From: Candidatus Thorarchaeota archaeon | GTDB taxonomy: Archaea > Asgardarchaeota > Thorarchaeia > Thorarchaeales > Thorarchaeaceae | Direction of reading: 5' to 3' | NCBI GenBank assembly: GCA_020348985.1 | Contig: CP070761.1 | Coordinates: 2,355,102-2,419,101 of the forward strand | Length of the DNA: 64,000 bases | Shown: positions 1 to 64,000 of the stretch, one piece after another | Position numbering within the stretch: position 1 is the first letter of the stretch | Layout: the number at the start of each line of letters is the position of its first letter | The notes under the pieces: generated by a model | Told to the model about the DNA's origin: nothing | The model's input: only the letters and a program-made list of their open reading frames with translations | The model's database searches: none | Made by a program: the position numbers and the translations under genes

Positions 1-1317
1 GAGGTTGCATTCAAACAGTCTGGAGTGATTCGTGCAGATAACATGGCTGAGCTCTTTGAAGTGGCCAATGTCTACGATGACATGGGTCTTCCTCCGGGGA
101 ATCGTGTTGCGATCATAACAAATGCGGGAGGGCCCGGTATACTCACGACTGACGCTTGTGAGCTGATGGGCTTGAAGATTGCCCAGTTATCATCAGACAC
201 TATTGCCTACTTGAAAGAAAAAATGCCGCCAGCAGCATCAGTGTACAATCCAATCGATGCATTGGGAACTGCGCAGCCTGAGCACTATTCATCGTGTCTA
301 GAGGCCGTCATGAGAGATGAGAATGTAGACTCAGTTCTGATTCTCCTGACTCCACAAGCAATGACGAAACCCATTGAGACCGCTGAGGTTTTGGTGGAAT
401 CGTACAGGAAGTACCCAGACAAACCTCTCCTTGCAGTCTTCATGGGCGGATCAACGATGGACCGACCCAGAATCATACTAAATGAGGGAGGAATACCAGA
501 ATTCGATTTTCCCGAGAGAGCGGTCAACGCCCTCGCAGAGCTCTACAGATACACCGTTGTACGAGATCGAATGACCGATGAAGCGACTCCTTCGTTTTCA
601 GTTGACAAGAAAAAGGTCAATGAGATTATTGCGAAGGTTCGAGAAGATGGCCGTCGTGTCATGTTGGGCAGTGAAGCACATTCGATTGCCGAGGCCTACG
701 GCATCCCTGTCGCGAAGATAAGATTGGCAACAAGTTCAGAAGAAGCAAAGAGAATCGCCAATGACCTCGGGTACCCCTTGGTCATGAAGATTTCAAGTCC
801 GGACATAATTCACAAGACAGACATTGGTGGCATTATGCTCGGTCTAGAAACAGAAGAGGAGGTTGAGGCGGCCTTCCTCGAGATTCTTGGTAATGCTCGA
901 ACTCATGCTCCAAGAGCTGTGATCTACGGAGTCGATGTCCAGCAGATGGTACCAAAGGGAAAGGAGCTGATAATCGGATGTTCTCGAGACGTCCAGTTTG
1001 GACCCCTCGTTATGTTTGGAGCAGGTGGCATCTTCGTGAACTATCTGAAGGATGTGGCGTTCAGGCTGGCACCATTGACACGTACGCATGCTGCTGACCT
1101 AATGGATGAGACAAAGATGAGTACCATCTTGAAGGGCGTTCGTGGAGAAGCTCCAAGTGACTTGGCAGCGCTAGAGGATACAATACTTCGAATCAGTCAA
1201 CTTGTGACAGACTTTGAGGACGTCGTCGAGTTGGACATAAACCCCGTCTTCTGTTATGAGAAAGGTCAAGGGATTTCAGCAGTCGACGTGAAGATTACGA
1301 TAAGTGGTGAACGTTAA
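1..1317 (+). CDS. acdAB: ADP-forming acetate/acyl-CoA ligase, fused alpha/beta type (5' truncated by window)
   Basis: Frame open from base 1; TNAGGPG and NPID motifs of the CoA-ligase domain, followed by an ATP-grasp domain (KISSPDIIHKTDIGG, ELDINP). Confidence 0.9.
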   Translation, partial: EVAFKQSGVIRADNMAELFEVANVYDDMGLPPGNRVAIITNAGGPGILTTDACELMGLKIAQLSSDTIAYLKEKMPPAASVYNPIDALGTAQPEHYSSCLEAVMRDENVDSVLILLTPQAMTKPIETAEVLVESYRKYPDKPLLAVFMGGSTMDRPRIILNEGGIPEFDFPERAVNALAELYRYTVVRDRMTDEATPSFSVDKKKVNEIIAKVREDGRRVMLGSEAHSIAEAYGIPVAKIRLATSSEEAKRIANDLGYPLVMKISSPDIIHKTDIGGIMLGLETEEEVEAAFLEILGNARTHAPRAVIYGVDVQQMVPKGKELIIGCSRDVQFGPLVMFGAGGIFVNYLKDVAFRLAPLTRTHAADLMDETKMSTILKGVRGEAPSDLAALEDTILRISQLVTDFEDVVELDINPVFCYEKGQGISAVDVKITISGER

Positions 1318-2378
1318 TGGCTAGGAATATTGTAGTAACCGGGGAGGCGGGCACAGGAAAGACCATGGTGGCCCTAGCGATTGCCATGGGACTTCGTGCC
1401 AAAGGAAAGAAAGTGGGTTACTTCAAGCCTGCTGGAGAGAAAAGCTTCAAACGTAGCAAGGACGGAATGTCGATTGACGAGGACGCTGCAATAATGAAAG
1501 ATGTCCTCGGCTTGGAGGCAGATGCTGGGTCTATCTGCCCGATACCTCAGTCTCATACATCGTTTGATGAGCTCGCAAAGATTGGCACCGCTGACCTGAA
1601 GGCCAAGATCCAGGAGTCTTATGATGAAGTATCCAGGGGCATGGATGTTGTTATCATCGAAGGTACAAGAGATCCCTGGCAGCTTCTACACGTGAATCTC
1701 TCAACCCCTCAGATAGCTCAGATGATGGAGGCCCGTGTTCTCTGCCTTGTCAATTTCACCGAGCTATCTGCGACCGACAATATCCTCCATCTGAAGAGTT
1801 TCTTCAATCAGCACGGCATCGCCTCTATGGGCGTTGTGCTGACTATGGTACCCCCGATGCTCAAGAACACGATTCAGAATGAGATACCGAAGTTCATGGA
1901 GGAACATGAAATTGGCTTCTGCGGAGCGATATATCATCGAAGAGAGCTATTCAATCCCACAATACGAGATATCCTGCGTGCTCTGGATGGAGAAATGATA
2001 GTGGGGGACGACAAGCTGGATCATCTTATCGATCAATTCCTAATTGGAAGCATGCTGCCGGAAAATGCGCTGAAGTGGTTCCGCAGAGCTAGGGACAGTG
2101 CTGTCATCACAGGCGGCGACCGTGCTGATCTTTGTCTTGCTGCAATGGAAACAGATGTAGCTTTGTTGATTCTGACTGGGGGTCTAGGTCCTGACATCCG
2201 AACAATCTCTAGGGCAAAGGAGACTGGTGTTCCCATTCTGATGACGGCTCACGACACGTATGCAACGGGGCGAATTGTTGACGGACTCATAGGGACAGTT
2301 TCTGCAGAGAATAAGAGGAAGATAAAGACCATAGAGAAGATTGTTGGTGAAGCACTGGACTTTGCATGCCTCAGTTAG
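1317..2378 (+). CDS. Phosphotransacetylase-family protein (BioD-like P-loop N-terminus + DRTGG domain)
   Basis: GEAGTGKT P-loop, GYFKP, ITGGDR motif; coupled to acd by TAATG overlap. Confidence 0.85.
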   Translation: MARNIVVTGEAGTGKTMVALAIAMGLRAKGKKVGYFKPAGEKSFKRSKDGMSIDEDAAIMKDVLGLEADAGSICPIPQSHTSFDELAKIGTADLKAKIQESYDEVSRGMDVVIIEGTRDPWQLLHVNLSTPQIAQMMEARVLCLVNFTELSATDNILHLKSFFNQHGIASMGVVLTMVPPMLKNTIQNEIPKFMEEHEIGFCGAIYHRRELFNPTIRDILRALDGEMIVGDDKLDHLIDQFLIGSMLPENALKWFRRARDSAVITGGDRADLCLAAMETDVALLILTGGLGPDIRTISRAKETGVPILMTAHDTYATGRIVDGLIGTVSAENKRKIKTIEKIVGEALDFACLS

Positions 2379-2405
2379 AATCCACAACCGTCCGAAGAGG
2401 GTGGT

Positions 2406-2669
2406 GAGAAGGAGCGGAATCGCTCCAACTCAGAAACAACGAGAGCGTTGGACTCGCCGGGAGGAGTCCAATACGCAAGATGTTGGCTTGAAGACAAGGA
2501 TAAGTCACTGTGTGTAGTTCAGCAAATACCGGCTCTTTGCTCTAGTAATACCCTGAACAAGTGACAAGTATAGCTAATCTCAAGAGAAGTGGATAGCCAA
2601 CGCTAGGTGACACGGACAGCTATTCTCAGCGGATGAGAAGTCTCGTTTTTCTGGTTGCTTCTGCTTCTC
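2406..2669 (+). ncRNA. Putative structured non-coding RNA, family unassigned
   Basis: At least seven nested helices: 2406-2411/2664-2669, 2431-2444/2641-2653, 2445-2455/2464-2476, 2482-2488/2595-2601, 2504-2509/2560-2565, 2517-2522/2553-2558, 2623-2628/2634-2639. Strand inferred from G-U pairs. Confidence 0.5.
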
Positions 2670-2737
2670 GCAAAGGATTTATGACAGCGTCTTCCGTTGC
2701 CAATGCGCGACTTTACTAAGTAAACGAGGTATGTTAA

Positions 2738-3505
2738 TTGGCAGGAAGTGCTGCAGAAACAACACCGGATTCGGCTGAAAGGGCTGAGGCTGGTTCGGAG
2801 ACAGCTGGTGAGCTGAAATCTCTTGAACTAGTCAGGTCTCGGAGGTCAATCCGAGAATTCACAGGCGAACGCATTCCCGATGAGCACATCGAGCTCATCT
2901 TGGAGGCTGCTCGGCATGCTCCAAGTCCGGAGAACATGCTGATGATTCGTTTCATTGTGATTCGCGACGATCAAGAAACCAAGGAATTCCTCGCAGACAT
3001 TGCTCAGGAAATGGCTGAAACCGCGTTTGGTGGTGCGCCGTTTGAGCTCACTTCTGGACGAAACTGGTTCATATCGGACCCGTATCGTGCGGCAGTCTAC
3101 GCGAGGTTAAGGGATGGAAAGCTATTCAGATATCCCGAGAAGAGCGATGCTGTAATCCTAGTTTGTGCAAGTGAAACATGGCATGATGCCGGCTATCTGT
3201 ATCCCAATGATCTCTTCGGTTCTGTTGTGTCAGGAATGGCAATTCAGAACATGTGGCTTGTAGCCACAGAGCTGGGATACGGATGTGGGTACGAGGCATT
3301 GGTCTGTTCAGACCCCCGACATGCAATGCTAATCAGAGACCGAGTTGGAATCCCGCCAACTTGGACACCTTTGACAGCATTCTGTATTGGAGTCAGAGTG
3401 TCGCCAAGAGCATTAGGACCTAGCAGACCTCCAATCGAGGGTCTCATGTACGAGGAGCGTTGGGGTCTTCCGTACAAGCGTATGGCATTCAGGAAGAAGG
3501 GGTGA
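2738..3505 (+). CDS. Nitroreductase family protein
   Basis: RRSIREF, APSPEN and AIQNMWLVATELGYG motifs; GAGGT RBS before TTG. Confidence 0.85.
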   Translation: MAGSAAETTPDSAERAEAGSETAGELKSLELVRSRRSIREFTGERIPDEHIELILEAARHAPSPENMLMIRFIVIRDDQETKEFLADIAQEMAETAFGGAPFELTSGRNWFISDPYRAAVYARLRDGKLFRYPEKSDAVILVCASETWHDAGYLYPNDLFGSVVSGMAIQNMWLVATELGYGCGYEALVCSDPRHAMLIRDRVGIPPTWTPLTAFCIGVRVSPRALGPSRPPIEGLMYEERWGLPYKRMAFRKKG

Positions 3506-3510
3506 ATCAA

Positions 3511-3768
3511 ATGGACGTAAGTTTCGACGAAAAGACCATGGAGAAGCTCACCGAGCTAGCAACTGAAGCAAACCTGAGCGTGCCCGGTCTCATCGAAGTA
3601 GTGATGCATCAGTTTGCCAACAATGTCGGTGCACGATGCTACACTGGCAGATGGTCAAAGGGCGAAGTCGATGACGTCAAGGGATTTCGCTATTGTGTGC
3701 AATGGCCTTTCAAACCTGGATTCCTTGAGGCAGAAGGGGACAAGGTCAAGAAGTGGAGGTTGGAATAG
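3511..3768 (+). CDS. Small hypothetical protein, N-terminal ribbon-helix-helix-like segment
   Basis: GGGTGA RBS; beta-alpha-alpha pattern MDVSFDEKTMEKLTELATEANLSVPGLIEVVM. Confidence 0.65.
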   Translation: MDVSFDEKTMEKLTELATEANLSVPGLIEVVMHQFANNVGARCYTGRWSKGEVDDVKGFRYCVQWPFKPGFLEAEGDKVKKWRLE

Positions 3769-4041
3769 ATGGCTAAATTTAGAAAACACCCAACAGGTCA
3801 ATGGCCCTTCTATCCAAGATTGAAAGAAGGCGACATTGAACATGAGTACTGGTCCAGCAAGAAGATGTATCACAAGGCGTTTCTCACGGACCGGATGGGC
3901 CGTATCGTTGTCACAATGGACGGTGATTCCTATGATGAGTTCTTGGATGCTGTAAGAAAGAAGAAAGGAAACATCTGGGCATCATCAATCGATGAGGCAA
4001 TGCGAGAGGCAATGGCGGCTTGGGTTGCAAAGGAGGACTGA
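3769..4041 (+). CDS. Small hypothetical protein, C-terminal ribbon-helix-helix-like segment
   Basis: GGAGGT RBS; tight operon packing; RIVVTMDGDSYDEF...SIDEAMREAMAAW. Confidence 0.65.
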   Translation: MAKFRKHPTGQWPFYPRLKEGDIEHEYWSSKKMYHKAFLTDRMGRIVVTMDGDSYDEFLDAVRKKKGNIWASSIDEAMREAMAAWVAKED

Positions 4042-4043
4042 AG

Positions 4044-4406
4044 ATGAGTCAGTTACAGGAATTCTTCCAATTCTTGGTTTCAAAGGTCAAAGAGAAAGAA
4101 GACCTTCAGAAACTTGTTGTTGAGTGGGTCGGTCCATTCGATGGTAAGATCCTTCAGGTAACTACTGAAGATGGGCCGCAGTACATGATAGTCCAAAAGG
4201 AGCCTCCTTGGATGACAGTCCATCAGGGCACATATCCAAGTCCTGATGTCATATATCGATCAACGTCAGAAGTTCTTCTGGGAATCTTCACCGGCGAAGT
4301 ACCGTTCAAGGACACTATGGCTGATGGGCGCCTGGACGTCATTGGGAACGCAAATGAGAGCGACCCTCTGGCCAATCTCATCTTGGCTGCCATGATGGGA
4401 ATGTAG
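4044..4406 (+). CDS. SCP2 sterol/lipid-binding domain protein
   Basis: SCP2-like C-terminus (PDVIY...LLGIFTG...MADGRLDVIG); GGAGG RBS; beta-oxidation context. Confidence 0.7.
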   Translation: MSQLQEFFQFLVSKVKEKEDLQKLVVEWVGPFDGKILQVTTEDGPQYMIVQKEPPWMTVHQGTYPSPDVIYRSTSEVLLGIFTGEVPFKDTMADGRLDVIGNANESDPLANLILAAMMGM

Positions 4407-4418
4407 GAGGTACACATC

Positions 4419-5543
4419 ATGGATGTGAAGAAGATTGCAGTGATTGGTTCGGGCTTGATGGGCGCTGGGATTGCTTATGTGTCTGCATGGAATGGCTTTG
4501 AGGTTCATATGACAGATATCAGCCAAGAATTAGTTGAGGCTGGTATGGAGAGAATCCGCAACGATGTCATGACTGGCATCGACAAGGGTAAGATGTCAAT
4601 GACCGAGGCGGAAGGTCTCATGAGTCGCCTCAAGTATGGAACAAGCGCGGAGGAGGCCGCCAAGGACGCTGATCTGGTTATAGAAGCGATTTTCGAGAAC
4701 ATGGAGGTCAAAAAGGAAGTCTTCGCCAAGATTGACGCTGCCGCTCCTGAGCATACCATCTTGGCCACAAACACATCGTCTCTTTCGATCGATGAGCTCG
4801 CTAGTGCCACCAATAGACCAGAACGGTTTGTTGGTATGCATTACTTTTCGCCCGTTGCAGCAATGAAGCTTCTAGAAATCGTGTTGGGCGAGAAGACAAG
4901 TGAGGGGACTCTGGCAGTTGCCAAAGCTGTTGGTGAGAAACAGAAGAAGACATGTGTGACAGCCAAGAACAGTCCAGGATTCATCGTAAACAGAATCCTC
5001 ATGCCTACGATGCGAGAGGCCATCATGCTATATGAACGAGGTGTGGCCACCAAGGAAGAGATTGACACGGCAATGACATCGATAGCTGGAATGCCTGCCG
5101 GGCCCTTCACTCTTGGTGACTTCGTTGGCCTAGACATTGCATTTAATGCAATGAGTACGCTCTACAGAGAGATTGGCGACTGTTTCACTCCTCCCGACAC
5201 GCTCAAGAACCTAGTAGAATCTGGTGCAATTGGCACGAAGGCTAAGAAGGGATTCTACCTTTACGGGGGCGAAGAGGAAGAACCTGAGCCTCCAAAGGGT
5301 GCAGATCTTGAGGAAGTCGCTCAAACGATTTCAATCATGGGAATCCGCGAAGCCATGTTGCTAGTAGATGAAGGGATTGCAGACAGAGAGGACATCGATT
5401 TGGCGATGAAGTTGGGTGCTGCCTTCCCACAGGGTCCGTTTGAGCAAGCAGAAAAGATTGGAATGGACAAGTGTCGCGAAATCATCACCAAGCTCTATGA
5501 AGAGCACGGTGAGTGCTATAGCGTTCCAAAGATGCTTCAATAG
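4419..5543 (+). CDS. 3-hydroxyacyl-CoA dehydrogenase with duplicated C-terminal domain
   Basis: GSGLMG Rossmann motif, ATNTSSL, GMHYF, PGFIVNR; second dimerisation domain (DIDLAMKLGAAFPQGP). Confidence 0.93.
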   Translation: MDVKKIAVIGSGLMGAGIAYVSAWNGFEVHMTDISQELVEAGMERIRNDVMTGIDKGKMSMTEAEGLMSRLKYGTSAEEAAKDADLVIEAIFENMEVKKEVFAKIDAAAPEHTILATNTSSLSIDELASATNRPERFVGMHYFSPVAAMKLLEIVLGEKTSEGTLAVAKAVGEKQKKTCVTAKNSPGFIVNRILMPTMREAIMLYERGVATKEEIDTAMTSIAGMPAGPFTLGDFVGLDIAFNAMSTLYREIGDCFTPPDTLKNLVESGAIGTKAKKGFYLYGGEEEEPEPPKGADLEEVAQTISIMGIREAMLLVDEGIADREDIDLAMKLGAAFPQGPFEQAEKIGMDKCREIITKLYEEHGECYSVPKMLQ

Positions 5544-5638
5544 CAGGTGAATGTGGGCAACCATCATTGGTTGTCCAATTCATCTCTTTTTCTTGCGTTC
5601 GACGTGTCAGTTTCAAACTGTAAACTTGAGGAACGCAG

Positions 5639-5646
5639 TTTATAAG
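5639..5646 (+). promoter_or_regulatory. TATA box upstream of enoyl-CoA hydratase
   Basis: TTTATAAG about 40 bp before the ATG. Confidence 0.5.
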
Positions 5647-5686
5647 CAGGCGTCATTCCACCTTCACAGCATTTCAATAAGAAGGG

Positions 5687-6505
5687 ATGACAATGCCAGA
5701 ATACGAAACAATGTTGTACAGCAAGGAGGGTTCGTTTCTCTCGCCTGTTAAGAACGTGGCAGTTATCAAGCTCAATCGCCCAGACGCATTGAACGCGATT
5801 AATGATCAATTCATCACAGATTTGGATGCTGCGTTGACAGAGGCCGAAAACGATCCTGACGTTCGTTCTATTGTGATAGGAACTGCCCACCCGAAGGTCT
5901 ACAGTACGGGCGCAGACCTGAAGGCGGCTCAAGCCCTGCTGAACAGTCCTGAAGAAGTGAAGGAGCTCACAATTCAAGGACAAGCTGTCATTGATAGGAT
6001 TGCTAAGCTAAGCAAGCCAACCATTGCTGCCGTACATGGTCTTGCTTTAGGCGGCGGATTCGAGATCGCGCTTGCCTGTGACATTCGCATAGCTGATGAG
6101 GAGGCGAAGTTTGGCTCAGTCGAGGTTGCCGTTGGCCTACTTCCTGGCTGGGGTGGTTGCGTCAGACTGCCAAGAATCGTGGGCCTTGGAAAGGCAATGG
6201 AAATGATTCTCACAGGCTCCCAGATCACGGCTGCGGAGGCCCTTGAGATGGGATTGATTAGCAAAGTGACATCTGTTGATGAGCTTATGAGTCAGGCAAT
6301 GTGGTATGGCGCAAAGCTCGGAGGCAATGCACCTGTTGCGATGAGATTGGCCAAGCAGGCAACTCACATGGCGTTTGAGGAAGAATACAAAGACAACCTG
6401 AAGTTCGAAGCTGAAGCAATATACGAGTGCTTCAAAACGAAGGATCTTGGCGAGGGAATTGCATCAGTCTTCGAGAAGCGTCGTGCCAAGTTTACTGGAG
6501 AATAG
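5687..6505 (+). CDS. Enoyl-CoA hydratase/isomerase (crotonase)
   Basis: LNRPDALNA, GADL, ALGGGFEIALACD, catalytic Glu in SVEVAVGLLPGWGG. Confidence 0.93.
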   Translation: MTMPEYETMLYSKEGSFLSPVKNVAVIKLNRPDALNAINDQFITDLDAALTEAENDPDVRSIVIGTAHPKVYSTGADLKAAQALLNSPEEVKELTIQGQAVIDRIAKLSKPTIAAVHGLALGGGFEIALACDIRIADEEAKFGSVEVAVGLLPGWGGCVRLPRIVGLGKAMEMILTGSQITAAEALEMGLISKVTSVDELMSQAMWYGAKLGGNAPVAMRLAKQATHMAFEEEYKDNLKFEAEAIYECFKTKDLGEGIASVFEKRRAKFTGE

Positions 6506-6516
6506 AACATCGATAT

Positions 6517-6535
6517 GGAGGCCTCTATGGCCTCC
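6517..6535 (+). terminator. GC-rich hairpin after enoyl-CoA hydratase
   Basis: GGAGGCC-TCTAT-GGCCTCC followed by a pyrimidine-rich tract. Confidence 0.5.
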
Positions 6536-6728
6536 CTCACCATTTCTTCTGTCTTCACATGTTGTATCATCAAGGTTCAATAGCCTCATTTTGCCACAAT
6601 CAACAACCAAATACTGGTTCTGGAGAGACTCAATGTATTCCGTCAACCTTAAGACCACGTTGGAAAAGGTTGAGTATTGCGAGTAATGGTACCATTGGGA
6701 GAAAGACACTCCCGTGGAGGATAATCAA

Positions 6729-7895
6729 ATGGGTAGAAATGTTGCTGTAGTGGCTGGTGGCCACAGCAAGTTTGGGAAGCGATACGACGCAACCATGAGA
6801 GAGCTTTGTGCCGAGGCGTACAAGCCAATCTACGATGAAGGTATAACACAAGACAGAATCGACGCAAGTGTTCTCTCGTATGCAGCATCGCAGTTCAGTG
6901 GTCAGGGAGCAGGCTCTGCACTCATTGCTGACTATCTGGGAATCCAGGATAAGCCTCACATGAGGGTGGAATCAGCATGTACAACGGGTACTGCATCTCT
7001 GAGAGCCGCCTGGGGAATGGTGGCTGCTGGTCTCTATGACGTCATGCTAGTTCTAGGTGTTGAACAGATGAATAGAGTATCTTCAGCCACAGCAACCGAG
7101 TACATGTCACAGGCTGGAGACATGCGTTGGGAGTATCCATTTGGCATCTCCTTCCCCGCGTTCTATGCCCTTATGGCATCACGATACATGGCAGACTACG
7201 GTATTCCTCATGAAGTTTTGTCTAGGATTTCTGTGAAGTCACACCATTATGGTGCACAGAATCCAAAGGCCCATCTGCCTAAGGAAGTCTCTCTGGAAGA
7301 AGCAGACAATGCAGTACCTATCTGTAGGCCCTTGAATCTGTATGATTGCAGTCTTATCACGGACGGTGCAGCCGCAGTTGTCATAGCCGCGGAAGAGAGA
7401 GTTAAGGAGTTCACTGATCGCCCGATGTGGATCAGAGGTATCGGGGCCGGAGCATCAGAGATGATGATTCAAGATCGCAAGAGCTTGACAAGCATACCTG
7501 GTGCGAAGAGAGCTGGAAAGGCAGCCTACGAGATGGCAGGTATCGGACCAGATGACATTGACATGGCTCAGGTTCATGATTGTTTCAGCATCGCAGAACT
7601 GATTGCATACGAGGATCTTGGTTTTGCCGAGCCTGGCAAAGGTCGTGAAATCGTTGAGAACAAGGAGAACTACCACGAGGGCAGGATTCCTGTCAATTGT
7701 GACGGTGGTCTGAAGAGCAAAGGCCATCCACTTGGTGCCACCGGAATCTCAATGACGTACGAGATTCTCAAGCAGATGAGAGGTGAAGCAGAGCAGCCGT
7801 CCAGGCAGATTAAAGATGTTAAGTACGGACTTGCTCACAACGTCGGCCAGAGTGGTCAGTTTGTTAATGTCTTCATCTTTGAGAGGGGATTCTAA
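6729..7895 (+). CDS. Thiolase (archaeal/SCP-x-type acetyl-CoA acetyltransferase)
   Basis: VESAC catalytic Cys, QVHDCF, KGHPLGATG, AHNVG. Confidence 0.92.
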   Translation: MGRNVAVVAGGHSKFGKRYDATMRELCAEAYKPIYDEGITQDRIDASVLSYAASQFSGQGAGSALIADYLGIQDKPHMRVESACTTGTASLRAAWGMVAAGLYDVMLVLGVEQMNRVSSATATEYMSQAGDMRWEYPFGISFPAFYALMASRYMADYGIPHEVLSRISVKSHHYGAQNPKAHLPKEVSLEEADNAVPICRPLNLYDCSLITDGAAAVVIAAEERVKEFTDRPMWIRGIGAGASEMMIQDRKSLTSIPGAKRAGKAAYEMAGIGPDDIDMAQVHDCFSIAELIAYEDLGFAEPGKGREIVENKENYHEGRIPVNCDGGLKSKGHPLGATGISMTYEILKQMRGEAEQPSRQIKDVKYGLAHNVGQSGQFVNVFIFERGF

Positions 7896-8311
7896 TGGCA
7901 GAGGAAAAGGAGCTCTACCTTGGGTACGCTACTGACAAAGCGGTCACGCCCTTCATGGCTGATTGGCTCAGGAATCTGGAGCAGGAAAAACTCATGAAGA
8001 GCAAGTGCACTTCATGTGGTACAGAGTATCTCCCTCCAAGGCAGCACTGTCAGAAGTGTCTCAGCATATGTGAGTTAACTGAATTCACTGAGAGAGAGGC
8101 AAAACTGTACTCGTATGTCATAGTTGACTTTGGACCTGAAAGCCTCTCAGACAAAGCACCATATGTGGTTGCAATTGGTGAATTTCCATCGGGTCTCCGG
8201 TTGACGGCTCACATTACAAACCTGATGTCCCCTCCTGAGGTCGGAATGCCTCTAAAGCTTGCTTTCGAGAAAATTGATGATAAGAAGATCAGCTACAAGT
8301 GGCTAGTCTGA
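7895..8311 (+). CDS. DUF35 Zn-ribbon/OB-fold thiolase partner
   Basis: CxxC..PP..CxxC followed by OB fold (PYVVAIGE, VGMPL); coupled to the thiolase. Confidence 0.9.
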   Translation: MAEEKELYLGYATDKAVTPFMADWLRNLEQEKLMKSKCTSCGTEYLPPRQHCQKCLSICELTEFTEREAKLYSYVIVDFGPESLSDKAPYVVAIGEFPSGLRLTAHITNLMSPPEVGMPLKLAFEKIDDKKISYKWLV

Positions 8312-8317
8312 ATAACG

Positions 8318-8337
8318 AGAGGGCCAAGGCGCCCTCT
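8318..8337. terminator. Hairpin between convergent genes
   Basis: AGAGGGC-N6-GCCCTCT followed by a T-rich tract. Confidence 0.5.
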
Positions 8338-8349
8338 TACGATTTCTTT

Positions 8350-8697
8350 CTAAGAACTGAATCTGCCGGCAGATGACTCCAGAACTTTTGCCCACTTGGT
8401 TAGAAACGCTACTTCTCTAAGAGTTTCAACATAGATTGCTGAGGCAGTCACAGGATCACTCTTGTCGATCTTCTTCATTGCATGGTCTATTAGTTCCATG
8501 ATGTCCTGAAGCCGTCTTCTGCCCTCATTCCTACGATAGTCACTAAAAACGACATAGTCTTCTAGTTCTGTGTTCCATGCACTCATGAATTGCTCTTGCT
8601 CTAAGACTGCCGTACCCAATTCGTAAGTGCTTACCAGAGACTCCCTCATCGCGGTTAGCGAATCCTTCCACGCCTGTCTATTATTTGGTATGCTCAT
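8350..8697 (-). CDS. Hypothetical alpha-helical protein
   Basis: 115 aa ORF from MSIPNN; fills the gap with a plausible composition; start uncertain. Confidence 0.65.
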   Translation of the reverse strand: MSIPNNRQAWKDSLTAMRESLVSTYELGTAVLEQEQFMSAWNTELEDYVVFSDYRRNEGRRRLQDIMELIDHAMKKIDKSDPVTASAIYVETLREVAFLTKWAKVLESSAGRFSS

Positions 8698-8842
8698 AGC
8701 TGCACACCTGGGTTGCAAAGGGGTTTGCGGCGTCTCAGAGCCCTCCAAACGGGTACATAAGTATTGACGAAAAACTGTCGCGTACTCCCAATGCTTATTA
8801 CTGACCACTTACGGCTTCGCTTAGTCTACGAGGAGCGATGTT

Positions 8843-9631
8843 ATGATGTCCGAAGAAGTAGTTCTCCTTGACATGTCTAATGGAATAGCCACAATCACAA
8901 TCAATCGACCAGACAAGTACAACGCTTTGAACTCGGAAGTTGTGACCAAGATTCGGGAGTTCATGCAGAAAGCTGAGGAAGACGAAGCAATAAGAGTCGT
9001 TGTCCTAACCGGCGTAGGCGAAAAGGCCTTTGCATCCGGGGCCGACATAAACGAATTCAAGGGCAGAGACTCCAAGAGTGTAAGGCCAAGGGTTGAGCGC
9101 GGTCAAGAGCTTTGCACGTACATGGAGTCGATGTCAAAGCCTACTATCGCAGCAATTAACGGATATGCTCTTGGCGGAGGGTGCGAGTTTGCCATGGCGT
9201 GTGACATTCGTTATGCCTCATCTAATGCCAGGCTTGGTCAACCCGAGATACTTCTTGGTATCATACCTGGATATGGTGGTACTGTCAGATTACCAAGACA
9301 TGTGGGACTTGGACGTGCAAAGGAGATGGTGTTTACTGGAGATCAGATCTCAGCTGAGGAGGCACACAGAATTGGACTAGTGAATCGAGTCTTTGAGACA
9401 GTTGACGATTTGCGTGCCGGGGTTGACGAACTGGCGGCGAAACTCGTAAAGAAGCCAGGGGTCGCAATCAAATTAGCGAAGCAGTCACTGAACGGTGCGT
9501 GGTCTATGTCCTTGGAAGATAATCTTGTTTTTGAGATTGATGCATTCTGCGAGACTTTCGATACTGAGGACAAAGACATCGGAGTCGAGGCATTCCTTAG
9601 CAAGGGTAAACCAGAATTCAAGCACAAATAG
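8843..9631 (+). CDS. Enoyl-CoA hydratase (crotonase)
   Basis: INRPDKYNAL, FASGADI, ALGGGCE, GQPEILLGIIPGYGG. Confidence 0.93.
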   Translation: MMSEEVVLLDMSNGIATITINRPDKYNALNSEVVTKIREFMQKAEEDEAIRVVVLTGVGEKAFASGADINEFKGRDSKSVRPRVERGQELCTYMESMSKPTIAAINGYALGGGCEFAMACDIRYASSNARLGQPEILLGIIPGYGGTVRLPRHVGLGRAKEMVFTGDQISAEEAHRIGLVNRVFETVDDLRAGVDELAAKLVKKPGVAIKLAKQSLNGAWSMSLEDNLVFEIDAFCETFDTEDKDIGVEAFLSKGKPEFKHK

Positions 9632-9641
9632 AAGGTGGGGC

Positions 9642-10586
9642 TCAGGCCCCTCCTTCCCTTTTTGGAATGATTAGACCTCCCTCCAGCTCGACTCTTCCGT
9701 CTTCGACAAGTATGTCCAAGTGCTTCTCAACCATCAGTTCCTCGAAGAAGTAGAATGCATCAATTGGGATTCTCGGGTAGATGGTTGGCACCTTGACAAG
9801 CTTTGAGACCGTGTTGTATCCCTGCGCAACAAGCTTTAGCAAACGCTCCTCTCGAACGTCGATGACGTGTAGATAGTCTTCGAGTCGTTGTCGCAGACCT
9901 TCAGTGACTGGATTTATGAGATGGCTACTGATACCAACTTTCGGGTCAAGGTCCAAGACTCTTCTTATTGAGTTCTTGAAGAATCGAACGTCGCTGGTCA
10001 CATTGCCATACCAGGGCCCAAAGTTGGTTAGGTCGATATCAACTAGAAAGATAGTATCATTTCCGTTTATCCCAAAGCATGTATGGTCTGCTGAGTGCCC
10101 CGGAGAGTGAATTGGAAGGAGCGTGGTCTCCCCACATGATATTGGGCTGCAATCATGAAAGGTCCCGCTGACTTCATAGCTCATTTTTACGTGGGGGACC
10201 ACAGCCTCGACATACTCAATCCAATCATTGTGGAAATGGTGATCACCTATACCAATGAGGTCTACCAGTCCGCGAAATGACCGTACTCCTGCTTCTGCCA
10301 ATGTATGACACAGAACCTCACACTCGGATTCTTTCTGAATGAAGGCTGCATATCCCTTGTGGTCAATATGAAAATGAGTAAGGACTATTCTGTCCAAGTC
10401 ACGTATCTCGTGTCCAAGGTCCTTCATAGTCTTCCTTACATGATCTATGTTGGAACCCGCGTCCACTAGGGTTAGTATTTCATCATCAATAAAGAGGCAG
10501 TTCGCCTCAGGAAATCTGGCATTGTTTGAACCACGAATCAAGTGGACTTTTGGCTGGATCTCACTATGGATCGGATAGTCACTCAT
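9642..10586 (-). CDS. MBL-fold metallo-hydrolase
   Basis: THFHIDH motif, PGHSADH, C-terminal helix-turn-like tail. Confidence 0.88.
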   Translation of the reverse strand: MSDYPIHSEIQPKVHLIRGSNNARFPEANCLFIDDEILTLVDAGSNIDHVRKTMKDLGHEIRDLDRIVLTHFHIDHKGYAAFIQKESECEVLCHTLAEAGVRSFRGLVDLIGIGDHHFHNDWIEYVEAVVPHVKMSYEVSGTFHDCSPISCGETTLLPIHSPGHSADHTCFGINGNDTIFLVDIDLTNFGPWYGNVTSDVRFFKNSIRRVLDLDPKVGISSHLINPVTEGLRQRLEDYLHVIDVREERLLKLVAQGYNTVSKLVKVPTIYPRIPIDAFYFFEELMVEKHLDILVEDGRVELEGGLIIPKREGGA

Positions 10587-10693
10587 TTCTTCTCGCAGCT
10601 TGTGAGATGCAATCTGGGTCTAGTTAAAGCTAGCTCTATTCATGAAATACCTAGAATTCATATGAAGGAAGGTAATCACAGCTTGGCCTGAGA

Positions 10694-12169
10694 GTGAATG
10701 CGGTGAGCGGGAAGAGCCAGCGTCTTTTTGCTGTGTTTGATATCGGCACTACAGGCACACGATCAGTACTTGTAGATGAAGAAGGACGCGAGATTGGGAA
10801 GGCCTACGAGGAGTATCCAACGGCACCAAGGGAACTTGGCATCCACGAGCAACTTACAGAGACGTACTGGAGGACTTCCTCAGTCACAATGCAGAGAGCC
10901 TTGGCCAAGGCCAATCAGTCTCAAGAAGATGTTGTTGCAGTCATTGCTACAACGACAAGAGATTGCCTTACACTTGTCGACAAGGATGTGAATCCTTTGG
11001 CTCCAACTGTAACATGGCAAGACAATCGGACAACCGAGAAAGCCGAGGAATTGGCCGAGGAGCTCGGCCCTAGAAGAAGCATCAAGAGGCTGCTTTGGTT
11101 TCAACAGGAGCGACCCGAGATATTTGAGAAGGCTGCCAAATTCATCTACCTAGACGCCTACATCAATTACAGACTATGTGGTGCGTTGGTGAGCGATCCA
11201 TCGAATGCTCGCTTTGGGCCTGTTGATCATAAGACTCTAAGATGGTCGGAAGAACTATGTGATGTCACTGGAATTCCAATTGACAAATTGGCGACAATAG
11301 AGTCTCCAGGTGTCATGATCGGGGAGGTCTCAGGAGAGTCTTCGAAAGCCACAGGTCTTAGAAAGGGCACACCTGTGATTATGGGGAGCGGTGATCAGCA
11401 GTGTTCTGCCCTAGGAACGGGCACAATCGAGAATGGGCGTGTCAAGGCGACCACTGGTACCGGTACATTTGTCATAACACAGACTGATGAGTTCATAGAG
11501 GATTCCTACATCATGTTCAGTAATCCTGCAGCAATTCCAGGAAGGTGGATTTTGGAAGGAGTCATACCAGGAACAGGAATGGCTTACAAGTGGTATCGAG
11601 ATAACTTCTATAGTGCAATGTCCGTCGCAGCGGTTTCAGCTAACGAAAACATCTATGGAATAATGGAGTCATCTGCTGCGGAAGTTCCTGCAGGTAGTGA
11701 TGGCCTAGTCGTTTTCCCATTCATGCCATACAACAAGGGAATCATCTACAACCTCGGCTTTGATCATTCTCGAGCACACTTGGCAAGGGCGATCATGGAG
11801 GCAAATGGCTATGGTATACAGATGTATATCGAGATGATGGAAGGGACACTTGACATTGAATTCGAAGAAATCGTGATTGACGGAGGGGCTGCCAATTCGA
11901 CCCTGTGGCGGCAGATACAGGCCGACTGCACAAACAAGACTGTTGCAGTTCCCGAAGTGAAGGATTCAACAGTCATAGGGGCCGCCATTTTGGGCACTGT
12001 AGGGTCAGGGATTTACAGCACATATGAAGAGGCGGTTTCGAACATGGTAAGCATCGAAGAAAGACGACAGCCCATTCCTGAACACGTCAGAATCTACAAA
12101 GAGAGATACGAAGTCTTCAACAAGCTCTTGATTGCCGAAATGGCCCACTTAGTTGGAGAATCCTCTTAG
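10694..12169 (+). CDS. FGGY-family carbohydrate/polyol kinase (xylulokinase/glycerol kinase-like)
   Basis: DIGTT, WQDNR, GDQQ, TGTG, DGGAA motifs. Confidence 0.9.
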   Translation: MNAVSGKSQRLFAVFDIGTTGTRSVLVDEEGREIGKAYEEYPTAPRELGIHEQLTETYWRTSSVTMQRALAKANQSQEDVVAVIATTTRDCLTLVDKDVNPLAPTVTWQDNRTTEKAEELAEELGPRRSIKRLLWFQQERPEIFEKAAKFIYLDAYINYRLCGALVSDPSNARFGPVDHKTLRWSEELCDVTGIPIDKLATIESPGVMIGEVSGESSKATGLRKGTPVIMGSGDQQCSALGTGTIENGRVKATTGTGTFVITQTDEFIEDSYIMFSNPAAIPGRWILEGVIPGTGMAYKWYRDNFYSAMSVAAVSANENIYGIMESSAAEVPAGSDGLVVFPFMPYNKGIIYNLGFDHSRAHLARAIMEANGYGIQMYIEMMEGTLDIEFEEIVIDGGAANSTLWRQIQADCTNKTVAVPEVKDSTVIGAAILGTVGSGIYSTYEEAVSNMVSIEERRQPIPEHVRIYKERYEVFNKLLIAEMAHLVGESS

Positions 12170-12384
12170 TCTGTTTTGACAGCGCAAATCAGGAATGCAG
12201 ATGTGAAAGACCTGCCCCACTTGTCTAATCCTGCCGAAGTCCATCTGTTCTTGGTTCCGTTTCTTCTTCCTCACGGCTCTTTGCTTTCATCCGAAACTCT
12301 TGTATTGACAGTCTGTATCCGCCTATGCGCAAGTTGCAGGAACCACACAACTCCAAAAAATCTTGAAAGGAGGACCGAAAAGCC

Positions 12385-14037
12385 ATGACCAAGTCTGACG
12401 TAGTTGTCGTTGGTGGAGGTAGCACTGGTACGGCTGTTGCAAGAGATTGCGCCCTGCGAGGGCTGAAGACATTGATGTTGGAACGAGACGACATAGCTTC
12501 CGCCACAGTTGGAACATGTGCAGGAATGATCTCTTCAGGTCTCAAGTATATGGACGAACCTCACATCGTTGACATGTGTTCGCAAGAGGTTGTCCATCTG
12601 AATAGAATCGCTCGTCATATCGTGATGAAGAACCCGATTCTTACGCCAATGTTGGAATTGAGCGATCTTTCGTCCGGAGGAAGTTTCGCCGAGGAGTATT
12701 CAAAACGAGCTGCAAAGAGAGAAGTCCCTCCAGTTCTCTTTCTGACACCCGAAGATTCTCTCAAGATCGAGCCGAAGCTCAACCCCAACATAATCGCTAG
12801 TATGTACTTCGAGGAGTTCTTCATCGATCCATTTCGGCTTTGCATGCTGCAGGCAATAGATGCTCAGAGGGCAGGCGCGCTGATTCGCACATACTGCGAG
12901 GTCATTGACATCACGGTGAAAGACGACTCAGTCGATGAAGTACTGTTTTACGACCGCGTCAAAGGGGATATTGAGCGGGTGAAAACGAAGACGGTCGTAA
13001 ATGCCGGAGGTCCTTGGGCGCCGGGAATTGCCAAGATGGCAGAATCAAATGTCGAGATTCGTCCAAACAAGGGCGCACATGTTATCCTAGACCGCAGAGT
13101 TGTAAACGTGGGCATCATTGCCAAGGCTGTCGACGGTCGAATGATCTACCTCTTCCCCCATGAGAACACAGTCCTTCTCGGGACGACCGCGTTGGACACA
13201 TGGGAAGATCCAGATACTCTCGTGGCGTCACACGACGAAATCGAGTACTTGCTACAAAGCATGGAGTGGGTAGTGCCATCTATTCGAGAGGCAAGGATTA
13301 TCCGAACAATGGCGGGCGTTCGCCCTCTAGTTGCGAACTGGAAGGTTCCTGAAGACAAAGTCACAAGAGGTTACGAAACCATTGACCATGAATTCGAAGA
13401 CGTCAGAGGCTTGTTCAGCTTCACAGGCGGCAAGCTTGTCATGTGCCGTCACATGGCCGAAACTGTCACGGACCTGGTCTGCGAAAAGCTAGGAGTGAAA
13501 CACAAGTGTACTACTCATGAAATTCCGCTTCCGGGAATGGAGGCCGATGTAGACATTCTTGCTTTTTCTGCTGATTATGGGATAAGTCAACACGCGGTTG
13601 AGAGACTGAGAGCAAGAAGAGGGACCGAGATGACTCGTGTTCTCGAGCTCACTAGAGAGAACCCAGACTGGCGAACCACGATTTGTGCTTGCGAACCAGT
13701 GCTAGAGGCCGAAATCCGCTATTCAATACGAGAGGAGTTCCCACAGAACTTGAATGATTTGAGGCGAAGAGTTCGACTCGGCACCGGTCCATGCCAAGGC
13801 ACTTTCTGCACATACAAGGCGTCTGCAATTCTGATGGAAGAACTGGATCTTTCGGGTGAGGGCTTCAAAGTTGACATTCTGGATTTCTTGGCTGAACGGT
13901 GGAAAGGTAAGCGTCAGTCATTCAGAAGAGAACAGCTCGTTCAGGAGGAGGTGACCCAAGGCATGTACACATGCGTGGCGAACCTCGACCAATCCGAAAT
14001 TGAATATGACCCAAAGCCATGGGAGGGATCGATCTGA
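12385..14037 (+). CDS. glpA: Anaerobic glycerol-3-phosphate dehydrogenase subunit A-like
   Basis: GGGSTG..ARDCALRG, NAGGPW, AGVRPL, GGKL; C-terminal [2Fe-2S] CACE...GTGPCQGTFC. Confidence 0.88.
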   Translation: MTKSDVVVVGGGSTGTAVARDCALRGLKTLMLERDDIASATVGTCAGMISSGLKYMDEPHIVDMCSQEVVHLNRIARHIVMKNPILTPMLELSDLSSGGSFAEEYSKRAAKREVPPVLFLTPEDSLKIEPKLNPNIIASMYFEEFFIDPFRLCMLQAIDAQRAGALIRTYCEVIDITVKDDSVDEVLFYDRVKGDIERVKTKTVVNAGGPWAPGIAKMAESNVEIRPNKGAHVILDRRVVNVGIIAKAVDGRMIYLFPHENTVLLGTTALDTWEDPDTLVASHDEIEYLLQSMEWVVPSIREARIIRTMAGVRPLVANWKVPEDKVTRGYETIDHEFEDVRGLFSFTGGKLVMCRHMAETVTDLVCEKLGVKHKCTTHEIPLPGMEADVDILAFSADYGISQHAVERLRARRGTEMTRVLELTRENPDWRTTICACEPVLEAEIRYSIREEFPQNLNDLRRRVRLGTGPCQGTFCTYKASAILMEELDLSGEGFKVDILDFLAERWKGKRQSFRREQLVQEEVTQGMYTCVANLDQSEIEYDPKPWEGSI

Positions 14038-15404
14038 TGAACCTTGAAGCAGACATAGTCATTGTCGGTGGAGGAATGGCGGGTCTTGTCGCAGGGACCA
14101 TTGCTAGCGAGGGCGGCCTTAGTTCGATTGTTCTCCGAAAGGGCGAAAGCGCAACATCAATGTCTTCAGGTGCAATCGATGTTGTCGGCTATCTTCCCGA
14201 CGGAACAATCCCTTTTGAGTCGCCAAAGGAGGGGCTTGTTGCCCTGGCAAGTCTTTATCCATTTCATCCATACAGCATTCTCGGTTTCGGAGAAGGCAAA
14301 CCAGCCTTTGCCGAGAAGGTAATCACTGGAGTAGAAGCAGCTGTTGGATGGTTGAAGGACAAACTCAAAGATTCAGTGGCCAAGATTGTTGGTGGCCTAG
14401 ATTCAAACATCCTATCACTCAGCATCCTTGGAACCACCAAACCAACTTGTCTGATTCAGGAAACAATGGTCTCTGATGGATTTGCTAACGAATTTGATTC
14501 TACTCTGTTGTTTTTGGGAGTCAAGGGTTATCCCGACTTCTTCGCATCCGCCGCAGCCAAGTCATTCCTAGAGCAATCAGAGATTGAGCAGGAAGGGCCG
14601 CGCAAGGTTGCCCACTCTACAGTCAGAATCTCTCCATTTGGCAACACCTGCAACATATCCGCTTCCGAAATCGCTAGACATCTTGATCACGATGACGCGC
14701 TCGGAGAGCTGCTTCCACAGATCAAAAAGACCGTGGATACTTTGGGCGCGACACATGTTGCACTGCCCCCCATACTTGGAATCAAAAATGCGCGAGGTAA
14801 CAGACAGAGGATCGAAGAGGAGGTAGGAGCAATTGTCTTCGAGCTGCTGGCCTTTCCACCCTCGATACCTGGTCTAAGACTTCAGAGGGCGTTGGAGGAA
14901 ACGTACAGAAAGTCTGGGGGACAGCTTCTTCTAGGTCACGAGGCCCTGTCAGCATACAAAGAGAAGAACCGATATGTCAGTGTCCAAGCGGGCGCCCCAC
15001 GACGTTCAATTCGCATTTCAACAAAGGCAGTTGTCAGCGCAACTGGGAAGTTCATTGGGGGTGGTCTCAGAGGCGCTGAAGACGGTTTGACCGAAACTGT
15101 GTTCAACCTTATGACAGTGACTGGAAATCTCATTCAAGCTGACAACATAAGGCCGTACGATTACACAAGTCCCTTCGCAGTAGACACTGGCGGACATTCG
15201 ATCTTCTCATGTGGTCTTACTGTGGACCCCCAATTTCGTCCCGTAATGCCAGATGGACAACCGGATGCTGACAATCTGTTCGCTGCAGGAAGCACATTGG
15301 CTGGCTATGACTATCTTGTCGAGAAAAGTGGTCTCGGTGTTGCCCTTGTCTCAGGGTTCTATGCAGGGAAGAATGCAGCCGATGCCGCAAAGGAGGTTGA
15401 CTGA
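14037..15404 (+). CDS. glpB: Anaerobic glycerol-3-phosphate dehydrogenase subunit B-like
   Basis: GGGMAG, SSGAID, PPSIPGLRL, ATGKFIGGGL, NLFAAGS. Confidence 0.88.
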   Translation: MNLEADIVIVGGGMAGLVAGTIASEGGLSSIVLRKGESATSMSSGAIDVVGYLPDGTIPFESPKEGLVALASLYPFHPYSILGFGEGKPAFAEKVITGVEAAVGWLKDKLKDSVAKIVGGLDSNILSLSILGTTKPTCLIQETMVSDGFANEFDSTLLFLGVKGYPDFFASAAAKSFLEQSEIEQEGPRKVAHSTVRISPFGNTCNISASEIARHLDHDDALGELLPQIKKTVDTLGATHVALPPILGIKNARGNRQRIEEEVGAIVFELLAFPPSIPGLRLQRALEETYRKSGGQLLLGHEALSAYKEKNRYVSVQAGAPRRSIRISTKAVVSATGKFIGGGLRGAEDGLTETVFNLMTVTGNLIQADNIRPYDYTSPFAVDTGGHSIFSCGLTVDPQFRPVMPDGQPDADNLFAAGSTLAGYDYLVEKSGLGVALVSGFYAGKNAADAAKEVD

Positions 15405-15406
15405 GT

Positions 15407-16645
15407 ATGGGCGAGGAAGAGGCCTACGAATTCGTCACTTCAACATTAGAGAAGGAAAGAATAGAACCCTATACTCGAGAAGAGAGTGAAGTAGTTCACT
15501 CAGTGCAGCAATGCATCAATTGTGGAATATGTCTCAGTCACTGTCCAGTCGTCGCTGCAGTTGGCATATATCGGTTCAGCGGGCCGCGTAGTATTGCAGT
15601 AGAGCTGAGTCGATCACCTCCAGAGTTCTGGGCCACAGGAGATACCATATACCTCTGCACTGGTTGCGGTACATGCATGGAGGTGTGTCCCAAAAACGTC
15701 AACATCCCTGAGATTGTCAACATGATGAGATCTAGGATATTGCGGTTCCGTCCAGACTTGGTGCCCAAAGGATTGCATGTTGTGAGAGAGACAATTCTTG
15801 AACACAATCTCGCTTTTGTACCTCTGGAGGACGTTGAGGATAAGACAGAGAGTCGCGACATGAGGCTAGAGCACTACGGACTTCCTCTGATCGAGACCCC
15901 TGAAGAAGCCAAGAGTGAGGTCCTATATTATCCGGGTTGTCAAGCAGAAGAACGATCTCAAGAGGTCAGAGAAGCTGCCAAGATCATCCTTGACAGGTTT
16001 GAAGTTGGCTTCACGATGCTTGAAGACATGTGTTGCTGCGGACTTCCATCCCGTCTCATGGGAGACAAGGACACAGCTGAGAAACTTGCTTCAAGACTGA
16101 AACAAAGGATCGATGAACTTGATATCAAGAAGATTGTGACAACGTGCGCTGGCTGCACTTCTAACATTGGAGATGCAAGCTTCGCCTACGACTGGAATGT
16201 GCCGGTTCTCCATTTGGTTGAGTTTCTGACCGATGAAGTCGGAACCGACAAACTGGCAAAAGCGTTCACAAAACCTCGGGGCAAAGAAAAAGTTAAGGTC
16301 ACTGTTCATGACCCATGTCATCTTATTAGACACACTTCACGTCAGCTCATGGACAAGGCGCTTCTTCTTCTCGATTTGATTCCTGACGTGAAGGTTGAAG
16401 TATCTACGGCAGCTGACTCCTGTTGCGGTGGCGGTGGACTCGTGGCTTATCACTCGAAGGATGTTTCCAAGGCAGTTGTTAAAGAGAATCTGGAGGCCAT
16501 TAGATTGCTGGAAGCACAACGGGTTGTTACTCCATGTCCCCTTTGCACAGCACAGTTAGAAGACAATCTCTTCCAAAGTGGCAGTTCCATTGAAGTGGAT
16601 GATCTGACCGTTTTCATTGCTCAACGGCTATCAAACAAGGGATGA
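15407..16645 (+). CDS. glpC: GlpC-like Fe-S protein (2x 4Fe-4S + two CCG domains)
   Basis: Two CxxCxxCxxxCP motifs, CCG motifs, HDPCH; follows glpAB. Confidence 0.8.
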   Translation: MGEEEAYEFVTSTLEKERIEPYTREESEVVHSVQQCINCGICLSHCPVVAAVGIYRFSGPRSIAVELSRSPPEFWATGDTIYLCTGCGTCMEVCPKNVNIPEIVNMMRSRILRFRPDLVPKGLHVVRETILEHNLAFVPLEDVEDKTESRDMRLEHYGLPLIETPEEAKSEVLYYPGCQAEERSQEVREAAKIILDRFEVGFTMLEDMCCCGLPSRLMGDKDTAEKLASRLKQRIDELDIKKIVTTCAGCTSNIGDASFAYDWNVPVLHLVEFLTDEVGTDKLAKAFTKPRGKEKVKVTVHDPCHLIRHTSRQLMDKALLLLDLIPDVKVEVSTAADSCCGGGGLVAYHSKDVSKAVVKENLEAIRLLEAQRVVTPCPLCTAQLEDNLFQSGSSIEVDDLTVFIAQRLSNKG

Positions 16646-16652
16646 GTTCAAT

Positions 16653-18080
16653 ATGTTAGACGGAAAGACAAAGAGCGGAATGGCAGAAAGACTCGCGAGT
16701 ATTGTTGGTTCTGACAATGTTACCTTGCTAGAGACAGATGCAGTATTGAACGCACATGACGCCTGGCCTTTGAGTGAAGCGAAGATACGAACAGGGGAAC
16801 TGTTGCCGATAGCAGACGTAATAGTCTTCCCTGAAACTGCCCAAGAGGTTGCCGAGATTCTTGCTGTTGCTTCGGAAATGGAAGTTCCCGTAGTTCCTGT
16901 TGGTGGAGGTGCTGGAACATGCGGTGGGACTCTGCCAATCTACGGAGGAATCCAGCTCGATCTAAAACGAATGGACAAGATTCTGCACATAGATGAGAAG
17001 TCAATGCTTGTCCGAGTTCAGGCTGGTGTCATTGGAATTGAACTCGAAGAGGAAGTGAACCGTTTAGGATACACTACCGGTCATACCCCGACGTCACTTC
17101 GTGCATCAAATGTAGGGGGTTTCATAGCCACAAGATCTGGAGGTTCGATGTCTTCGCTCTATGGAAAGATCGAGGATTTGACTCTCGGGCTTGAAGTCGT
17201 TCTACCCAACAGTAAGATTATCAGAATGAAACCCATGCCACGTCATTCTGTGGGACCGGACCTTAGACAGTTGTTCATAGGTTCTGAAGGAACCCTTGGA
17301 GTCATAACTGAGGCAACACTCAGACTCTTTCCGAGACCTGAACTGCGTCGTTTTCGAAGCATGGCTTTTCCTGACGTTCACAGAGGTCTAGAAGCTATCC
17401 GCAGAATCTTCAGAGACGGAATCACACCTTCGGTTGTGAGGCTCTATGACCCTGAGGACACGGCCATCAGTATGAGCAATCATTTTGAGATTCAAGATGG
17501 AGATTGTATGCTCCTCCTGGCATTCGATGGTCTGAGGGAGATTGTTGCATTAGATGAGGAGAAGGCAGTAAAGATCTGCCTCGAACATGGTGCAAAGGAC
17601 TATGGCGAGGGCCCATCAAAACGTTGGTGGGAACATCGGTATGACATGTACTATCCCACAGAACTGACAACATCTGGCTTCTCAATAGGAGATACCATAG
17701 ACATTGTCGCACCTTACGACAAGCTTGAGACGGTGTACTATTCAATGAAGGCAGCTATGGAGAAACATGATGCTTTTGTGATGTCACATTTCTCTCACAT
17801 GTATCAAAATGGTGGGAGCATCTACATGATCTTCTTCACTTCTCAGCGAGATGCCAAGACTGCTTGGGAAGTCTACAAAAGAATCTGGGATGATGGAGTT
17901 GCTGCTTGTCTCAGAGAGGGCGGCACGATGAGTCATCAACATGGAGTAGGTCTCTCCAGAAGCACCTACACGGAAGATGAATTGGGCTCTGCATTTCTTG
18001 TGCTGAAGATGATCAAGGCGATTCTCGATCCAATTGGAATCATGAATCCCGGGAAGTTAGGTCTGGGGGTTAAAGAATGA
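16653..18080 (+). CDS. FAD-binding oxidoreductase, alkyl-dihydroxyacetone-phosphate synthase (AGPS)-like
   Basis: GHTPTS...VGGFIATRSGG..S..YGKIED, GPDL...GSEGTLGVIT, RLYD, SHQHGVG, DPxGIMNPGK. Confidence 0.8.
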   Translation: MLDGKTKSGMAERLASIVGSDNVTLLETDAVLNAHDAWPLSEAKIRTGELLPIADVIVFPETAQEVAEILAVASEMEVPVVPVGGGAGTCGGTLPIYGGIQLDLKRMDKILHIDEKSMLVRVQAGVIGIELEEEVNRLGYTTGHTPTSLRASNVGGFIATRSGGSMSSLYGKIEDLTLGLEVVLPNSKIIRMKPMPRHSVGPDLRQLFIGSEGTLGVITEATLRLFPRPELRRFRSMAFPDVHRGLEAIRRIFRDGITPSVVRLYDPEDTAISMSNHFEIQDGDCMLLLAFDGLREIVALDEEKAVKICLEHGAKDYGEGPSKRWWEHRYDMYYPTELTTSGFSIGDTIDIVAPYDKLETVYYSMKAAMEKHDAFVMSHFSHMYQNGGSIYMIFFTSQRDAKTAWEVYKRIWDDGVAACLREGGTMSHQHGVGLSRSTYTEDELGSAFLVLKMIKAILDPIGIMNPGKLGLGVKE

Positions 18081-19186
18081 CAGACTCGGAAAAGACTGCA
18101 CAACAGGTGCGGATGTGTGCGGCATGTCCTAAGATGTGCAGACATGTATGCCCCACATTCTTTGCATGGCGGTCAGATTCTCCGACACCCCATGGGCGGG
18201 CTCTTCTCCTTCACCATGACAATCTTGGACTCAGACAGCTTGATGAGCGAGCAGTTGAGGTAATCTACCAGTGTTTGGAATGTAGCCACTGTCTGACTTG
18301 GTGTCTGCCTGAGATAGATATCGCAACCATTGTTGAAGATGCTCGCAGGATATTGGTTTCTCAGGATCGATTTCCAAAAGGCTTGGAAACCATTCGCTCT
18401 TCCGTCCTGTCAAATCACAATCCGTTTTGTGAACCACACGAGAAGCGAGTTGCCAAGATCAGATTCAAGAAGACTAAATCGGCTGACGTAATCTACTTCA
18501 CAGGTTGTACTGCAGCCTACCGAGAACACGGAATTGCCAATGCCAGTATCGAGGCTCTTAAGGAGTTCGGGTTCAACGTTTCAATCCCTGATGACGAGTG
18601 GTGCTGTGGGTCTCCGTTGCTAAGGACTGGCTTCACTTCCGAAGCTCTCGAACAGGCTCGACACAACGTTGAGATTCTCAACGAAATGAGTGGAGAGACT
18701 ATCCTTACAACTTGTCCTGGCTGCTACCGTGTTCTAACACAAGATTACCCCGTCAATGATTTGAGGATTGAGAAGCCAGTCATGCATCTAAGCCAGTTTC
18801 TTGCAAAACACATTGACAAGGTGCCAAAAGGCAATCTCGCCGGTGGAGTGACCTTCCACGATCCATGCCATCTGGGGAGACACTGCGGTGTCTACGAAGA
18901 GCCAAGATTAGTCATCGAGCGAATCACAGGTGAGTCCGTGAAAGAGATGGAGCGTAGTCGCGACAATGCAATGTGCTGTGGTAACGGAGCGGGTTTCAGG
19001 ACACTATTCAGCTCTCAGGCCAAGAAGATTGGTGGTGAGCGAGTCAGACAGGCTGCATTGACAGGATCACGTTACTTAATCACTGCATGTCCATTTTGCA
19101 GGAACCTCCTGGCCTCTGAGGCAGGAGAAACACTCGAAGTCCTAGATCTCCCAGAGCTAGTGATGACTGTTTTGAGAAAGAGATGA
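18077..19186 (+). CDS. Fe-S oxidoreductase, CCG/HdrD-GlpC family
   Basis: CAACPKMCRHVCP, CLECSHC, WCCG, HDPCH, MCCG; ATGA overlap. Confidence 0.85.
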   Translation: MTDSEKTAQQVRMCAACPKMCRHVCPTFFAWRSDSPTPHGRALLLHHDNLGLRQLDERAVEVIYQCLECSHCLTWCLPEIDIATIVEDARRILVSQDRFPKGLETIRSSVLSNHNPFCEPHEKRVAKIRFKKTKSADVIYFTGCTAAYREHGIANASIEALKEFGFNVSIPDDEWCCGSPLLRTGFTSEALEQARHNVEILNEMSGETILTTCPGCYRVLTQDYPVNDLRIEKPVMHLSQFLAKHIDKVPKGNLAGGVTFHDPCHLGRHCGVYEEPRLVIERITGESVKEMERSRDNAMCCGNGAGFRTLFSSQAKKIGGERVRQAALTGSRYLITACPFCRNLLASEAGETLEVLDLPELVMTVLRKR

Positions 19187-20355
19187 AACTGGCCGTAACC
19201 GAAGATAGATTAAGCCGCCATTCAGCTGAATCTCTGAGTTTCATGGACACTGAAGACATGCTCCGTTTGAAGGTTAAGTTGCTGACAGCGGGAGCGCGGC
19301 TACCTGAAGGTGTATCGAGTGGACGAAGAGGCGGCGCTGGTCCTGTCAGAGGACGCTACTTTGTTCTCCCCAGTGGCCGCTCTTGCGGAATCCCGATCCG
19401 ACGTGGAGCAGAAGCAGAACGCTTCGGTTCCGCACCCTTGGAGCCAACTGAAGATCCGACAATCTGGCTCTATGACAGCTCCGTAGAACTACGCATGATT
19501 GAGAAACCTGATTTTCTTGGTCTCACAACTGAGGACGGTCTTCCATACTCGCAGATTGCACTTCTTCACTGCACCGATTGCTTGGCAACAACAGTCTACC
19601 AGAGCTGCAGGTATTGGGATGAAGGCACTCAATGTGCTTTCTGTACTATCCCAACATCGCTAGAGGGAGGAGATACGATACTCGACAAGAGCCCTTCCCA
19701 TATAGCGGAAGTAGTAGACTCCGCAGAGAAGAGGGGCATCATTAGACATGTTCTTCTCACAACTGGCACTCCTGAAGGAGAAGATATGGGGACTACCAGA
19801 ATGGTGAACATCATTCGGGAAATCCGGAAATCAAGTGAGATTCCTATTGGTGTCCAGTTCGAAGCACCACACGACATTTCGCTCATCGACGAAGTCGTCC
19901 AAGCAGGTGCAAGTGCCATCGGCATTCACATAGAAAGTGCTGATGAAGCTGTTCGCGAAAAGATGTGTCCAGGAAAGCATCAACATGCATCCAGAGACCT
20001 GTACATCAGAGCATGGAAACATGCTGTAGGTCTCTTGGGCAGAGGGAATGTCAGCACCTTCCTCTTGCATGGTCTAGGTGAAGACACTCAGCTTACGATG
20101 AACTTCATCGATGAGATTGCCGAAATCGGTGTCATGCCCATTCTTGCACCAGTTAGACCTGCACCCGGCAGTCATCTGGCCAACTACATTCCATCTTATG
20201 TCGGTGACCTGGATGGGTCTCTGAGAACCTACAAGAATCTTGGAAACGCTCTCTACAAGTGGGGTCTCAACCCGGACTCTTCGGTGGCAGGTTGTCAGAG
20301 TTGTGGTGGCTGTACACCTATTCATGAAGCCTACGACTGGGCTGCTTCTCTATAG
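19183..20355 (+). CDS. Radical SAM protein, MSMEG_0568 (Nit1C-associated) family-like
   Basis: RRGGAGP, LATTVYQSC, CX8CX2C (CRYWDEGTQCAFC), C-terminal AGCxxCGGC; alternative start 19243. Confidence 0.8.
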   Translation: MKLAVTEDRLSRHSAESLSFMDTEDMLRLKVKLLTAGARLPEGVSSGRRGGAGPVRGRYFVLPSGRSCGIPIRRGAEAERFGSAPLEPTEDPTIWLYDSSVELRMIEKPDFLGLTTEDGLPYSQIALLHCTDCLATTVYQSCRYWDEGTQCAFCTIPTSLEGGDTILDKSPSHIAEVVDSAEKRGIIRHVLLTTGTPEGEDMGTTRMVNIIREIRKSSEIPIGVQFEAPHDISLIDEVVQAGASAIGIHIESADEAVREKMCPGKHQHASRDLYIRAWKHAVGLLGRGNVSTFLLHGLGEDTQLTMNFIDEIAEIGVMPILAPVRPAPGSHLANYIPSYVGDLDGSLRTYKNLGNALYKWGLNPDSSVAGCQSCGGCTPIHEAYDWAASL

Positions 20356-20423
20356 ATAGTGTCGATATGGGGTCTTAACCAGAAACTTATGTATCATCGT
20401 CGTTAATTGCGTTGAGACGGTTC

Positions 20424-20912
20424 ATGTCAGACCTATCAGCCGAAGAGATTCGGATTGTCGAGTTCGGAGAGGAAGACGCAGAGGAGCTTTCCGAGTTGTT
20501 CAGAGCCGTCTGGCTCTTGGCTACGGATTACCCTGAAGCTTGGCGCAAGAAGAGAATGTATACAAGGGACCAGGTTGTTTCCGACATGCGAAATGGCTAC
20601 CACTATTTTGGGAGCCGACTTCAAGGGAAGATAGTTGGTGTGTACAAGGCCAAGATCACTGAGAAGGGACTGATTGGTGAGCAACAGACAGTGGCTCCTG
20701 TCTGCAGGGGCACGGGTATGGCATCTGCCATGTACATTCAGTTCATTGAATACGGTAGGAAACACGGATGCCAGCGAGTCTATTGCAACATTCTGGCCGG
20801 GCAGGATGCTGGGGAGCGGCTAATGCAGAAATTCCAATTCCGTCCTTGGGGAGAGCCATATGAGCAACATCCAGGTATGTTAGTCCAACTCTACGAAAGG
20901 CCACTTGAATAA
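20424..20912 (+). CDS. GNAT-family N-acetyltransferase
   Basis: VAPVCRGTGMA acetyl-CoA binding motif; KFQF C-terminal motif. Confidence 0.8.
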   Translation: MSDLSAEEIRIVEFGEEDAEELSELFRAVWLLATDYPEAWRKKRMYTRDQVVSDMRNGYHYFGSRLQGKIVGVYKAKITEKGLIGEQQTVAPVCRGTGMASAMYIQFIEYGRKHGCQRVYCNILAGQDAGERLMQKFQFRPWGEPYEQHPGMLVQLYERPLE

Positions 20913-21003
20913 CCACACTCCTTTTTACTCCCACCCTGGTTTCATCCGGACGGCAATATCCTGACCAGAAGGTGCGCCCTTCTCAAAGAAACGAGGTTCA
21001 CAA

Positions 21004-22671
21004 ATGCAGACTGCTCCTATTCTAGTTGATGGCGAAGAACGAGATACAGGGGACTACGTACTGTTTCCTGACATGGACAAAGTGATTGCAGAACCTGGTT
21101 TAGCTATTGCTCTTCAGATGCAAAGCGCAGCCCATACGCACCGGCTTGTCTTCTCATATCTTCCTCAGCTTATTCCATCCAGCTCTGCAGAAATGATGTA
21201 CCTTAGGGATTACAGAAAGCATCATGGAACACCGAAGTATACGAAGGACGAACTCGACGACATAGTCTACGCCAAGATTTCCCAAGCTCGCGAGATCGAT
21301 ATCGCAGAAGCCATCCGGGCAGGCTCAAGAGACCATCTCAAGTTGTTCAATCCTTTCAGCCTTGATGGTCAAGGGGTAACGTTGGATAATAGGATCGATG
21401 CTCTGTTTGAGGCACTAACTGCGGTCAGAAATAGGTCCCAAGAGGTACGCGACATAACAGTTCGTGAGGGCACTCCTGCTAGCACTTTCGACTGGACATG
21501 GGATATGTTCACGGAATACTTGGAGAAGCATACATTCGAGCTTTGGGGCGAGGAGCTAGATGTTAGAGAAGCGCCTGGAAGGGATGGAGGCAGGAATTAC
21601 CAACTGAGAGAACCGTTCGGTGTTTCGTGCTTGTTTACTCCCTACAATGCACCGTTGGCCCTAGGCATTCTCAGCATTACATCGTCAATATTGGCCGGAA
21701 ATGCAACAATCCTAAAACCTCCTTCCAAGGTCCCACTCAGCACTATCCTCTTGGGCCGCTCATTCATGAGAACCTTTCTTGACATGGATCTCCCTGCAGG
21801 TATGCTTCAATTGCTTAATGGCGGTGGTAAACCGCTGATGAGGCGATTCATGCATGATGATGGAGTCAACGCCATTGTGTGGTATGGCGATAGTGACAGA
21901 GGTTTCGATATCTGGGCTGATGCAGTAAACAGAAGAGTGCAGATGGCTCCGGAGCTTGCGGGAAGTGATGCTTGTTTGGTATGGGGCAATGATCTTGATC
22001 TGGAGTCAGTTGCCAAGCTAGTGGTTAGAGGACGGTTTCTTGGCAGTGGGCAGGCATGCTTAGCGATCAAGCGCCTTTTGGTTCAGAATACACTCTTCCA
22101 TGATCTGCTGAGGTTACTCATCGAGGAGGCTGAGAAACTCAATGTTGGTCGTCCATCTGATCCCAGTACTGATCTTCCTCCTGTGGGTCTGACTGCACTT
22201 TATCTGCTGCTAGATCAGATGAGGGATGCTTTGGCTAAAGGAGCTGAAGTGCGGACAGGGGGTTCTCGTTGTAACTACTTGGACGAGGATGACCCGGCAG
22301 GGTTGTTCTACAGGCCTACGATCCTGACTAATGTAAACCTCGATATGCGGATTATGAATGAAGAGGTCTTTGCCCCGGCCCTGCCTATACTCACAGTAGA
22401 TAGAGTGGAGACCGCGATTGCAATTGCCAATTCTACACGTTTTGGTTTGAGGTCCTCCTTGTTTACCAATGAGATTGAATTAAAACGAAAGTGGGCTAAG
22501 GAGATACAAGCAGGGGGCGTGACCATAATGCAGGATCACCTATACTTCGATCCCCATATGCCACACCTAGGGGGCTACAAGGATTCAGGGATAATTGGTG
22601 CCAAGTACTTTCCTGTGATGCTCACGAGAATGAAGTATATTCACACTGGTCCTGGCTCTGAGCTTGTTTGA
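21004..22671 (+). CDS. Aldehyde dehydrogenase family protein
   Basis: REPFGV, PYNAP, KPPS, ELAG, GQAC, EEVFAP, GGYKDSG. Confidence 0.88.
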   Translation: MQTAPILVDGEERDTGDYVLFPDMDKVIAEPGLAIALQMQSAAHTHRLVFSYLPQLIPSSSAEMMYLRDYRKHHGTPKYTKDELDDIVYAKISQAREIDIAEAIRAGSRDHLKLFNPFSLDGQGVTLDNRIDALFEALTAVRNRSQEVRDITVREGTPASTFDWTWDMFTEYLEKHTFELWGEELDVREAPGRDGGRNYQLREPFGVSCLFTPYNAPLALGILSITSSILAGNATILKPPSKVPLSTILLGRSFMRTFLDMDLPAGMLQLLNGGGKPLMRRFMHDDGVNAIVWYGDSDRGFDIWADAVNRRVQMAPELAGSDACLVWGNDLDLESVAKLVVRGRFLGSGQACLAIKRLLVQNTLFHDLLRLLIEEAEKLNVGRPSDPSTDLPPVGLTALYLLLDQMRDALAKGAEVRTGGSRCNYLDEDDPAGLFYRPTILTNVNLDMRIMNEEVFAPALPILTVDRVETAIAIANSTRFGLRSSLFTNEIELKRKWAKEIQAGGVTIMQDHLYFDPHMPHLGGYKDSGIIGAKYFPVMLTRMKYIHTGPGSELV

Positions 22672-22684
22672 ATGGGACTCAAAG

Positions 22685-24028
22685 ATGGACGAACAAATGG
22701 ACAGAATCGACGGGCTATCTAAGAAGATCTGGCTAGAGGCCTTGAGAGTCCTGTCTGAGCATAGGGCCACGCGAATTTCGATGCGTGCGCACCTTAGAAA
22801 ATGGACTGCAACCATGGGGTACGACAAGAGGACACGATCTCTGGTTGAGACCCTAGTAATGGGCACAACAAGATACCGGAACACGATTGATTTCATTATC
22901 GCAAGAGTATCACATGTCACCGGCAAAGCACGTTTCAATACGTGGGAACATGGTGTGCTTCGACTTGTCCTATTCACTTGTCGGTGGTTGGGTCAAGATT
23001 TCAACAAGATTCTCGGATTTCTGGAGGGCGACTATCTACATGTTCAAAAACTGGCAAAGTTGGCAGTGACTTTCGATCTTGAACGAGCAGCATCTCGACT
23101 AGATGAGATAAGTATGTACAGCATTCTTCTCTCGCATCCAAGCTTCATTGTCGAGACACTGTTCGAGAACCTTTCAAAAGAAGATGCGATATCGTTGATG
23201 AAAGCCAACAATGAATCTCGAATCGTCTATCTGAGACCAAACATGCTATCACCTGACCGTCTCGCAGTTGAAGACCTCGCCAAAGAGACCTCTCTTGAAA
23301 TCTCCAAGGATAGTGACATTACGGGTCTCTACAGAATTGAGGGAAGTGCTGAACGCATCGTAACTTCAGAAGCATATACCAAAGGGCTAGTCATTCTACA
23401 GGACAAGACTAGCGTTATTGCTGTGAAGGCATTGTCGCCCTTGCATGGTGCGACAGTATGGGACGCTTGTGCAGCTCCAGGAATGAAGACTCAGCTCATA
23501 GAGGAATCAATGGACGAAACGAGTCGAGTTGTCGCTTCTGATGTCCACGTTGATCGTCTAAGAACAGCGCTGGATCAAGCGAAGCTCTATGGTATGAGAG
23601 GCGTTTCTTGGCTCTTATCAGATAGCATCACTTGCCCAGTTGTAGGGGCATCCCGAATCCTCATCGATGCGCCATGCTCTTCAACAGGTATGCTACGTAG
23701 CCATCCATCTCTCAAGTGGCGTTTGAACAAGGAAATGCTTCTGTCTCTCATGACGATACAGAATCGGATCTTGGACGGAGTAATCAGTGGATATGCGGAG
23801 AGACCGGGAACTGAAATTGTCTACGCGACGTGTTCCATACTCCCTCACGAAGGCGAATCACAAATAGACTCAACCATGGATCGACACAATGTAGAACTGC
23901 TGGATGCATCTCCCTACGGTAGACCAGGATACTCGGGATTCAAGTGTTCTAGCAAAGTCCGCAGATTCTTTCCTCATACTGACGGAACGAACGGGTTCTT
24001 CCTCGCGCGACTGCGGATTACTGGCTGA
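22685..24028 (+). CDS. RsmB/NOL1/NOP2 family RNA m5C methyltransferase
   Basis: DACAAPGMKT, DAPCS, YATCS, GFFLARL. Confidence 0.9.
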   Translation: MDEQMDRIDGLSKKIWLEALRVLSEHRATRISMRAHLRKWTATMGYDKRTRSLVETLVMGTTRYRNTIDFIIARVSHVTGKARFNTWEHGVLRLVLFTCRWLGQDFNKILGFLEGDYLHVQKLAKLAVTFDLERAASRLDEISMYSILLSHPSFIVETLFENLSKEDAISLMKANNESRIVYLRPNMLSPDRLAVEDLAKETSLEISKDSDITGLYRIEGSAERIVTSEAYTKGLVILQDKTSVIAVKALSPLHGATVWDACAAPGMKTQLIEESMDETSRVVASDVHVDRLRTALDQAKLYGMRGVSWLLSDSITCPVVGASRILIDAPCSSTGMLRSHPSLKWRLNKEMLLSLMTIQNRILDGVISGYAERPGTEIVYATCSILPHEGESQIDSTMDRHNVELLDASPYGRPGYSGFKCSSKVRRFFPHTDGTNGFFLARLRITG

Positions 24029-24962
24029 TTCTTCGTTGGACAGAGTCCATGACCCTTCGAGCAAATTCCCGGTCGTCCTTGAAGCTCCATGGAATGTCAA
24101 AGAACCGTTTCTGAGCACTATCTATTGCTTCAACTTCTCTACTCACGAGAGCTCGGAATACAAGCTTCGTCCAAGTGAAGCAGGCGCTCTCTTGGAAAGA
24201 CTTTGCGTGTCCAGACTCTGACACGAAGCTTGTTAGATATACAAGGCCGGCCTTCGGATTTCCTAGCATTAGATCTGCGAGAGCGGCCATACAAGCAAAT
24301 GTGATTGCGTTCTCGAGCATGCCCGAGTTCAGATAGGTCTCAGCTCCCTCTCTGTATTCAGTTGCTTTTTTCGAATACAACTGCCTACCATCTACTACCA
24401 CGAGGTCTCCTTGCTCTTCTCTCTCAGCCTTCCTGAGCTTGACTCCCCCAAGAATACTTGCTTTGAGTTCTGCCTGCATGTCCACAATGTCTGATCTCTC
24501 AATGGACTCCCTCATTGCCTTAACGAAATCGGTACCAGCCTGAGCCAAAGCTCGCTTGATGATTGGGTTCTTGAGCGAAGCATCACCGGCTGCAACTCCT
24601 TCCTCGAAGATGTTTCTGGCGTAACGAAACAGGTCGTATGCTTTTTCGTTGAGATGAATCTTCACAGCGAAATCGATGGCTTTTACGTAGGCCATTATCG
24701 CATTGTCAGTTTCGCCCAGATTTTCAAAGTGGGTTGCCGAGTCGATTAGCCATGGAAAGGCGTCAGTGCTCTCTGTTCTGATTGAATCCTGACCCCTGGA
24801 AAGAGATCTATAGGCATCGACGCATATCACAGAAAGGTCCTGATTAGAGCACTTTGCTGTCATTTCACCGACAGGAAGCACGACGTTTCTTAGGCGGCAA
24901 GTATAGCCCGCCTTCGAAACCTCAAGCCAATCGCACCTCTCGTCCGCGGTCACCCTTTGCAT
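24018..24962 (-). CDS. Hypothetical protein: N-terminal Cys4 motif + TPR/SNAP-like helical repeats
   Basis: Start reassigned to MQRVTA to avoid overlap with PDCD5; Ala-rich amphipathic helices. Confidence 0.65.
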   Translation of the reverse strand: MQRVTADERCDWLEVSKAGYTCRLRNVVLPVGEMTAKCSNQDLSVICVDAYRSLSRGQDSIRTESTDAFPWLIDSATHFENLGETDNAIMAYVKAIDFAVKIHLNEKAYDLFRYARNIFEEGVAAGDASLKNPIIKRALAQAGTDFVKAMRESIERSDIVDMQAELKASILGGVKLRKAEREEQGDLVVVDGRQLYSKKATEYREGAETYLNSGMLENAITFACMAALADLMLGNPKAGLVYLTSFVSESGHAKSFQESACFTWTKLVFRALVSREVEAIDSAQKRFFDIPWSFKDDREFARRVMDSVQRRISQ

Positions 24963-25091
24963 CCCATTCGACTTGTTGCGAATCCCAAATTGATGGTCGT
25001 TCGCTTGCAGGATAATCGTGATATCCGCTAAAAAAGGAATCCTTGCTGCATTTGACCAAGCGGTATCCTTAACTACACAATATCTGGCGAC

Positions 25092-25514
25092 ATGTTCGAG
25101 GTTCTCACCCTGAGTGACGATGATTCGGAGCTTGCCATTATAAGAAGGAAGAAGATGGCAAAGATAGTGGCAAGAGAAAAGCAACTCCAGGCAACAAAGG
25201 AAAAGGAAGAGAAGATTGAAGCCGAGCGCTCCAATCTTCTGAAGAGATACCTTGCGTCGGATGCATATGAATACCTCAAACGTCTGAAGAAGAATCAACC
25301 TGGAATAGGCAATCGTGTTGAAGAAATCATCTTGTATCTCATAGTCTACAGGGGGTTGAGACAGACCATAAGTCAGCTTGATGTGAGGTACATTGAGCGA
25401 CAGATAAGGGGAGAAGGTCCCAAGATTAGAGTTCAAAGGAATGGCGAAACATCCGATTTCGGCGCCTATGTTAAAGAAGCGATAAGAAAGGGGACGAACA
25501 AACCGTCTGACTGA
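25092..25514 (+). CDS. PDCD5-like double-stranded DNA-binding protein
   Basis: DSELAIIRRKKM, L...AYEYL, VEEIIL, KIRVQR pattern of archaeal PDCD5. Confidence 0.75.
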   Translation: MFEVLTLSDDDSELAIIRRKKMAKIVAREKQLQATKEKEEKIEAERSNLLKRYLASDAYEYLKRLKKNQPGIGNRVEEIILYLIVYRGLRQTISQLDVRYIERQIRGEGPKIRVQRNGETSDFGAYVKEAIRKGTNKPSD

Positions 25515-25524
25515 GTTCAGGAGG

Positions 25525-26415
25525 CTAAAGGGCTCTCGACTTCCAGTCTCTGATTCTGTACTGCAATTCCTCTACGTCACCTGGCTTGTTCTTCCACGTT
25601 CCTGCTGTCCTACGCATTTCGAAGACAAGTGAACCTCCTCGGCTCAGTTTCTGCTCTAGAATATCGACTGCAGTCTCGAGAGCTTCCACGATACCTTCTC
25701 TGCCCTCTGCTTTGCCCACAATGTCAACAAGCGAATCGAAGATTGCGGGAGGGTCCAAGGAGCGCCACTCTTCCCTCGGAATCTTGACCTCTCGATGACG
25801 AGCAGCTGGAACCACAGTATGTTCATCATCCAATTCAACTTCTCCGGCAGCCTGTAGTGCATCAACAATCTCGTAGGCCTGATGTACGTCGGTGACTAAG
25901 ACGGATGCAATCTCTTCAAGTCTTATACTCCGTTTTGCCAGAACTAGATTCAAGACCTTGCATTGAGGGTCGCCCACTTCTAATAGAACCTCCCTCAAGG
26001 CATTGAGAGACTCTGGTTTTTCATTCAGGACTGCTGTTGCTGCTTGTGAAAGCACTTTGAGTCCATGTTCGAGCGAAGAGACAGATGTTCTCAAAGAAGT
26101 CAACTCCTCTTCCTTACTGGTATCTTCGGAGGGCTCATGCTTATGCGACAGCGCTTTGGTCTGGGCCGCTCTCATGTCTCGCATGTCATGGCCTACCTTC
26201 TCCAATGCTGCCTTGTACCGATTGGCATCCCCTCTCAGAGTTTGAATCTCCAGATCCTTGGAGGCAAGAAGATCTTCGAAGCGTTTTGCGTCTTCTGCCA
26301 GCTCATGTGCCCGTCTCTGAGCGCCACTCAACTGTGCTTGTAGAACCTCTATCTTCTGGTTCAAGCTCTGGATCGTGATTAGCTGGTCTCTCAATCTCGC
26401 TTCAAGCTCAGACAA
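25525..26415 (-). CDS. Coiled-coil protein with central winged-helix and C-terminal helical domain
   Basis: TTG start after AGGTGA RBS; heptad-rich N-terminal half; wHTH-like IRLEEIASVL...YEIVDALQAAGEV. Confidence 0.7.
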   Translation of the reverse strand: MSELEARLRDQLITIQSLNQKIEVLQAQLSGAQRRAHELAEDAKRFEDLLASKDLEIQTLRGDANRYKAALEKVGHDMRDMRAAQTKALSHKHEPSEDTSKEEELTSLRTSVSSLEHGLKVLSQAATAVLNEKPESLNALREVLLEVGDPQCKVLNLVLAKRSIRLEEIASVLVTDVHQAYEIVDALQAAGEVELDDEHTVVPAARHREVKIPREEWRSLDPPAIFDSLVDIVGKAEGREGIVEALETAVDILEQKLSRGGSLVFEMRRTAGTWKNKPGDVEELQYRIRDWKSRAL

Positions 26416-26521
26416 TAAACATTCACCTTTACATAGGCTCAGATGCCAACTATTATGTAACTCAAGATAAGGTGATTTATGCTGGAGTACAAACGTCGAG
26501 ATAACAGGAGACAGTCTTTCC

Positions 26522-27274
26522 ATGGAGCTTTTTGACGCGCACACGCATCTAGACATGAAGCACTTCAAAAACGACCTTCATAGAGTTCTAGAGAGAGCAC
26601 GTGCTGCAGGTGTACAAGGGCTTGTGAATTCCTCGATAGGTCCTGGATCATTTCGACGAACATTGGGCATAGTCAAGAAATATCCGGATTATGTGTATCA
26701 TTCCCCGGGATGTTCAGTCTCCCAATTGACCGAGGACGATGCTGACGCCATAGACATCCTAATTAGAAAGTACAAGGACCAGATTGTGGCCATTGGAGAA
26801 GTCGGTCTCGACTATCACTGGGTTCGTGACAGTGAAGGCAGAAAGGCCCAAGAACCCCTTTTTGTGAGATTCATTGATCTTGCTGACGAACTAAACCTCC
26901 CCCTTGTAGTTCACTCACGGAAGGCCGAAGCAGAGGCCCTCAGAATACTCGAGAGACAGTTTCAGGGTGATGTTCTGATGCACTGCTTCGATGGAACCTC
27001 TGATTCGGCCAAGAAGATACGAGACCTGGGGTGGAAAATCACGCTCCCCACCAACTTCAGGAAGTATCGGAATCGCGTTGAGGCGACAGCAATCCTCCCC
27101 CTTGAACAGATTCTCTTGGAGACTGACGGTCCTTATCTCTCACCCACCGAAGGCCGAAACGAACCGGCTAATCTTAGCATAGGTTGCACAGACCTGGCCG
27201 ATCTTCTTGGACAACCAGTCGAAGATGTGGCAAAATCAACCACACAGAACTCAAGGCGCTTCTATGGTGTCTAG
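26522..27274 (+). CDS. tatD: TatD family DNase
   Basis: DAHTHL, AIGEVGLDY, VHSR, MHCF, LETDGP. Confidence 0.93.
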   Translation: MELFDAHTHLDMKHFKNDLHRVLERARAAGVQGLVNSSIGPGSFRRTLGIVKKYPDYVYHSPGCSVSQLTEDDADAIDILIRKYKDQIVAIGEVGLDYHWVRDSEGRKAQEPLFVRFIDLADELNLPLVVHSRKAEAEALRILERQFQGDVLMHCFDGTSDSAKKIRDLGWKITLPTNFRKYRNRVEATAILPLEQILLETDGPYLSPTEGRNEPANLSIGCTDLADLLGQPVEDVAKSTTQNSRRFYGV

Positions 27275-27338
27275 GACGCCCTCATGCAAAGGACCATATG
27301 AGAAGTATGAGTATTCACAATGTTGGAAGAGACGAACG

Positions 27339-28130
27339 ATGTACAAACGAAAGTTCATTGATGTTGACGAATCAACTCTGAAAAAACCGGTCGCTATAGT
27401 TGGCCTTCCTGGAATCGCTAACGTCGGAAGAGTAGCGGTTGAATCATTAGTTGAATCTCTTGATGCGGTTCATTTCATGGATTTCTTTAGTGATGACTTT
27501 CCGCCTAGAGTCATAGTAAAGGATGGAATCTCGGAGTTTCCCACTTCGTCAATGTATCTCTATCGTGCGGCACCTGATGAGCCCAACGATGTTATCCTTC
27601 TCACCGCTGAATACCAGCCATCGTCAGGACAAGGAGTATTCGCATATGCAGACTTTGTCGCCCAGGAATTCGCGAAGATTGGGGTTTTGGAAGTCTTTGC
27701 AGTTGCTGCTTATGAACAAGGATACGAAGACTTTCTTGGCACATTTCCTGCGGGTCCGCGAGTCTATGTTTCTGCATCTTCCCAAGATCTTCTTAGAAGG
27801 ATTACGGCCATTGATGGCTTTGCTGTGGCGATGAACGGTGTCATTAATGGTGCCAATGGTGTTATTCCGGCGTGGGCCGCTAGTATGTACAACATGGAGA
27901 GCGCATGTCTTCTCGGAGAGACTATGGGTGTCATCAAGATGGACTTCAGGGCTGCAAAGGCCGTGCTAGATAAGCTAGGTCAGCTTATTGGACTCAAGAC
28001 CGATTTCGCATTCCTTGATGAACGTGTCCTGAAGGTTATTCAGTTCATTGAATGGGCTAGAGATGAAGTATCTCAGAAAGGAAGCCGGTCTGACACAAGC
28101 GAAAGCCCACCCGACAGGTACATTGGCTAG
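27339..28130 (+). CDS. PAC2 family proteasome assembly chaperone
   Basis: GLPGIANVG, FPP, QP, CLLGET, D.RAAK motifs. Confidence 0.85.
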   Translation: MYKRKFIDVDESTLKKPVAIVGLPGIANVGRVAVESLVESLDAVHFMDFFSDDFPPRVIVKDGISEFPTSSMYLYRAAPDEPNDVILLTAEYQPSSGQGVFAYADFVAQEFAKIGVLEVFAVAAYEQGYEDFLGTFPAGPRVYVSASSQDLLRRITAIDGFAVAMNGVINGANGVIPAWAASMYNMESACLLGETMGVIKMDFRAAKAVLDKLGQLIGLKTDFAFLDERVLKVIQFIEWARDEVSQKGSRSDTSESPPDRYIG

Positions 28131-28132
28131 AC

Positions 28133-28330
28133 TCACTCTACAAGCTCTGGATGCAGAATATCTGTGATCCAGGCGCGACTATCTAGGTTGATATAGAAGT
28201 AATGGTCGTCGTGGACCACTTTCACCTGAAATGGGAACCTCTTCGCATGTTTGAGGACACCCTCAGATACTTTGATTGCTGTTCGTTTATCGCAAACTGG
28301 ACATTTCGCGTATCTCTCGATCAAATCCAT
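28133..28330 (-). CDS. Small CPxC/HxxH metal-binding protein
   Basis: CPVC...FP...HDDH..YINLD; GAGGG RBS. Confidence 0.7.
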   Translation of the reverse strand: MDLIERYAKCPVCDKRTAIKVSEGVLKHAKRFPFQVKVVHDDHYFYINLDSRAWITDILHPELVE

Positions 28331-28335
28331 TCCCT

Positions 28336-28758
28336 CTATGTCTTTACCTTCGAATCGGAACTCATGACAAGCGATGCGTCACAATCACCTGGCTTGCTCA
28401 GGGCTTTCGCAAAGATCGCCATAATACTCTCAGGATCAAGTGAGGCGAAAGCGTCACTATCGGTTCCTACAATTCGCAAATTCTCGTAAACACCAGATTC
28501 CACTAGAACTTGAACCCGTTCACCTTCGTGATTCAACGCGACAATGAGGAATTTGGCGAAGTCTTTGAACTCGCCTTTAGGTCCTCTCAACGATGCTTTG
28601 ATACGTTCGATTCGGTTGTTATCTATGCATGAAGCTAGGAGATAGGAACGAATAATCCTGTTTCCTACCTTCCTTCGGATGTCCATGAAAGAAAGTGGAC
28701 TCTCGCCATCGATTTTCAGTGTCCAAGAACGATTCAAGCCTAATGGGCCACCCATCAT
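28336..28758 (-). CDS. Hypothetical protein
   Basis: Co-oriented 5 bp upstream of the Zn-finger gene; start uncertain. Confidence 0.6.
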   Translation of the reverse strand: MMGGPLGLNRSWTLKIDGESPLSFMDIRRKVGNRIIRSYLLASCIDNNRIERIKASLRGPKGEFKDFAKFLIVALNHEGERVQVLVESGVYENLRIVGTDSDAFASLDPESIMAIFAKALSKPGDCDASLVMSSDSKVKT

Positions 28759-28917
28759 CCATTTGCTATGTGCAATATAGAAGTTACTTGGCTGAACCAT
28801 TTGGGCAGCTCCTTGCATGCCCCTGTGGTCATTTCGCCGTAAGTCATCGTGTCCCACGAATCTTTATTTGATGGTAAGCTTACCAAAGTTCCATAAGGTA
28901 CGTCAGGAGCGGGTTTC

Positions 28918-29628
28918 ATGCTGCAGACAATCGATATGATTATTCGCGAAGTCCATGTGGGCTTGTGGTTCCTTGTAGTGGGGTACTACTTCTTCATCTT
29001 CATATTCCTTTTAGCTTTCCGATGGCGCAAGAGCCGAAATCCCTTCCAGCTTGCAATGGCATTGTTCTTCCTGTTCCTGGCTGTAGGCCGGTGTTTCTTC
29101 TTCATAGGCGACTTCTACGCAGATGCCACCTCTCTCTATGGCACATTGCCTAGCTACACAGGTCCGTTTCTCCCAGCAACTGATGTTTGGCTTAGAGCAG
29201 GTGGATTCTTCCAATGGATGGCCCTTGGTATTCTCGCTGCAACGGCCGGCTTCATGATTTTCGGGAAGCGCTGGGCTGAGATTGGATTCGCTAGTGTTGC
29301 AATTGCCATCGGTATTGGTCTTGCCGTTCTACCCTACGCTTCCGTTCGCGACATATCAGGACTATTCGGAATCGGATATGCCCTTTTCATTCCTTTGCTA
29401 TTCTGGTACCTTGCGTGGCAGTCCGGAGGTATTCTGAGACGTTCCAATTTCGTCCTTGGTTTCGGTTTCCTTATTCTTTTCGCAGGACGGGTTGTGCATG
29501 CTGCCCGCCACGTCCTTGCGGACGTGGTGTTTATGAGCGAGACAATCCCTGGGGTCTTGGCACCTGGACTGATCATCATAGGACTAATCCTAATTGCGAT
29601 AGCAAATGAATGGGCTCAGACCCAATAG
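28918..29628 (+). CDS. Polytopic membrane protein (about 7 TM)
   Basis: Seven hydrophobic segments; no recognised family motif. Confidence 0.75.
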   Translation: MLQTIDMIIREVHVGLWFLVVGYYFFIFIFLLAFRWRKSRNPFQLAMALFFLFLAVGRCFFFIGDFYADATSLYGTLPSYTGPFLPATDVWLRAGGFFQWMALGILAATAGFMIFGKRWAEIGFASVAIAIGIGLAVLPYASVRDISGLFGIGYALFIPLLFWYLAWQSGGILRRSNFVLGFGFLILFAGRVVHAARHVLADVVFMSETIPGVLAPGLIIIGLILIAIANEWAQTQ

Positions 29629-29701
29629 CCTCACGAGCTTCGTTTGAGGTTATGAGAATTCATGTGTTGTCAGAAAATGCTTAAGAACTGTACGTGATTG
29701 A

Positions 29702-30313
29702 CTAGCCTATCTCCTTCCACTCAAGCATCTTCATGTCCTCGAGTGTGTGCAGCGACTTATTCACTTCCTTTTCTGGAAGCCCAAGCTGATCTGCAATGTC
29801 TCTTGCTGTCAACTTGCCTTTGCACATCTTTGCGACATCAAACACCCGCTGAGAGATCTGTCCAAGTCGAACCGACATTGGTGATACTTTCCCCTTGAGA
29901 AGGGGCACAATGATCTTCTGTTCAGATGCTCGGCCCATGTCAGTAAGGTTGTCTACTACTGCCTTGAACTTCTCGAAAGGCTCCAAGTTCCCGTCCCAGT
30001 TCTCGAGTACACTGGTGTATTCCTTGACGAATTCGTTGTTGACCTCTGCGAGGACTGCCATCGCAGCATTTCCGTCGTCGGTCTTGTCGATTGTTCCGGC
30101 AACGATTATGTTCTCCTTCAAAGAGAGACAAATGTTGAATTCACCAAACTCGATGACATGCACTCTGTTTCCGGAGCTCAACTCTCTTCCAAACTGAATT
30201 AGGGCTGTAAGAAAGCCAGCAATTAGGTTGGGGTCCAGTTCAGCCTGCCCGTATTTTCTGTCAAGTACGCATAATCCGCTGTCGGCAATCAAGACATAGA
30301 GCGCTTGGATCAA
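29702..30313 (-). CDS. Longin-like domain protein with C-terminal winged helix
   Basis: MIQALYVLIADSGLCVL..Y, LIAGFLTAL..F, EF...Y...W.G..EPF longin pattern; C-terminal LTARDIADQLG HTH. Confidence 0.78.
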   Translation of the reverse strand: MIQALYVLIADSGLCVLDRKYGQAELDPNLIAGFLTALIQFGRELSSGNRVHVIEFGEFNICLSLKENIIVAGTIDKTDDGNAAMAVLAEVNNEFVKEYTSVLENWDGNLEPFEKFKAVVDNLTDMGRASEQKIIVPLLKGKVSPMSVRLGQISQRVFDVAKMCKGKLTARDIADQLGLPEKEVNKSLHTLEDMKMLEWKEIG

Positions 30314-30446
30314 AGTGACTCACTCCCAACCGGGGAATCTGCTTGAGGACTTCACATCTTTGTTTATATCAATATTCATGGCATCTTCGTTTTTGCTCCG
30401 TCTGGTTTATCAGTAGTCACATCTCGGTGTTTCAGGGAGATCAATC

Positions 30447-31145
30447 ATGGACACAGCCAAGGATGCACGAATTCTAGTCCTAGAAGACGCGCTTAGACGT
30501 CTTAGCGAACTTGTGAGCAATAGGAAGCTGAAGTTCCATATTGACTATGCCAAGCTGTCCAAAACCATTCAAAAAGCCGGAACTCTCATCTATGAAGTGA
30601 AATACTCCTATCTGGACGCAAAACTGCTTGCTGACCATTCCGCGGTAGGCGGAATTGCTGAAGAGATTGGGGCTTTTGCAGGAACCTATCATGCTGCAGT
30701 GAGTGCGATTTCCTTTAGGCCACAGTCATCGAAGGAGACTCTTATCACGGCAGAGGTTGATTACTGCCTCAGAATCGTCGATGGCTTTCGAAGAAGGCTT
30801 CTAGATCATGAAGAGGATCCTGGCTTTGCTGTCGACATGATTGTTGTAGAAGTAAGTCAAGTACAGCCACTGGAAGGGTCCAAGAATCTGAAATTGTGCA
30901 GGTGCACAGATGGCACCAGAATCTGGCAGATCGTTACTAATCTCGAGGGAATCAGCCCGTCATCGCGTTTGGCTTGCGCACTCCTTCCTCCGGTTGAGAT
31001 GATGGGAGTAGTCAGTGAGGCGATGTTTCTTGGAGGTGATACGCTGCCTGAATCCATAGGGCTCGGTCCCCTGAAGAATCCATCTTCAAAACTCCTTAAT
31101 CAGTCACGGGCCCAAGTTGCGCAAATAGCAAAGAGGATGACCTAG
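30447..31145 (+). CDS. tRNA-binding OB-fold protein with N-terminal helical domain
   Basis: IVTNL, LLPP..MGVVSEAMFL (Trbp111/CsaA-type). Confidence 0.85.
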   Translation: MDTAKDARILVLEDALRRLSELVSNRKLKFHIDYAKLSKTIQKAGTLIYEVKYSYLDAKLLADHSAVGGIAEEIGAFAGTYHAAVSAISFRPQSSKETLITAEVDYCLRIVDGFRRRLLDHEEDPGFAVDMIVVEVSQVQPLEGSKNLKLCRCTDGTRIWQIVTNLEGISPSSRLACALLPPVEMMGVVSEAMFLGGDTLPESIGLGPLKNPSSKLLNQSRAQVAQIAKRMT

Positions 31146-31146
31146 C

Positions 31147-31485
31147 ATGAACCTAAAGCTAATCCAGGAGAGATCAAGACAGTTTGAGGAAGCACGCGGG
31201 TGGGACAAGTTTCCTGCGTCTCAGGTTTTCGCTCATTTAATCGAAGAGCTCGGAGAGATTTCCCGGCATATTACTGTAAAAGAGGGATACAAAGTCATTG
31301 GACTAGGACACGAACTGCCGGATGATTCCTCCCTCCCGCGTGAGTTTGCTCAAGTCTTCTCGTTGTTCATACAACTGGCAAATCACTTTGGTGTAGATTT
31401 GGAGGATTCAATAATCTCAGAGATGGATCGGATGAACTCTCGCTTCCCGGAAAAGGAATGGAAAGATTACATGAGTGAGAAGTGA
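31147..31485 (+). CDS. MazG-like nucleotide pyrophosphohydrolase
   Basis: HLIEELGEI...EFAQ...LANHFGVDLE. Confidence 0.82.
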   Translation: MNLKLIQERSRQFEEARGWDKFPASQVFAHLIEELGEISRHITVKEGYKVIGLGHELPDDSSLPREFAQVFSLFIQLANHFGVDLEDSIISEMDRMNSRFPEKEWKDYMSEK

Positions 31486-31491
31486 GCCCTT

Positions 31492-31923
31492 CTACTTCAG
31501 TCTTAGTCGCGCATCAAGTGCACTTCTTGCCATGTCTTCGAGATCCTGTGTGGCCGCCAAGAGACCCAGGGCTTTGTTGTGCACTACTTTGATGTTCTTC
31601 TCTTGCGCCCATTGAGCGAGCCCGGAAACAAGCGGCCCCAGTGCTGTTCTTGCAGCTTCAACTGTGCCGACAGCCTTTCCAAGCAGCTCGACACCTTGGT
31701 CTTTGCGCATACCAGCCTCCGCAACACGTAACCAGACCAGCGCGTGGATCATGTACAATGCATCAAGCATCAATGTGGGCGATTTCGGATTATCTTGGAC
31801 CTTACGGATCAGTCTATCTTTCCTGCTCTCAAACACTTCCTTGAAGTGACTAAACGCTTTCTTGTCATTTCCTTTGTCGAGCTCGATGATTCCTTTCTGA
31901 AGCTTTTCGTCGCTTTCTGACAC
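31492..31923 (-). CDS. Hypothetical alpha-helical protein
   Basis: GTG start after GGGGTG RBS; non-overlapping. Confidence 0.7.
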   Translation of the reverse strand: MSESDEKLQKGIIELDKGNDKKAFSHFKEVFESRKDRLIRKVQDNPKSPTLMLDALYMIHALVWLRVAEAGMRKDQGVELLGKAVGTVEAARTALGPLVSGLAQWAQEKNIKVVHNKALGLLAATQDLEDMARSALDARLRLK

Positions 31924-32099
31924 GATTCAACACCCCGTTCCGGTCTCATGGATTTCTGATTCGACACTATTATGGGTTTCTCCTTTCAACTCTTGAAAAG
32001 ACGATGTATTACTTCGAGACAGTATGTCTGAGTTCTCGGAAGCTTATTATGAAGCCTTAGGCAAACCAGCGACCTCAATACTGCTTATGAGGTCTTCCC

Positions 32100-33692
32100 A
32101 TGGTCCGCACAACGTTCACATACCAAGAGCTGAAGCGCACTAATCACCGTGAGATAAAGCGGCTTCAAGATCAGAAGTTCAGAGCCTTCATACGATATCA
32201 GGTGTGGCCTAACCACCCCTACTACCGCCGTCTTTTCAAAGAGCTAGACATCGACCCGTTCAACATTGTTTGCGTGGAAGATTGGGCGAAGTACAACATA
32301 CCTTTGGTGAGAAAGAGTGAGTACAAGGACCATCTCAGAGAATTCGTTCTTAACCCAACAGAAGTCGATGGAAGCCCTCGTGATCCAGCCGATGTTGTCA
32401 AGAATCTTATGGAGTATTCCAAAGAGGCCGGACACTCGGACCTTGCTAAGTTCATTCGGAACAACGGAGCTCGTGTCAAGCTGAAGATAGGTGCAGGAGC
32501 CGCGATGGAGCGACTTAAAGAACGTCTTGCACACCAGTACGCACCTTTGCAGTTTTGGCTCAGTTCGGGACGGGCATCAGGCTTGCCGTCCCCTGTCTTT
32601 CTTACAAGATATGATAATGAGCTCCTCTACAGCAACTGTGTCAAAGTTGGACAGATGGCTATTGACCCATGGGTGGACAGTGGATGGGAACTGATCAGCA
32701 TGAATCTCTTTCCTTATGCTCCGCACCTAGGTTGGCATGCAGTCAACTTGGGCCTCAAACAGATGTCAAAGTTCTACGTCGCCACGAGTGCGGGGGGTGC
32801 GATTCCAAGTGAGAAGCTGGTCGAATTGGCCGGTGTCTTCAAAGTCAACGGCTTCGCAGGGATGCCCAGTTACATGAGAAACAGATTCTTCCGTGCAATG
32901 GCTGAAGCAGACTATGAAGCTCCTGAAAGAGTGGTTGTTGTTTTGGCAGGTGAGAAGATCTATGGTCCAGTCGTGGAAGATATCAAGACAATTCTAGTTG
33001 CTAAGGGTGCAAGAGAGGTCCGCGTGGTGGGAGGATATGCTTCTTCGGAGAGCAAGATCTCTTTTGCAGTCCAGTGTGACCTAAGTGGTCCCTATCACAA
33101 TGTATCCCCTTTGATGCTTGCATTTGAGTCGGTCAAGCTAAACGATGACGGAACCTATGATTTCGTTGGGGAAGACGAATCAGGATATGCGGCATTGTTT
33201 CATCTCGATGGTACTGGAACTGTAGTTGAGGGTTTCCTCCTGGGTGACGTGATTTCGAAGCAGGAGCGGGGCAGATGTCCCGTTTGCGGAATGGACGGAC
33301 CATTCTTCTGGGACGTCGGAAGGACAAATGATGCTGAAGCGCAGATTCAGGTGATAGGTCTGACTGAAAAGACCATCAAGGGTGCCACGGTCAACTTGAC
33401 TGCTTTGCGGAGTGACCTTCTCGCAATCTCGGGGGTCGAGGAAGTTCAGATAGAAGTCGCCAAGGAAGACATGCAAGATCCTTACAGCATGGACGTACTG
33501 AATCTCTATGTGGCATTCAGAGGTTCCGTTAGCTCTAACCAAGCCGCCTTGATTGAAGAACTGAAGAAGATTACAAAGATATCCGCTGAGGTCACTCCCG
33601 TTGTTCATGTCATTTCCTTTGAAGAACTTCTTGAACGGGCCGGTGGCATGAAGTTCATGGAGGTAGTAGACTCTAGACCTAAACCTTCATAG
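32100..33692 (+). CDS. Phenylacetate-CoA ligase-like (ANL superfamily) protein
   Basis: HPYYRRLF, SSG P-loop, MPSY, AGE, YASSE, GD...CPVCG...GRT. Confidence 0.75.
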   Translation: MVRTTFTYQELKRTNHREIKRLQDQKFRAFIRYQVWPNHPYYRRLFKELDIDPFNIVCVEDWAKYNIPLVRKSEYKDHLREFVLNPTEVDGSPRDPADVVKNLMEYSKEAGHSDLAKFIRNNGARVKLKIGAGAAMERLKERLAHQYAPLQFWLSSGRASGLPSPVFLTRYDNELLYSNCVKVGQMAIDPWVDSGWELISMNLFPYAPHLGWHAVNLGLKQMSKFYVATSAGGAIPSEKLVELAGVFKVNGFAGMPSYMRNRFFRAMAEADYEAPERVVVVLAGEKIYGPVVEDIKTILVAKGAREVRVVGGYASSESKISFAVQCDLSGPYHNVSPLMLAFESVKLNDDGTYDFVGEDESGYAALFHLDGTGTVVEGFLLGDVISKQERGRCPVCGMDGPFFWDVGRTNDAEAQIQVIGLTEKTIKGATVNLTALRSDLLAISGVEEVQIEVAKEDMQDPYSMDVLNLYVAFRGSVSSNQAALIEELKKITKISAEVTPVVHVISFEELLERAGGMKFMEVVDSRPKPS

Positions 33693-33723
33693 AACCGAGC
33701 AAAACCTTGGAAGAAAAAGAGGA

Positions 33724-33751
33724 GGTACCTGGGTCAAGAGACCCATGTACC
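33724..33751. terminator. Hairpin between convergent genes
   Basis: GGTAC-C-TGGGTC/GACCCA-T-GTACC stem. Confidence 0.5.
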
Positions 33752-33775
33752 GTCGAATTCGTTTTGACTTCTGGT

Positions 33776-34159
33776 CTACCTAAACCTGCGCTTGATATCG
33801 GGCTGATTGAGGTATAGAACGATGATTATCGCAATCGCCAGACTGACGTAATCCAGAGGTGGGATGATTCCTACGATAATGTTCAAGATGTTGACAATGA
33901 TAGCCCATGTCCATGCCCATGACTTGAGAGACCACAGTCCCCAGCCAACAATCAATGATATGAAACCAAGGATTACCATTATCATGCCGAAAACTGCTAA
34001 CAGTATGAAGAGCATGCCGGCGAGTGTCGCCAATATCCCTGTGACGAGCATAAACGCTCCTCCAAGGAATTGTAGCAGCGCAAGTATAGTCACGCCCAGT
34101 GGTCGTTCATCGCTGACGCCATAACCCGCTCCCGGGTCGGCAACTGGTATTTCCGCCAA
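33776..34159 (-). CDS. Small 4-TM membrane protein (RPLGVTIL family)
   Basis: RPLGVTIL, GWGLW, WAW, YL..P.IK..F; GGAGG RBS. Confidence 0.8.
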   Translation of the reverse strand: MAEIPVADPGAGYGVSDERPLGVTILALLQFLGGAFMLVTGILATLAGMLFILLAVFGMIMVILGFISLIVGWGLWSLKSWAWTWAIIVNILNIIVGIIPPLDYVSLAIAIIIVLYLNQPDIKRRFR

Positions 34160-34256
34160 ATGTATTCCTCCTTACACAACATGAATTGTAGAAAGACAAC
34201 TATTATACAGACTTATAACTCGTTCGCGGATTTGCCCGAAATGAATGAAAAACGCG

Positions 34257-35597
34257 CTACAGAGTAGTCACAAGATTGTGTTTCTTCACGAACTCGCACA
34301 GTACATCTTCGAGATTCGGACGACCTATTTCCTGTAGATCATACCTGACTCTCACACTAGGTTTGTTGATCTTCATTAGTTTTCCAAGGTCTATCGGTGT
34401 CCCAATCACAACTGCATCAACGTCGGCTTTGTTGATTGTCTCCTGTAGCTCTTTCATCTGTGTCTTTCCGTAACCCATTGCAGGTAGCACATTCTCGAGA
34501 TGGTAGTACTTCTCGAATGTATCTTTGATGCTGCCAACTGCATAGGGTCGCGGGTCGACTATTCTGGCGCCTGCTTTCCTAGCTGCAATGTATCCTGCGC
34601 CATATGGCATATCGCCATGTGTGACCGTTGGACCGTCCTCTACAATAATCACACTCTTGCCTTTGATCTTCTCTATATCATCAATCAAAAGCGGTGAAGC
34701 AGCCTCGATTATTACCGCTTCTGGATTTGTTGCGAGAATGTTCTCTCTGACCTCTTCTATGTCGTCGTAGTCGGCTGTGGTAACCTTGTTGATGATTACA
34801 ACGTCGGCCATACGTAAATTGGTTTCTCCTGGATAGTATGAAATCTCGTGACCGGGTCTGTGTGGGTCAACGATTGTAATCATAAGATCGGGTTCAAAGA
34901 ATGGAAAGTCGTTGTTTCCTCCGTCCCAAGTTATTACATCAGCCTCTTGCTCAGCTTGTTCGATTATCCTGTCGTAGTCAATACCCGCATAGAGGGTCAC
35001 TCCCAGATTGATCATTGGCTCGTATTCTTCTCGCTCTTCGATTGTGCATCTGTACTTGTCCAAGTCCTCAAGCACTTCATATCGCTGAGCAATCTGAGTG
35101 GTCAAGTCCGGGTCATATGGCATTGGATGACGAATGTTAACCGGCTTCAGCCCGATGTCTAGCAGTATCTTGTTCACTCTTCTTGATGTCTGACTTTTTC
35201 CGCAACCAGTTCTAACAGCGCAGACAGCAATGACCGGTTTTTTGCTCTTTAGCATCGTGGTCCTAGGTCCCATCATTCGAATGTCGGGGCCGAGGCTGTT
35301 GACCCATGCAATCTTGTGACCTACGGTGTCATAAGATAGATCTGAATATGCAAGAATGCATTGTTCCACATCGAACTTGTCAACCAACTCCGGCAACATC
35401 TTTTCGGGATAGATTCGGATTCCTTCAGGGTATAGGTCTCCTGACAATTCCGGAGGATACTTTCTATCTCCTATTCCCGGAATCTGCTCGGCGGTGAAAG
35501 CAACTACTTCATATCTATCGTTGTCCCGAAAATGAACATTGAATACGTGAAAGTCGCGACCCGCTGCTCCTAAAATCACCACTCTCGTTCTGGTCAT
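34257..35597 (-). CDS. arcE: Arginine synthetase ArcE-like P-loop protein (usually annotated cyclic 2,3-diphosphoglycerate synthase/GTPase)
   Basis: GAAGRDFH, QIP, RTGCGKS, RHPMPY, TIEEREEYE, WDGGNND, EDGPT, PAMGY. Confidence 0.75.
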   Translation of the reverse strand: MTRTRVVILGAAGRDFHVFNVHFRDNDRYEVVAFTAEQIPGIGDRKYPPELSGDLYPEGIRIYPEKMLPELVDKFDVEQCILAYSDLSYDTVGHKIAWVNSLGPDIRMMGPRTTMLKSKKPVIAVCAVRTGCGKSQTSRRVNKILLDIGLKPVNIRHPMPYDPDLTTQIAQRYEVLEDLDKYRCTIEEREEYEPMINLGVTLYAGIDYDRIIEQAEQEADVITWDGGNNDFPFFEPDLMITIVDPHRPGHEISYYPGETNLRMADVVIINKVTTADYDDIEEVRENILATNPEAVIIEAASPLLIDDIEKIKGKSVIIVEDGPTVTHGDMPYGAGYIAARKAGARIVDPRPYAVGSIKDTFEKYYHLENVLPAMGYGKTQMKELQETINKADVDAVVIGTPIDLGKLMKINKPSVRVRYDLQEIGRPNLEDVLCEFVKKHNLVTTL

Positions 35598-35810
35598 GTC
35601 AATGCTAGCCTCTTTGTGAGTCTTCGATACAATTGAGAGAGGCTTCATGTGGTCGTTAAGATATTATCGGTTCAACGATTAATCCCGTGAGCTTCGATGT
35701 TTGACCAAGTCGGCTCAAAGCAAATCAATCGAAAAGGAAGGTACATTCAGGACAGGGCGGAGAGTCGGGGCAAATCTGATTCCAGAGTAGGCAATGCTTC
35801 ACCCGCTTTC

Positions 35811-36440
35811 TCATAAAAGACCAGTGGGAAGATGTACTGCATGTGTACAACGATCATCTCCTTTAAGGAGTGATTCAGTCAATTCGACCTCCACTGGTTG
35901 TTCCAGTATGCCCTCCCAAAGCTGCTTTACCCATCCTCCAGAACAGCAACAGAAGGTTGGCGATATCTGCTCCTTGCTCCTTTTCACGAGAGAGCAATGG
36001 CAATAAGCCAGACGTCTCTCCTCGTCAGTGGTAGCTTTCTCAAAGGCCTTTGGATCATAGGGGACCTTCGTTACATAGACTATATTGCCTTCTCGGGTTG
36101 GATAATCATAGAACGAGCCTCCGCCCCAAGATTTGTCTTTGCGCATCACTTCAATTAGGTCGTCAAGATTTCCAGTTCGTTTGAACTCGGCCCTCATCTT
36201 CTTTATTCGCGTCTTTGGATATGTATGCGGACAAGTTTCAACCATTATTTCATTTCTGGTCTTGTCGTCACATAGACTATCTAGTCTATCCATGGCCGAT
36301 TTTATCCAAATAGTGCGCTGCTCTTTCGCGCTCTTGCCTGCGCCCGATGGTAATTGATCCCACCCCTTCGCTATGCTTGATCTCACTTCCATGTTTGTAT
36401 GGCGGTCCAACCTTTCAACGAATCTACGAAACCATTTCAT
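35811..36440 (-). CDS. DUF6144/V4R-like Cys-rich protein
   Basis: YCHC, FCCCSGGW, VEVEL.ES..KGDDRC. Confidence 0.7.
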   Translation of the reverse strand: MKWFRRFVERLDRHTNMEVRSSIAKGWDQLPSGAGKSAKEQRTIWIKSAMDRLDSLCDDKTRNEIMVETCPHTYPKTRIKKMRAEFKRTGNLDDLIEVMRKDKSWGGGSFYDYPTREGNIVYVTKVPYDPKAFEKATTDEERRLAYCHCSLVKRSKEQISPTFCCCSGGWVKQLWEGILEQPVEVELTESLLKGDDRCTHAVHLPTGLL

Positions 36441-36794
36441 TCTCCTAGCCTCGATAGACAGGTAGTGGTTTACAGGTGATGAGGATGTGTGATGTAGATC
36501 CGAGAGGATGTTTTTGTCTTTATAGCTCGTTCCTTCCGAGCACGACTGTCCTCACTTATCGGAAGTATCGTCCATGCTTCTTTGAATTCTATACCACGGA
36601 CTGATGTTGGATCCTCCGTTTGCGAATTCGTGGACATTTTGCTGACTAAACCCTTCGATATTTCGAAGAACACTTCGGTTAATGGTAATCTCGAATAATG
36701 TGCTAATATTATCGGAAAATCGCACTGATAACACATAGGTATATATGTAACCTACAGGAATGAATCTGGAAGCGACCCGAGAGGGGGCTAGAGC

Positions 36795-37346
36795 GTGAAG
36801 CTGGTTGATCTGAGCCGGGAACTAATTAGAGTACTGAAGGAGACTTACCCGGCAGGCAAGCGCAGTGATGTCATTGCCAAAGATCTAGGCGTGCCCAAGC
36901 GAAGGGTGTACGATGTCATTGCAGTATTGAAATCCCTCGACATGGTAAGAACCAGTCGAAGGTACGATGGTACAACCGTTACCTGGATTGACCGCTCAGA
37001 GGATTTTGTAAGTCGAGCTGATTATGACGCAATAAGAATGAATCTTGATGAGGTCAATGTAGCCAGAAAGGACTTGCAGGTCCAGGTAGCGGAGCTCAAA
37101 GAATCCCTCCGCGTAACCAAGACCAAGCTTCGGACAGATGTGCCAACTGTTGAGGCATCCGATCGTATGGTATTTCACACGACTCAGCTTCGAATTAGAC
37201 CACTCTCCTCCAACGGGATAAAGCGAGTTCGCGACTCAGGAATGGAAGTGCTAGTTGAGACTAACGAGGCCGGAATGCTTGTCGATCCTGCAGAGACTGA
37301 ATCGGATGAAAAAGAGTCTCTCATCAAGAGCCTTCAACGAGTCTAG
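36795..37346 (+). CDS. E2F/DP-like winged-helix transcription factor with coiled coil
   Basis: KRRVYDV..VL recognition helix, downstream W, heptad coiled coil; TrmB-type HTH is the alternative reading. Confidence 0.65.
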   Translation: MKLVDLSRELIRVLKETYPAGKRSDVIAKDLGVPKRRVYDVIAVLKSLDMVRTSRRYDGTTVTWIDRSEDFVSRADYDAIRMNLDEVNVARKDLQVQVAELKESLRVTKTKLRTDVPTVEASDRMVFHTTQLRIRPLSSNGIKRVRDSGMEVLVETNEAGMLVDPAETESDEKESLIKSLQRV

Positions 37347-37355
37347 ATTGGATGA

Positions 37356-37733
37356 CTATTCTGCAAGCCTTAGAGAAGCATTGCTACCACGCCGTATAGT
37401 TTCAAGCTCATCTAGAGCGTCCTCATTCTCAATCCTTCCTATGATGTTCACAGGGCTGAACGTCTGCATGTCTCTTGTATAGATACAGAGTGAATCACCT
37501 AGCGGCATGTAGGCGATATCAGCTCGCTTGACGTCCTTTGTCGGTTTCTGGTTTCCCTTTCCAATGGTAAGGATGATCTTCATTTCGCCCTTTAGCATTG
37601 CCGCTCGTCCTTCAAATGGCAAGCGAAACTTGATCTCCTCAACTATTCCTGGTGCCAACACTCTGTCAATGGTTCCACGAAGAATCAAGCCGCCTTCGAA
37701 CTCTAGTTCGATGGGTACGTCACTTTCTTCCAT
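37356..37733 (-). CDS. Cyclophilin-like fold protein (DUF369-like)
   Basis: AP......LP, DIAYMPLGDSLCI, PVNIIGRI. Confidence 0.8.
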   Translation of the reverse strand: MEESDVPIELEFEGGLILRGTIDRVLAPGIVEEIKFRLPFEGRAAMLKGEMKIILTIGKGNQKPTKDVKRADIAYMPLGDSLCIYTRDMQTFSPVNIIGRIENEDALDELETIRRGSNASLRLAE

Positions 37734-37870
37734 TGTGACATCATTACTTGTTGATGAGAAGTGGTTCATAAAACCTACGATGATTCTGCTGGCGAGGTTC
37801 CTCAATTGCAAGAGACTAATTGGCTCTTCAGATTCTATATTGTATAGACAGGTTCAGTAATGGTAATCAA

Positions 37871-38227
37871 ATGGCGGGGCAGATGGATTTTCAACTACTA
37901 GCCTTCTTCATGAGTCTCCTCGGCATTCTGTTTCTTCTCATCGTTGAAAGAAGTAAAGTCAGTAGCGAACCGAGTGGTTTCCTTCGAGGACTGGCTTCGT
38001 CACCCCGAATCATTGGTCTCCTATACATGCTGTTCATCGTTACTCTGCATCTTTGGGTGGCATTCATCGCTGCAGTGATTCGCTATCTGGCTTTGGCGTC
38101 GGACCCTATGGTCGATCATTTCTATCGCAATTTGGCTATTGTGGCTGTTAGATCGGACATTCTCTTGGCAGCTGTCTCCTTGAGTGCGAATGAGGCCGCT
38201 GGAGTCGGACTAGTGCGGAGTGTGTGA
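37871..38227 (+). CDS. Small membrane protein
   Basis: Two to three hydrophobic segments. Confidence 0.5.
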   Translation: MAGQMDFQLLAFFMSLLGILFLLIVERSKVSSEPSGFLRGLASSPRIIGLLYMLFIVTLHLWVAFIAAVIRYLALASDPMVDHFYRNLAIVAVRSDILLAAVSLSANEAAGVGLVRSV

Positions 38228-38269
38228 AAACGCAATCATCAGTCGAGAAGCGTCACTGAAAATACTTAA

Positions 38270-39448
38270 TTGGCTACGAGCAAAGCAGACTGTTGGAGCG
38301 GACAAGGACTGGATACCTCGAACCTTGATGTGGCATTTGTCATTGACACTACCGGCTCGATGCGCGATGACATTGATGCTGTGAGAGACAGTTTGTTTGA
38401 GATTGTTGACACGATAACAAGAAGAACCGAAGACCTCGCTATTCGTTTTGGGCTCGTATCATATCGGGACCATCCGCCTCAGGACAAAAGCTATGTTACG
38501 AAGGTCTATGACTTCACGTTCGACATCAAGAAGATCCACAAGCAGATATCCAGATTGAAGCCGTCTGAGGGCGGAGACATCCCAGAGGCTGTAGCTGATG
38601 GGATCTATGATGCGCGCACGAAGCTTTCATGGTCAGATAGCTCCTACAAAGTACTGGTCCTCATGGGGGATGCACCACCGCATGGACGAGAATACAACAA
38701 CCTTACCGACGACTACTTTCCAGATGGCTGTCCAATGGGTCATGATCCAAAGGAAGAGATGCAGGCTCTCAAGGGCATGTTCGGCAGCACGGTATTCGTC
38801 TTTGTGTGCGGCTGCAATCCACTAGTTGAGGACTCATTTCGTTCTATAGCAGAATCAGTGGATGATGGACGCTACTATAGTCTTCACGAGGCCGATCTTA
38901 TTCCAAGAGCCATCCTTCAGATTCTTGAAGATGTTGGAGATCTTATCGAGGCGGACCGAAGAGTCCTCGCTCACTACGAGAGTCATGATGGATCGTTTAG
39001 CCTGCCTGAGGCAGCATCTGAGTTGGACCTGGAACTACGTGATCTAAAGACCTCCTTATCACGTCTACTCGAATTGGGTCACATTCCGAGGTGGCCCAGA
39101 GGCCGGCCGTTGTCACCATCTCAAATGGGACTGATCGTTCAGCTGGGCAAAGTACCCGACGCCCTGTTAGCAGGACGTCCATTCAAGTATCGGTTGAAAG
39201 TGCGAAATCCAAGTTCTGCAGTGATTGGGATTAGGCTTGTTGTATCGCTCATCACTGATGAAGGGGTTTCTGAGGTAACGAATGAACCTCATGAAATAGG
39301 TCCTCGCGCCGACCAGTATCTTGATCTTGAGTTGGTGCCTATGACTGAGGTTGAAGGTAAAGCAACTCTGCGAGTCGAAGTGTTCTATGGCTCGACTTCA
39401 ATTGCCAGTGGTGCACATAAAGTACGCCTCTATTTGCAACAGGGTTAG
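38270..39448 (+). CDS. vWA domain protein with wHTH and C-terminal Ig-like domain
   Basis: MIDAS DTTGSM, YRDHPP, GGD.PE, GDAPPHG; HTH FSLPEAASEL...LSRLLELG; beta-rich tail. Confidence 0.85.
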   Translation: MATSKADCWSGQGLDTSNLDVAFVIDTTGSMRDDIDAVRDSLFEIVDTITRRTEDLAIRFGLVSYRDHPPQDKSYVTKVYDFTFDIKKIHKQISRLKPSEGGDIPEAVADGIYDARTKLSWSDSSYKVLVLMGDAPPHGREYNNLTDDYFPDGCPMGHDPKEEMQALKGMFGSTVFVFVCGCNPLVEDSFRSIAESVDDGRYYSLHEADLIPRAILQILEDVGDLIEADRRVLAHYESHDGSFSLPEAASELDLELRDLKTSLSRLLELGHIPRWPRGRPLSPSQMGLIVQLGKVPDALLAGRPFKYRLKVRNPSSAVIGIRLVVSLITDEGVSEVTNEPHEIGPRADQYLDLELVPMTEVEGKATLRVEVFYGSTSIASGAHKVRLYLQQG

Positions 39449-39481
39449 GTCCTGGGTCCCAATTGCATGTCAGAAGTGTAG

Positions 39482-42118
39482 TCAGGATGTAATATCCTTA
39501 ATCGATGAAAGAAGATAGCTCTCGAACAGACTTGCCGAGAATAGCTCTATTGGGACCACTCGTGTATTGGTCAATTCAAGAGTATCAAAGAGTCTCTCGG
39601 CATCACTGTCTGATTCAAATCCGATGAAATCAAGTCGAATGGCGTCGGTCCTTCTGATGGATCTCAAGAACGGTCGAAGATTCTCTTCCTCTTCATCTGG
39701 TGCAGTTGTTATTACGATTGCGAGAGTTGGTTTCTCTTCGCCAAAGTCCTCCACAAGCTCTGCGATTGTCCTGAGAGCTTCGCTCATCTTTCCTCCTGAG
39801 GAGGTCTCTTCAGCAATGTCCATAGTGAAGAAGACCAACGACTGAAGCACCTCTTCAGACTGCATGTCTTCCTCGAATTCCAGGTGTGTTTGAATCTCAT
39901 GTCCTCTCTGAATTGTGAACTTTGTCGCCTTGTCTCCGATTGAGACTACGGCTAGCCGACCACCTGAACGGTTTACCGACAAACTCTGGATTGCCACCAA
40001 CGACATGATTGTGGCCAATTCCTGCCTCGTTATCATGTCGCCTAGATTGTTGAGAAACTCATCTACTCCATGTACTCTACTGATCAGAGATGAGAGCATG
40101 TGTCTCAGATAGAATGGAGTCTTCAGAGGAACGTCTCTGTGTTGCATCCCCTCACTATGGATGATTGCCAGAATGAGGTTGAATTCCTTGAAGGACTCCG
40201 CTGGCCATATTGACATCCCATCAACAGAAAGCTTGGCGATACGTCCAGGATCTAGTTGTGGAGATGACTTGACCAGCGTCAACGAGATCATATGACTGTC
40301 TCTTCCTATCCATACTTTGGCTCCCTTCCCCACCAACCGTCCGTCCAGTCTTCTCTGAATGTCTTCTTCGTTCATTCTGAGATATGAATACGTTTCTCCA
40401 GAAGCAGAAGGCGCAGACTCTTCGAATGCAAACATCGCATTACTGATTTCATCTGCCTTGCCAGTGATTCTTACCAAGTCAACGGTTGTCGGATCCCTCA
40501 GACCTATCAGATCCGCATCATCACGAGAAATCGCAACTTTCTTCGGGGGACACCAAGACGCGACCTCCATCTTGCCGACTCCCCAGTTATTGGTTCCAGG
40601 CTCAAGGGCAACTACAATGTCTCCTCCTGAGGCCCCTATAGCACGCATATCCTCTTCACAAAGCATAAACACTCCTGGCTCCGTGTCTCTGAAGACTACG
40701 CCGAAAGTAAGGGACGACACTACTTCGTTCAGGTAGCTTACTTGCAGGCACTTAAGTAGCTCATAGTGAAAGCGACTTAGATGCGCAGGTGAAGTCAGAA
40801 TTGGGCCCTCAGACTTCGTTGAAGCACGGACCAGAGTATTGTGGATTCCAACGCTTCTTGAACGCAGATTCTCTGAGAATGAAGACCTCCATCCAGCAAC
40901 TCTCAAGGTGTCGTCACGTTCAATCAGGAGTGCCAAACTCATTGCTGAAGGAGAGGAAGGATCCTTTACAGTTAGAACATAGCTATTCAGATCGACACGA
41001 CCGCCGTTCTCAGAGATCATGTTGTCAATGGAGACAATCCCATGAAGGCGCTGTGTTGCCATAATCTCAAGTATACGGGAGAGTTCGTCCATTGAGGTCT
41101 TCCCCAATCTACCCTCAGCAACAACTGACATACAGTTTTCAACATAGTCTAGAAACGGTGGCCTGGGGGGTAGCAAAGCAAGAACATTTCCGCCGAGTAT
41201 CCGTTGAATATCTTCAGCCTTAGCTGAAACGTTCCTGCTCAGGAGCAGGCTTAGTAGCTCAGGAATGCTATCTCCAGTTTGGGTTTCCGGGTATCCACTC
41301 GAAAACACGAGCCGTGTAGACCAATCTGTTCCGCGTCCGTTTTCTCTCAGATAGGTCACAATGGTTGACAATGAAGATACTGTTGCCCCAGCGGTTGTAA
41401 TCCTGATATTCGGAAGATCAAGGAGTCTTGTTATGTCATGCCCCCATGCTCTATGACGACCAGCAGACACGATGATGCCAGGAGCTTGGTGTCCCATCTG
41501 CCTCAAAGAGATTGACCATTTGAGCAGTGAATCCAAGTCTTCTGGTCCCTTGAGATTGATAAAGACTGGAAGGTTTGAACGGATGTACATCTCCAAAGAA
41601 TCGCCATTCGGCCCTTGGAATGCACTATCCAAATCAGTTGCATTCAGTAGACAGGTCCATCCGCTTCGAGTCGTCCTACCAAGTCTCATGTCTTGGGAGT
41701 AGTAGAGTCTTGGACCGTAGGGTGGCGTAGTACACCACCGATGCACGAGTTCTGTGTTCTTTTCCTGCTGTGTAGGAGGAAGTTTTGTGTTGCCTACCGA
41801 GACCAAGGGGTGCACCAAGAAGAAGTCTGCCAACCAGCTGTTACTTGAAGCGTCCAATACATTCTGATATAGACTCCCAATTACTGGAGGCTGTTTGAGA
41901 TATTCGTAGGCCTTTCTTGGCAGAAACTTGAATGCAGCAGAGTATTTTGTGGAGAAGTCATGAAGTCGGCTTTCCAACATTCCGAAATAGGAAAGAACGC
42001 GGGGCGGATCGAACGTTCGTATTAACGAGCCTATCTGAACCAGGCCAAGACTAACGGATGCATCTATGACAACGAAGCGTTTTAGCTCGCTCGCTTCAGT
42101 GTCTTCAACAACCAGCAT
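39482..42118 (-). CDS. Fusion of degenerate amidohydrolase + CDC48-N-like + degenerate vWA domains
   Basis: Collinear similarity to both 42287-43777 and 43845-45137; start set at MLVV by analogy (track start 42160). Confidence 0.8.
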   Translation of the reverse strand: MLVVEDTEASELKRFVVIDASVSLGLVQIGSLIRTFDPPRVLSYFGMLESRLHDFSTKYSAAFKFLPRKAYEYLKQPPVIGSLYQNVLDASSNSWLADFFLVHPLVSVGNTKLPPTQQEKNTELVHRWCTTPPYGPRLYYSQDMRLGRTTRSGWTCLLNATDLDSAFQGPNGDSLEMYIRSNLPVFINLKGPEDLDSLLKWSISLRQMGHQAPGIIVSAGRHRAWGHDITRLLDLPNIRITTAGATVSSLSTIVTYLRENGRGTDWSTRLVFSSGYPETQTGDSIPELLSLLLSRNVSAKAEDIQRILGGNVLALLPPRPPFLDYVENCMSVVAEGRLGKTSMDELSRILEIMATQRLHGIVSIDNMISENGGRVDLNSYVLTVKDPSSPSAMSLALLIERDDTLRVAGWRSSFSENLRSRSVGIHNTLVRASTKSEGPILTSPAHLSRFHYELLKCLQVSYLNEVVSSLTFGVVFRDTEPGVFMLCEEDMRAIGASGGDIVVALEPGTNNWGVGKMEVASWCPPKKVAISRDDADLIGLRDPTTVDLVRITGKADEISNAMFAFEESAPSASGETYSYLRMNEEDIQRRLDGRLVGKGAKVWIGRDSHMISLTLVKSSPQLDPGRIAKLSVDGMSIWPAESFKEFNLILAIIHSEGMQHRDVPLKTPFYLRHMLSSLISRVHGVDEFLNNLGDMITRQELATIMSLVAIQSLSVNRSGGRLAVVSIGDKATKFTIQRGHEIQTHLEFEEDMQSEEVLQSLVFFTMDIAEETSSGGKMSEALRTIAELVEDFGEEKPTLAIVITTAPDEEEENLRPFLRSIRRTDAIRLDFIGFESDSDAERLFDTLELTNTRVVPIELFSASLFESYLLSSIKDITS

Positions 42119-42286
42119 CTGGAATGACTCCGTTACACCCCAGTAGAATAAGTTACCCATATCAGGATTTGTGCGGGATGTGTGCTAATTCCTGGGACGC
42201 GTGCGGCGGACAACCGTGAATAGAAGTTCCTCACATGATTTATCTCCGATTAGGTTACTGAATCGCGATATAGGAGCAAATGCGTA

Positions 42287-43777
42287 ATGCTTGTGGTCCG
42301 GGCTGTCGACGACATTCCTGAGTCAGGCATAAAAGCTGACTCAGAGTTCAAGATATATCTCGTAGACGCCCACCACCACATGGGACGAGAGAAAGGACAT
42401 CGGAACACACCCTCTGGGGCGTACGACTTCTATGCGATGCTATGGCTCGAGATTCAAAAGATGGCCAGTGCAATGCTGGAAGATGACGAGCTAGCTTTTG
42501 AGCCTGTTGGAGTTGTCCCACCTGACTTCGCATCTCGCTTCTTCTCAGCGCGAGAGAGCTGGGAGCAAATGAACCACGGCTGGCTCGTTGACAGAACGGT
42601 AGTCTTCCCATATAGCGACGACTACTCGAAAGCAGGTCCGGAAGATCGAGCAAGCTTCTCTCTGTCAAACGAAAGAATATCTGGATGGAGTACGCGTGCG
42701 CCGCATTCTACACGTCTTATAGGATTCTGCAGAGTCGATCCACATGATTCCAAAAAGACTCCACACATGGCGATCAACGAACTGAATCGATCAGTGAATA
42801 CGCTTGGACTTAGAGGTCTGAAACTGCATCCTCTTGCACAGCTATTCCTAGACGAAATCGAAGACGAAATCACTGTCGGACTTGTGCGTAGAGCAAGTGA
42901 TCTAGGGGTCACAGTGATTTTTGACACCAGAAGCATGCGCACAGTCGACAAAATCGCCAACATCATTGAGCGAATCGAAGGTTCTAGCAAGAAAAAACGC
43001 AACAAGCCTAAGGTTGTGTTGGCACACTGCGGAATGAGTCCGGGTGATCCTCAACTTCACGAAGTGTTAAGCAATCCTTCAGTTTATGGTGAGATTTCAT
43101 CCTTACACGGTCGCGACCTGCCGCTTCTGTTCGAGTCGGCAAGTGAGATGATAGCCCAGGAGGGAGTTCACTGGTCAGAGAAGATTCTCTTCGGTACTGA
43201 CTACAGCTTTCTGTCATTCCAGGCCGCAGAGGCTATTCTCTTCCTCCTTTCAAGAGACTTTCCGGGGTCCCTTGAAGATGTGAGACGAATTCTCGGTCTG
43301 AACAGCCTGAAGTTGACCCAGACGCCTTTCTACACAAACCGCGCTACTGACCGAAGACCCGTCCTGGTCAGTCTTCCTGATCCGACTTCAACGGATTTCA
43401 ATAGACTGCTAGAAATCGTAGTATCTCTTGCATCATCAGATATGTGGGAAATCCGTTCAACGGATCTCCTGCACGTCCCCGGTGAATCCTCGGAAGTTCG
43501 GGCTGGTGGTAAAGACAAAGGGTCAGAGACCAAGTCCTACGTTATTGCATTGCAGTCAAAATCGAACGATGAAGAGATTCACATCTGGGTTAGGCACGAT
43601 AGTGACAAAGTACTGTCGTTTGCTTTGCTGGAGTCTGTTCCTCTGCACTCGACCCTCCTGGCTGATGGATGGGGGTTGGACCTTGACGCCAAGCTTCTTA
43701 GAGCTCACGCAAAGTACTCTGAGGTTTTGAAAGACTTTGATGAGTTCACTCGAAGATTGTCAAAGACTCTCGTCTAG
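42287..43777 (+). CDS. Amidohydrolase_2 family metallo-hydrolase with C-terminal extension
   Basis: DAHHH, GLKLHP, LAHCG, ILFGTDY, ILGLN. Confidence 0.85.
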   Translation: MLVVRAVDDIPESGIKADSEFKIYLVDAHHHMGREKGHRNTPSGAYDFYAMLWLEIQKMASAMLEDDELAFEPVGVVPPDFASRFFSARESWEQMNHGWLVDRTVVFPYSDDYSKAGPEDRASFSLSNERISGWSTRAPHSTRLIGFCRVDPHDSKKTPHMAINELNRSVNTLGLRGLKLHPLAQLFLDEIEDEITVGLVRRASDLGVTVIFDTRSMRTVDKIANIIERIEGSSKKKRNKPKVVLAHCGMSPGDPQLHEVLSNPSVYGEISSLHGRDLPLLFESASEMIAQEGVHWSEKILFGTDYSFLSFQAAEAILFLLSRDFPGSLEDVRRILGLNSLKLTQTPFYTNRATDRRPVLVSLPDPTSTDFNRLLEIVVSLASSDMWEIRSTDLLHVPGESSEVRAGGKDKGSETKSYVIALQSKSNDEEIHIWVRHDSDKVLSFALLESVPLHSTLLADGWGLDLDAKLLRAHAKYSEVLKDFDEFTRRLSKTLV

Positions 43778-43844
43778 GCATGAGCCAGCAATTCTTTAAA
43801 ACCAGATGATGAGAGTTTGCCCGAGCATGTCCTCGGAGGGACAT

Positions 43845-45137
43845 ATGATTAGTCGGACGCAGAAGCTAGAGATAATAGATGGAGGCGACATGAGAGGTTT
43901 CGCTTCCCTCAATCCGAAAACAACCGAAGTCCTAGACGCAGAGATTGGCTCGATTGTCGTGTTTCAAGAACCGCAAAGCAGCTTCTGGGGCGCGGCGGAA
44001 GTCCGCAAGAGCAAGGATGTTGATGAGGACAAGATTGTCGTTGATACATTGGTCTTGGAAGCATCATTGTTGATGGAGGGTGACATTGTTGAAGTAACCC
44101 TGTATGAAGAGGACATGATCGCTCTAGAGTTCGTTGATTTCGGCCTGAAACCACTCACGGAAGAAGCAAACAGAGATGACCTAGTTGCTTTGGCGGCGGA
44201 GAGAATCGAGTCCCTGGAGAAACTCATTGATGGTCGCCTCGTATATCCAGGGATGTCTTTCAACTGGCCCGAATTGGATGTCAAGGTCGAGATTCTTGAT
44301 ACTCGCCCCTCGCTCACAGGGATGAGCTTCGCCAAGCTGGCATTTGAAGCCCTGCGAGAGAAGACTGGCTATCAATTCAAGACTGTTGGCATTGCCACTC
44401 CCTTCAATGCGATACTCTGCATAGACGTATCCGGTTCGATGAAGACAATCGATGTGCCAGTGCGTGACATTGCTCACGCTCGCGAAGGACTAAAGGACCT
44501 GGCTGGCGACAATCCTGAAGTCGAGGCATTTCTAGATCGATTTGAAGAAGGGAAGAACGTTAGCAGAGCTGAGGCGGCAGCAATGGCTGTTCTGCTGTAT
44601 CTGGCTGAGAAGGTAGGTCGAGGTTATGGCGAGAAGGTGGCTGTCTTAACTTTCGAAAAAGATGTCACACAGATGACATTCATGGATTCCGACAGTGGGG
44701 AGCTGAGGCCTTACGTAGAATGCACTGGCAGAGAGAAATCCCTTGGCCTTCAGATCGTAAGCACACATGTAGTTGACAAGGTCGAAGAAGGTGGAACTCT
44801 GACTGACATGGGGTCCGCAATTCGAAAGGCGAGCGATGTCATAGACGAATTCGGAGACAAGGACAAACCCACGATGCTCGTGCTTCTAACCGACGGGATG
44901 ACAACGTCAGGCCCGCCTCCGCTCAAAGTACTCAAAGAGAGAATTCACGACCGAGGGATGTTGGTCATATACTGCATAGGTCTCGGTGAGAGAAGTGAGA
45001 TTGATGAAGAGCTAATGCTGGCAATCGCACAATTCGGCAATGGTACATACCGTCATGTTGACAACATGAGAGATCTGCTTGAATGGTACGGTCGCTTGGC
45101 AGGAGAATTCGCTGTCGTAATTCGCGGTGCAGAATAG
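43845..45137 (+). CDS. CDC48/Ufd1-N-like double-psi-barrel + vWA domain protein
   Basis: N-terminal LNPKT...GSIV...IVVD...EGDIVEV pattern; MIDAS DVSGSM, TDMG, LTDG, IGLG. Confidence 0.8.
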   Translation: MISRTQKLEIIDGGDMRGFASLNPKTTEVLDAEIGSIVVFQEPQSSFWGAAEVRKSKDVDEDKIVVDTLVLEASLLMEGDIVEVTLYEEDMIALEFVDFGLKPLTEEANRDDLVALAAERIESLEKLIDGRLVYPGMSFNWPELDVKVEILDTRPSLTGMSFAKLAFEALREKTGYQFKTVGIATPFNAILCIDVSGSMKTIDVPVRDIAHAREGLKDLAGDNPEVEAFLDRFEEGKNVSRAEAAAMAVLLYLAEKVGRGYGEKVAVLTFEKDVTQMTFMDSDSGELRPYVECTGREKSLGLQIVSTHVVDKVEEGGTLTDMGSAIRKASDVIDEFGDKDKPTMLVLLTDGMTTSGPPPLKVLKERIHDRGMLVIYCIGLGERSEIDEELMLAIAQFGNGTYRHVDNMRDLLEWYGRLAGEFAVVIRGAE

Positions 45138-45144
45138 ATGCGGC

Positions 45145-46365
45145 CTACATGGGCTCGAGGGCCTCAGATAGACCCTTCAAAGTCTCCATATCCATCTCGT
45201 CGATAGTCTCTTCCGGAATTCCATCAACCATATCCTTAGGCATGGCAATGAGGACTTTGGCTTTCTCAAGACCGTATTTCTCGATGAACTCTGCGAATCT
45301 CTTATCGTCGGTCTTTGGTTGTTCTAGCTCCTTCTTTCTACGTCGTTTCTTGGAAGGCTCCTCTTCTGTCGGTTCGGCTGGAGCTGCTTCAACATCAGGG
45401 GTTGATGCTATCAGTGCTTCGAGCTCATCCCTACTAAGGTTTGCCAATACTTCTTCGCCGACTGAACCTCTTACTTCAGAGGGTATCTTCTCAATCAGTT
45501 CATCGCGAGAGATCGCCTTCTTCTTGACTCGCTTGACTTTCCTGACCTTTACTTTCTTCTTCTTCTTTGCGGGCTCAGGTTCGGCCTCAGCAAACGATGC
45601 CTTGAGTTCTTCGACCAGTTCTGTTGCTCGAGTTGGTGTCAATCGCCTAATATCTTCTGGAGGAAGTGACATTCTAATGTCGTCTGGAAGCTCGCTAAGA
45701 ATCTCTTCAACTTCAGCCGATATCCCTAAATCAGTCACGGCTGTACGTGGCACGGCAATGTCGGCCACCGGAAGGTCCGCAATCATTTCCTCGCCTTCGG
45801 GCAGGATTATGGGTTTGCCTTCAAGTTCCTGAATCAATAGTGTGTCGTCGATTTCGATTTCGAACTTCGCATTATGCCACTTGACGAACCTATCAATTGC
45901 ATCAGGTGCAAGCTCCAGCTTGCTGAGATAGGTCCTGATGCTGTCTTCGGTCATGTCAGACAAGCCTGAGAGAATCCTGTCAATGTCTTCTGAGGGCACC
46001 CTTGCCCAAATCGGCCCGCGAAGTAGCTTGGACAGTCCGAATGCACAATGAGACCTGACCCACGTGTTTTTGTCTTTGAGCCCTTGAAGCATGTAGGGTA
46101 TCGTCTTTGGCTGCTGATACCAAGCGATTGCTTGAGCAGCCGCAATGCGAACATTGTCGTCTTCGTCTTGTAGAGAGGTCAAAAGGTCATCAATCACAGT
46201 AGGGTCGGCGAGATCTATTGCTGCTAATATCGCCCTCTCTCTAACAATCTCTGATGTGTCAGAGAATGCTTTGATGAGTGCATTTCTGTTCTTGGAAGAT
46301 TCCTTTGCCAGACGTGCTACTTGTTCGGTTTCATAGTCCAGTAGCAACCGCCTCGTTTCTGACAA
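45145..46365 (-). CDS. HEAT/PBS-lyase repeat protein with charged repetitive C-terminus
   Basis: D....VRERA, D.D.NVRIAAAQAI, DKNTWVRSHCAFGL repeats. Confidence 0.85.
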   Translation of the reverse strand: MSETRRLLLDYETEQVARLAKESSKNRNALIKAFSDTSEIVRERAILAAIDLADPTVIDDLLTSLQDEDDNVRIAAAQAIAWYQQPKTIPYMLQGLKDKNTWVRSHCAFGLSKLLRGPIWARVPSEDIDRILSGLSDMTEDSIRTYLSKLELAPDAIDRFVKWHNAKFEIEIDDTLLIQELEGKPIILPEGEEMIADLPVADIAVPRTAVTDLGISAEVEEILSELPDDIRMSLPPEDIRRLTPTRATELVEELKASFAEAEPEPAKKKKKVKVRKVKRVKKKAISRDELIEKIPSEVRGSVGEEVLANLSRDELEALIASTPDVEAAPAEPTEEEPSKKRRRKKELEQPKTDDKRFAEFIEKYGLEKAKVLIAMPKDMVDGIPEETIDEMDMETLKGLSEALEPM

Positions 46366-46504
46366 GCACCTTCCTCCATGCGATTACAAAGTGGTTATTC
46401 TGCTAGAGTCGATTGTTGTCTTGTATTTATATCAGTTGGGAGTGTATATCTCTTCCTCTTACGTTTTAGCCAGAGATTCCATACCGGATGGAATTTAGGT
46501 CTGA

Positions 46505-47350
46505 ATGCAACGGCCTTCCATGATTTTCATGAGTGTTGATAGAGAAGCGGCCGTGGTCAGAGTTGTCTTATTCGCACTGACTATGCTGCTGATTGTCGAG
46601 CTCCCACACTTAGGAGCACTACCGTTTCGGGGAACTCCGACATACAATGTTGTGGGCTCGCTGCTTTCGCTTCTTTCGTTCCCGCTCATGTACTTGGCCG
46701 TAGTGGTCTTCTTGAGGATGGAGGGCAAGAACCAGATAGGTGAGCTTGGCATTGGTGTCGATGATCAGACGATATTTCCGCACATTACTGTAGGTGCAAT
46801 TGCTGCTATAATCGCTGTAGGGCTTGTCTACGTTGTCGCCGCATCTTTCGGCGGCGATGTGAGAGACCTGGCCTCATTAACATCTGATGAAGTGGTTAGT
46901 GTCGTCTTGATAGGTATCCCTGTTGCTTTTCTAGAGGAGCTCTCATACCGCGGCTACCTTATGACCCGGATGGAATCGTTGTGGGGTCAGACTCGTGGTA
47001 TTCTCTTCAGTTCGCTCTTCTTCTCGCTTGTTCACTTCAATTGGTGGAGTCCGCTAGGCTCAGTATCCGTTCATCTGATTGTTCTATTTTCGATGAACAT
47101 GTTCCTTGGCGGAGTTGTATTGGGTCTTGGCTACTACTTATCCGGAAGGAAACTGTGGGTCCCCATAGCATACCACTTTGCGTGGAATGTCATGGCCTAC
47201 TCGCTCTTCCCAGTATTTCCCACCGACCCCGTGACTCATCCTGAGCTCTTTCAGATTGAATGGGGGTTGACCTCTCTGATAGGATTTCTTTTCGGACTTT
47301 CCATAATTCGGATGGCATTGTCCTACTTTAGAGAAAAAAAGAAACGATAG
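46505..47350 (+). CDS. CPBP/CAAX (Abi) intramembrane glutamic endopeptidase
   Basis: EELSYRG, FSLVH, HFAWN motifs. Confidence 0.9.
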   Translation: MQRPSMIFMSVDREAAVVRVVLFALTMLLIVELPHLGALPFRGTPTYNVVGSLLSLLSFPLMYLAVVVFLRMEGKNQIGELGIGVDDQTIFPHITVGAIAAIIAVGLVYVVAASFGGDVRDLASLTSDEVVSVVLIGIPVAFLEELSYRGYLMTRMESLWGQTRGILFSSLFFSLVHFNWWSPLGSVSVHLIVLFSMNMFLGGVVLGLGYYLSGRKLWVPIAYHFAWNVMAYSLFPVFPTDPVTHPELFQIEWGLTSLIGFLFGLSIIRMALSYFREKKKR

Positions 47351-47370
47351 GGCTGGAATTTTGCCAGCCC
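47350..47370. terminator. Hairpin between convergent genes
   Basis: GGGCTGG-N7-CCAGCCC. Confidence 0.5.
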
Positions 47371-47377
47371 AGTTGGC

Positions 47378-48088
47378 TCACTGATCAGGGACTGGTTCCC
47401 CGTATCCGTGACTCCCGTCATCCTTGGCTACCACTAATGTGAGACCACTCACTCCTAATGCCACTACACGCTCTCCTTCCTTGATTGGGGGCCCTGTTGT
47501 ACGCGCCCACCAAATCTCCTGCGCAGATTTGACTCTACCACGTGGGTTGATGTCTGAGATCGCGACAAGGGTCCCCATCTTTCCGTACTGGTATTCAGGC
47601 CACTTGTCGTAGTTGCGGAGAAACGCCATGTAGAGCACCATAAGCCCCACAACAGTGCCAACCATGATGTAGACAGTCGTCTGATTCGTTGGATCCACTA
47701 GCATTGAAATGAAGATCGCAACACCGTAAAGCGGGAAGAGCTTCAGTGAAACCTTCGCATCAATAAAAGCCCCCTCAAGCGTACCGCCTCCGGTAAACAT
47801 CGCGAACATCATGTAGAGGACGGCGCCGATTATGGCGAGCATCCAGACCTCAAAGTAGAATGTTGGGCTCAAGATTATCTGGAAGACGAACAGGATCATT
47901 ATGATTGGGACGGTCACCTGTGCCATGGCCTTTCCTGTGGCTGGTTCGACCGTCATCACAAGCATAGTGAGGATGACAACAAGTAGAATCAGGCCTACAA
48001 ATGGGTCGAATAGCAAGTATCCAACAACCATACTTAGGGCTGACATCATCATCAAAACAACGAGGATCTTGATCCACGCATCCACCAT
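47378..48088 (-). CDS. NfeD-like membrane protein with C-terminal OB fold
   Basis: Multiple TMs, then G.G..ISDINPRGRV...EIWWA...I..GERV; adjacent to stomatin. Confidence 0.82.
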   Translation of the reverse strand: MVDAWIKILVVLMMMSALSMVVGYLLFDPFVGLILLVVILTMLVMTVEPATGKAMAQVTVPIIMILFVFQIILSPTFYFEVWMLAIIGAVLYMMFAMFTGGGTLEGAFIDAKVSLKLFPLYGVAIFISMLVDPTNQTTVYIMVGTVVGLMVLYMAFLRNYDKWPEYQYGKMGTLVAISDINPRGRVKSAQEIWWARTTGPPIKEGERVVALGVSGLTLVVAKDDGSHGYGEPVPDQ

Positions 48089-48106
48089 CTCAACTCTCCT
48101 TAAGAA

Positions 48107-48937
48107 TCACTGATCGTCTGTCATGACTCTCTTTTTCTTGACTCCGCCAGGACCTCGCCCGGCCGCAAGCGCAGCTCCCATTGCCGTACCCAGTTCTCGC
48201 ATGCTGTAGGGCACCATCATGATCATATTGCCGTTTTCTCCGATTGTCTGCAGCACGTTCCAGATTCGCAACGTGAATCCAATGTCGGAGGTTTCATAGC
48301 TCTTGGCCGCCGCCAGCATGGCCTCGGCTGCTTCCAACTCTGCCTGAGCTAGTGTAACTCTGGCTCTTCTCTCTCGTTCGGCCTGAGCTTCTCTGCTCAT
48401 AGCGTCCTGTAGTTGCGATGGAATGACCACATCTCGAATTTCGATGGCTGTGGTCTTTACTCCCCAGTGCTCAGTCTTCTCGTCGATCAGTTCCTGAAGA
48501 TGCTTAGCGATCTGGTCTCGTTCTGAGAGAAGCTCGTCGAGCGTAACCTTACCGGTGGTTTCTCGCAGCGTGGTCTGTGCGGCCAATTCCACAGCCACAG
48601 TGTACCGCTCTACGCTGAGGATTGCCTTTTCTACATCTATGACTCTGAAGTACATCACAGCATCTACAACCACTGGTACATTGTCCTTGGTGAGCGATCG
48701 TTCTGTTTTGAACGCATAAGTCAAGAGCCTTAGAGACACCTTCATCGCAACTTTATCGAGTATTGGTGTTACCCAAATGACTCCCGGTCCCCTAATGTGC
48801 TTGAACTTGCCAAGCCTAAGGATCGCCACTCGCTCCCATTCTTTCAATATCTTTATCCCAGATGCAATGAACATCAGGACAAAGAAAACAAGGACCACGA
48901 TCAATGTGGTCCAAAGGAAATCTCCTGGTATCTGCAA
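48107..48937 (-). CDS. Stomatin/SPFH (slipin) family protein
   Basis: ER..ILRLG, GPG, TKDNV, AQTTLR, WGVK, AEREERA-like coiled coil. Confidence 0.93.
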   Translation of the reverse strand: MQIPGDFLWTTLIVVLVFFVLMFIASGIKILKEWERVAILRLGKFKHIRGPGVIWVTPILDKVAMKVSLRLLTYAFKTERSLTKDNVPVVVDAVMYFRVIDVEKAILSVERYTVAVELAAQTTLRETTGKVTLDELLSERDQIAKHLQELIDEKTEHWGVKTTAIEIRDVVIPSQLQDAMSREAQAERERRARVTLAQAELEAAEAMLAAAKSYETSDIGFTLRIWNVLQTIGENGNMIMMVPYSMRELGTAMGAALAAGRGPGGVKKKRVMTDDQ

Positions 48938-49124
48938 TATCTTTTGCTCCTGTTAACGCCTAGGTCAAACTAGGTCAACAGCTTGAAACGGTCTCCTCCC
49001 GTTCCTGTGACTATCTTCACACGTAAGTATATGAAGTTTCGTTTCAGATTTCTTCTGCAAGAGAACCTTTTTGGAAGATCTTCCTAGGGTTTGCTTCCAG
49101 AATCTCGAATTCGCTCTTTGCTCT

Positions 49125-49925
49125 TCATTCTGATTCTGTACTGCCTTCCGGCAATTCCTCAAACATTGGAATTCCCTCTCGAATGAGCGGAAGTCTAAAC
49201 TCGGTTGCAACAAGTGCTCTATCAAGTCCGAAGAGCGCAATGGCTAGAATGATAGACATCACGAGCCTTTCGATGGGGTATATGAAAAGCACTATACTCA
49301 TGAATACGAACTCCACGTCTGCAGCTGGCCACCCTGCTATGTACCTGAAATAGGAGACCCCTATGGCGGAGCCTATCGCGTGATCGGTCATCACAGCAAC
49401 AAAGCTCATTATCCAGATTGAAAAGAACAGAAGGGCCAGATTGGCAGGAGATTTCTCCCCTGGTCCGAAGTCAAATGAGTCCGAGAGTAAAGGAATGACG
49501 AGAATCAATGCCAATAGAGCGGCGACAATGTGTAACCAGAGGTAGGCTACAGCAAACTGTCCCAGAGGTCCCAAATAGAATAATGCTATCGAATAACCAA
49601 TCATTATGGTGGCTACATATGGTTTCTTCTCTCTGATGAAGCCAGCTACAAATGCACCAAAGGTGGGTGGTATGATTGTAAATGGGCCGAGAAGCGGAAC
49701 CGTGGGATTCACCCATAGACCCATGACCGATCCAATGAGGACAGAGAAGGTCCCGAATATAGGTCCTAGAAGATAACCCACAAGAGGTCCTGATATCATT
49801 CCCAGCGTTATAGCTCCTCCTCCCACTCCAGGGAATGCTGGAATAATGCTGAGAACTAGATGAACGGCTGCGAAAATGCCGGTTAGAGCCCAAGGGTATG
49901 CCTTCGAATTGACAAATTCAGACAC
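49125..49925 (-). CDS. ECF transporter S-component-like membrane protein
   Basis: N-terminal A...IFAA, G.LLGP..G pattern, multiple TMs, YPIER. Confidence 0.72.
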   Translation of the reverse strand: MSEFVNSKAYPWALTGIFAAVHLVLSIIPAFPGVGGGAITLGMISGPLVGYLLGPIFGTFSVLIGSVMGLWVNPTVPLLGPFTIIPPTFGAFVAGFIREKKPYVATIMIGYSIALFYLGPLGQFAVAYLWLHIVAALLALILVIPLLSDSFDFGPGEKSPANLALLFFSIWIMSFVAVMTDHAIGSAIGVSYFRYIAGWPAADVEFVFMSIVLFIYPIERLVMSIILAIALFGLDRALVATEFRLPLIREGIPMFEELPEGSTESE

Positions 49926-49949
49926 AAAATCCTCTCCATGATTATTTAG

Positions 49950-49968
49950 TGTAGTTCAGTAAACTACA
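49950..49968. promoter_or_regulatory. Palindromic operator candidate
   Basis: TGTAGTT-N5-AACTACA in the 106-bp divergent intergenic region. Confidence 0.5.
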
Positions 49969-50031
49969 TAGGTACTTCTGTACACCGGAGTGCCGATCAA
50001 ACCTCTAGAAAAATCTGTTGGAGATTGAAAA

Positions 50032-51348
50032 ATGAGCTCTGAGAGCCAGCTCTGGCCCTTTCTACTGTTTCTTCCAAGGAGTTTTGAAGATCGACAAGAT
50101 TTCATCAAGTCGGTCTTGAGTTCAAGAGTGGCAGCAAGCGTGCTTTCTAGTTTCGATGAGACTGGTCGGGTCTACCAGAGGGATCTCGTTGAGGAGTTGA
50201 GCCACTCAAACAAGAGCATAATCGCCTACCTTAGGAGCCTGAATGATTACGGTCTAGTTGAAAGTGGTTCTACTGTTCGCGGAGGCAAGCGTGTCGTCTT
50301 TCACGAGCTTACCAGAAGTGGCTGGGGTCTTGCTCGATTCTTCTCGGAAGGTTTACCGTATGACCTTGGTGAGCTTACATCATTCCTTTTGGAAGACTAT
50401 CTAACACACCTTATAGCTCTCTATCGGGTCGAGAAGATGCCGGACGAAGTAATCTTCGACATCTTCACTCGGACTCGCGCAAAAGCCGTTCTTGAGGGCT
50501 CTCAGACATACGAAAGGCCTGACTTCATTTTGTTCGGTGCATCAGCATATCTTACGACGATTCAGTGTGAACAGATTCCAGCTCCGGGGTCCATTCTCTC
50601 TTGTTCTTCTCCAACCAGATCTCCTGGTGGCCCAACTGTCGACCTGGCGGCGACCTTGGCAGAAGACGGATTCCGAATATCATTCGTTTCATCAGTTGGT
50701 AATGACCAAGATGGTTGGAGAGTCATATCCGATCTCATAGGAAAAGGGGTCGATGTCTCGGACATAGTGATTGAGAATGACAAAACGACGAACGAGACTT
50801 TCGTTGTCGTTGACAAGAAAGGTGAGCGGACAATGGTTGGAATTGGAGACTCTACGTCTCTTTCGATAATCTCTCCTTCACAGGTTCCATGGGCAAAGGT
50901 AGGAAACGCGTCCGTCATCTACATCGGCGAAGTATTCATTGAGGTTGCCATCTCTATCGCTGCGTATGCACAGTCAAGAAACATCCCTGTTGTTTACCGG
51001 TGTTCGGTACCATACCTAGAGCTCGGTCTCGATAGGATAGAGCCAATTCTCAAGCAAGTTGATATTCTTGTCCTCTCCAATCGGGCGTGGCAGTATCTGC
51101 AGCAAAGTCATGGACCTAAAGCAATCGAGAAGCTCCAGGGCATCACCGAAGCGTCTATTCTGATAAAGAAGAAGAAATCGTACAGCGTCAGAACGAAGGC
51201 GAAGCGGCCGAAAACACTCCAGTGTCAGAAGTCAACTGACGACATTTCCAGCGAGTTCATGGCTGGTCTTCTAAATGGTATGAAGAACGGTCTTTTGCTG
51301 GAGAATGCAGTTCAGGTGGGCATCAGCCTGGAACTTGAAAGGGAATGA
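50032..51348 (+). CDS. wHTH + PfkB/ribokinase-like domain protein (putative regulator)
   Basis: N-terminal wHTH (YQRDLVEEL..SNKSII.YL..L...GLV); PfkB motifs SPGG, VGND.DG, GERTMV; GAGD motif absent. Confidence 0.8.
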   Translation: MSSESQLWPFLLFLPRSFEDRQDFIKSVLSSRVAASVLSSFDETGRVYQRDLVEELSHSNKSIIAYLRSLNDYGLVESGSTVRGGKRVVFHELTRSGWGLARFFSEGLPYDLGELTSFLLEDYLTHLIALYRVEKMPDEVIFDIFTRTRAKAVLEGSQTYERPDFILFGASAYLTTIQCEQIPAPGSILSCSSPTRSPGGPTVDLAATLAEDGFRISFVSSVGNDQDGWRVISDLIGKGVDVSDIVIENDKTTNETFVVVDKKGERTMVGIGDSTSLSIISPSQVPWAKVGNASVIYIGEVFIEVAISIAAYAQSRNIPVVYRCSVPYLELGLDRIEPILKQVDILVLSNRAWQYLQQSHGPKAIEKLQGITEASILIKKKKSYSVRTKAKRPKTLQCQKSTDDISSEFMAGLLNGMKNGLLLENAVQVGISLELERE

Positions 51349-51353
51349 GCAAC

Positions 51354-52268
51354 TCAGTTGCTAGATGAGGCCAAGACCCAGAAGAATAATCCGCCGAGGA
51401 TCCAGACAAACAGGCCGGCCCCCAAGATTACACCTAGCGTTGCTCCCATACTCGATGACCCGAGGTTAACATGCATGTTTGTGAAGCGCTTGAAACCGCC
51501 CACATACATGGTTTCGTAGTCACAGTGAAACTCCTTGTCTATTATGGCTCCGCAAATCTCGCAGACAAAACGATTCTGTGCCACCGCCCCAATAAGACTA
51601 TCCAGATTGCAGCCGATGAATCCCGTCAACACGGCGAGTGGAACTATGAAGACAAGCTGTTCGGGAGAACCAATAGGAACTGATCCTGGTGCGAGAAAGT
51701 GAAATGCGAGAGCAATTATCCCAACAACAATGCCCGCCAGAAGTGCTACGCCCTCTCCTAGGAGCGATACAGCACCTATTGTTCCTCTCGGTACTTTCCT
51801 CCTAAGATGAGTAATCAGCCTCGGCTTTCTCTTGGAGAAGACTCCTATCTCACTGGCCAGCGTGTCTGCAGTCGTTGTCGCCACAGCTCCAACAAACCCT
51901 CCAAACATCCAAAACGCCAGATCTAAATTGCCCCCTACAGTTGCAGCGTAGATGCCAATCGAGAACATCAGAGGAATCATTCCACTACCTAGAACATTCT
52001 TCCAAGATCTCTTCCCCTTTCCCTCTTGAGCAAGACCTGCTTTTGCCTTGGCCTTGTACTTGAATTTCGTAGCCAGACCTGCGGAAAGGAAGAAGAACAG
52101 AAGTAGAGTAAAAGATGCAGGCCCTCCTGTATACCAAACCGCGAAGCCAATAATGAATGCACTGATGAGGCCTGAAATGTCAACGAACCCTGCTTTGTAG
52201 GCCAACGTACCCATCACCGCCATCACGAGAATGCCAGAGAGTGCACGGTTCGCGAGTATTTCTAACAA
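51354..52268 (-). CDS. DUF92/TMEM19 family membrane protein
   Basis: RSWKNVLGSG, ADTLASEIG, P.LIT...VP.GT.GAVS, DSLIGA..Q. Confidence 0.9.
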   Translation of the reverse strand: MLEILANRALSGILVMAVMGTLAYKAGFVDISGLISAFIIGFAVWYTGGPASFTLLLFFFLSAGLATKFKYKAKAKAGLAQEGKGKRSWKNVLGSGMIPLMFSIGIYAATVGGNLDLAFWMFGGFVGAVATTTADTLASEIGVFSKRKPRLITHLRRKVPRGTIGAVSLLGEGVALLAGIVVGIIALAFHFLAPGSVPIGSPEQLVFIVPLAVLTGFIGCNLDSLIGAVAQNRFVCEICGAIIDKEFHCDYETMYVGGFKRFTNMHVNLGSSSMGATLGVILGAGLFVWILGGLFFWVLASSSN

Positions 52269-52533
52269 TCAGTCCACATCCAAATTCCGCTTTCACATTT
52301 AGTGGTTTCAGTTATTGCTAGTTATAATGACTAAAGTTCTATGGTCATAAACCAGATGACGGAAATCCTGTTACCTTAACAAGGAAGCCCCGTGGCATTC
52401 CATTTATACCTTTTCTCTGGCCCATAAACAATGTCGAAGTTGACTTCGTTGGAATCATCATTTGTACTGACAGAAGCCAGATATGTGCACATAGTAATAT
52501 TCTATGATGATAGAGCTGTTCGTTTGTGCAGAA

Positions 52534-55500
52534 TCAATAAATGGTGAACCGTTTATCCTGCACCTCAATTGCCCTGGCTGGAAGAGGGCGTCCGGACTCA
52601 GAAATGACTAGCTCCAAGTAATGGCCTGTCACGACCTCTAGATCTGGCGTTATCCATCGAACTTTCTCATCGAAGCTTGCGGATTCTTTCCTCCAAACCA
52701 AAGAGAACTCCTCTACCGGCTTACGACGAGTCATGACTCTGAGCATGATCTCAAGACCTTCATTACCTTCTCTAACAGAGTGAATACTGATGTGAATCCA
52801 AATCGGTGTCTTCCTGGGAACCAAACCCAGAATCTCTTCTCCGCTCTCGTCCTTCAGCACGAATTCCGCTCTAAATACTGCATCTGAGATGGCCTTCACT
52901 TTGAGCCGATGCACTCGCTCCAAGTTCCTTTTCCCACACGTGAGTCTTGCCTTTAGATGTGCTGTGCTCATCTCTACGCTCAGCGGTACTCTGAATTGCA
53001 GCGCGAACATTCTGGTCTCTTCATCCTTGATGTCAACATCTTGTGAAAGAATCGATATCGCTCCACTCTCGGAATCCAGCTGTACTTCCAACTTGCCTGT
53101 AAGAGTCTCACCGGAGGTATTTGTGACATGGAGGGCTGAACTTACGGACTCGTCTGGCGTCACAAATGTCGGTGCCCCGCTGAAGACGATTTGCGCGATT
53201 TCGCTCTCTGCCCTCTCTGTCAGCTCGATCTCGGTACTGGCAGTATCCAGCCTGATTCCTGCATAGAACATAGCAGCCACTAATGTCACTCGTTCAGCGT
53301 TAAGCGAAGATACCTCCGGTATTGTGTATGGTCCAAATGAGATTGAGAGATTCCTGCTCGGCTTCACCGGTTGATTCGATAATTCATGGGTCTCGCCATC
53401 GGGGAATTCGAGGATCAATAGGAGACTTGCGGGTTCTCCCAGTTCTGTGTTTCTACGGACTCGAAGCCATCCAGATATTGAATCGCCAATTCTGGCCTGG
53501 GCTGGTGCCCTTAGTGAGTCAATTGTCATTCTAACGCCCATTTGTAGGATCGCAAACCTGGGTGATTCTGCAGCAGCTACTTCTGTTCCATTGTCGTATA
53601 ATACTGCTCTTACAATGCCCAAGTTCTCACCCGGAGAATCTCTGCTCATAGATGGAACTCTCCATTCAAACCGCAGCGACTCGCCAACCAACTCTTGCGC
53701 AGGAATGTCTACAATCGGCACATGGATTCCTGCTTCGTTTGAGAACTCAACGAGTAACCTTGATGTCTTCTGCAGCCTCCGCCCGATTCCTTTCAGACCA
53801 ATCTCGCCATGGATTATCTCTCCTGGGGCATGTTGGCCTTTGATGTCCGTTCTCAAAAGGAGGTGCATCTCTCTTCTGCCGAATCCTACATAGAACGGTC
53901 TCGATGCTGAGGAAGCTACTTCATTTCCCATTTCATCCTTGATACTTATCCGTAACAAACACCTTTCAAGTCCATCTGAAAGGCCTGCTGGAATTATGAG
54001 GGGACGAAAGTCATCGTTGCGAATCGCCAATGCTGCAATTTCATCTACAGAAATCTCTCTAGACGAGGCCGCGTATGTTGTCTCCTTGTCCTGTGCCACT
54101 ACTTCGACTGTGCATGTGATCTGAGTTCCTCCCGGATAGTTTGTGTCGATCTCGCCAGTAAACAACACTGGAGCATCCCCGTCGGCAAACTGCGTTATCG
54201 ACGCCGGTCTGACATTGGCGCTTATCCAGTACGTATTGATAGTGCGTGAGAAGACTAGCCGCTTCCCGGCGAAGCTGACGTCTGCGATGATATTGTAAGC
54301 AGTTGCCAGTTTTTCCGTCTTGAACCCAATTGTGTGCTCTTGCGTTGAGTCTTCTTCCAGAAGGGGCAGAAGGAAAGAATCTTGTGATATTGGTCTTCTT
54401 TCAGAATCCTCTACTGAGTAGGATAAGGTGAGATCTCTGACTTCTCTCCCTGTCTGGTTGTCCAGCCGGATGACAAACTCTGTGCTTTGACCGGCAAACA
54501 CTCTCTCATTCTGCAATACTATCTCATGTTCTAGACCCTTCCACCAGCATATCCACTGAGGAAGACGGGGAGTTCCTCCAAGAGGATCGTAAAGCCAATT
54601 CGTGCAGCACTCTCTTGCTATGTCTGCGAGTTTTCGAAGCAGAGTCATCATGTTCAGATTTGATTTCGCAAACACATCAAGTTGATAATCTGCCCCAGTT
54701 GTTTTGGGCTCGACTATCTCGCTGCCAAAGAGCGAAACAAGGAGTGCTTGCATAAACGGATTATCAATAGCGTTCAACTCCTCTAGTTCGTCTCTGACCA
54801 GAAAGAGCATAGAGACAACTGCATCTGCCATGAACCTGTTTCTACGTTGAATATCGAACGACCCGTTGTCATCAATACTGCTGTTGTAGATGTCAAGATA
54901 ATCGGAATCCGCTTCAGAGGAAGTAGGACGAAATGGGGCCCAAAGTCCTGCCGTCAATGCCGCCATTCGGTTAACTGAAAGGGATTTCGCCCCGACATCG
55001 GGAACTCTCTTGCCACTCTCGTGCATTCGTTTTGCCTTTAGTGCCAATGCCTGGAGCAATAGAGCGATACCAATCCTTCTGGGCACTGATAACTGAGTAT
55101 CAAAGACACGTACCTCGATAGTCCCATAATCGGTGAAAGGGTAGACGTCCACCATCCGGGCAAAGCTTCTATTGACGTGGCGGGCGAATCCCTCCTTGTC
55201 AGGCTCCTCAAGGTGAGGGATGAATTCGAACTCGCTTGTTGGTCCCATCTGAGTTGTGTTCCTATGTAGTCTAATAGACCTTAGACATCGTGGAGCTATG
55301 GTTCTGCCTTCATCATCGACTGAAACGTTGTTTGTGGGTTTCTTGTTCTCAAAGGGAGAATTGACGCTAAGAGCTATCAGATGCGGGATATGATTTCTAA
55401 TCATGTTGTAAACGGCGAGTCTTGTGCCATCATCAATATCGGGTCCTAGTATATGATGATGCTCGCCGAAAGAGAGGTTCTTCAGATACTCCTGAGTTGG

Positions 55501-55965
55501 ATTTAGCCCAGTTGAGACAAGGATTGCACGTGATTCTTCGGGTATCGACTCGTGTGACACCGCTATAAGGGTCTGCACCCACCACGCCAACTCCTCCAGT
55601 GTAGTGCAGGGAGGAGACGCGACCTCAAGAATCCAAGTCAGACTGGTAACGTTTGGGTCATGTCCAACAAGAGTATACTCTCTAAAGACACCATCTGGTC
55701 CTTCATAGCTAGCAACAATTCTAGAGCCACGTTCGCCTTCTTCAGTCTGGGTCGAGTATTTGTACTTCCTCTTGACAGAATCCACAGTGGAGGATCGAAT
55801 TCTATGATCTATAAGCTCCTTGGCCTTTGACATAATGCTGTCAAAGATAACAAGTATTTCTTCACCGCGAATCCAAGTGCCGTCCCTTCTGATTACCTGT
55901 AGTTCAGCCTCGATTCCGTGAACGAATGGAAGAGAAGACTCACCGCTTTCCGAATTCTTGGACAT
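52534..55965 (-). CDS. GCS2/YbdK carboxylate-amine ligase domain fused to multiple Ig-like domains
   Basis: GIEAELQ, LEVASPP, FGEHHH, IALSVNSPF, TIEVRVFD; about 660 aa beta-rich C-terminus. Confidence 0.82.
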   Translation of the reverse strand: MSKNSESGESSLPFVHGIEAELQVIRRDGTWIRGEEILVIFDSIMSKAKELIDHRIRSSTVDSVKRKYKYSTQTEEGERGSRIVASYEGPDGVFREYTLVGHDPNVTSLTWILEVASPPCTTLEELAWWVQTLIAVSHESIPEESRAILVSTGLNPTQEYLKNLSFGEHHHILGPDIDDGTRLAVYNMIRNHIPHLIALSVNSPFENKKPTNNVSVDDEGRTIAPRCLRSIRLHRNTTQMGPTSEFEFIPHLEEPDKEGFARHVNRSFARMVDVYPFTDYGTIEVRVFDTQLSVPRRIGIALLLQALALKAKRMHESGKRVPDVGAKSLSVNRMAALTAGLWAPFRPTSSEADSDYLDIYNSSIDDNGSFDIQRRNRFMADAVVSMLFLVRDELEELNAIDNPFMQALLVSLFGSEIVEPKTTGADYQLDVFAKSNLNMMTLLRKLADIARECCTNWLYDPLGGTPRLPQWICWWKGLEHEIVLQNERVFAGQSTEFVIRLDNQTGREVRDLTLSYSVEDSERRPISQDSFLLPLLEEDSTQEHTIGFKTEKLATAYNIIADVSFAGKRLVFSRTINTYWISANVRPASITQFADGDAPVLFTGEIDTNYPGGTQITCTVEVVAQDKETTYAASSREISVDEIAALAIRNDDFRPLIIPAGLSDGLERCLLRISIKDEMGNEVASSASRPFYVGFGRREMHLLLRTDIKGQHAPGEIIHGEIGLKGIGRRLQKTSRLLVEFSNEAGIHVPIVDIPAQELVGESLRFEWRVPSMSRDSPGENLGIVRAVLYDNGTEVAAAESPRFAILQMGVRMTIDSLRAPAQARIGDSISGWLRVRRNTELGEPASLLLILEFPDGETHELSNQPVKPSRNLSISFGPYTIPEVSSLNAERVTLVAAMFYAGIRLDTASTEIELTERAESEIAQIVFSGAPTFVTPDESVSSALHVTNTSGETLTGKLEVQLDSESGAISILSQDVDIKDEETRMFALQFRVPLSVEMSTAHLKARLTCGKRNLERVHRLKVKAISDAVFRAEFVLKDESGEEILGLVPRKTPIWIHISIHSVREGNEGLEIMLRVMTRRKPVEEFSLVWRKESASFDEKVRWITPDLEVVTGHYLELVISESGRPLPARAIEVQDKRFTIY

Positions 55966-55982
55966 TATTGAAACCCGAACCT

Positions 55983-56429
55983 CTAGTGGTCAGCCACTAA
56001 CTCGAATACATCCTTGATCTTCTCACTCAGTTCCCTGAGTCTGTACCAGCTGGATTCACGAGCTTCTCCCCTGGAGAGCCGCGCGACCATCTGGTCGTAG
56101 TCTGCTACGATGACATCTCGAAGAACTGAGATTGCTTTCTCATCATTGAAGTGTGAATCATTCACACGTCCGTCCTCAAGTCGCTTGGCCAGAGGTGCCA
56201 AGGCTTTCTCTGCTGAGTCTATGGATATGAGCGCTGACCTGAACTTCTCTTTTGGTTCTCTCATCGCATAGCCTCCCACCAATGGCGACATTCCTGCGCC
56301 GAGTGACCCTCTGCCTATGTCATCCAAAGCTTCCATTGCATCCTGCATATGATCATATGTGTCTGAAAGGACCTTCTTGATCGCTTTGAGAATTCGAGGC
56401 CTGTCAGACTCTTCTGTCATCCGAGTCAC
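55983..56429 (-). CDS. Hypothetical helical protein, co-transcribed with the GCS2 fusion
   Basis: GGAG RBS, 17-bp gap to the next gene. Confidence 0.7.
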   Translation of the reverse strand: MTRMTEESDRPRILKAIKKVLSDTYDHMQDAMEALDDIGRGSLGAGMSPLVGGYAMREPKEKFRSALISIDSAEKALAPLAKRLEDGRVNDSHFNDEKAISVLRDVIVADYDQMVARLSRGEARESSWYRLRELSEKIKDVFELVADH

Positions 56430-56509
56430 ATACTCTCCTCTGTATTGTACCTAGAAAAACAAACCGCATATGACGGCACACAAATGCCGCCCAAGTCATA
56501 TCACAACTC

Positions 56510-57571
56510 TCAGGTGATCTCTATTTCAGGCAACTCGCCGGCAAAGTGACAAGCAACCACGTGTTCGTCTCCCATGTCACGGTCCTCAGGGACTTCCCTG
56601 ACACAGATCTCCTGTGCGTAAGGACATCTCGGATGGAATCGACAACCTGGGGGTACGTTGATTGGGCTCGGCGGCTCGCCCTTGAGTGATTCGACACGAC
56701 GCTTGACAGTCGGATCTCCTGAAGGCACTGCTGAAATCAGAGCCCTCGTGTACGGATGAAGCGGATTGAAGGCCACTTCATGAGATGGACCCAGTTCCAT
56801 CAACTTACCTAGGTACATAATGCCGATTCGATGTGCAATGTAAGTTGCGACTGCGAGGTCATGTGTAATGAACAGGTACGTAAGACCAAGCTCTTCTCTC
56901 AGTTCGAGAAGAAGGTTGAGAATCTCTGCACGAATAGAGACATCGAGCATTGACACTGGTTCGTCTGCAACCATGAAGTCTGGGTGTAGAATCAGAGCCC
57001 GTGCGACAGAGATTCGCTGTCTCTGTCCGCCGCTCAGCTCGTGGGGATATCTATCAATGTAGTCAATTGCTGGTGTCAAAGCCACACTCTCAAGGGCCTC
57101 AAGAACCCGTTCTCTCTTCTGACTTGGTGTGAGTGGAATCTTGTGTACAACCAGGGGCTCAGAAACGATACCATAGATGCTCTGTTTTGGATTAAGTGAT
57201 TCGTATGGATCCTGGAAGGTTATCTGCATCCGTTTTCTGAGTTCCTTCATCTCGTTGCGATCGAGTGCTCCTAGGTCTTGATCAGCATAAGTCACAAGTC
57301 CGTCCGTGGGGGATTCAAGGTATAATATGCATCTGCCAGTTGTTGTCTTCCCACATCCAGATTCGCCCGCAAGCACCAGGACCTCGCCTTTCTTTATGTC
57401 AAACGTAAGGCCGTCAACGGCTTTTACAAAGAGTTCCTGTTTGTACAACAAGGATGATAGGAAGCCAGTATTGACCGGAAACCACTTGCGAAGCCCCCGT
57501 ACCTTGACAAGCGTGTCGCCTTCTCTAATTGCTCTTGCGTCTTCCGCGAATGAGGATTCTCTCATTGTCAT
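56510..57571 (-). CDS. oppF: Oligopeptide/dipeptide ABC transporter ATP-binding protein
   Basis: [29 protein letters not shown]. Confidence 0.93.
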   Translation of the reverse strand: MTMRESSFAEDARAIREGDTLVKVRGLRKWFPVNTGFLSSLLYKQELFVKAVDGLTFDIKKGEVLVLAGESGCGKTTTGRCILYLESPTDGLVTYADQDLGALDRNEMKELRKRMQITFQDPYESLNPKQSIYGIVSEPLVVHKIPLTPSQKRERVLEALESVALTPAIDYIDRYPHELSGGQRQRISVARALILHPDFMVADEPVSMLDVSIRAEILNLLLELREELGLTYLFITHDLAVATYIAHRIGIMYLGKLMELGPSHEVAFNPLHPYTRALISAVPSGDPTVKRRVESLKGEPPSPINVPPGCRFHPRCPYAQEICVREVPEDRDMGDEHVVACHFAGELPEIEIT

Positions 57572-57583
57572 CTTGCTTACCTC

Positions 57584-58573
57584 CTAGTCAATATCAGTTC
57601 TGAGTTCGCCCTTGAGCTGTTCTGCGAAGTGACATGAGACCCATCTGCCTGGGTCTATCTCTTCAGAGGCAGGCTCTTCGCGAGAACAGATTTCCTTTGC
57701 GTAAGGACATCGAGGATGGAATCTGCATCCGGTGGGTGGATCGATAAGGTCCGGAGGAGATCCGGGTATTGAGGTCAACGTTTTCTTTTCTGCCTTGACC
57801 ATGCTGGGAATCGCCCCAACCAAGCCCGTTGCGTAGGGATGAACAGGGTCCTTGTAGACTGATACTACGTCAGCAAGCTCGGCAATACGGCCGGCGTACA
57901 TAATTGCAACACTGTCACATGTTTCCGCAATTACGCTCAGGTCGTGAGTGATTAGAATTAGGGAGAGACCCAAGTCCTTCTGTAGCTTCTGCATCAGCTT
58001 GAGAATCTGTGCCTGAATGGTGACGTCGAGGGCAGTTGTAGGTTCATCTGCGATTACTAGGTCTGGGTTGCAGGCCAGTGCCATCGCAATCATTGCACGC
58101 TGCCGCATCCCACCACTGAATTCGTGAGGATAGTTGTGAATTCGACCAGGGTCTAGACCCACCATTTCGAAGAGCTTTGCACACCGATCCAAGGCCTCTT
58201 CTTCAGTCACATTCTCATGCATGAGAATGGCCTCAGCTATTTGCTCACCAATCTCAAAGACAGGATTGAGAGCATTCATTGCGCCCTGGAAGACAATAGC
58301 TACGTTCTTCCATCGTATGTCACGCATCTCTCTAGCTGTCTTTCTGAGAAGGTCGTCTCCTTTGAAGTAGATGTTGCCTCCCACAACGTTGGCTGCTGGT
58401 GGGAGCAACTGCATAATGGAGTATGCAAGACTACTCTTTCCGCATCCTGACTCTCCTGCAAGTCCGATGGACTCTCCTGACTCAAGCTGCAGGGAAACAT
58501 CGTCGACTGCTTTGACGAAGCCTTTTTGGGTCTGGTAGTACATTCTCACATTCCGCATGTCAAGCAGATTCAT
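57584..58573 (-). CDS. oppD: Oligopeptide/dipeptide ABC transporter ATP-binding protein
   Basis: [33 protein letters not shown]. Confidence 0.93.
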
Positions 58574-58856
58574 TCTTCTATCTCCGTTTCGGGAATTCAT
58601 TGCTGACTTGGTACTACGAGTGGTTCAAGAACCGTACAAGCTCGTGGTCGTTTTGTGTCGCACTTATATAACTTGCTTTCCACGACAATATCGAAAAGAG
58701 CCGTTTGGCGAAACGACTGCTCGAGAGCTGCCTCTGTTACGGATGAGTCGAAACAAGGCTTTCTTTCGGATAACTGATACTGAATTGCTTCTATTGACTC
58801 TCAACCTGATTCGAAAACAGTAAAAGGGCATCCCCGTAAGGAGGGCGTGGTTGACC

Positions 58857-59174
58857 ATGACAGTCAGGGCCTTTCCAGAGACAAGAGATGAACCCAGAAA
58901 ACGACTATTGCTAATCCCAATAATCCTCATAGCTGGAGGACTTGGTCTATCTATGCTTCATCCAGCTCTTCAGTTCATTGGTGCTGTTTTGGCCCTTGCA
59001 GGAGCACTGAGCGTGTTTCTTGTCGGCATGGTGTTTGCGGATCTCTGGGCAGCATCCAGAAGGACCAGGGACATCATCAAGGCCCGTGAGGAACGAGGAA
59101 TATCTGAACCCGAAAGACCTGTTGAAGAAGATCCGTTCATCGACATGCTTGCTGAGGACGATGATGAAGTCTGA
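58857..59174 (+). CDS. Small 2-TM protein with acidic tail
   Basis: GGAGG RBS, two hydrophobic helices. Confidence 0.65.
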   Translation: MTVRAFPETRDEPRKRLLLIPIILIAGGLGLSMLHPALQFIGAVLALAGALSVFLVGMVFADLWAASRRTRDIIKAREERGISEPERPVEEDPFIDMLAEDDDEV

Positions 59175-59411
59175 AGCTGCGGGGATTGAACATTTCTCCT
59201 CCATCCTCGCTTGTCCGCATTATTCACATTATCATTTTAGGTTTTCAAGTATGCAATGAACTAAGAGTATATGTATTAGAACAGTGAGGTTTTTTAGTGG
59301 ATACTCGCGCAGTGACGCGAAGTCTGTTCATTTGGTTTGACTGATTCCATTTGATGCAGTCACATCCCTCGTCTCGTGAGAACGGTTGGACCATTGAAAG
59401 GAGGAAGAAAA

Positions 59412-61001
59412 TTGTCTGAGGATACCTCAAGTAGAACATCACGATGGAAAGACAGTGGTTGGTACATCAGCCTAAGCGGCTTCATGAAAGAGTACCGAAA
59501 GCATCGAGTTGGAATTCTGGGACTGGCTGTCCTTTTCTTGTTTATCGGTATGGCCATTGGAGCTCCATTGATTGCTGAACATGATCCAGATCCTGCAGCA
59601 AAGGTTGCGCCGGCCTTCCTGGCACCTCAATGGGTTTCAGTGTTCGACCCCGAGGGCGTAGTAAGCCAAGAGTACTTGCCTGACCCATATCTCAATGATC
59701 CAGAACAACATGAATTCGTAGCTCAGGGGATGAATGCTGATGAGTTTACTTACGTACACTATGTTGATGATCCAGGTGATGAGGATGACTTCAGTCACAT
59801 CAATATAACATGGTCACATACTCCTGGACCAATGTTCTGGAGAGTTCCCCCAGATCCCACTCAAAACCTACCGGATTCCCTTGATATGGGCTACGTTATC
59901 CAGACTCTTGAATGGGAGGACGAAGCACTTCCATCCGACGCAAACATGACAATCGATGTTGCAGTCACAAGAACCGGTGACTTCAACACGGAGGAAGGGG
60001 CACTGATGTTCAAAGTCTATGCGTGGCTCGTCGACAGTTCTGGCCATTGGGAAAAGATATTCCAGTCATTCACTCCGTACCCTGATGGCTACATAGATCG
60101 AAGAGAAGACCTAAGTTACTACGACATAATTGCTGGCTGGGGCGGAATGATTGATGAAGGTGAAGGACAGGAAGATCCTGATGACACGCTCCAAGTTGTG
60201 GTCGGAATAGCACCAACCTATGTTTTCCGTAACTACTTTGGGACTAGTCCACAGTCCAACTATACTGGCACAGTGACTGTGTCGCTAAGAAGGGTCAGCA
60301 TGTTTGCGTATGGCGAATACTTTGGCATTCTAGGCACAACTGACAAGGGTGCTGACGCTTGGGCGCAGCTGATCTACGGCTCTCGAATCTCACTCACTAT
60401 AGGGGTTCTAGCAACCGGACTTGCCACAATTGTTGGTGTGATTGTCGGTTTGACTGCCGGATACTTCGGGGGCAAAACAGACGAGATTCTCATGAGGATA
60501 GTTGACTTCCTGTTGGTGATACCGGGGCTGCCGCTAATGATGGTGATGGCCGCGTTCCTGGGCCCTTCGGTCGAGAACATCATTATAGTGATCTCGATAT
60601 TTGCATGGACTCCGGCGTCGCGGCTCATACGGTCTCAAGTAATGGCTGAGAAGAACAAGGCCTATGTAGAATCGGCCAGAGCAATAGGTGCTTCTGACAC
60701 CTACATCATCTTCAGGCACATTTTGCCGAACGTGACTCCAATCCTGTTTGCTAACATTACGCTCGGAGTTGTCGGTGCGATTCTCTCGGAATCTGGTCTC
60801 GCATTCCTTGGACTCACTGATCCTGGCTTGCCCAGCTGGGGCAGGATGTTGGCTGATGCACAGGGAACGGGTGGTTTCAGCAACGGTGCGTGGTGGGTCG
60901 TGGTATTCCCTGGACTCATGATTACCCTGTTGTCTCTGGCGTTCACGTTCATCGGTCATACCCTTGACCAGGTTCTCAACCCTCGTCTAAGGGAGAGATA
61001 G
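59412..61001 (+). CDS. oppC: Peptide ABC transporter permease with large extracytoplasmic insertion
   Basis: LGTTDKG.D...LIYGSRISL, YVESARAIGA EAA loop, HILPN, LNPR; TTG start after GGAGG. Confidence 0.9.
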   Translation: MSEDTSSRTSRWKDSGWYISLSGFMKEYRKHRVGILGLAVLFLFIGMAIGAPLIAEHDPDPAAKVAPAFLAPQWVSVFDPEGVVSQEYLPDPYLNDPEQHEFVAQGMNADEFTYVHYVDDPGDEDDFSHINITWSHTPGPMFWRVPPDPTQNLPDSLDMGYVIQTLEWEDEALPSDANMTIDVAVTRTGDFNTEEGALMFKVYAWLVDSSGHWEKIFQSFTPYPDGYIDRREDLSYYDIIAGWGGMIDEGEGQEDPDDTLQVVVGIAPTYVFRNYFGTSPQSNYTGTVTVSLRRVSMFAYGEYFGILGTTDKGADAWAQLIYGSRISLTIGVLATGLATIVGVIVGLTAGYFGGKTDEILMRIVDFLLVIPGLPLMMVMAAFLGPSVENIIIVISIFAWTPASRLIRSQVMAEKNKAYVESARAIGASDTYIIFRHILPNVTPILFANITLGVVGAILSESGLAFLGLTDPGLPSWGRMLADAQGTGGFSNGAWWVVVFPGLMITLLSLAFTFIGHTLDQVLNPRLRER

Positions 61002-61018
61002 AGCACTCAGAAGTACTA

Positions 61019-61060
61019 GAGGTCCCAAAGTGGGCCTCCCTCCTTTCCTTTTTCTTTCTC
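61019..61060 (+). terminator. Hairpin + long pyrimidine tract
   Basis: GAGG-T-CCCA/TGGG-CCTC then TCCTTTCCTTTTTCTTTCTC. Confidence 0.55.
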
Positions 61061-61207
61061 CACACTGCTGGAGCTGGATACAAAAGAGGGCCGAGCTTAC
61101 TATCAGCTTTCCTTGAACACTATGCTTATTAGCCGATTAGTCCTAGATTATATTGGCTCACGGTACTTAGCGACGCTAGGTATCGAAGGAAATTGGAGCG
61201 TCAAGAA

Positions 61208-62257
61208 ATGGGACTTCGTGAATACGTAATCAGAAGAAGCATCTACATGTTCCTGCTTGTAGTGGCAGTAGTGTGTTTCAACTTCTTCCTCTTCAGACTC
61301 CCAACATTGTTGCTTGGCGTCAGCCCTGTTGACCTCATGGTTAGTGAAGAGCTTCGTCGGCAGCTCACAAGAGAGGTGCTTGAGGGGCTCTACTCGCGCT
61401 TTGGCCTAGTTCCGGATCCGGATATCTTTGACTGGATCTACATGTTCTGGCGGTACATCGTCAACATGTTCACTGGCAACTTCGGAATCTCCTTTGTAAG
61501 CCAGAGACCTGTGATGACTGAGATTATGGCCAGACTGCCCAACACCCTTCTGTTGATGGGCACGTCTGCCATAGTAGCCATTATTCTTGGAATCTGGACC
61601 GGAGTGAAAGTTGCTGCTGATCCCGGATCAAGAAAAGATGTCGGCGCGGTGACAGTTGCGCTTTTCATATACTCACTCCCGATCTTTTGGCTGGGAATGA
61701 TGCTCTTGATGACATTCTCATTCTATCTCCCTGCAGTAACTAACGATTTGATTTCATTTCCTCTCGGCGGGACCATTGACTATCAGATCTGGGTCGCTGC
61801 GAAGAGCAGTCCTTTTGGAGGTTTGATCATAGCTGCGGATATCATCCATCACTTGATGCTGCCCATGATTACTTTGGGCATCGGAGGTTATGGAGGTTAC
61901 TTCCTATACATGCGCAACAACCTCATCGACGTGATGACTGAGGACTACATACTCACAGCACGTGCAAAGGGATTGGATGAGAACCAGGTGCTGTACAAGC
62001 ACGGACTGAAGAATGCGATGCTCCCAATGGTCACGATAATCGCGATGACGTTTGGATTCTTGATCAATGGTGCGACGCTTACTGAGACTGTATTCAACTG
62101 GTACGGGCTAGGTAGGTTCATCTTTGATAGTCTTGTAATCCTGGACTACCCAGTGGTCCAAGCGATATTCATGATCATTGCCATAACAGCAATCCTAGCG
62201 AACTTTATTGCGGACCTGCTGTACGGCGTACTTGACCCACGAATCAAGTACGGGTAA
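61208..62257 (+). CDS. oppB: Peptide ABC transporter permease
   Basis: GNFGISF, RLPNTL, PIFWLG, DYILTARAKGL, DYPVV, LDPRI. Confidence 0.93.
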   Translation: MGLREYVIRRSIYMFLLVVAVVCFNFFLFRLPTLLLGVSPVDLMVSEELRRQLTREVLEGLYSRFGLVPDPDIFDWIYMFWRYIVNMFTGNFGISFVSQRPVMTEIMARLPNTLLLMGTSAIVAIILGIWTGVKVAADPGSRKDVGAVTVALFIYSLPIFWLGMMLLMTFSFYLPAVTNDLISFPLGGTIDYQIWVAAKSSPFGGLIIAADIIHHLMLPMITLGIGGYGGYFLYMRNNLIDVMTEDYILTARAKGLDENQVLYKHGLKNAMLPMVTIIAMTFGFLINGATLTETVFNWYGLGRFIFDSLVILDYPVVQAIFMIIAITAILANFIADLLYGVLDPRIKYG

Positions 62258-62277
62258 CGTTTCGCTGCATCACAGGT

Positions 62278-62308
62278 GGGGGTTGCAAACCCCCTTCTGT
62301 TCCTTTTT
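62278..62308 (+). terminator. Hairpin + T-tract after oppB
   Basis: GGGGGTT-GCA-AACCCCC then TTCTGTTCCTTTTT. Confidence 0.55.
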
Positions 62309-62510
62309 GGAATCTAAGAAAATAACGTTGGAGCTGCGAGGAAGATCATCCCCTGGTCTCAGAGTCTTCATGAAAACAGTTCTCGAATGGTAATCTTCAT
62401 AAGCATCACCAGGTCTGGCCGCTTCGCTCCGTGACATTCCACCATGAGTAGCCAAATACTACACAGATGAATGACTCGGCTTCGAGAAGGTTCTTGATGA
62501 GGATCTAAGG

Positions 62511-64000
62511 ATGGCAGAGCAAATGGAAAAGAAGGATGGTTGGCGGGATTCCAATTGGTACGTCAATTTTGTCGGATTCACAAGGGAGTTCCGTCGTCAT
62601 AGGATTGGGATTGTTGGAATCATCATTCTGTTGACCTTCACCGGAATGGCAATCGGCGCTCCCTTTCTTGTGGAACACGACCCCGATCCTGCAAACAAGG
62701 TTGCTCCTGCTTTCCTGGCTCCTGCCTGGATGTCAACTTTTGATCCTGAGGGAGTTATCACAAAAGAATACCTGCCAGATGATAACCTCTTGATCTCTCC
62801 ACCAGTGTTTCAAGCTGGGGTCTCCGATTCACAATACTCTTTCGCATATTCAGATGGCGACGGCATGCCTCTGGATTCGCATGTGAATCTGACATGGACG
62901 TATATTGCTGGTGAGGGAGGCAACTTTGTCAATGACCCAGAGGATGATGGAACGGACTATGCCGACATGATTTACTTCACTCAGCAGCTTGAGTGGGAAT
63001 ACGAGCGACTTCCAAGTGACGTCAATGTCTCACTTGAGTTTGCTACCACAATGACTGGAGACTTCGGCTCTCGTGAAGAAGGCGGTCTAATGTTCAAGAT
63101 CTACATCTGGATTATAGATTCATCAGGCAATTGGCGCAGAATCTACAAATCATTTCCACCGTATTCAGACTCATTCATAGAGCGGCGAGTCGATTTGAGC
63201 TATTTCGATATTATTGAGGGCTGGAGGGGAATGGTAATGAATGAAGAGCAATGGCAGGAAGATCCAGATGACATCCTAACAGTTGCAGTAGGACTGGCTC
63301 CGACTGCAGTGTTTGAGAATTTCCTCGGTTCGACTCCGTGGGTGGATTGGTCAGGATCAGTTACTCTGACAGTCAGAAGGATCAGTTTGGTGGCTCATGG
63401 CGAGTACTTCGGTCTCCTTGGAACAACTGACAAAGGAGCTGATGCCTGGAGTCAACTAGTCTATGGTTCTAGGGTGTCACTGATCATCGGAACACTTGCA
63501 ACCGCTCTATCCACAGTCGTAGGAGTCGCTGTGGGAATGGCTGCAGGATACTTTGGCGGGAAGACAGATGAAGTCCTGATGCGTATCGTAGACTTCCTTC
63601 TAGTCATTCCAGGGCTTCCTTTGATGATGGTAATGGCCGCATTCCTTGGTCCCAAGGTCGAGAACATCATCATTGTGATTGCAATATTGGGCTGGACTGG
63701 AACATCACGGTTGATACGGTCACAAGTGATGGCTGAAAAGAATAAGGCGTATGTCGAGTCAGCTAGGGCTATAGGGGCGTCTGACACCTACATCATGTTC
63801 CGTCACATCTTGCCAAATGTCACTCCTATCCTGTTTGCAGACATAACTCTCGGGGTTGTCGGAGCGATACTCTCAGAGTCTGGGCTTGCATTTCTCGGGC
63901 TTACTGATCCATCACAGCCCAGTTGGGGTCGAATGCTTGCAGACGCTCAAGGTTCAGGGGGTTTCAGCAACGGCGCTTGGTGGGTGGTAATCTTCCCAGG
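62511..64000 (+). CDS. oppC: Second OppC-like permease paralog (3' truncated by window; absent from the ORF track)
   Basis: Reads MAEQMEKKDGWRDSNWYVNFVGFTREFRRHRIGIV..., collinear with 59412-61001, including HDPDPANKVAPAFLAP and the EAA loop. Confidence 0.88.
   Translation, partial: MAEQMEKKDGWRDSNWYVNFVGFTREFRRHRIGIVGIIILLTFTGMAIGAPFLVEHDPDPANKVAPAFLAPAWMSTFDPEGVITKEYLPDDNLLISPPVFQAGVSDSQYSFAYSDGDGMPLDSHVNLTWTYIAGEGGNFVNDPEDDGTDYADMIYFTQQLEWEYERLPSDVNVSLEFATTMTGDFGSREEGGLMFKIYIWIIDSSGNWRRIYKSFPPYSDSFIERRVDLSYFDIIEGWRGMVMNEEQWQEDPDDILTVAVGLAPTAVFENFLGSTPWVDWSGSVTLTVRRISLVAHGEYFGLLGTTDKGADAWSQLVYGSRVSLIIGTLATALSTVVGVAVGMAAGYFGGKTDEVLMRIVDFLLVIPGLPLMMVMAAFLGPKVENIIIVIAILGWTGTSRLIRSQVMAEKNKAYVESARAIGASDTYIMFRHILPNVTPILFADITLGVVGAILSESGLAFLGLTDPSQPSWGRMLADAQGSGGFSNGAWWVVIFP

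Follow-up and report, generated by a model that had tools for sequence, protein, structure and literature searches.

Why would an archaeon keep, beside an apparently working enzyme and its partner, a single protein that copies both and has lost the residues for their chemistry? The question is raised by a head-to-head arrangement in the window, the whole stretch of 64,000 nucleotides of Candidatus Thorarchaeota DNA that was analysed here. A first-pass annotation described a minus-strand protein as a fused copy of two divergently transcribed plus-strand genes, an amidohydrolase (AH) and a protein with Cdc48-N-like and vWA domains (N-vWA).

Organization of the locus

The fusion (39482–42118, minus strand; 878 aa) lies in an open reading frame spanning 39482–42160, whose upstream ATG at 42160 would lengthen the protein by 14 residues; M15 (42118) is probably the true start, since this is where the orthologues start, as does the database copy P0004 (878 aa). 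Its AF2 model has a mean pLDDT of 85.9 and comprises an amidohydrolase-like TIM barrel (residues ∼1–335; 41114–42118), a middle α/β domain whose homologue in AH is the C-terminal domain (∼336–470; 40709–41113), a Cdc48-N-like domain (∼471–640; 40199–40708) and a vWA fold that has lost its MIDAS (∼641–878; 39485–40198). A divergent intergenic region of 168 bp (42119–42286), in which repeats were sought and none found, separates the fusion from AH, both genes reading outward. AH (42287–43777, plus strand; 496 aa) consists of an Amidohydro_2 TIM barrel (∼1–345) and a C-terminal domain (346–496). N-vWA (43806–45137, plus strand; 443 aa), which we refer to as the adaptor and whose start is probably M14 at 43845, consists of a Cdc48-N-like domain (∼17–195) and a vWA domain (∼196–443). 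These genes are flanked by VWAup, an upstream vWA protein (38270–39448, plus strand; 392 aa; Pfam VWA_4/VWA) with a MIDAS-like DTTGS motif that is a neighbour kept by synteny, and by a HEAT-repeat protein (45145–46365, minus strand; 406 aa; Pfam HEAT_2) that is kept as a neighbour in relatives. The reading-frame positions of the first-pass annotation agree with the ORF list of the window.

Relationship of the fusion to its neighbours

Profile–profile alignment with hhalign matched residues 1–408 of the fusion to AH 1–446 (E = 4.7e-31, probability 99.9) and residues 454–860 to N-vWA 2–421 (E = 1.2e-31, probability 99.9), the AH half coming first and the N-vWA half second. Direct comparison with BLASTP gave E = 2e-5 across 93 aa for AH and E = 4e-13 across 321 aa for N-vWA. 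Structure comparison with VIA identified residues 16–318 as a TIM-barrel amidohydrolase fold (3cjp; Z = 16.7, r.m.s.d. 3.1, 219 aligned) and residues 644–878 as a vWA fold (4fx5; Z = 17.6, r.m.s.d. 2.5, 179 aligned). The alignment with AH extends through the middle domain (to fusion 408/AH 446), for which an Atlas structure search returned no clear fold. The N-domain profile built here matches the fusions at about residues 466–636, and the Foldseek matches of this domain are the N-domains of p97 and 55LCC. Searches of Pfam and NCBIfam gave no match for the fusion, the N-terminal half being without a Pfam hit at E ≤ 1. The proposed collinear paralogy is upheld by alignments significant for both halves and by folds that agree, and each of the motif pairs originally listed in its favour is present in the translations.

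Catalytic and MIDAS sites

AH matches Pfam PF04909 (Amidohydro_2) with 42.1 bits (cut-off 26.4, E = 1.2e-10), and its residues D27, H29, H31, H181, H247 and D305 (pattern D-HxH-H-H-D) are invariant in 15/15 live orthologues; the nearest solved amidohydrolases, 3nur and 3cjp, are themselves uncharacterised. N-vWA matches Pfam VWA_2 with 34.4 bits (cut-off 27), and its vWA domain superposes on 4fx5 (VIA Z = 21.4, r.m.s.d. 2.1, 183 aligned) with an intact MIDAS (D207, S209, S211, T333 and D363), also invariant in 15/15 live orthologues. In the fusion, by contrast, the HxH, both further His ligands and the Asp ligand are replaced in 32/32 aligned orthologues, the equivalent of D27 being the only AH site residue that the barrel retains, and the five MIDAS positions are likewise replaced in all 32 while the vWA fold is kept. 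The annotated loss of metal ligands and MIDAS is thus borne out, and by this residue loss the fusion is predicted to be catalytically dead. Its N-terminal half is a relative of Amidohydro_2 by descent and not an enzyme.

Conservation, selection and age

The absence of any Pfam or NCBIfam match, with the catalytic residues all gone, might be expected of a pseudogene in decay or of an artefact of annotation. However, of 76 family genomes, 70 were matched by a profile of the fusion, in most cases through a full-length, stop-free frame of ∼880 codons at 30–77% identity; a few matches include stop codons or are truncated at the end of a contig (e.g. G161, G136 and G164). The ratio dN/dS is ∼0.07–0.10 for the fusion against 0.10–0.12 for AH (dS is saturated), indicating purifying and not neutral evolution. 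Decay or artefact is ruled out by the intact frames, these ratios and the confident AF2 model, and we give it practically no credence. The reading frame was correctly described as intact, and among the relatives surveyed the fusion is neither generally absent nor frameshifted.

In a tree of the AH domain a single branch with support of 99/99 parts the live copies from the dead, and families f1, f2, f7 and f19 are present on both sides. To judge from this tree, the split predates the divergence of these four Asgard families and had a single old origin. An enzyme homologue whose catalytic residues are gone and which evolves under purifying selection is what is operationally called a pseudo-enzyme; the fusion is an ancient pseudo-enzyme held by purifying selection.

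A predicted complex of the live pair

The order of the halves had been read as Rosetta-stone evidence that AH and N-vWA act together. Their genes are adjacent in five Asgard families. Structure prediction of the two proteins gave an ipSAE of 0.78 (median of three runs) against 0.00 for the best control, a value that expresses the confidence of the model in itself and is no measurement of binding; 58 of 80 solved complexes score this high, as do two of 110 mismatched pairs, a comparison that is rough given that our own alignments were used here. At least 77% of the contacts were common to the runs, with partner pLDDT values of at least 78. On AH the predicted contacts fall at residues 33–34, 183–188, 215–219, 247–253, 272–280 and 308–314, adjoining H31, H181, H247 and D305, such that the adaptor would sit over the catalytic face, and the predicted interface contains no MIDAS residue. 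Interface residues are no more conserved than the rest of AH or N-vWA (p = 0.13–0.23). No solved complex of this type is known to us. Adjacency in five families, joint absence (see below) and the prediction lend support to the Rosetta-stone reading, and AH and N-vWA probably work as a physical pair.

A putative carboxylate–amine ligase in the gene module

A third core partner, absent from the first-pass annotation, lies in the same window: a putative GCS2/YbdK-type carboxylate–amine ligase (P0052; 52534–55965, minus strand) with a ligase domain (∼1–480) followed by ∼660 aa. This tail appears from its sequence to form putative Ig-like β-sandwich repeats. P0052 scores 20.3 bits against Pfam GCS2, just under the cut-off of 21, and matches YbdK (1r8g) with E = 2e-5 across 36 residues. 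The ligase lies 7 kb from the live pair in this genome and is adjacent to live genes in four other families. P0052 is 29–30% identical over its full length to ORFs abutting AH and N-vWA in f6 and f7 (E = 3e-113 and 4e-122) and 29% identical to the ligase that abuts them in f19 (E = 4.6e-115); full-length orthologues abut the pair in G029, G030 and G060, and in f9 the ligase is adjacent to AH. In a phyletic scan, the Asgard families with the ligase are those that also have the N-vWA/fusion family, and neither was found in f3, f4, f5, f12 or f14. A comparison of 35 Thor-family genomes places ligase and fusion on one contig and at most ∼13 kb apart, the usual distance being 9–13 kb. Part of this linkage may be plain synteny, since in most Thor genomes, this one included, 7–13 kb and unrelated genes separate the ligase from the live pair. 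The live pair belongs to a module with the GCS2/YbdK-type ligase, and in Thorarchaeota a second vWA protein is part of it too. Literature searches for the fusion and for the ligase–hydrolase–adaptor module found no paper, in agreement with the earlier statement that no such system has been described.

Separability of the fusion and the live pair

The earlier proposal was that the dead copy joins the live AH/N-vWA heterodimer in a pseudo-symmetric complex, in which it would be a scaffolding or regulatory subunit. The fusion retains each of the pair's four domains, and most family genomes keep the head-to-head order together with the shared 168 bp control region. Enzymes of the ACMSD type in Amidohydro_2 are typically dimers, and a live–dead barrel dimer would therefore be plausible by analogy; Rpn8 with Rpn11 is a comparable pairing. 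ChlD with ChlI provides a further precedent (PMC6604950).

Against this, the two parts occur separately. No orthologue of AH, N-vWA or VWAup was found in G001 (98% complete), G017 (95%) and G006 (97%), all draft assemblies, in which the syntenic contigs are nevertheless continuous and run from the HEAT gene directly to an intact fusion. VWAup is represented by paralogues of only ∼40% identity in G001 and G017 and has no match in G006; no ligase was detected in G001 or G017, and that of G006 is a divergent 708-aa form. The HEAT gene keeps its place beside the fusion in the genomes without the live pair, but it is also retained in G013, which is without the fusion. Conversely, f6 and f9 have the live genes and the ligase, and no full-length fusion was detected in them. 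The fusion persists where the live genes were not found and therefore has no obligate partnership with the pair, and the proposed subunit role is not supported as stated. We regard the pseudo-symmetric complex as unlikely; the head-to-head retention still fits a facultative association of live and dead copies.

A second alternative casts the fusion as a substrate-trapping decoy or as a reader; it would bind the ligase-made mark or ligand that the live pair binds, be unable to hydrolyse it, and in this way shield or sense the modified target. Only the chemistry is lost, the set of domains and their overall folds being kept, and retention of a fold without its chemistry is a common fate of pseudo-enzymes. 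However, the fusion is kept in G001 and G017, where, no ligase having been found, the mark itself would be lacking, and the MIDAS, the expected ligand site of a vWA domain, has also gone. This reading seems to us improbable.

Proposed explanation and significance

The explanation that we favour, with moderate confidence, is of an ancient dead fusion with a role of its own and an AH/N-vWA heterodimer working in a ligase–hydrolase module. The fused gene order would mirror a genuine heterodimer, in which the two domains of the adaptor are predicted to clasp the catalytic face of the AH barrel, leaving the MIDAS free for a third partner. The ligase may form an amide bond, of γ-glutamyl type or an isopeptide, that the hydrolase would remove or process, with the adaptor picking the substrate for both. 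The dead fusion would be a non-catalytic binding or scaffold protein and, given its persistence where the live genes were not found, would not be an obligatory component of the live complex.

Pseudo-enzymes in general are common. What is unusual here is a single chain copying an enzyme gene and an adaptor gene whose chemistry was apparently lost before four Asgard families diverged, and which has been retained since. Such a chain offers a Rosetta stone of natural origin for a complex yet to be characterised, which belongs to a module found widely among Asgard archaea. Biochemistry of the module could reveal a new pathway of amide-bond tagging or γ-glutamylation among the archaea most closely related to eukaryotes, and would test for an archaeal root of part of the GATOR1 scaffold.

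Comparison with known systems

AH shares the HxH, His, His and Asp ligands of Amidohydro_2 (PF04909), the ACMSD/LigW-type mononuclear metal TIM-barrel enzymes; the N-terminal half of the fusion shares their barrel fold, but without the ligands and without a Pfam match. Unlike the Amidohydro_2 norm, AH has an extra 150-aa C-terminal domain and appears in the predicted complex to be capped by the adaptor. FluG and SCO6961–SCO6962 combine an amidohydrolase with a ligase and a putative γ-glutamylated intermediate (PMC6478659), a TIM-barrel amidohydrolase being linked, through fusion or as a neighbour, to an ATP-dependent carboxylate–amine ligase, as here. The FluG ligase, however, resembles glutamine synthetase I, whereas P0052 is GCS2/YbdK-like with a long C-terminal tail, and FluG has neither a vWA or Cdc48-N adaptor nor a dead copy. 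PafA and Dop of pupylation, described as related by evolution to carboxylate–amine ligases and as making and removing an isopeptide tag (PMC3511204), offer an analogy only, that of a writer/eraser pair linked to such ligases. The eraser here would be an Amidohydro_2 enzyme and not a ligase paralogue, and no gene for a Pup-like tag was identified here.

In ChlD/BchD of magnesium chelatase, a catalytically silent paralogue of the neighbouring enzyme subunit is likewise joined to a vWA (integrin I) domain: ChlD is related to ChlI as an AAA+ paralogue without ATPase activity, binds it, and serves to bridge or regulate (PMC6604950). The AAA+ paralogue ChlD still has a MIDAS that works, whereas the fusion is a dead amidohydrolase, has lost its MIDAS and copies two separate live genes.

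The N-domain of N-vWA has the fold of the Cdc48/p97/VAT N domain, a double-psi barrel with a second lobe (p97-N alone, TMt 0.70–0.76, r.m.s.d. 3.6–4.1, ∼183 columns), followed by a vWA domain instead of an AAA+ ATPase. Positions 10–84 of the N-domain profile A6 match yeast Cdc48 44–117 (E = 1e-6), and the profile matches designed double-psi barrels (E = 2.5e-7); the Pfam CDC48_N model gave no hit in N-vWA.

The N-terminal half of DEPDC5/Iml1 (Sea1; GATOR1/SEACIT) comprises an NSF/Cdc48-N-like domain (NTD) followed by a Sec23-trunk/vWA-like (SABA) domain (PMC8534245), a two-domain layout matched by N-vWA. With the N-vWA model, the top seven Foldseek matches are DEPDC5 chains (E = 1.7e-14 to 2.4e-11, 419–479 columns), yeast Iml1 is also among the matches, and the N-domain profile matches the DEPDC5 NTD (residues 37–123) with E = 2e-3. 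By model comparison, this half is the closest solved two-domain look-alike of the adaptor, a likeness and not evidence of descent. The Pfam IML1 model (PF12257) had no hit in N-vWA, nor genome-wide at E ≤ 10, and the best genome match to NPR2 (the NPRL2/3 longin partners) had E = 0.15 and lies away from the locus. DEPDC5/Iml1 continues with SHEN, DEP and C-terminal domains, whereas N-vWA stops after the vWA domain at 443 aa; among 1.84 billion proteins, none longer than 932 aa matched the N-domain profile. The N-domain is nearer in sequence to Cdc48-N (E = 1e-6) than to DEPDC5, the vWA domain is, unlike that of DEPDC5/Iml1, a canonical MIDAS vWA (Z = 21), and the neighbouring genes encode a hydrolase and a ligase, where the partners of DEPDC5/Iml1 are longin proteins. 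The adaptor is nevertheless the only non-eukaryotic family seen here with this N-terminal layout. It is conceivable, if very improbable, that the Asgard ligase, hydrolase and adaptor are writer, eraser and adaptor for a reversible amide (isopeptide or γ-glutamyl) protein mark, and that the Cdc48N-vWA protein is a prokaryotic forerunner of the NTD–SABA scaffold of DEPDC5/Iml1 in GATOR1. If so, the fusion, having lost its metal sites, would repeat the drift of DEPDC5 from an enzyme-linked adaptor to a pure scaffold.

Gene layout and the inactive fusion

The window comes from a Thorarchaeota (Asgard) genome that consists of one contig (3.16 Mb). An open frame on the minus strand (39482–42160) encodes the fusion. 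Orthologues and the database copy begin at M15 (42118), which is therefore the probable start and gives a protein of 878 residues. A gap of 168 bp separates it from two divergently oriented plus-strand genes, which encode an Amidohydro_2 hydrolase (AH; 42287–43777, 496 residues, 42.1 bits against a Pfam cut-off of 26.4) and an adaptor with a Cdc48-N-like and a vWA domain (N-vWA; 43806–45137, 443 residues, Pfam VWA_2). A repeat search for an operator in the divergent intergenic region between the fusion and AH found none. As to expression, the listed sequencing runs with a match include no RNA run; every one is metagenome DNA from sediment or soil.

The first-pass annotation had described the minus-strand protein as a collinear fusion of paralogues of both neighbours that has lost their metal sites. 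This observation is confirmed, and every motif pair quoted in its support was found in the translations. BLASTP with the fusion as the query gave E values of 2e-5 against AH and 4e-13 against N-vWA. In hhalign comparisons of family alignments (31 fusions, 15 AH and 15 N-vWA sequences), fusion residues 1–408 matched AH residues 1–446 (E = 4.7e-31, probability 99.9) and residues 454–860 matched N-vWA residues 2–421 (E = 1.2e-31, probability 99.9); the two matches are collinear, with the C-terminal domain of AH covered by the first. The folds agree with this assignment: in the AF2 model (pLDDT 85.9), residues 16–318 form an amidohydrolase TIM barrel (PDB code 3cjp; Z = 16.7, r.m.s.d. 3.1, 219 aligned residues), residues 644–878 adopt a vWA fold (PDB code 4fx5; Z = 17.6, r.m.s.d. 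2.5, 179 aligned residues) and a Cdc48-N-like domain sits between them. For the middle domain (residues about 336–470), which is homologous to the C-terminal domain of AH, an Atlas fold search gave no usable match. A joint alignment showed that D27, H29, H31, H181, H247 and D305 of AH are kept in 15 of 15 live copies, as are D207, S209, S211, T333 and D363 of the N-vWA metal-ion site (MIDAS; DxSxS...T...D) in 15 of 15. All 32 fusions, drawn from four Asgard families, retain only the equivalent of D27 from the AH ligand set and have no complete MIDAS.

Matches to the fusion profile occur in 70 of the 76 genomes of the family, in the one genome of the same order and in Asgard families f7 and f19; they are mostly full length and free of stops, with a few containing stop codons or cut by contig ends. 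Comparison with a relative of 77% identity gave dN/dS values of 0.07–0.10 for the fusion; AH stood at 0.10–0.12 and N-vWA near 0.01, all of them rough ratios since dS is saturated. The survey of Asgard genomes and the dN/dS estimate, both proposed in the first-pass annotation, thus speak against neutral evolution of a protein that is intact in most relatives. In a maximum-likelihood tree of the barrel domain, a single branch (99/99) parts live from dead copies, with families f1, f2, f7 and f19 on both sides and the dead copies of f7 and f19 on long branches, which argues for one duplication before those families split. Taken together, the results establish the fusion as an ancient paralogue that selection has retained and that is devoid of the metal sites.

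Two candidates for a fused form of the live genes were rejected. The '965-aa open frames' of some relatives are two genes in the same frame with a TAG between them, and P0050 (903 residues) matches N-vWA but has no hydrolase, carrying instead additional N-type barrels together with a proline-rich linker. The arrangement with AH and N-vWA in one frame, separated by a single TAG, was seen in G008 (locus L020, 10077–10079), G012, G014, G023 and G024, where the genome search returned open frames of about 950–980 residues; in the window, the two genes occupy different frames. The shared frame is probably due to chance, and read-through of the TAG may occur in those relatives.

The ligase as a third partner

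A further gene (P0052; 52534–55965, minus strand) encodes a ligase of 1143 residues, with a GCS2/YbdK-like N-terminal domain (20.3 bits against a Pfam GCS2 cut-off of 21; E = 2e-5 for YbdK) and a long tail with putative Ig-like repeats. Over its full length it is 29–30% identical to large ORFs that adjoin AH and N-vWA in families f6 and f7 (E = 3e-113 and 4e-122) and 29% identical to the ORF in the same position in f19 (E = 4.6e-115); in f9, a shorter ligase lies directly upstream of AH. Among 300 Asgard genomes the ligase was found in f1 (65 of 76), f2, f6, f7, f9 (61 of 68), f19, f22, f24, f27 and f28, and was not found in f3, f4, f5 (0 of 28), f12 (0 of 19) or f14 (0 of 11); matches to the N-vWA/fusion profile fall in the same families as the ligase. 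In 35 compared genomes of the Thor family, the ligase lies on the same contig as the fusion at no more than about 13 kb, mostly at 9–13 kb, with shorter distances in G006 (6.8 kb) and G010 (3.6 kb); G243, in which the two are far apart, is an exception. The ligase turned out to be the live module's third core gene, and these data show that a ligase–AH–adaptor gene module exists. In such a module, ligase and hydrolase would act in a cycle on an amide bond in a substrate.

Relatives retain the 148-residue ORF upstream of the ligase (55983–56429) also when the ligase itself is missing. A wHTH-PfkB gene (50032–51348) was rejected as a module member, as it was not found in the module-bearing genera g2, g4, g5, g7, g9, g10, g11 and g13.

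Separability of the fusion

Three near-complete relatives, namely G001 (same genus, 98% complete), G017 (95%) and G006 (97%), carry an intact fusion and have no detectable orthologue of AH, N-vWA or VWAup, the vWA protein encoded beside the fusion (38270–39448, plus strand). Their contigs are collinear with the window, with the gene for a HEAT-repeat protein (45145–46365, minus strand, in the window) followed directly by the fusion on the same strand after 102–127 bp. Searches for the ligase found none in G001, where a gap of 220 bp occupies its expected site, or in G017; G006 has a divergent form of 708 residues (33% identical) at the syntenic site (locus L037, 4014–6140). This joint absence indicates that the genes for AH, N-vWA and VWAup go missing as a unit with the ligase and that the fusion can stand without them. 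Families f6 and f9 have the live genes with no full-length fusion detected, and genera g12 and g14 are without the fusion, the live pair and the ligase.

The first-pass annotation had suggested that the dead copy is a subunit of a pseudo-symmetric live–dead complex. The data do not require such a complex and the fusion-only genomes G001, G017 and G006 weaken the case for it, leaving a facultative association as a possible form. The reading that we favour is that the fusion may have a separate role, in binding or as a scaffold. The HEAT-repeat protein was considered as its obligate partner, a role weakened by G013, which retains the HEAT gene and is missing the fusion; this pattern of retention suggests that the HEAT gene is tightly bound neither to the fusion nor to the live module.

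Several further features of the locus were observed. The C-terminal half of the HEAT-repeat protein contains lysine/arginine-rich tracts and repeated acidic-hydrophobic motifs and looks disordered. VWAup has a vWA domain with a MIDAS-like DTTGS, followed by about 180 residues that no Pfam model matches; their end looked β-rich by eye, rather like the ligase tail. In several relatives (loci L015, 2030–3220 and 3198–4466, L016, L017, L018, L026 and L027), VWAup and the fusion are separated by two additional genes, encoding a further N-vWA-like paralogue of about 390 residues and a protein of about 420 residues with a possible coiled-coil tail and weak CorA and HSBP1 matches; both are missing from the window, where VWAup adjoins the fusion. 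An E2F/DP-type winged-helix protein of 183 residues (36795–37346, plus strand; Pfam E = 1.1e-8) is encoded next to a cyclophilin-like gene, and both genes are syntenic in relatives.

Predicted complex of AH and N-vWA

Complex prediction for AH and N-vWA gave an ipSAE of 0.78 (median of three runs), while the highest value among three controls was 0.00, with at least 77% of contacts in common between runs and a pLDDT of at least 78 for the partners. Among solved complexes, 58 of 80 attain that ipSAE mark, as do two of 110 mismatched pairs; this calibration applies only approximately, since the prediction was run with alignments built for the present analysis. On AH, the predicted interface comprises residues 33–34, 183–188, 215–219, 247–253, 272–280 and 308–314, which are the loops after the ligand-bearing barrel strands and so form the catalytic face; on N-vWA, it draws on both domains and includes no MIDAS residues. 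Conservation of the interface residues is not significantly above that of the rest of AH and N-vWA. The prediction supports a heterodimer in which the adaptor would lie over the active site, with the MIDAS left free. To our knowledge, no complex of this type has been solved.

Comparison with known systems

The view of the first-pass annotation that no system of this make-up has been described agrees with a literature search, which found no paper on the module and, for Asgard, none that also covers vWA together with amidohydrolase, carboxylate-amine ligase, or Cdc48 together with von Willebrand. The present analysis contributes the evidence of joint absence and separability, a tree that parts live from dead copies, the location of the interface in the predicted complex and a placement of the N domain by sequence. 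FluG offers a precedent for a link between an amidohydrolase of TIM-barrel fold and a carboxylate-amine ligase (PMC6478659).

In the AF2 model of N-vWA (pLDDT 82.8), the vWA domain has the canonical fold (Z = 21.4 against PDB code 4fx5) and the N domain resembles that of p97 (TMt 0.70–0.76, r.m.s.d. 3.6–4.1); a broader N-domain profile reaches yeast Cdc48 N by sequence (E = 1e-6). A Foldseek search with both domains gave DEPDC5 chains of GATOR1 as the best seven hits (E = 1.7e-14 to 2.4e-11), ahead of p97 N-D1, with yeast Iml1 also among the matches. Identity with DEPDC5 was rejected at the sequence level: Pfam IML1 has no match in N-vWA or in the genome, the N-domain profile returned 92 matches among 1.84 billion proteins, none longer than 932 residues, and Atlas searches gave only vWA and AAA ATPase clusters. 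The best Pfam NPR2 match in the genome (E = 0.15) lies at another locus, and DEPDC5 is mentioned in a single Asgard paper, a survey that sought GATOR1 parts and reports NPRL2-like proteins only. The N-domain profile matches the DEPDC5 NTD with E = 2e-3; NSF scores at least as well and Cdc48 better. The sequence link is weak and common descent is not established. The DEPDC5 NTD itself resembles the N domain of Sec18/NSF and its SABA domain the Sec23 trunk (PMC8534245). N-vWA has the same two-domain layout as DEPDC5/Iml1, and this common layout is real.
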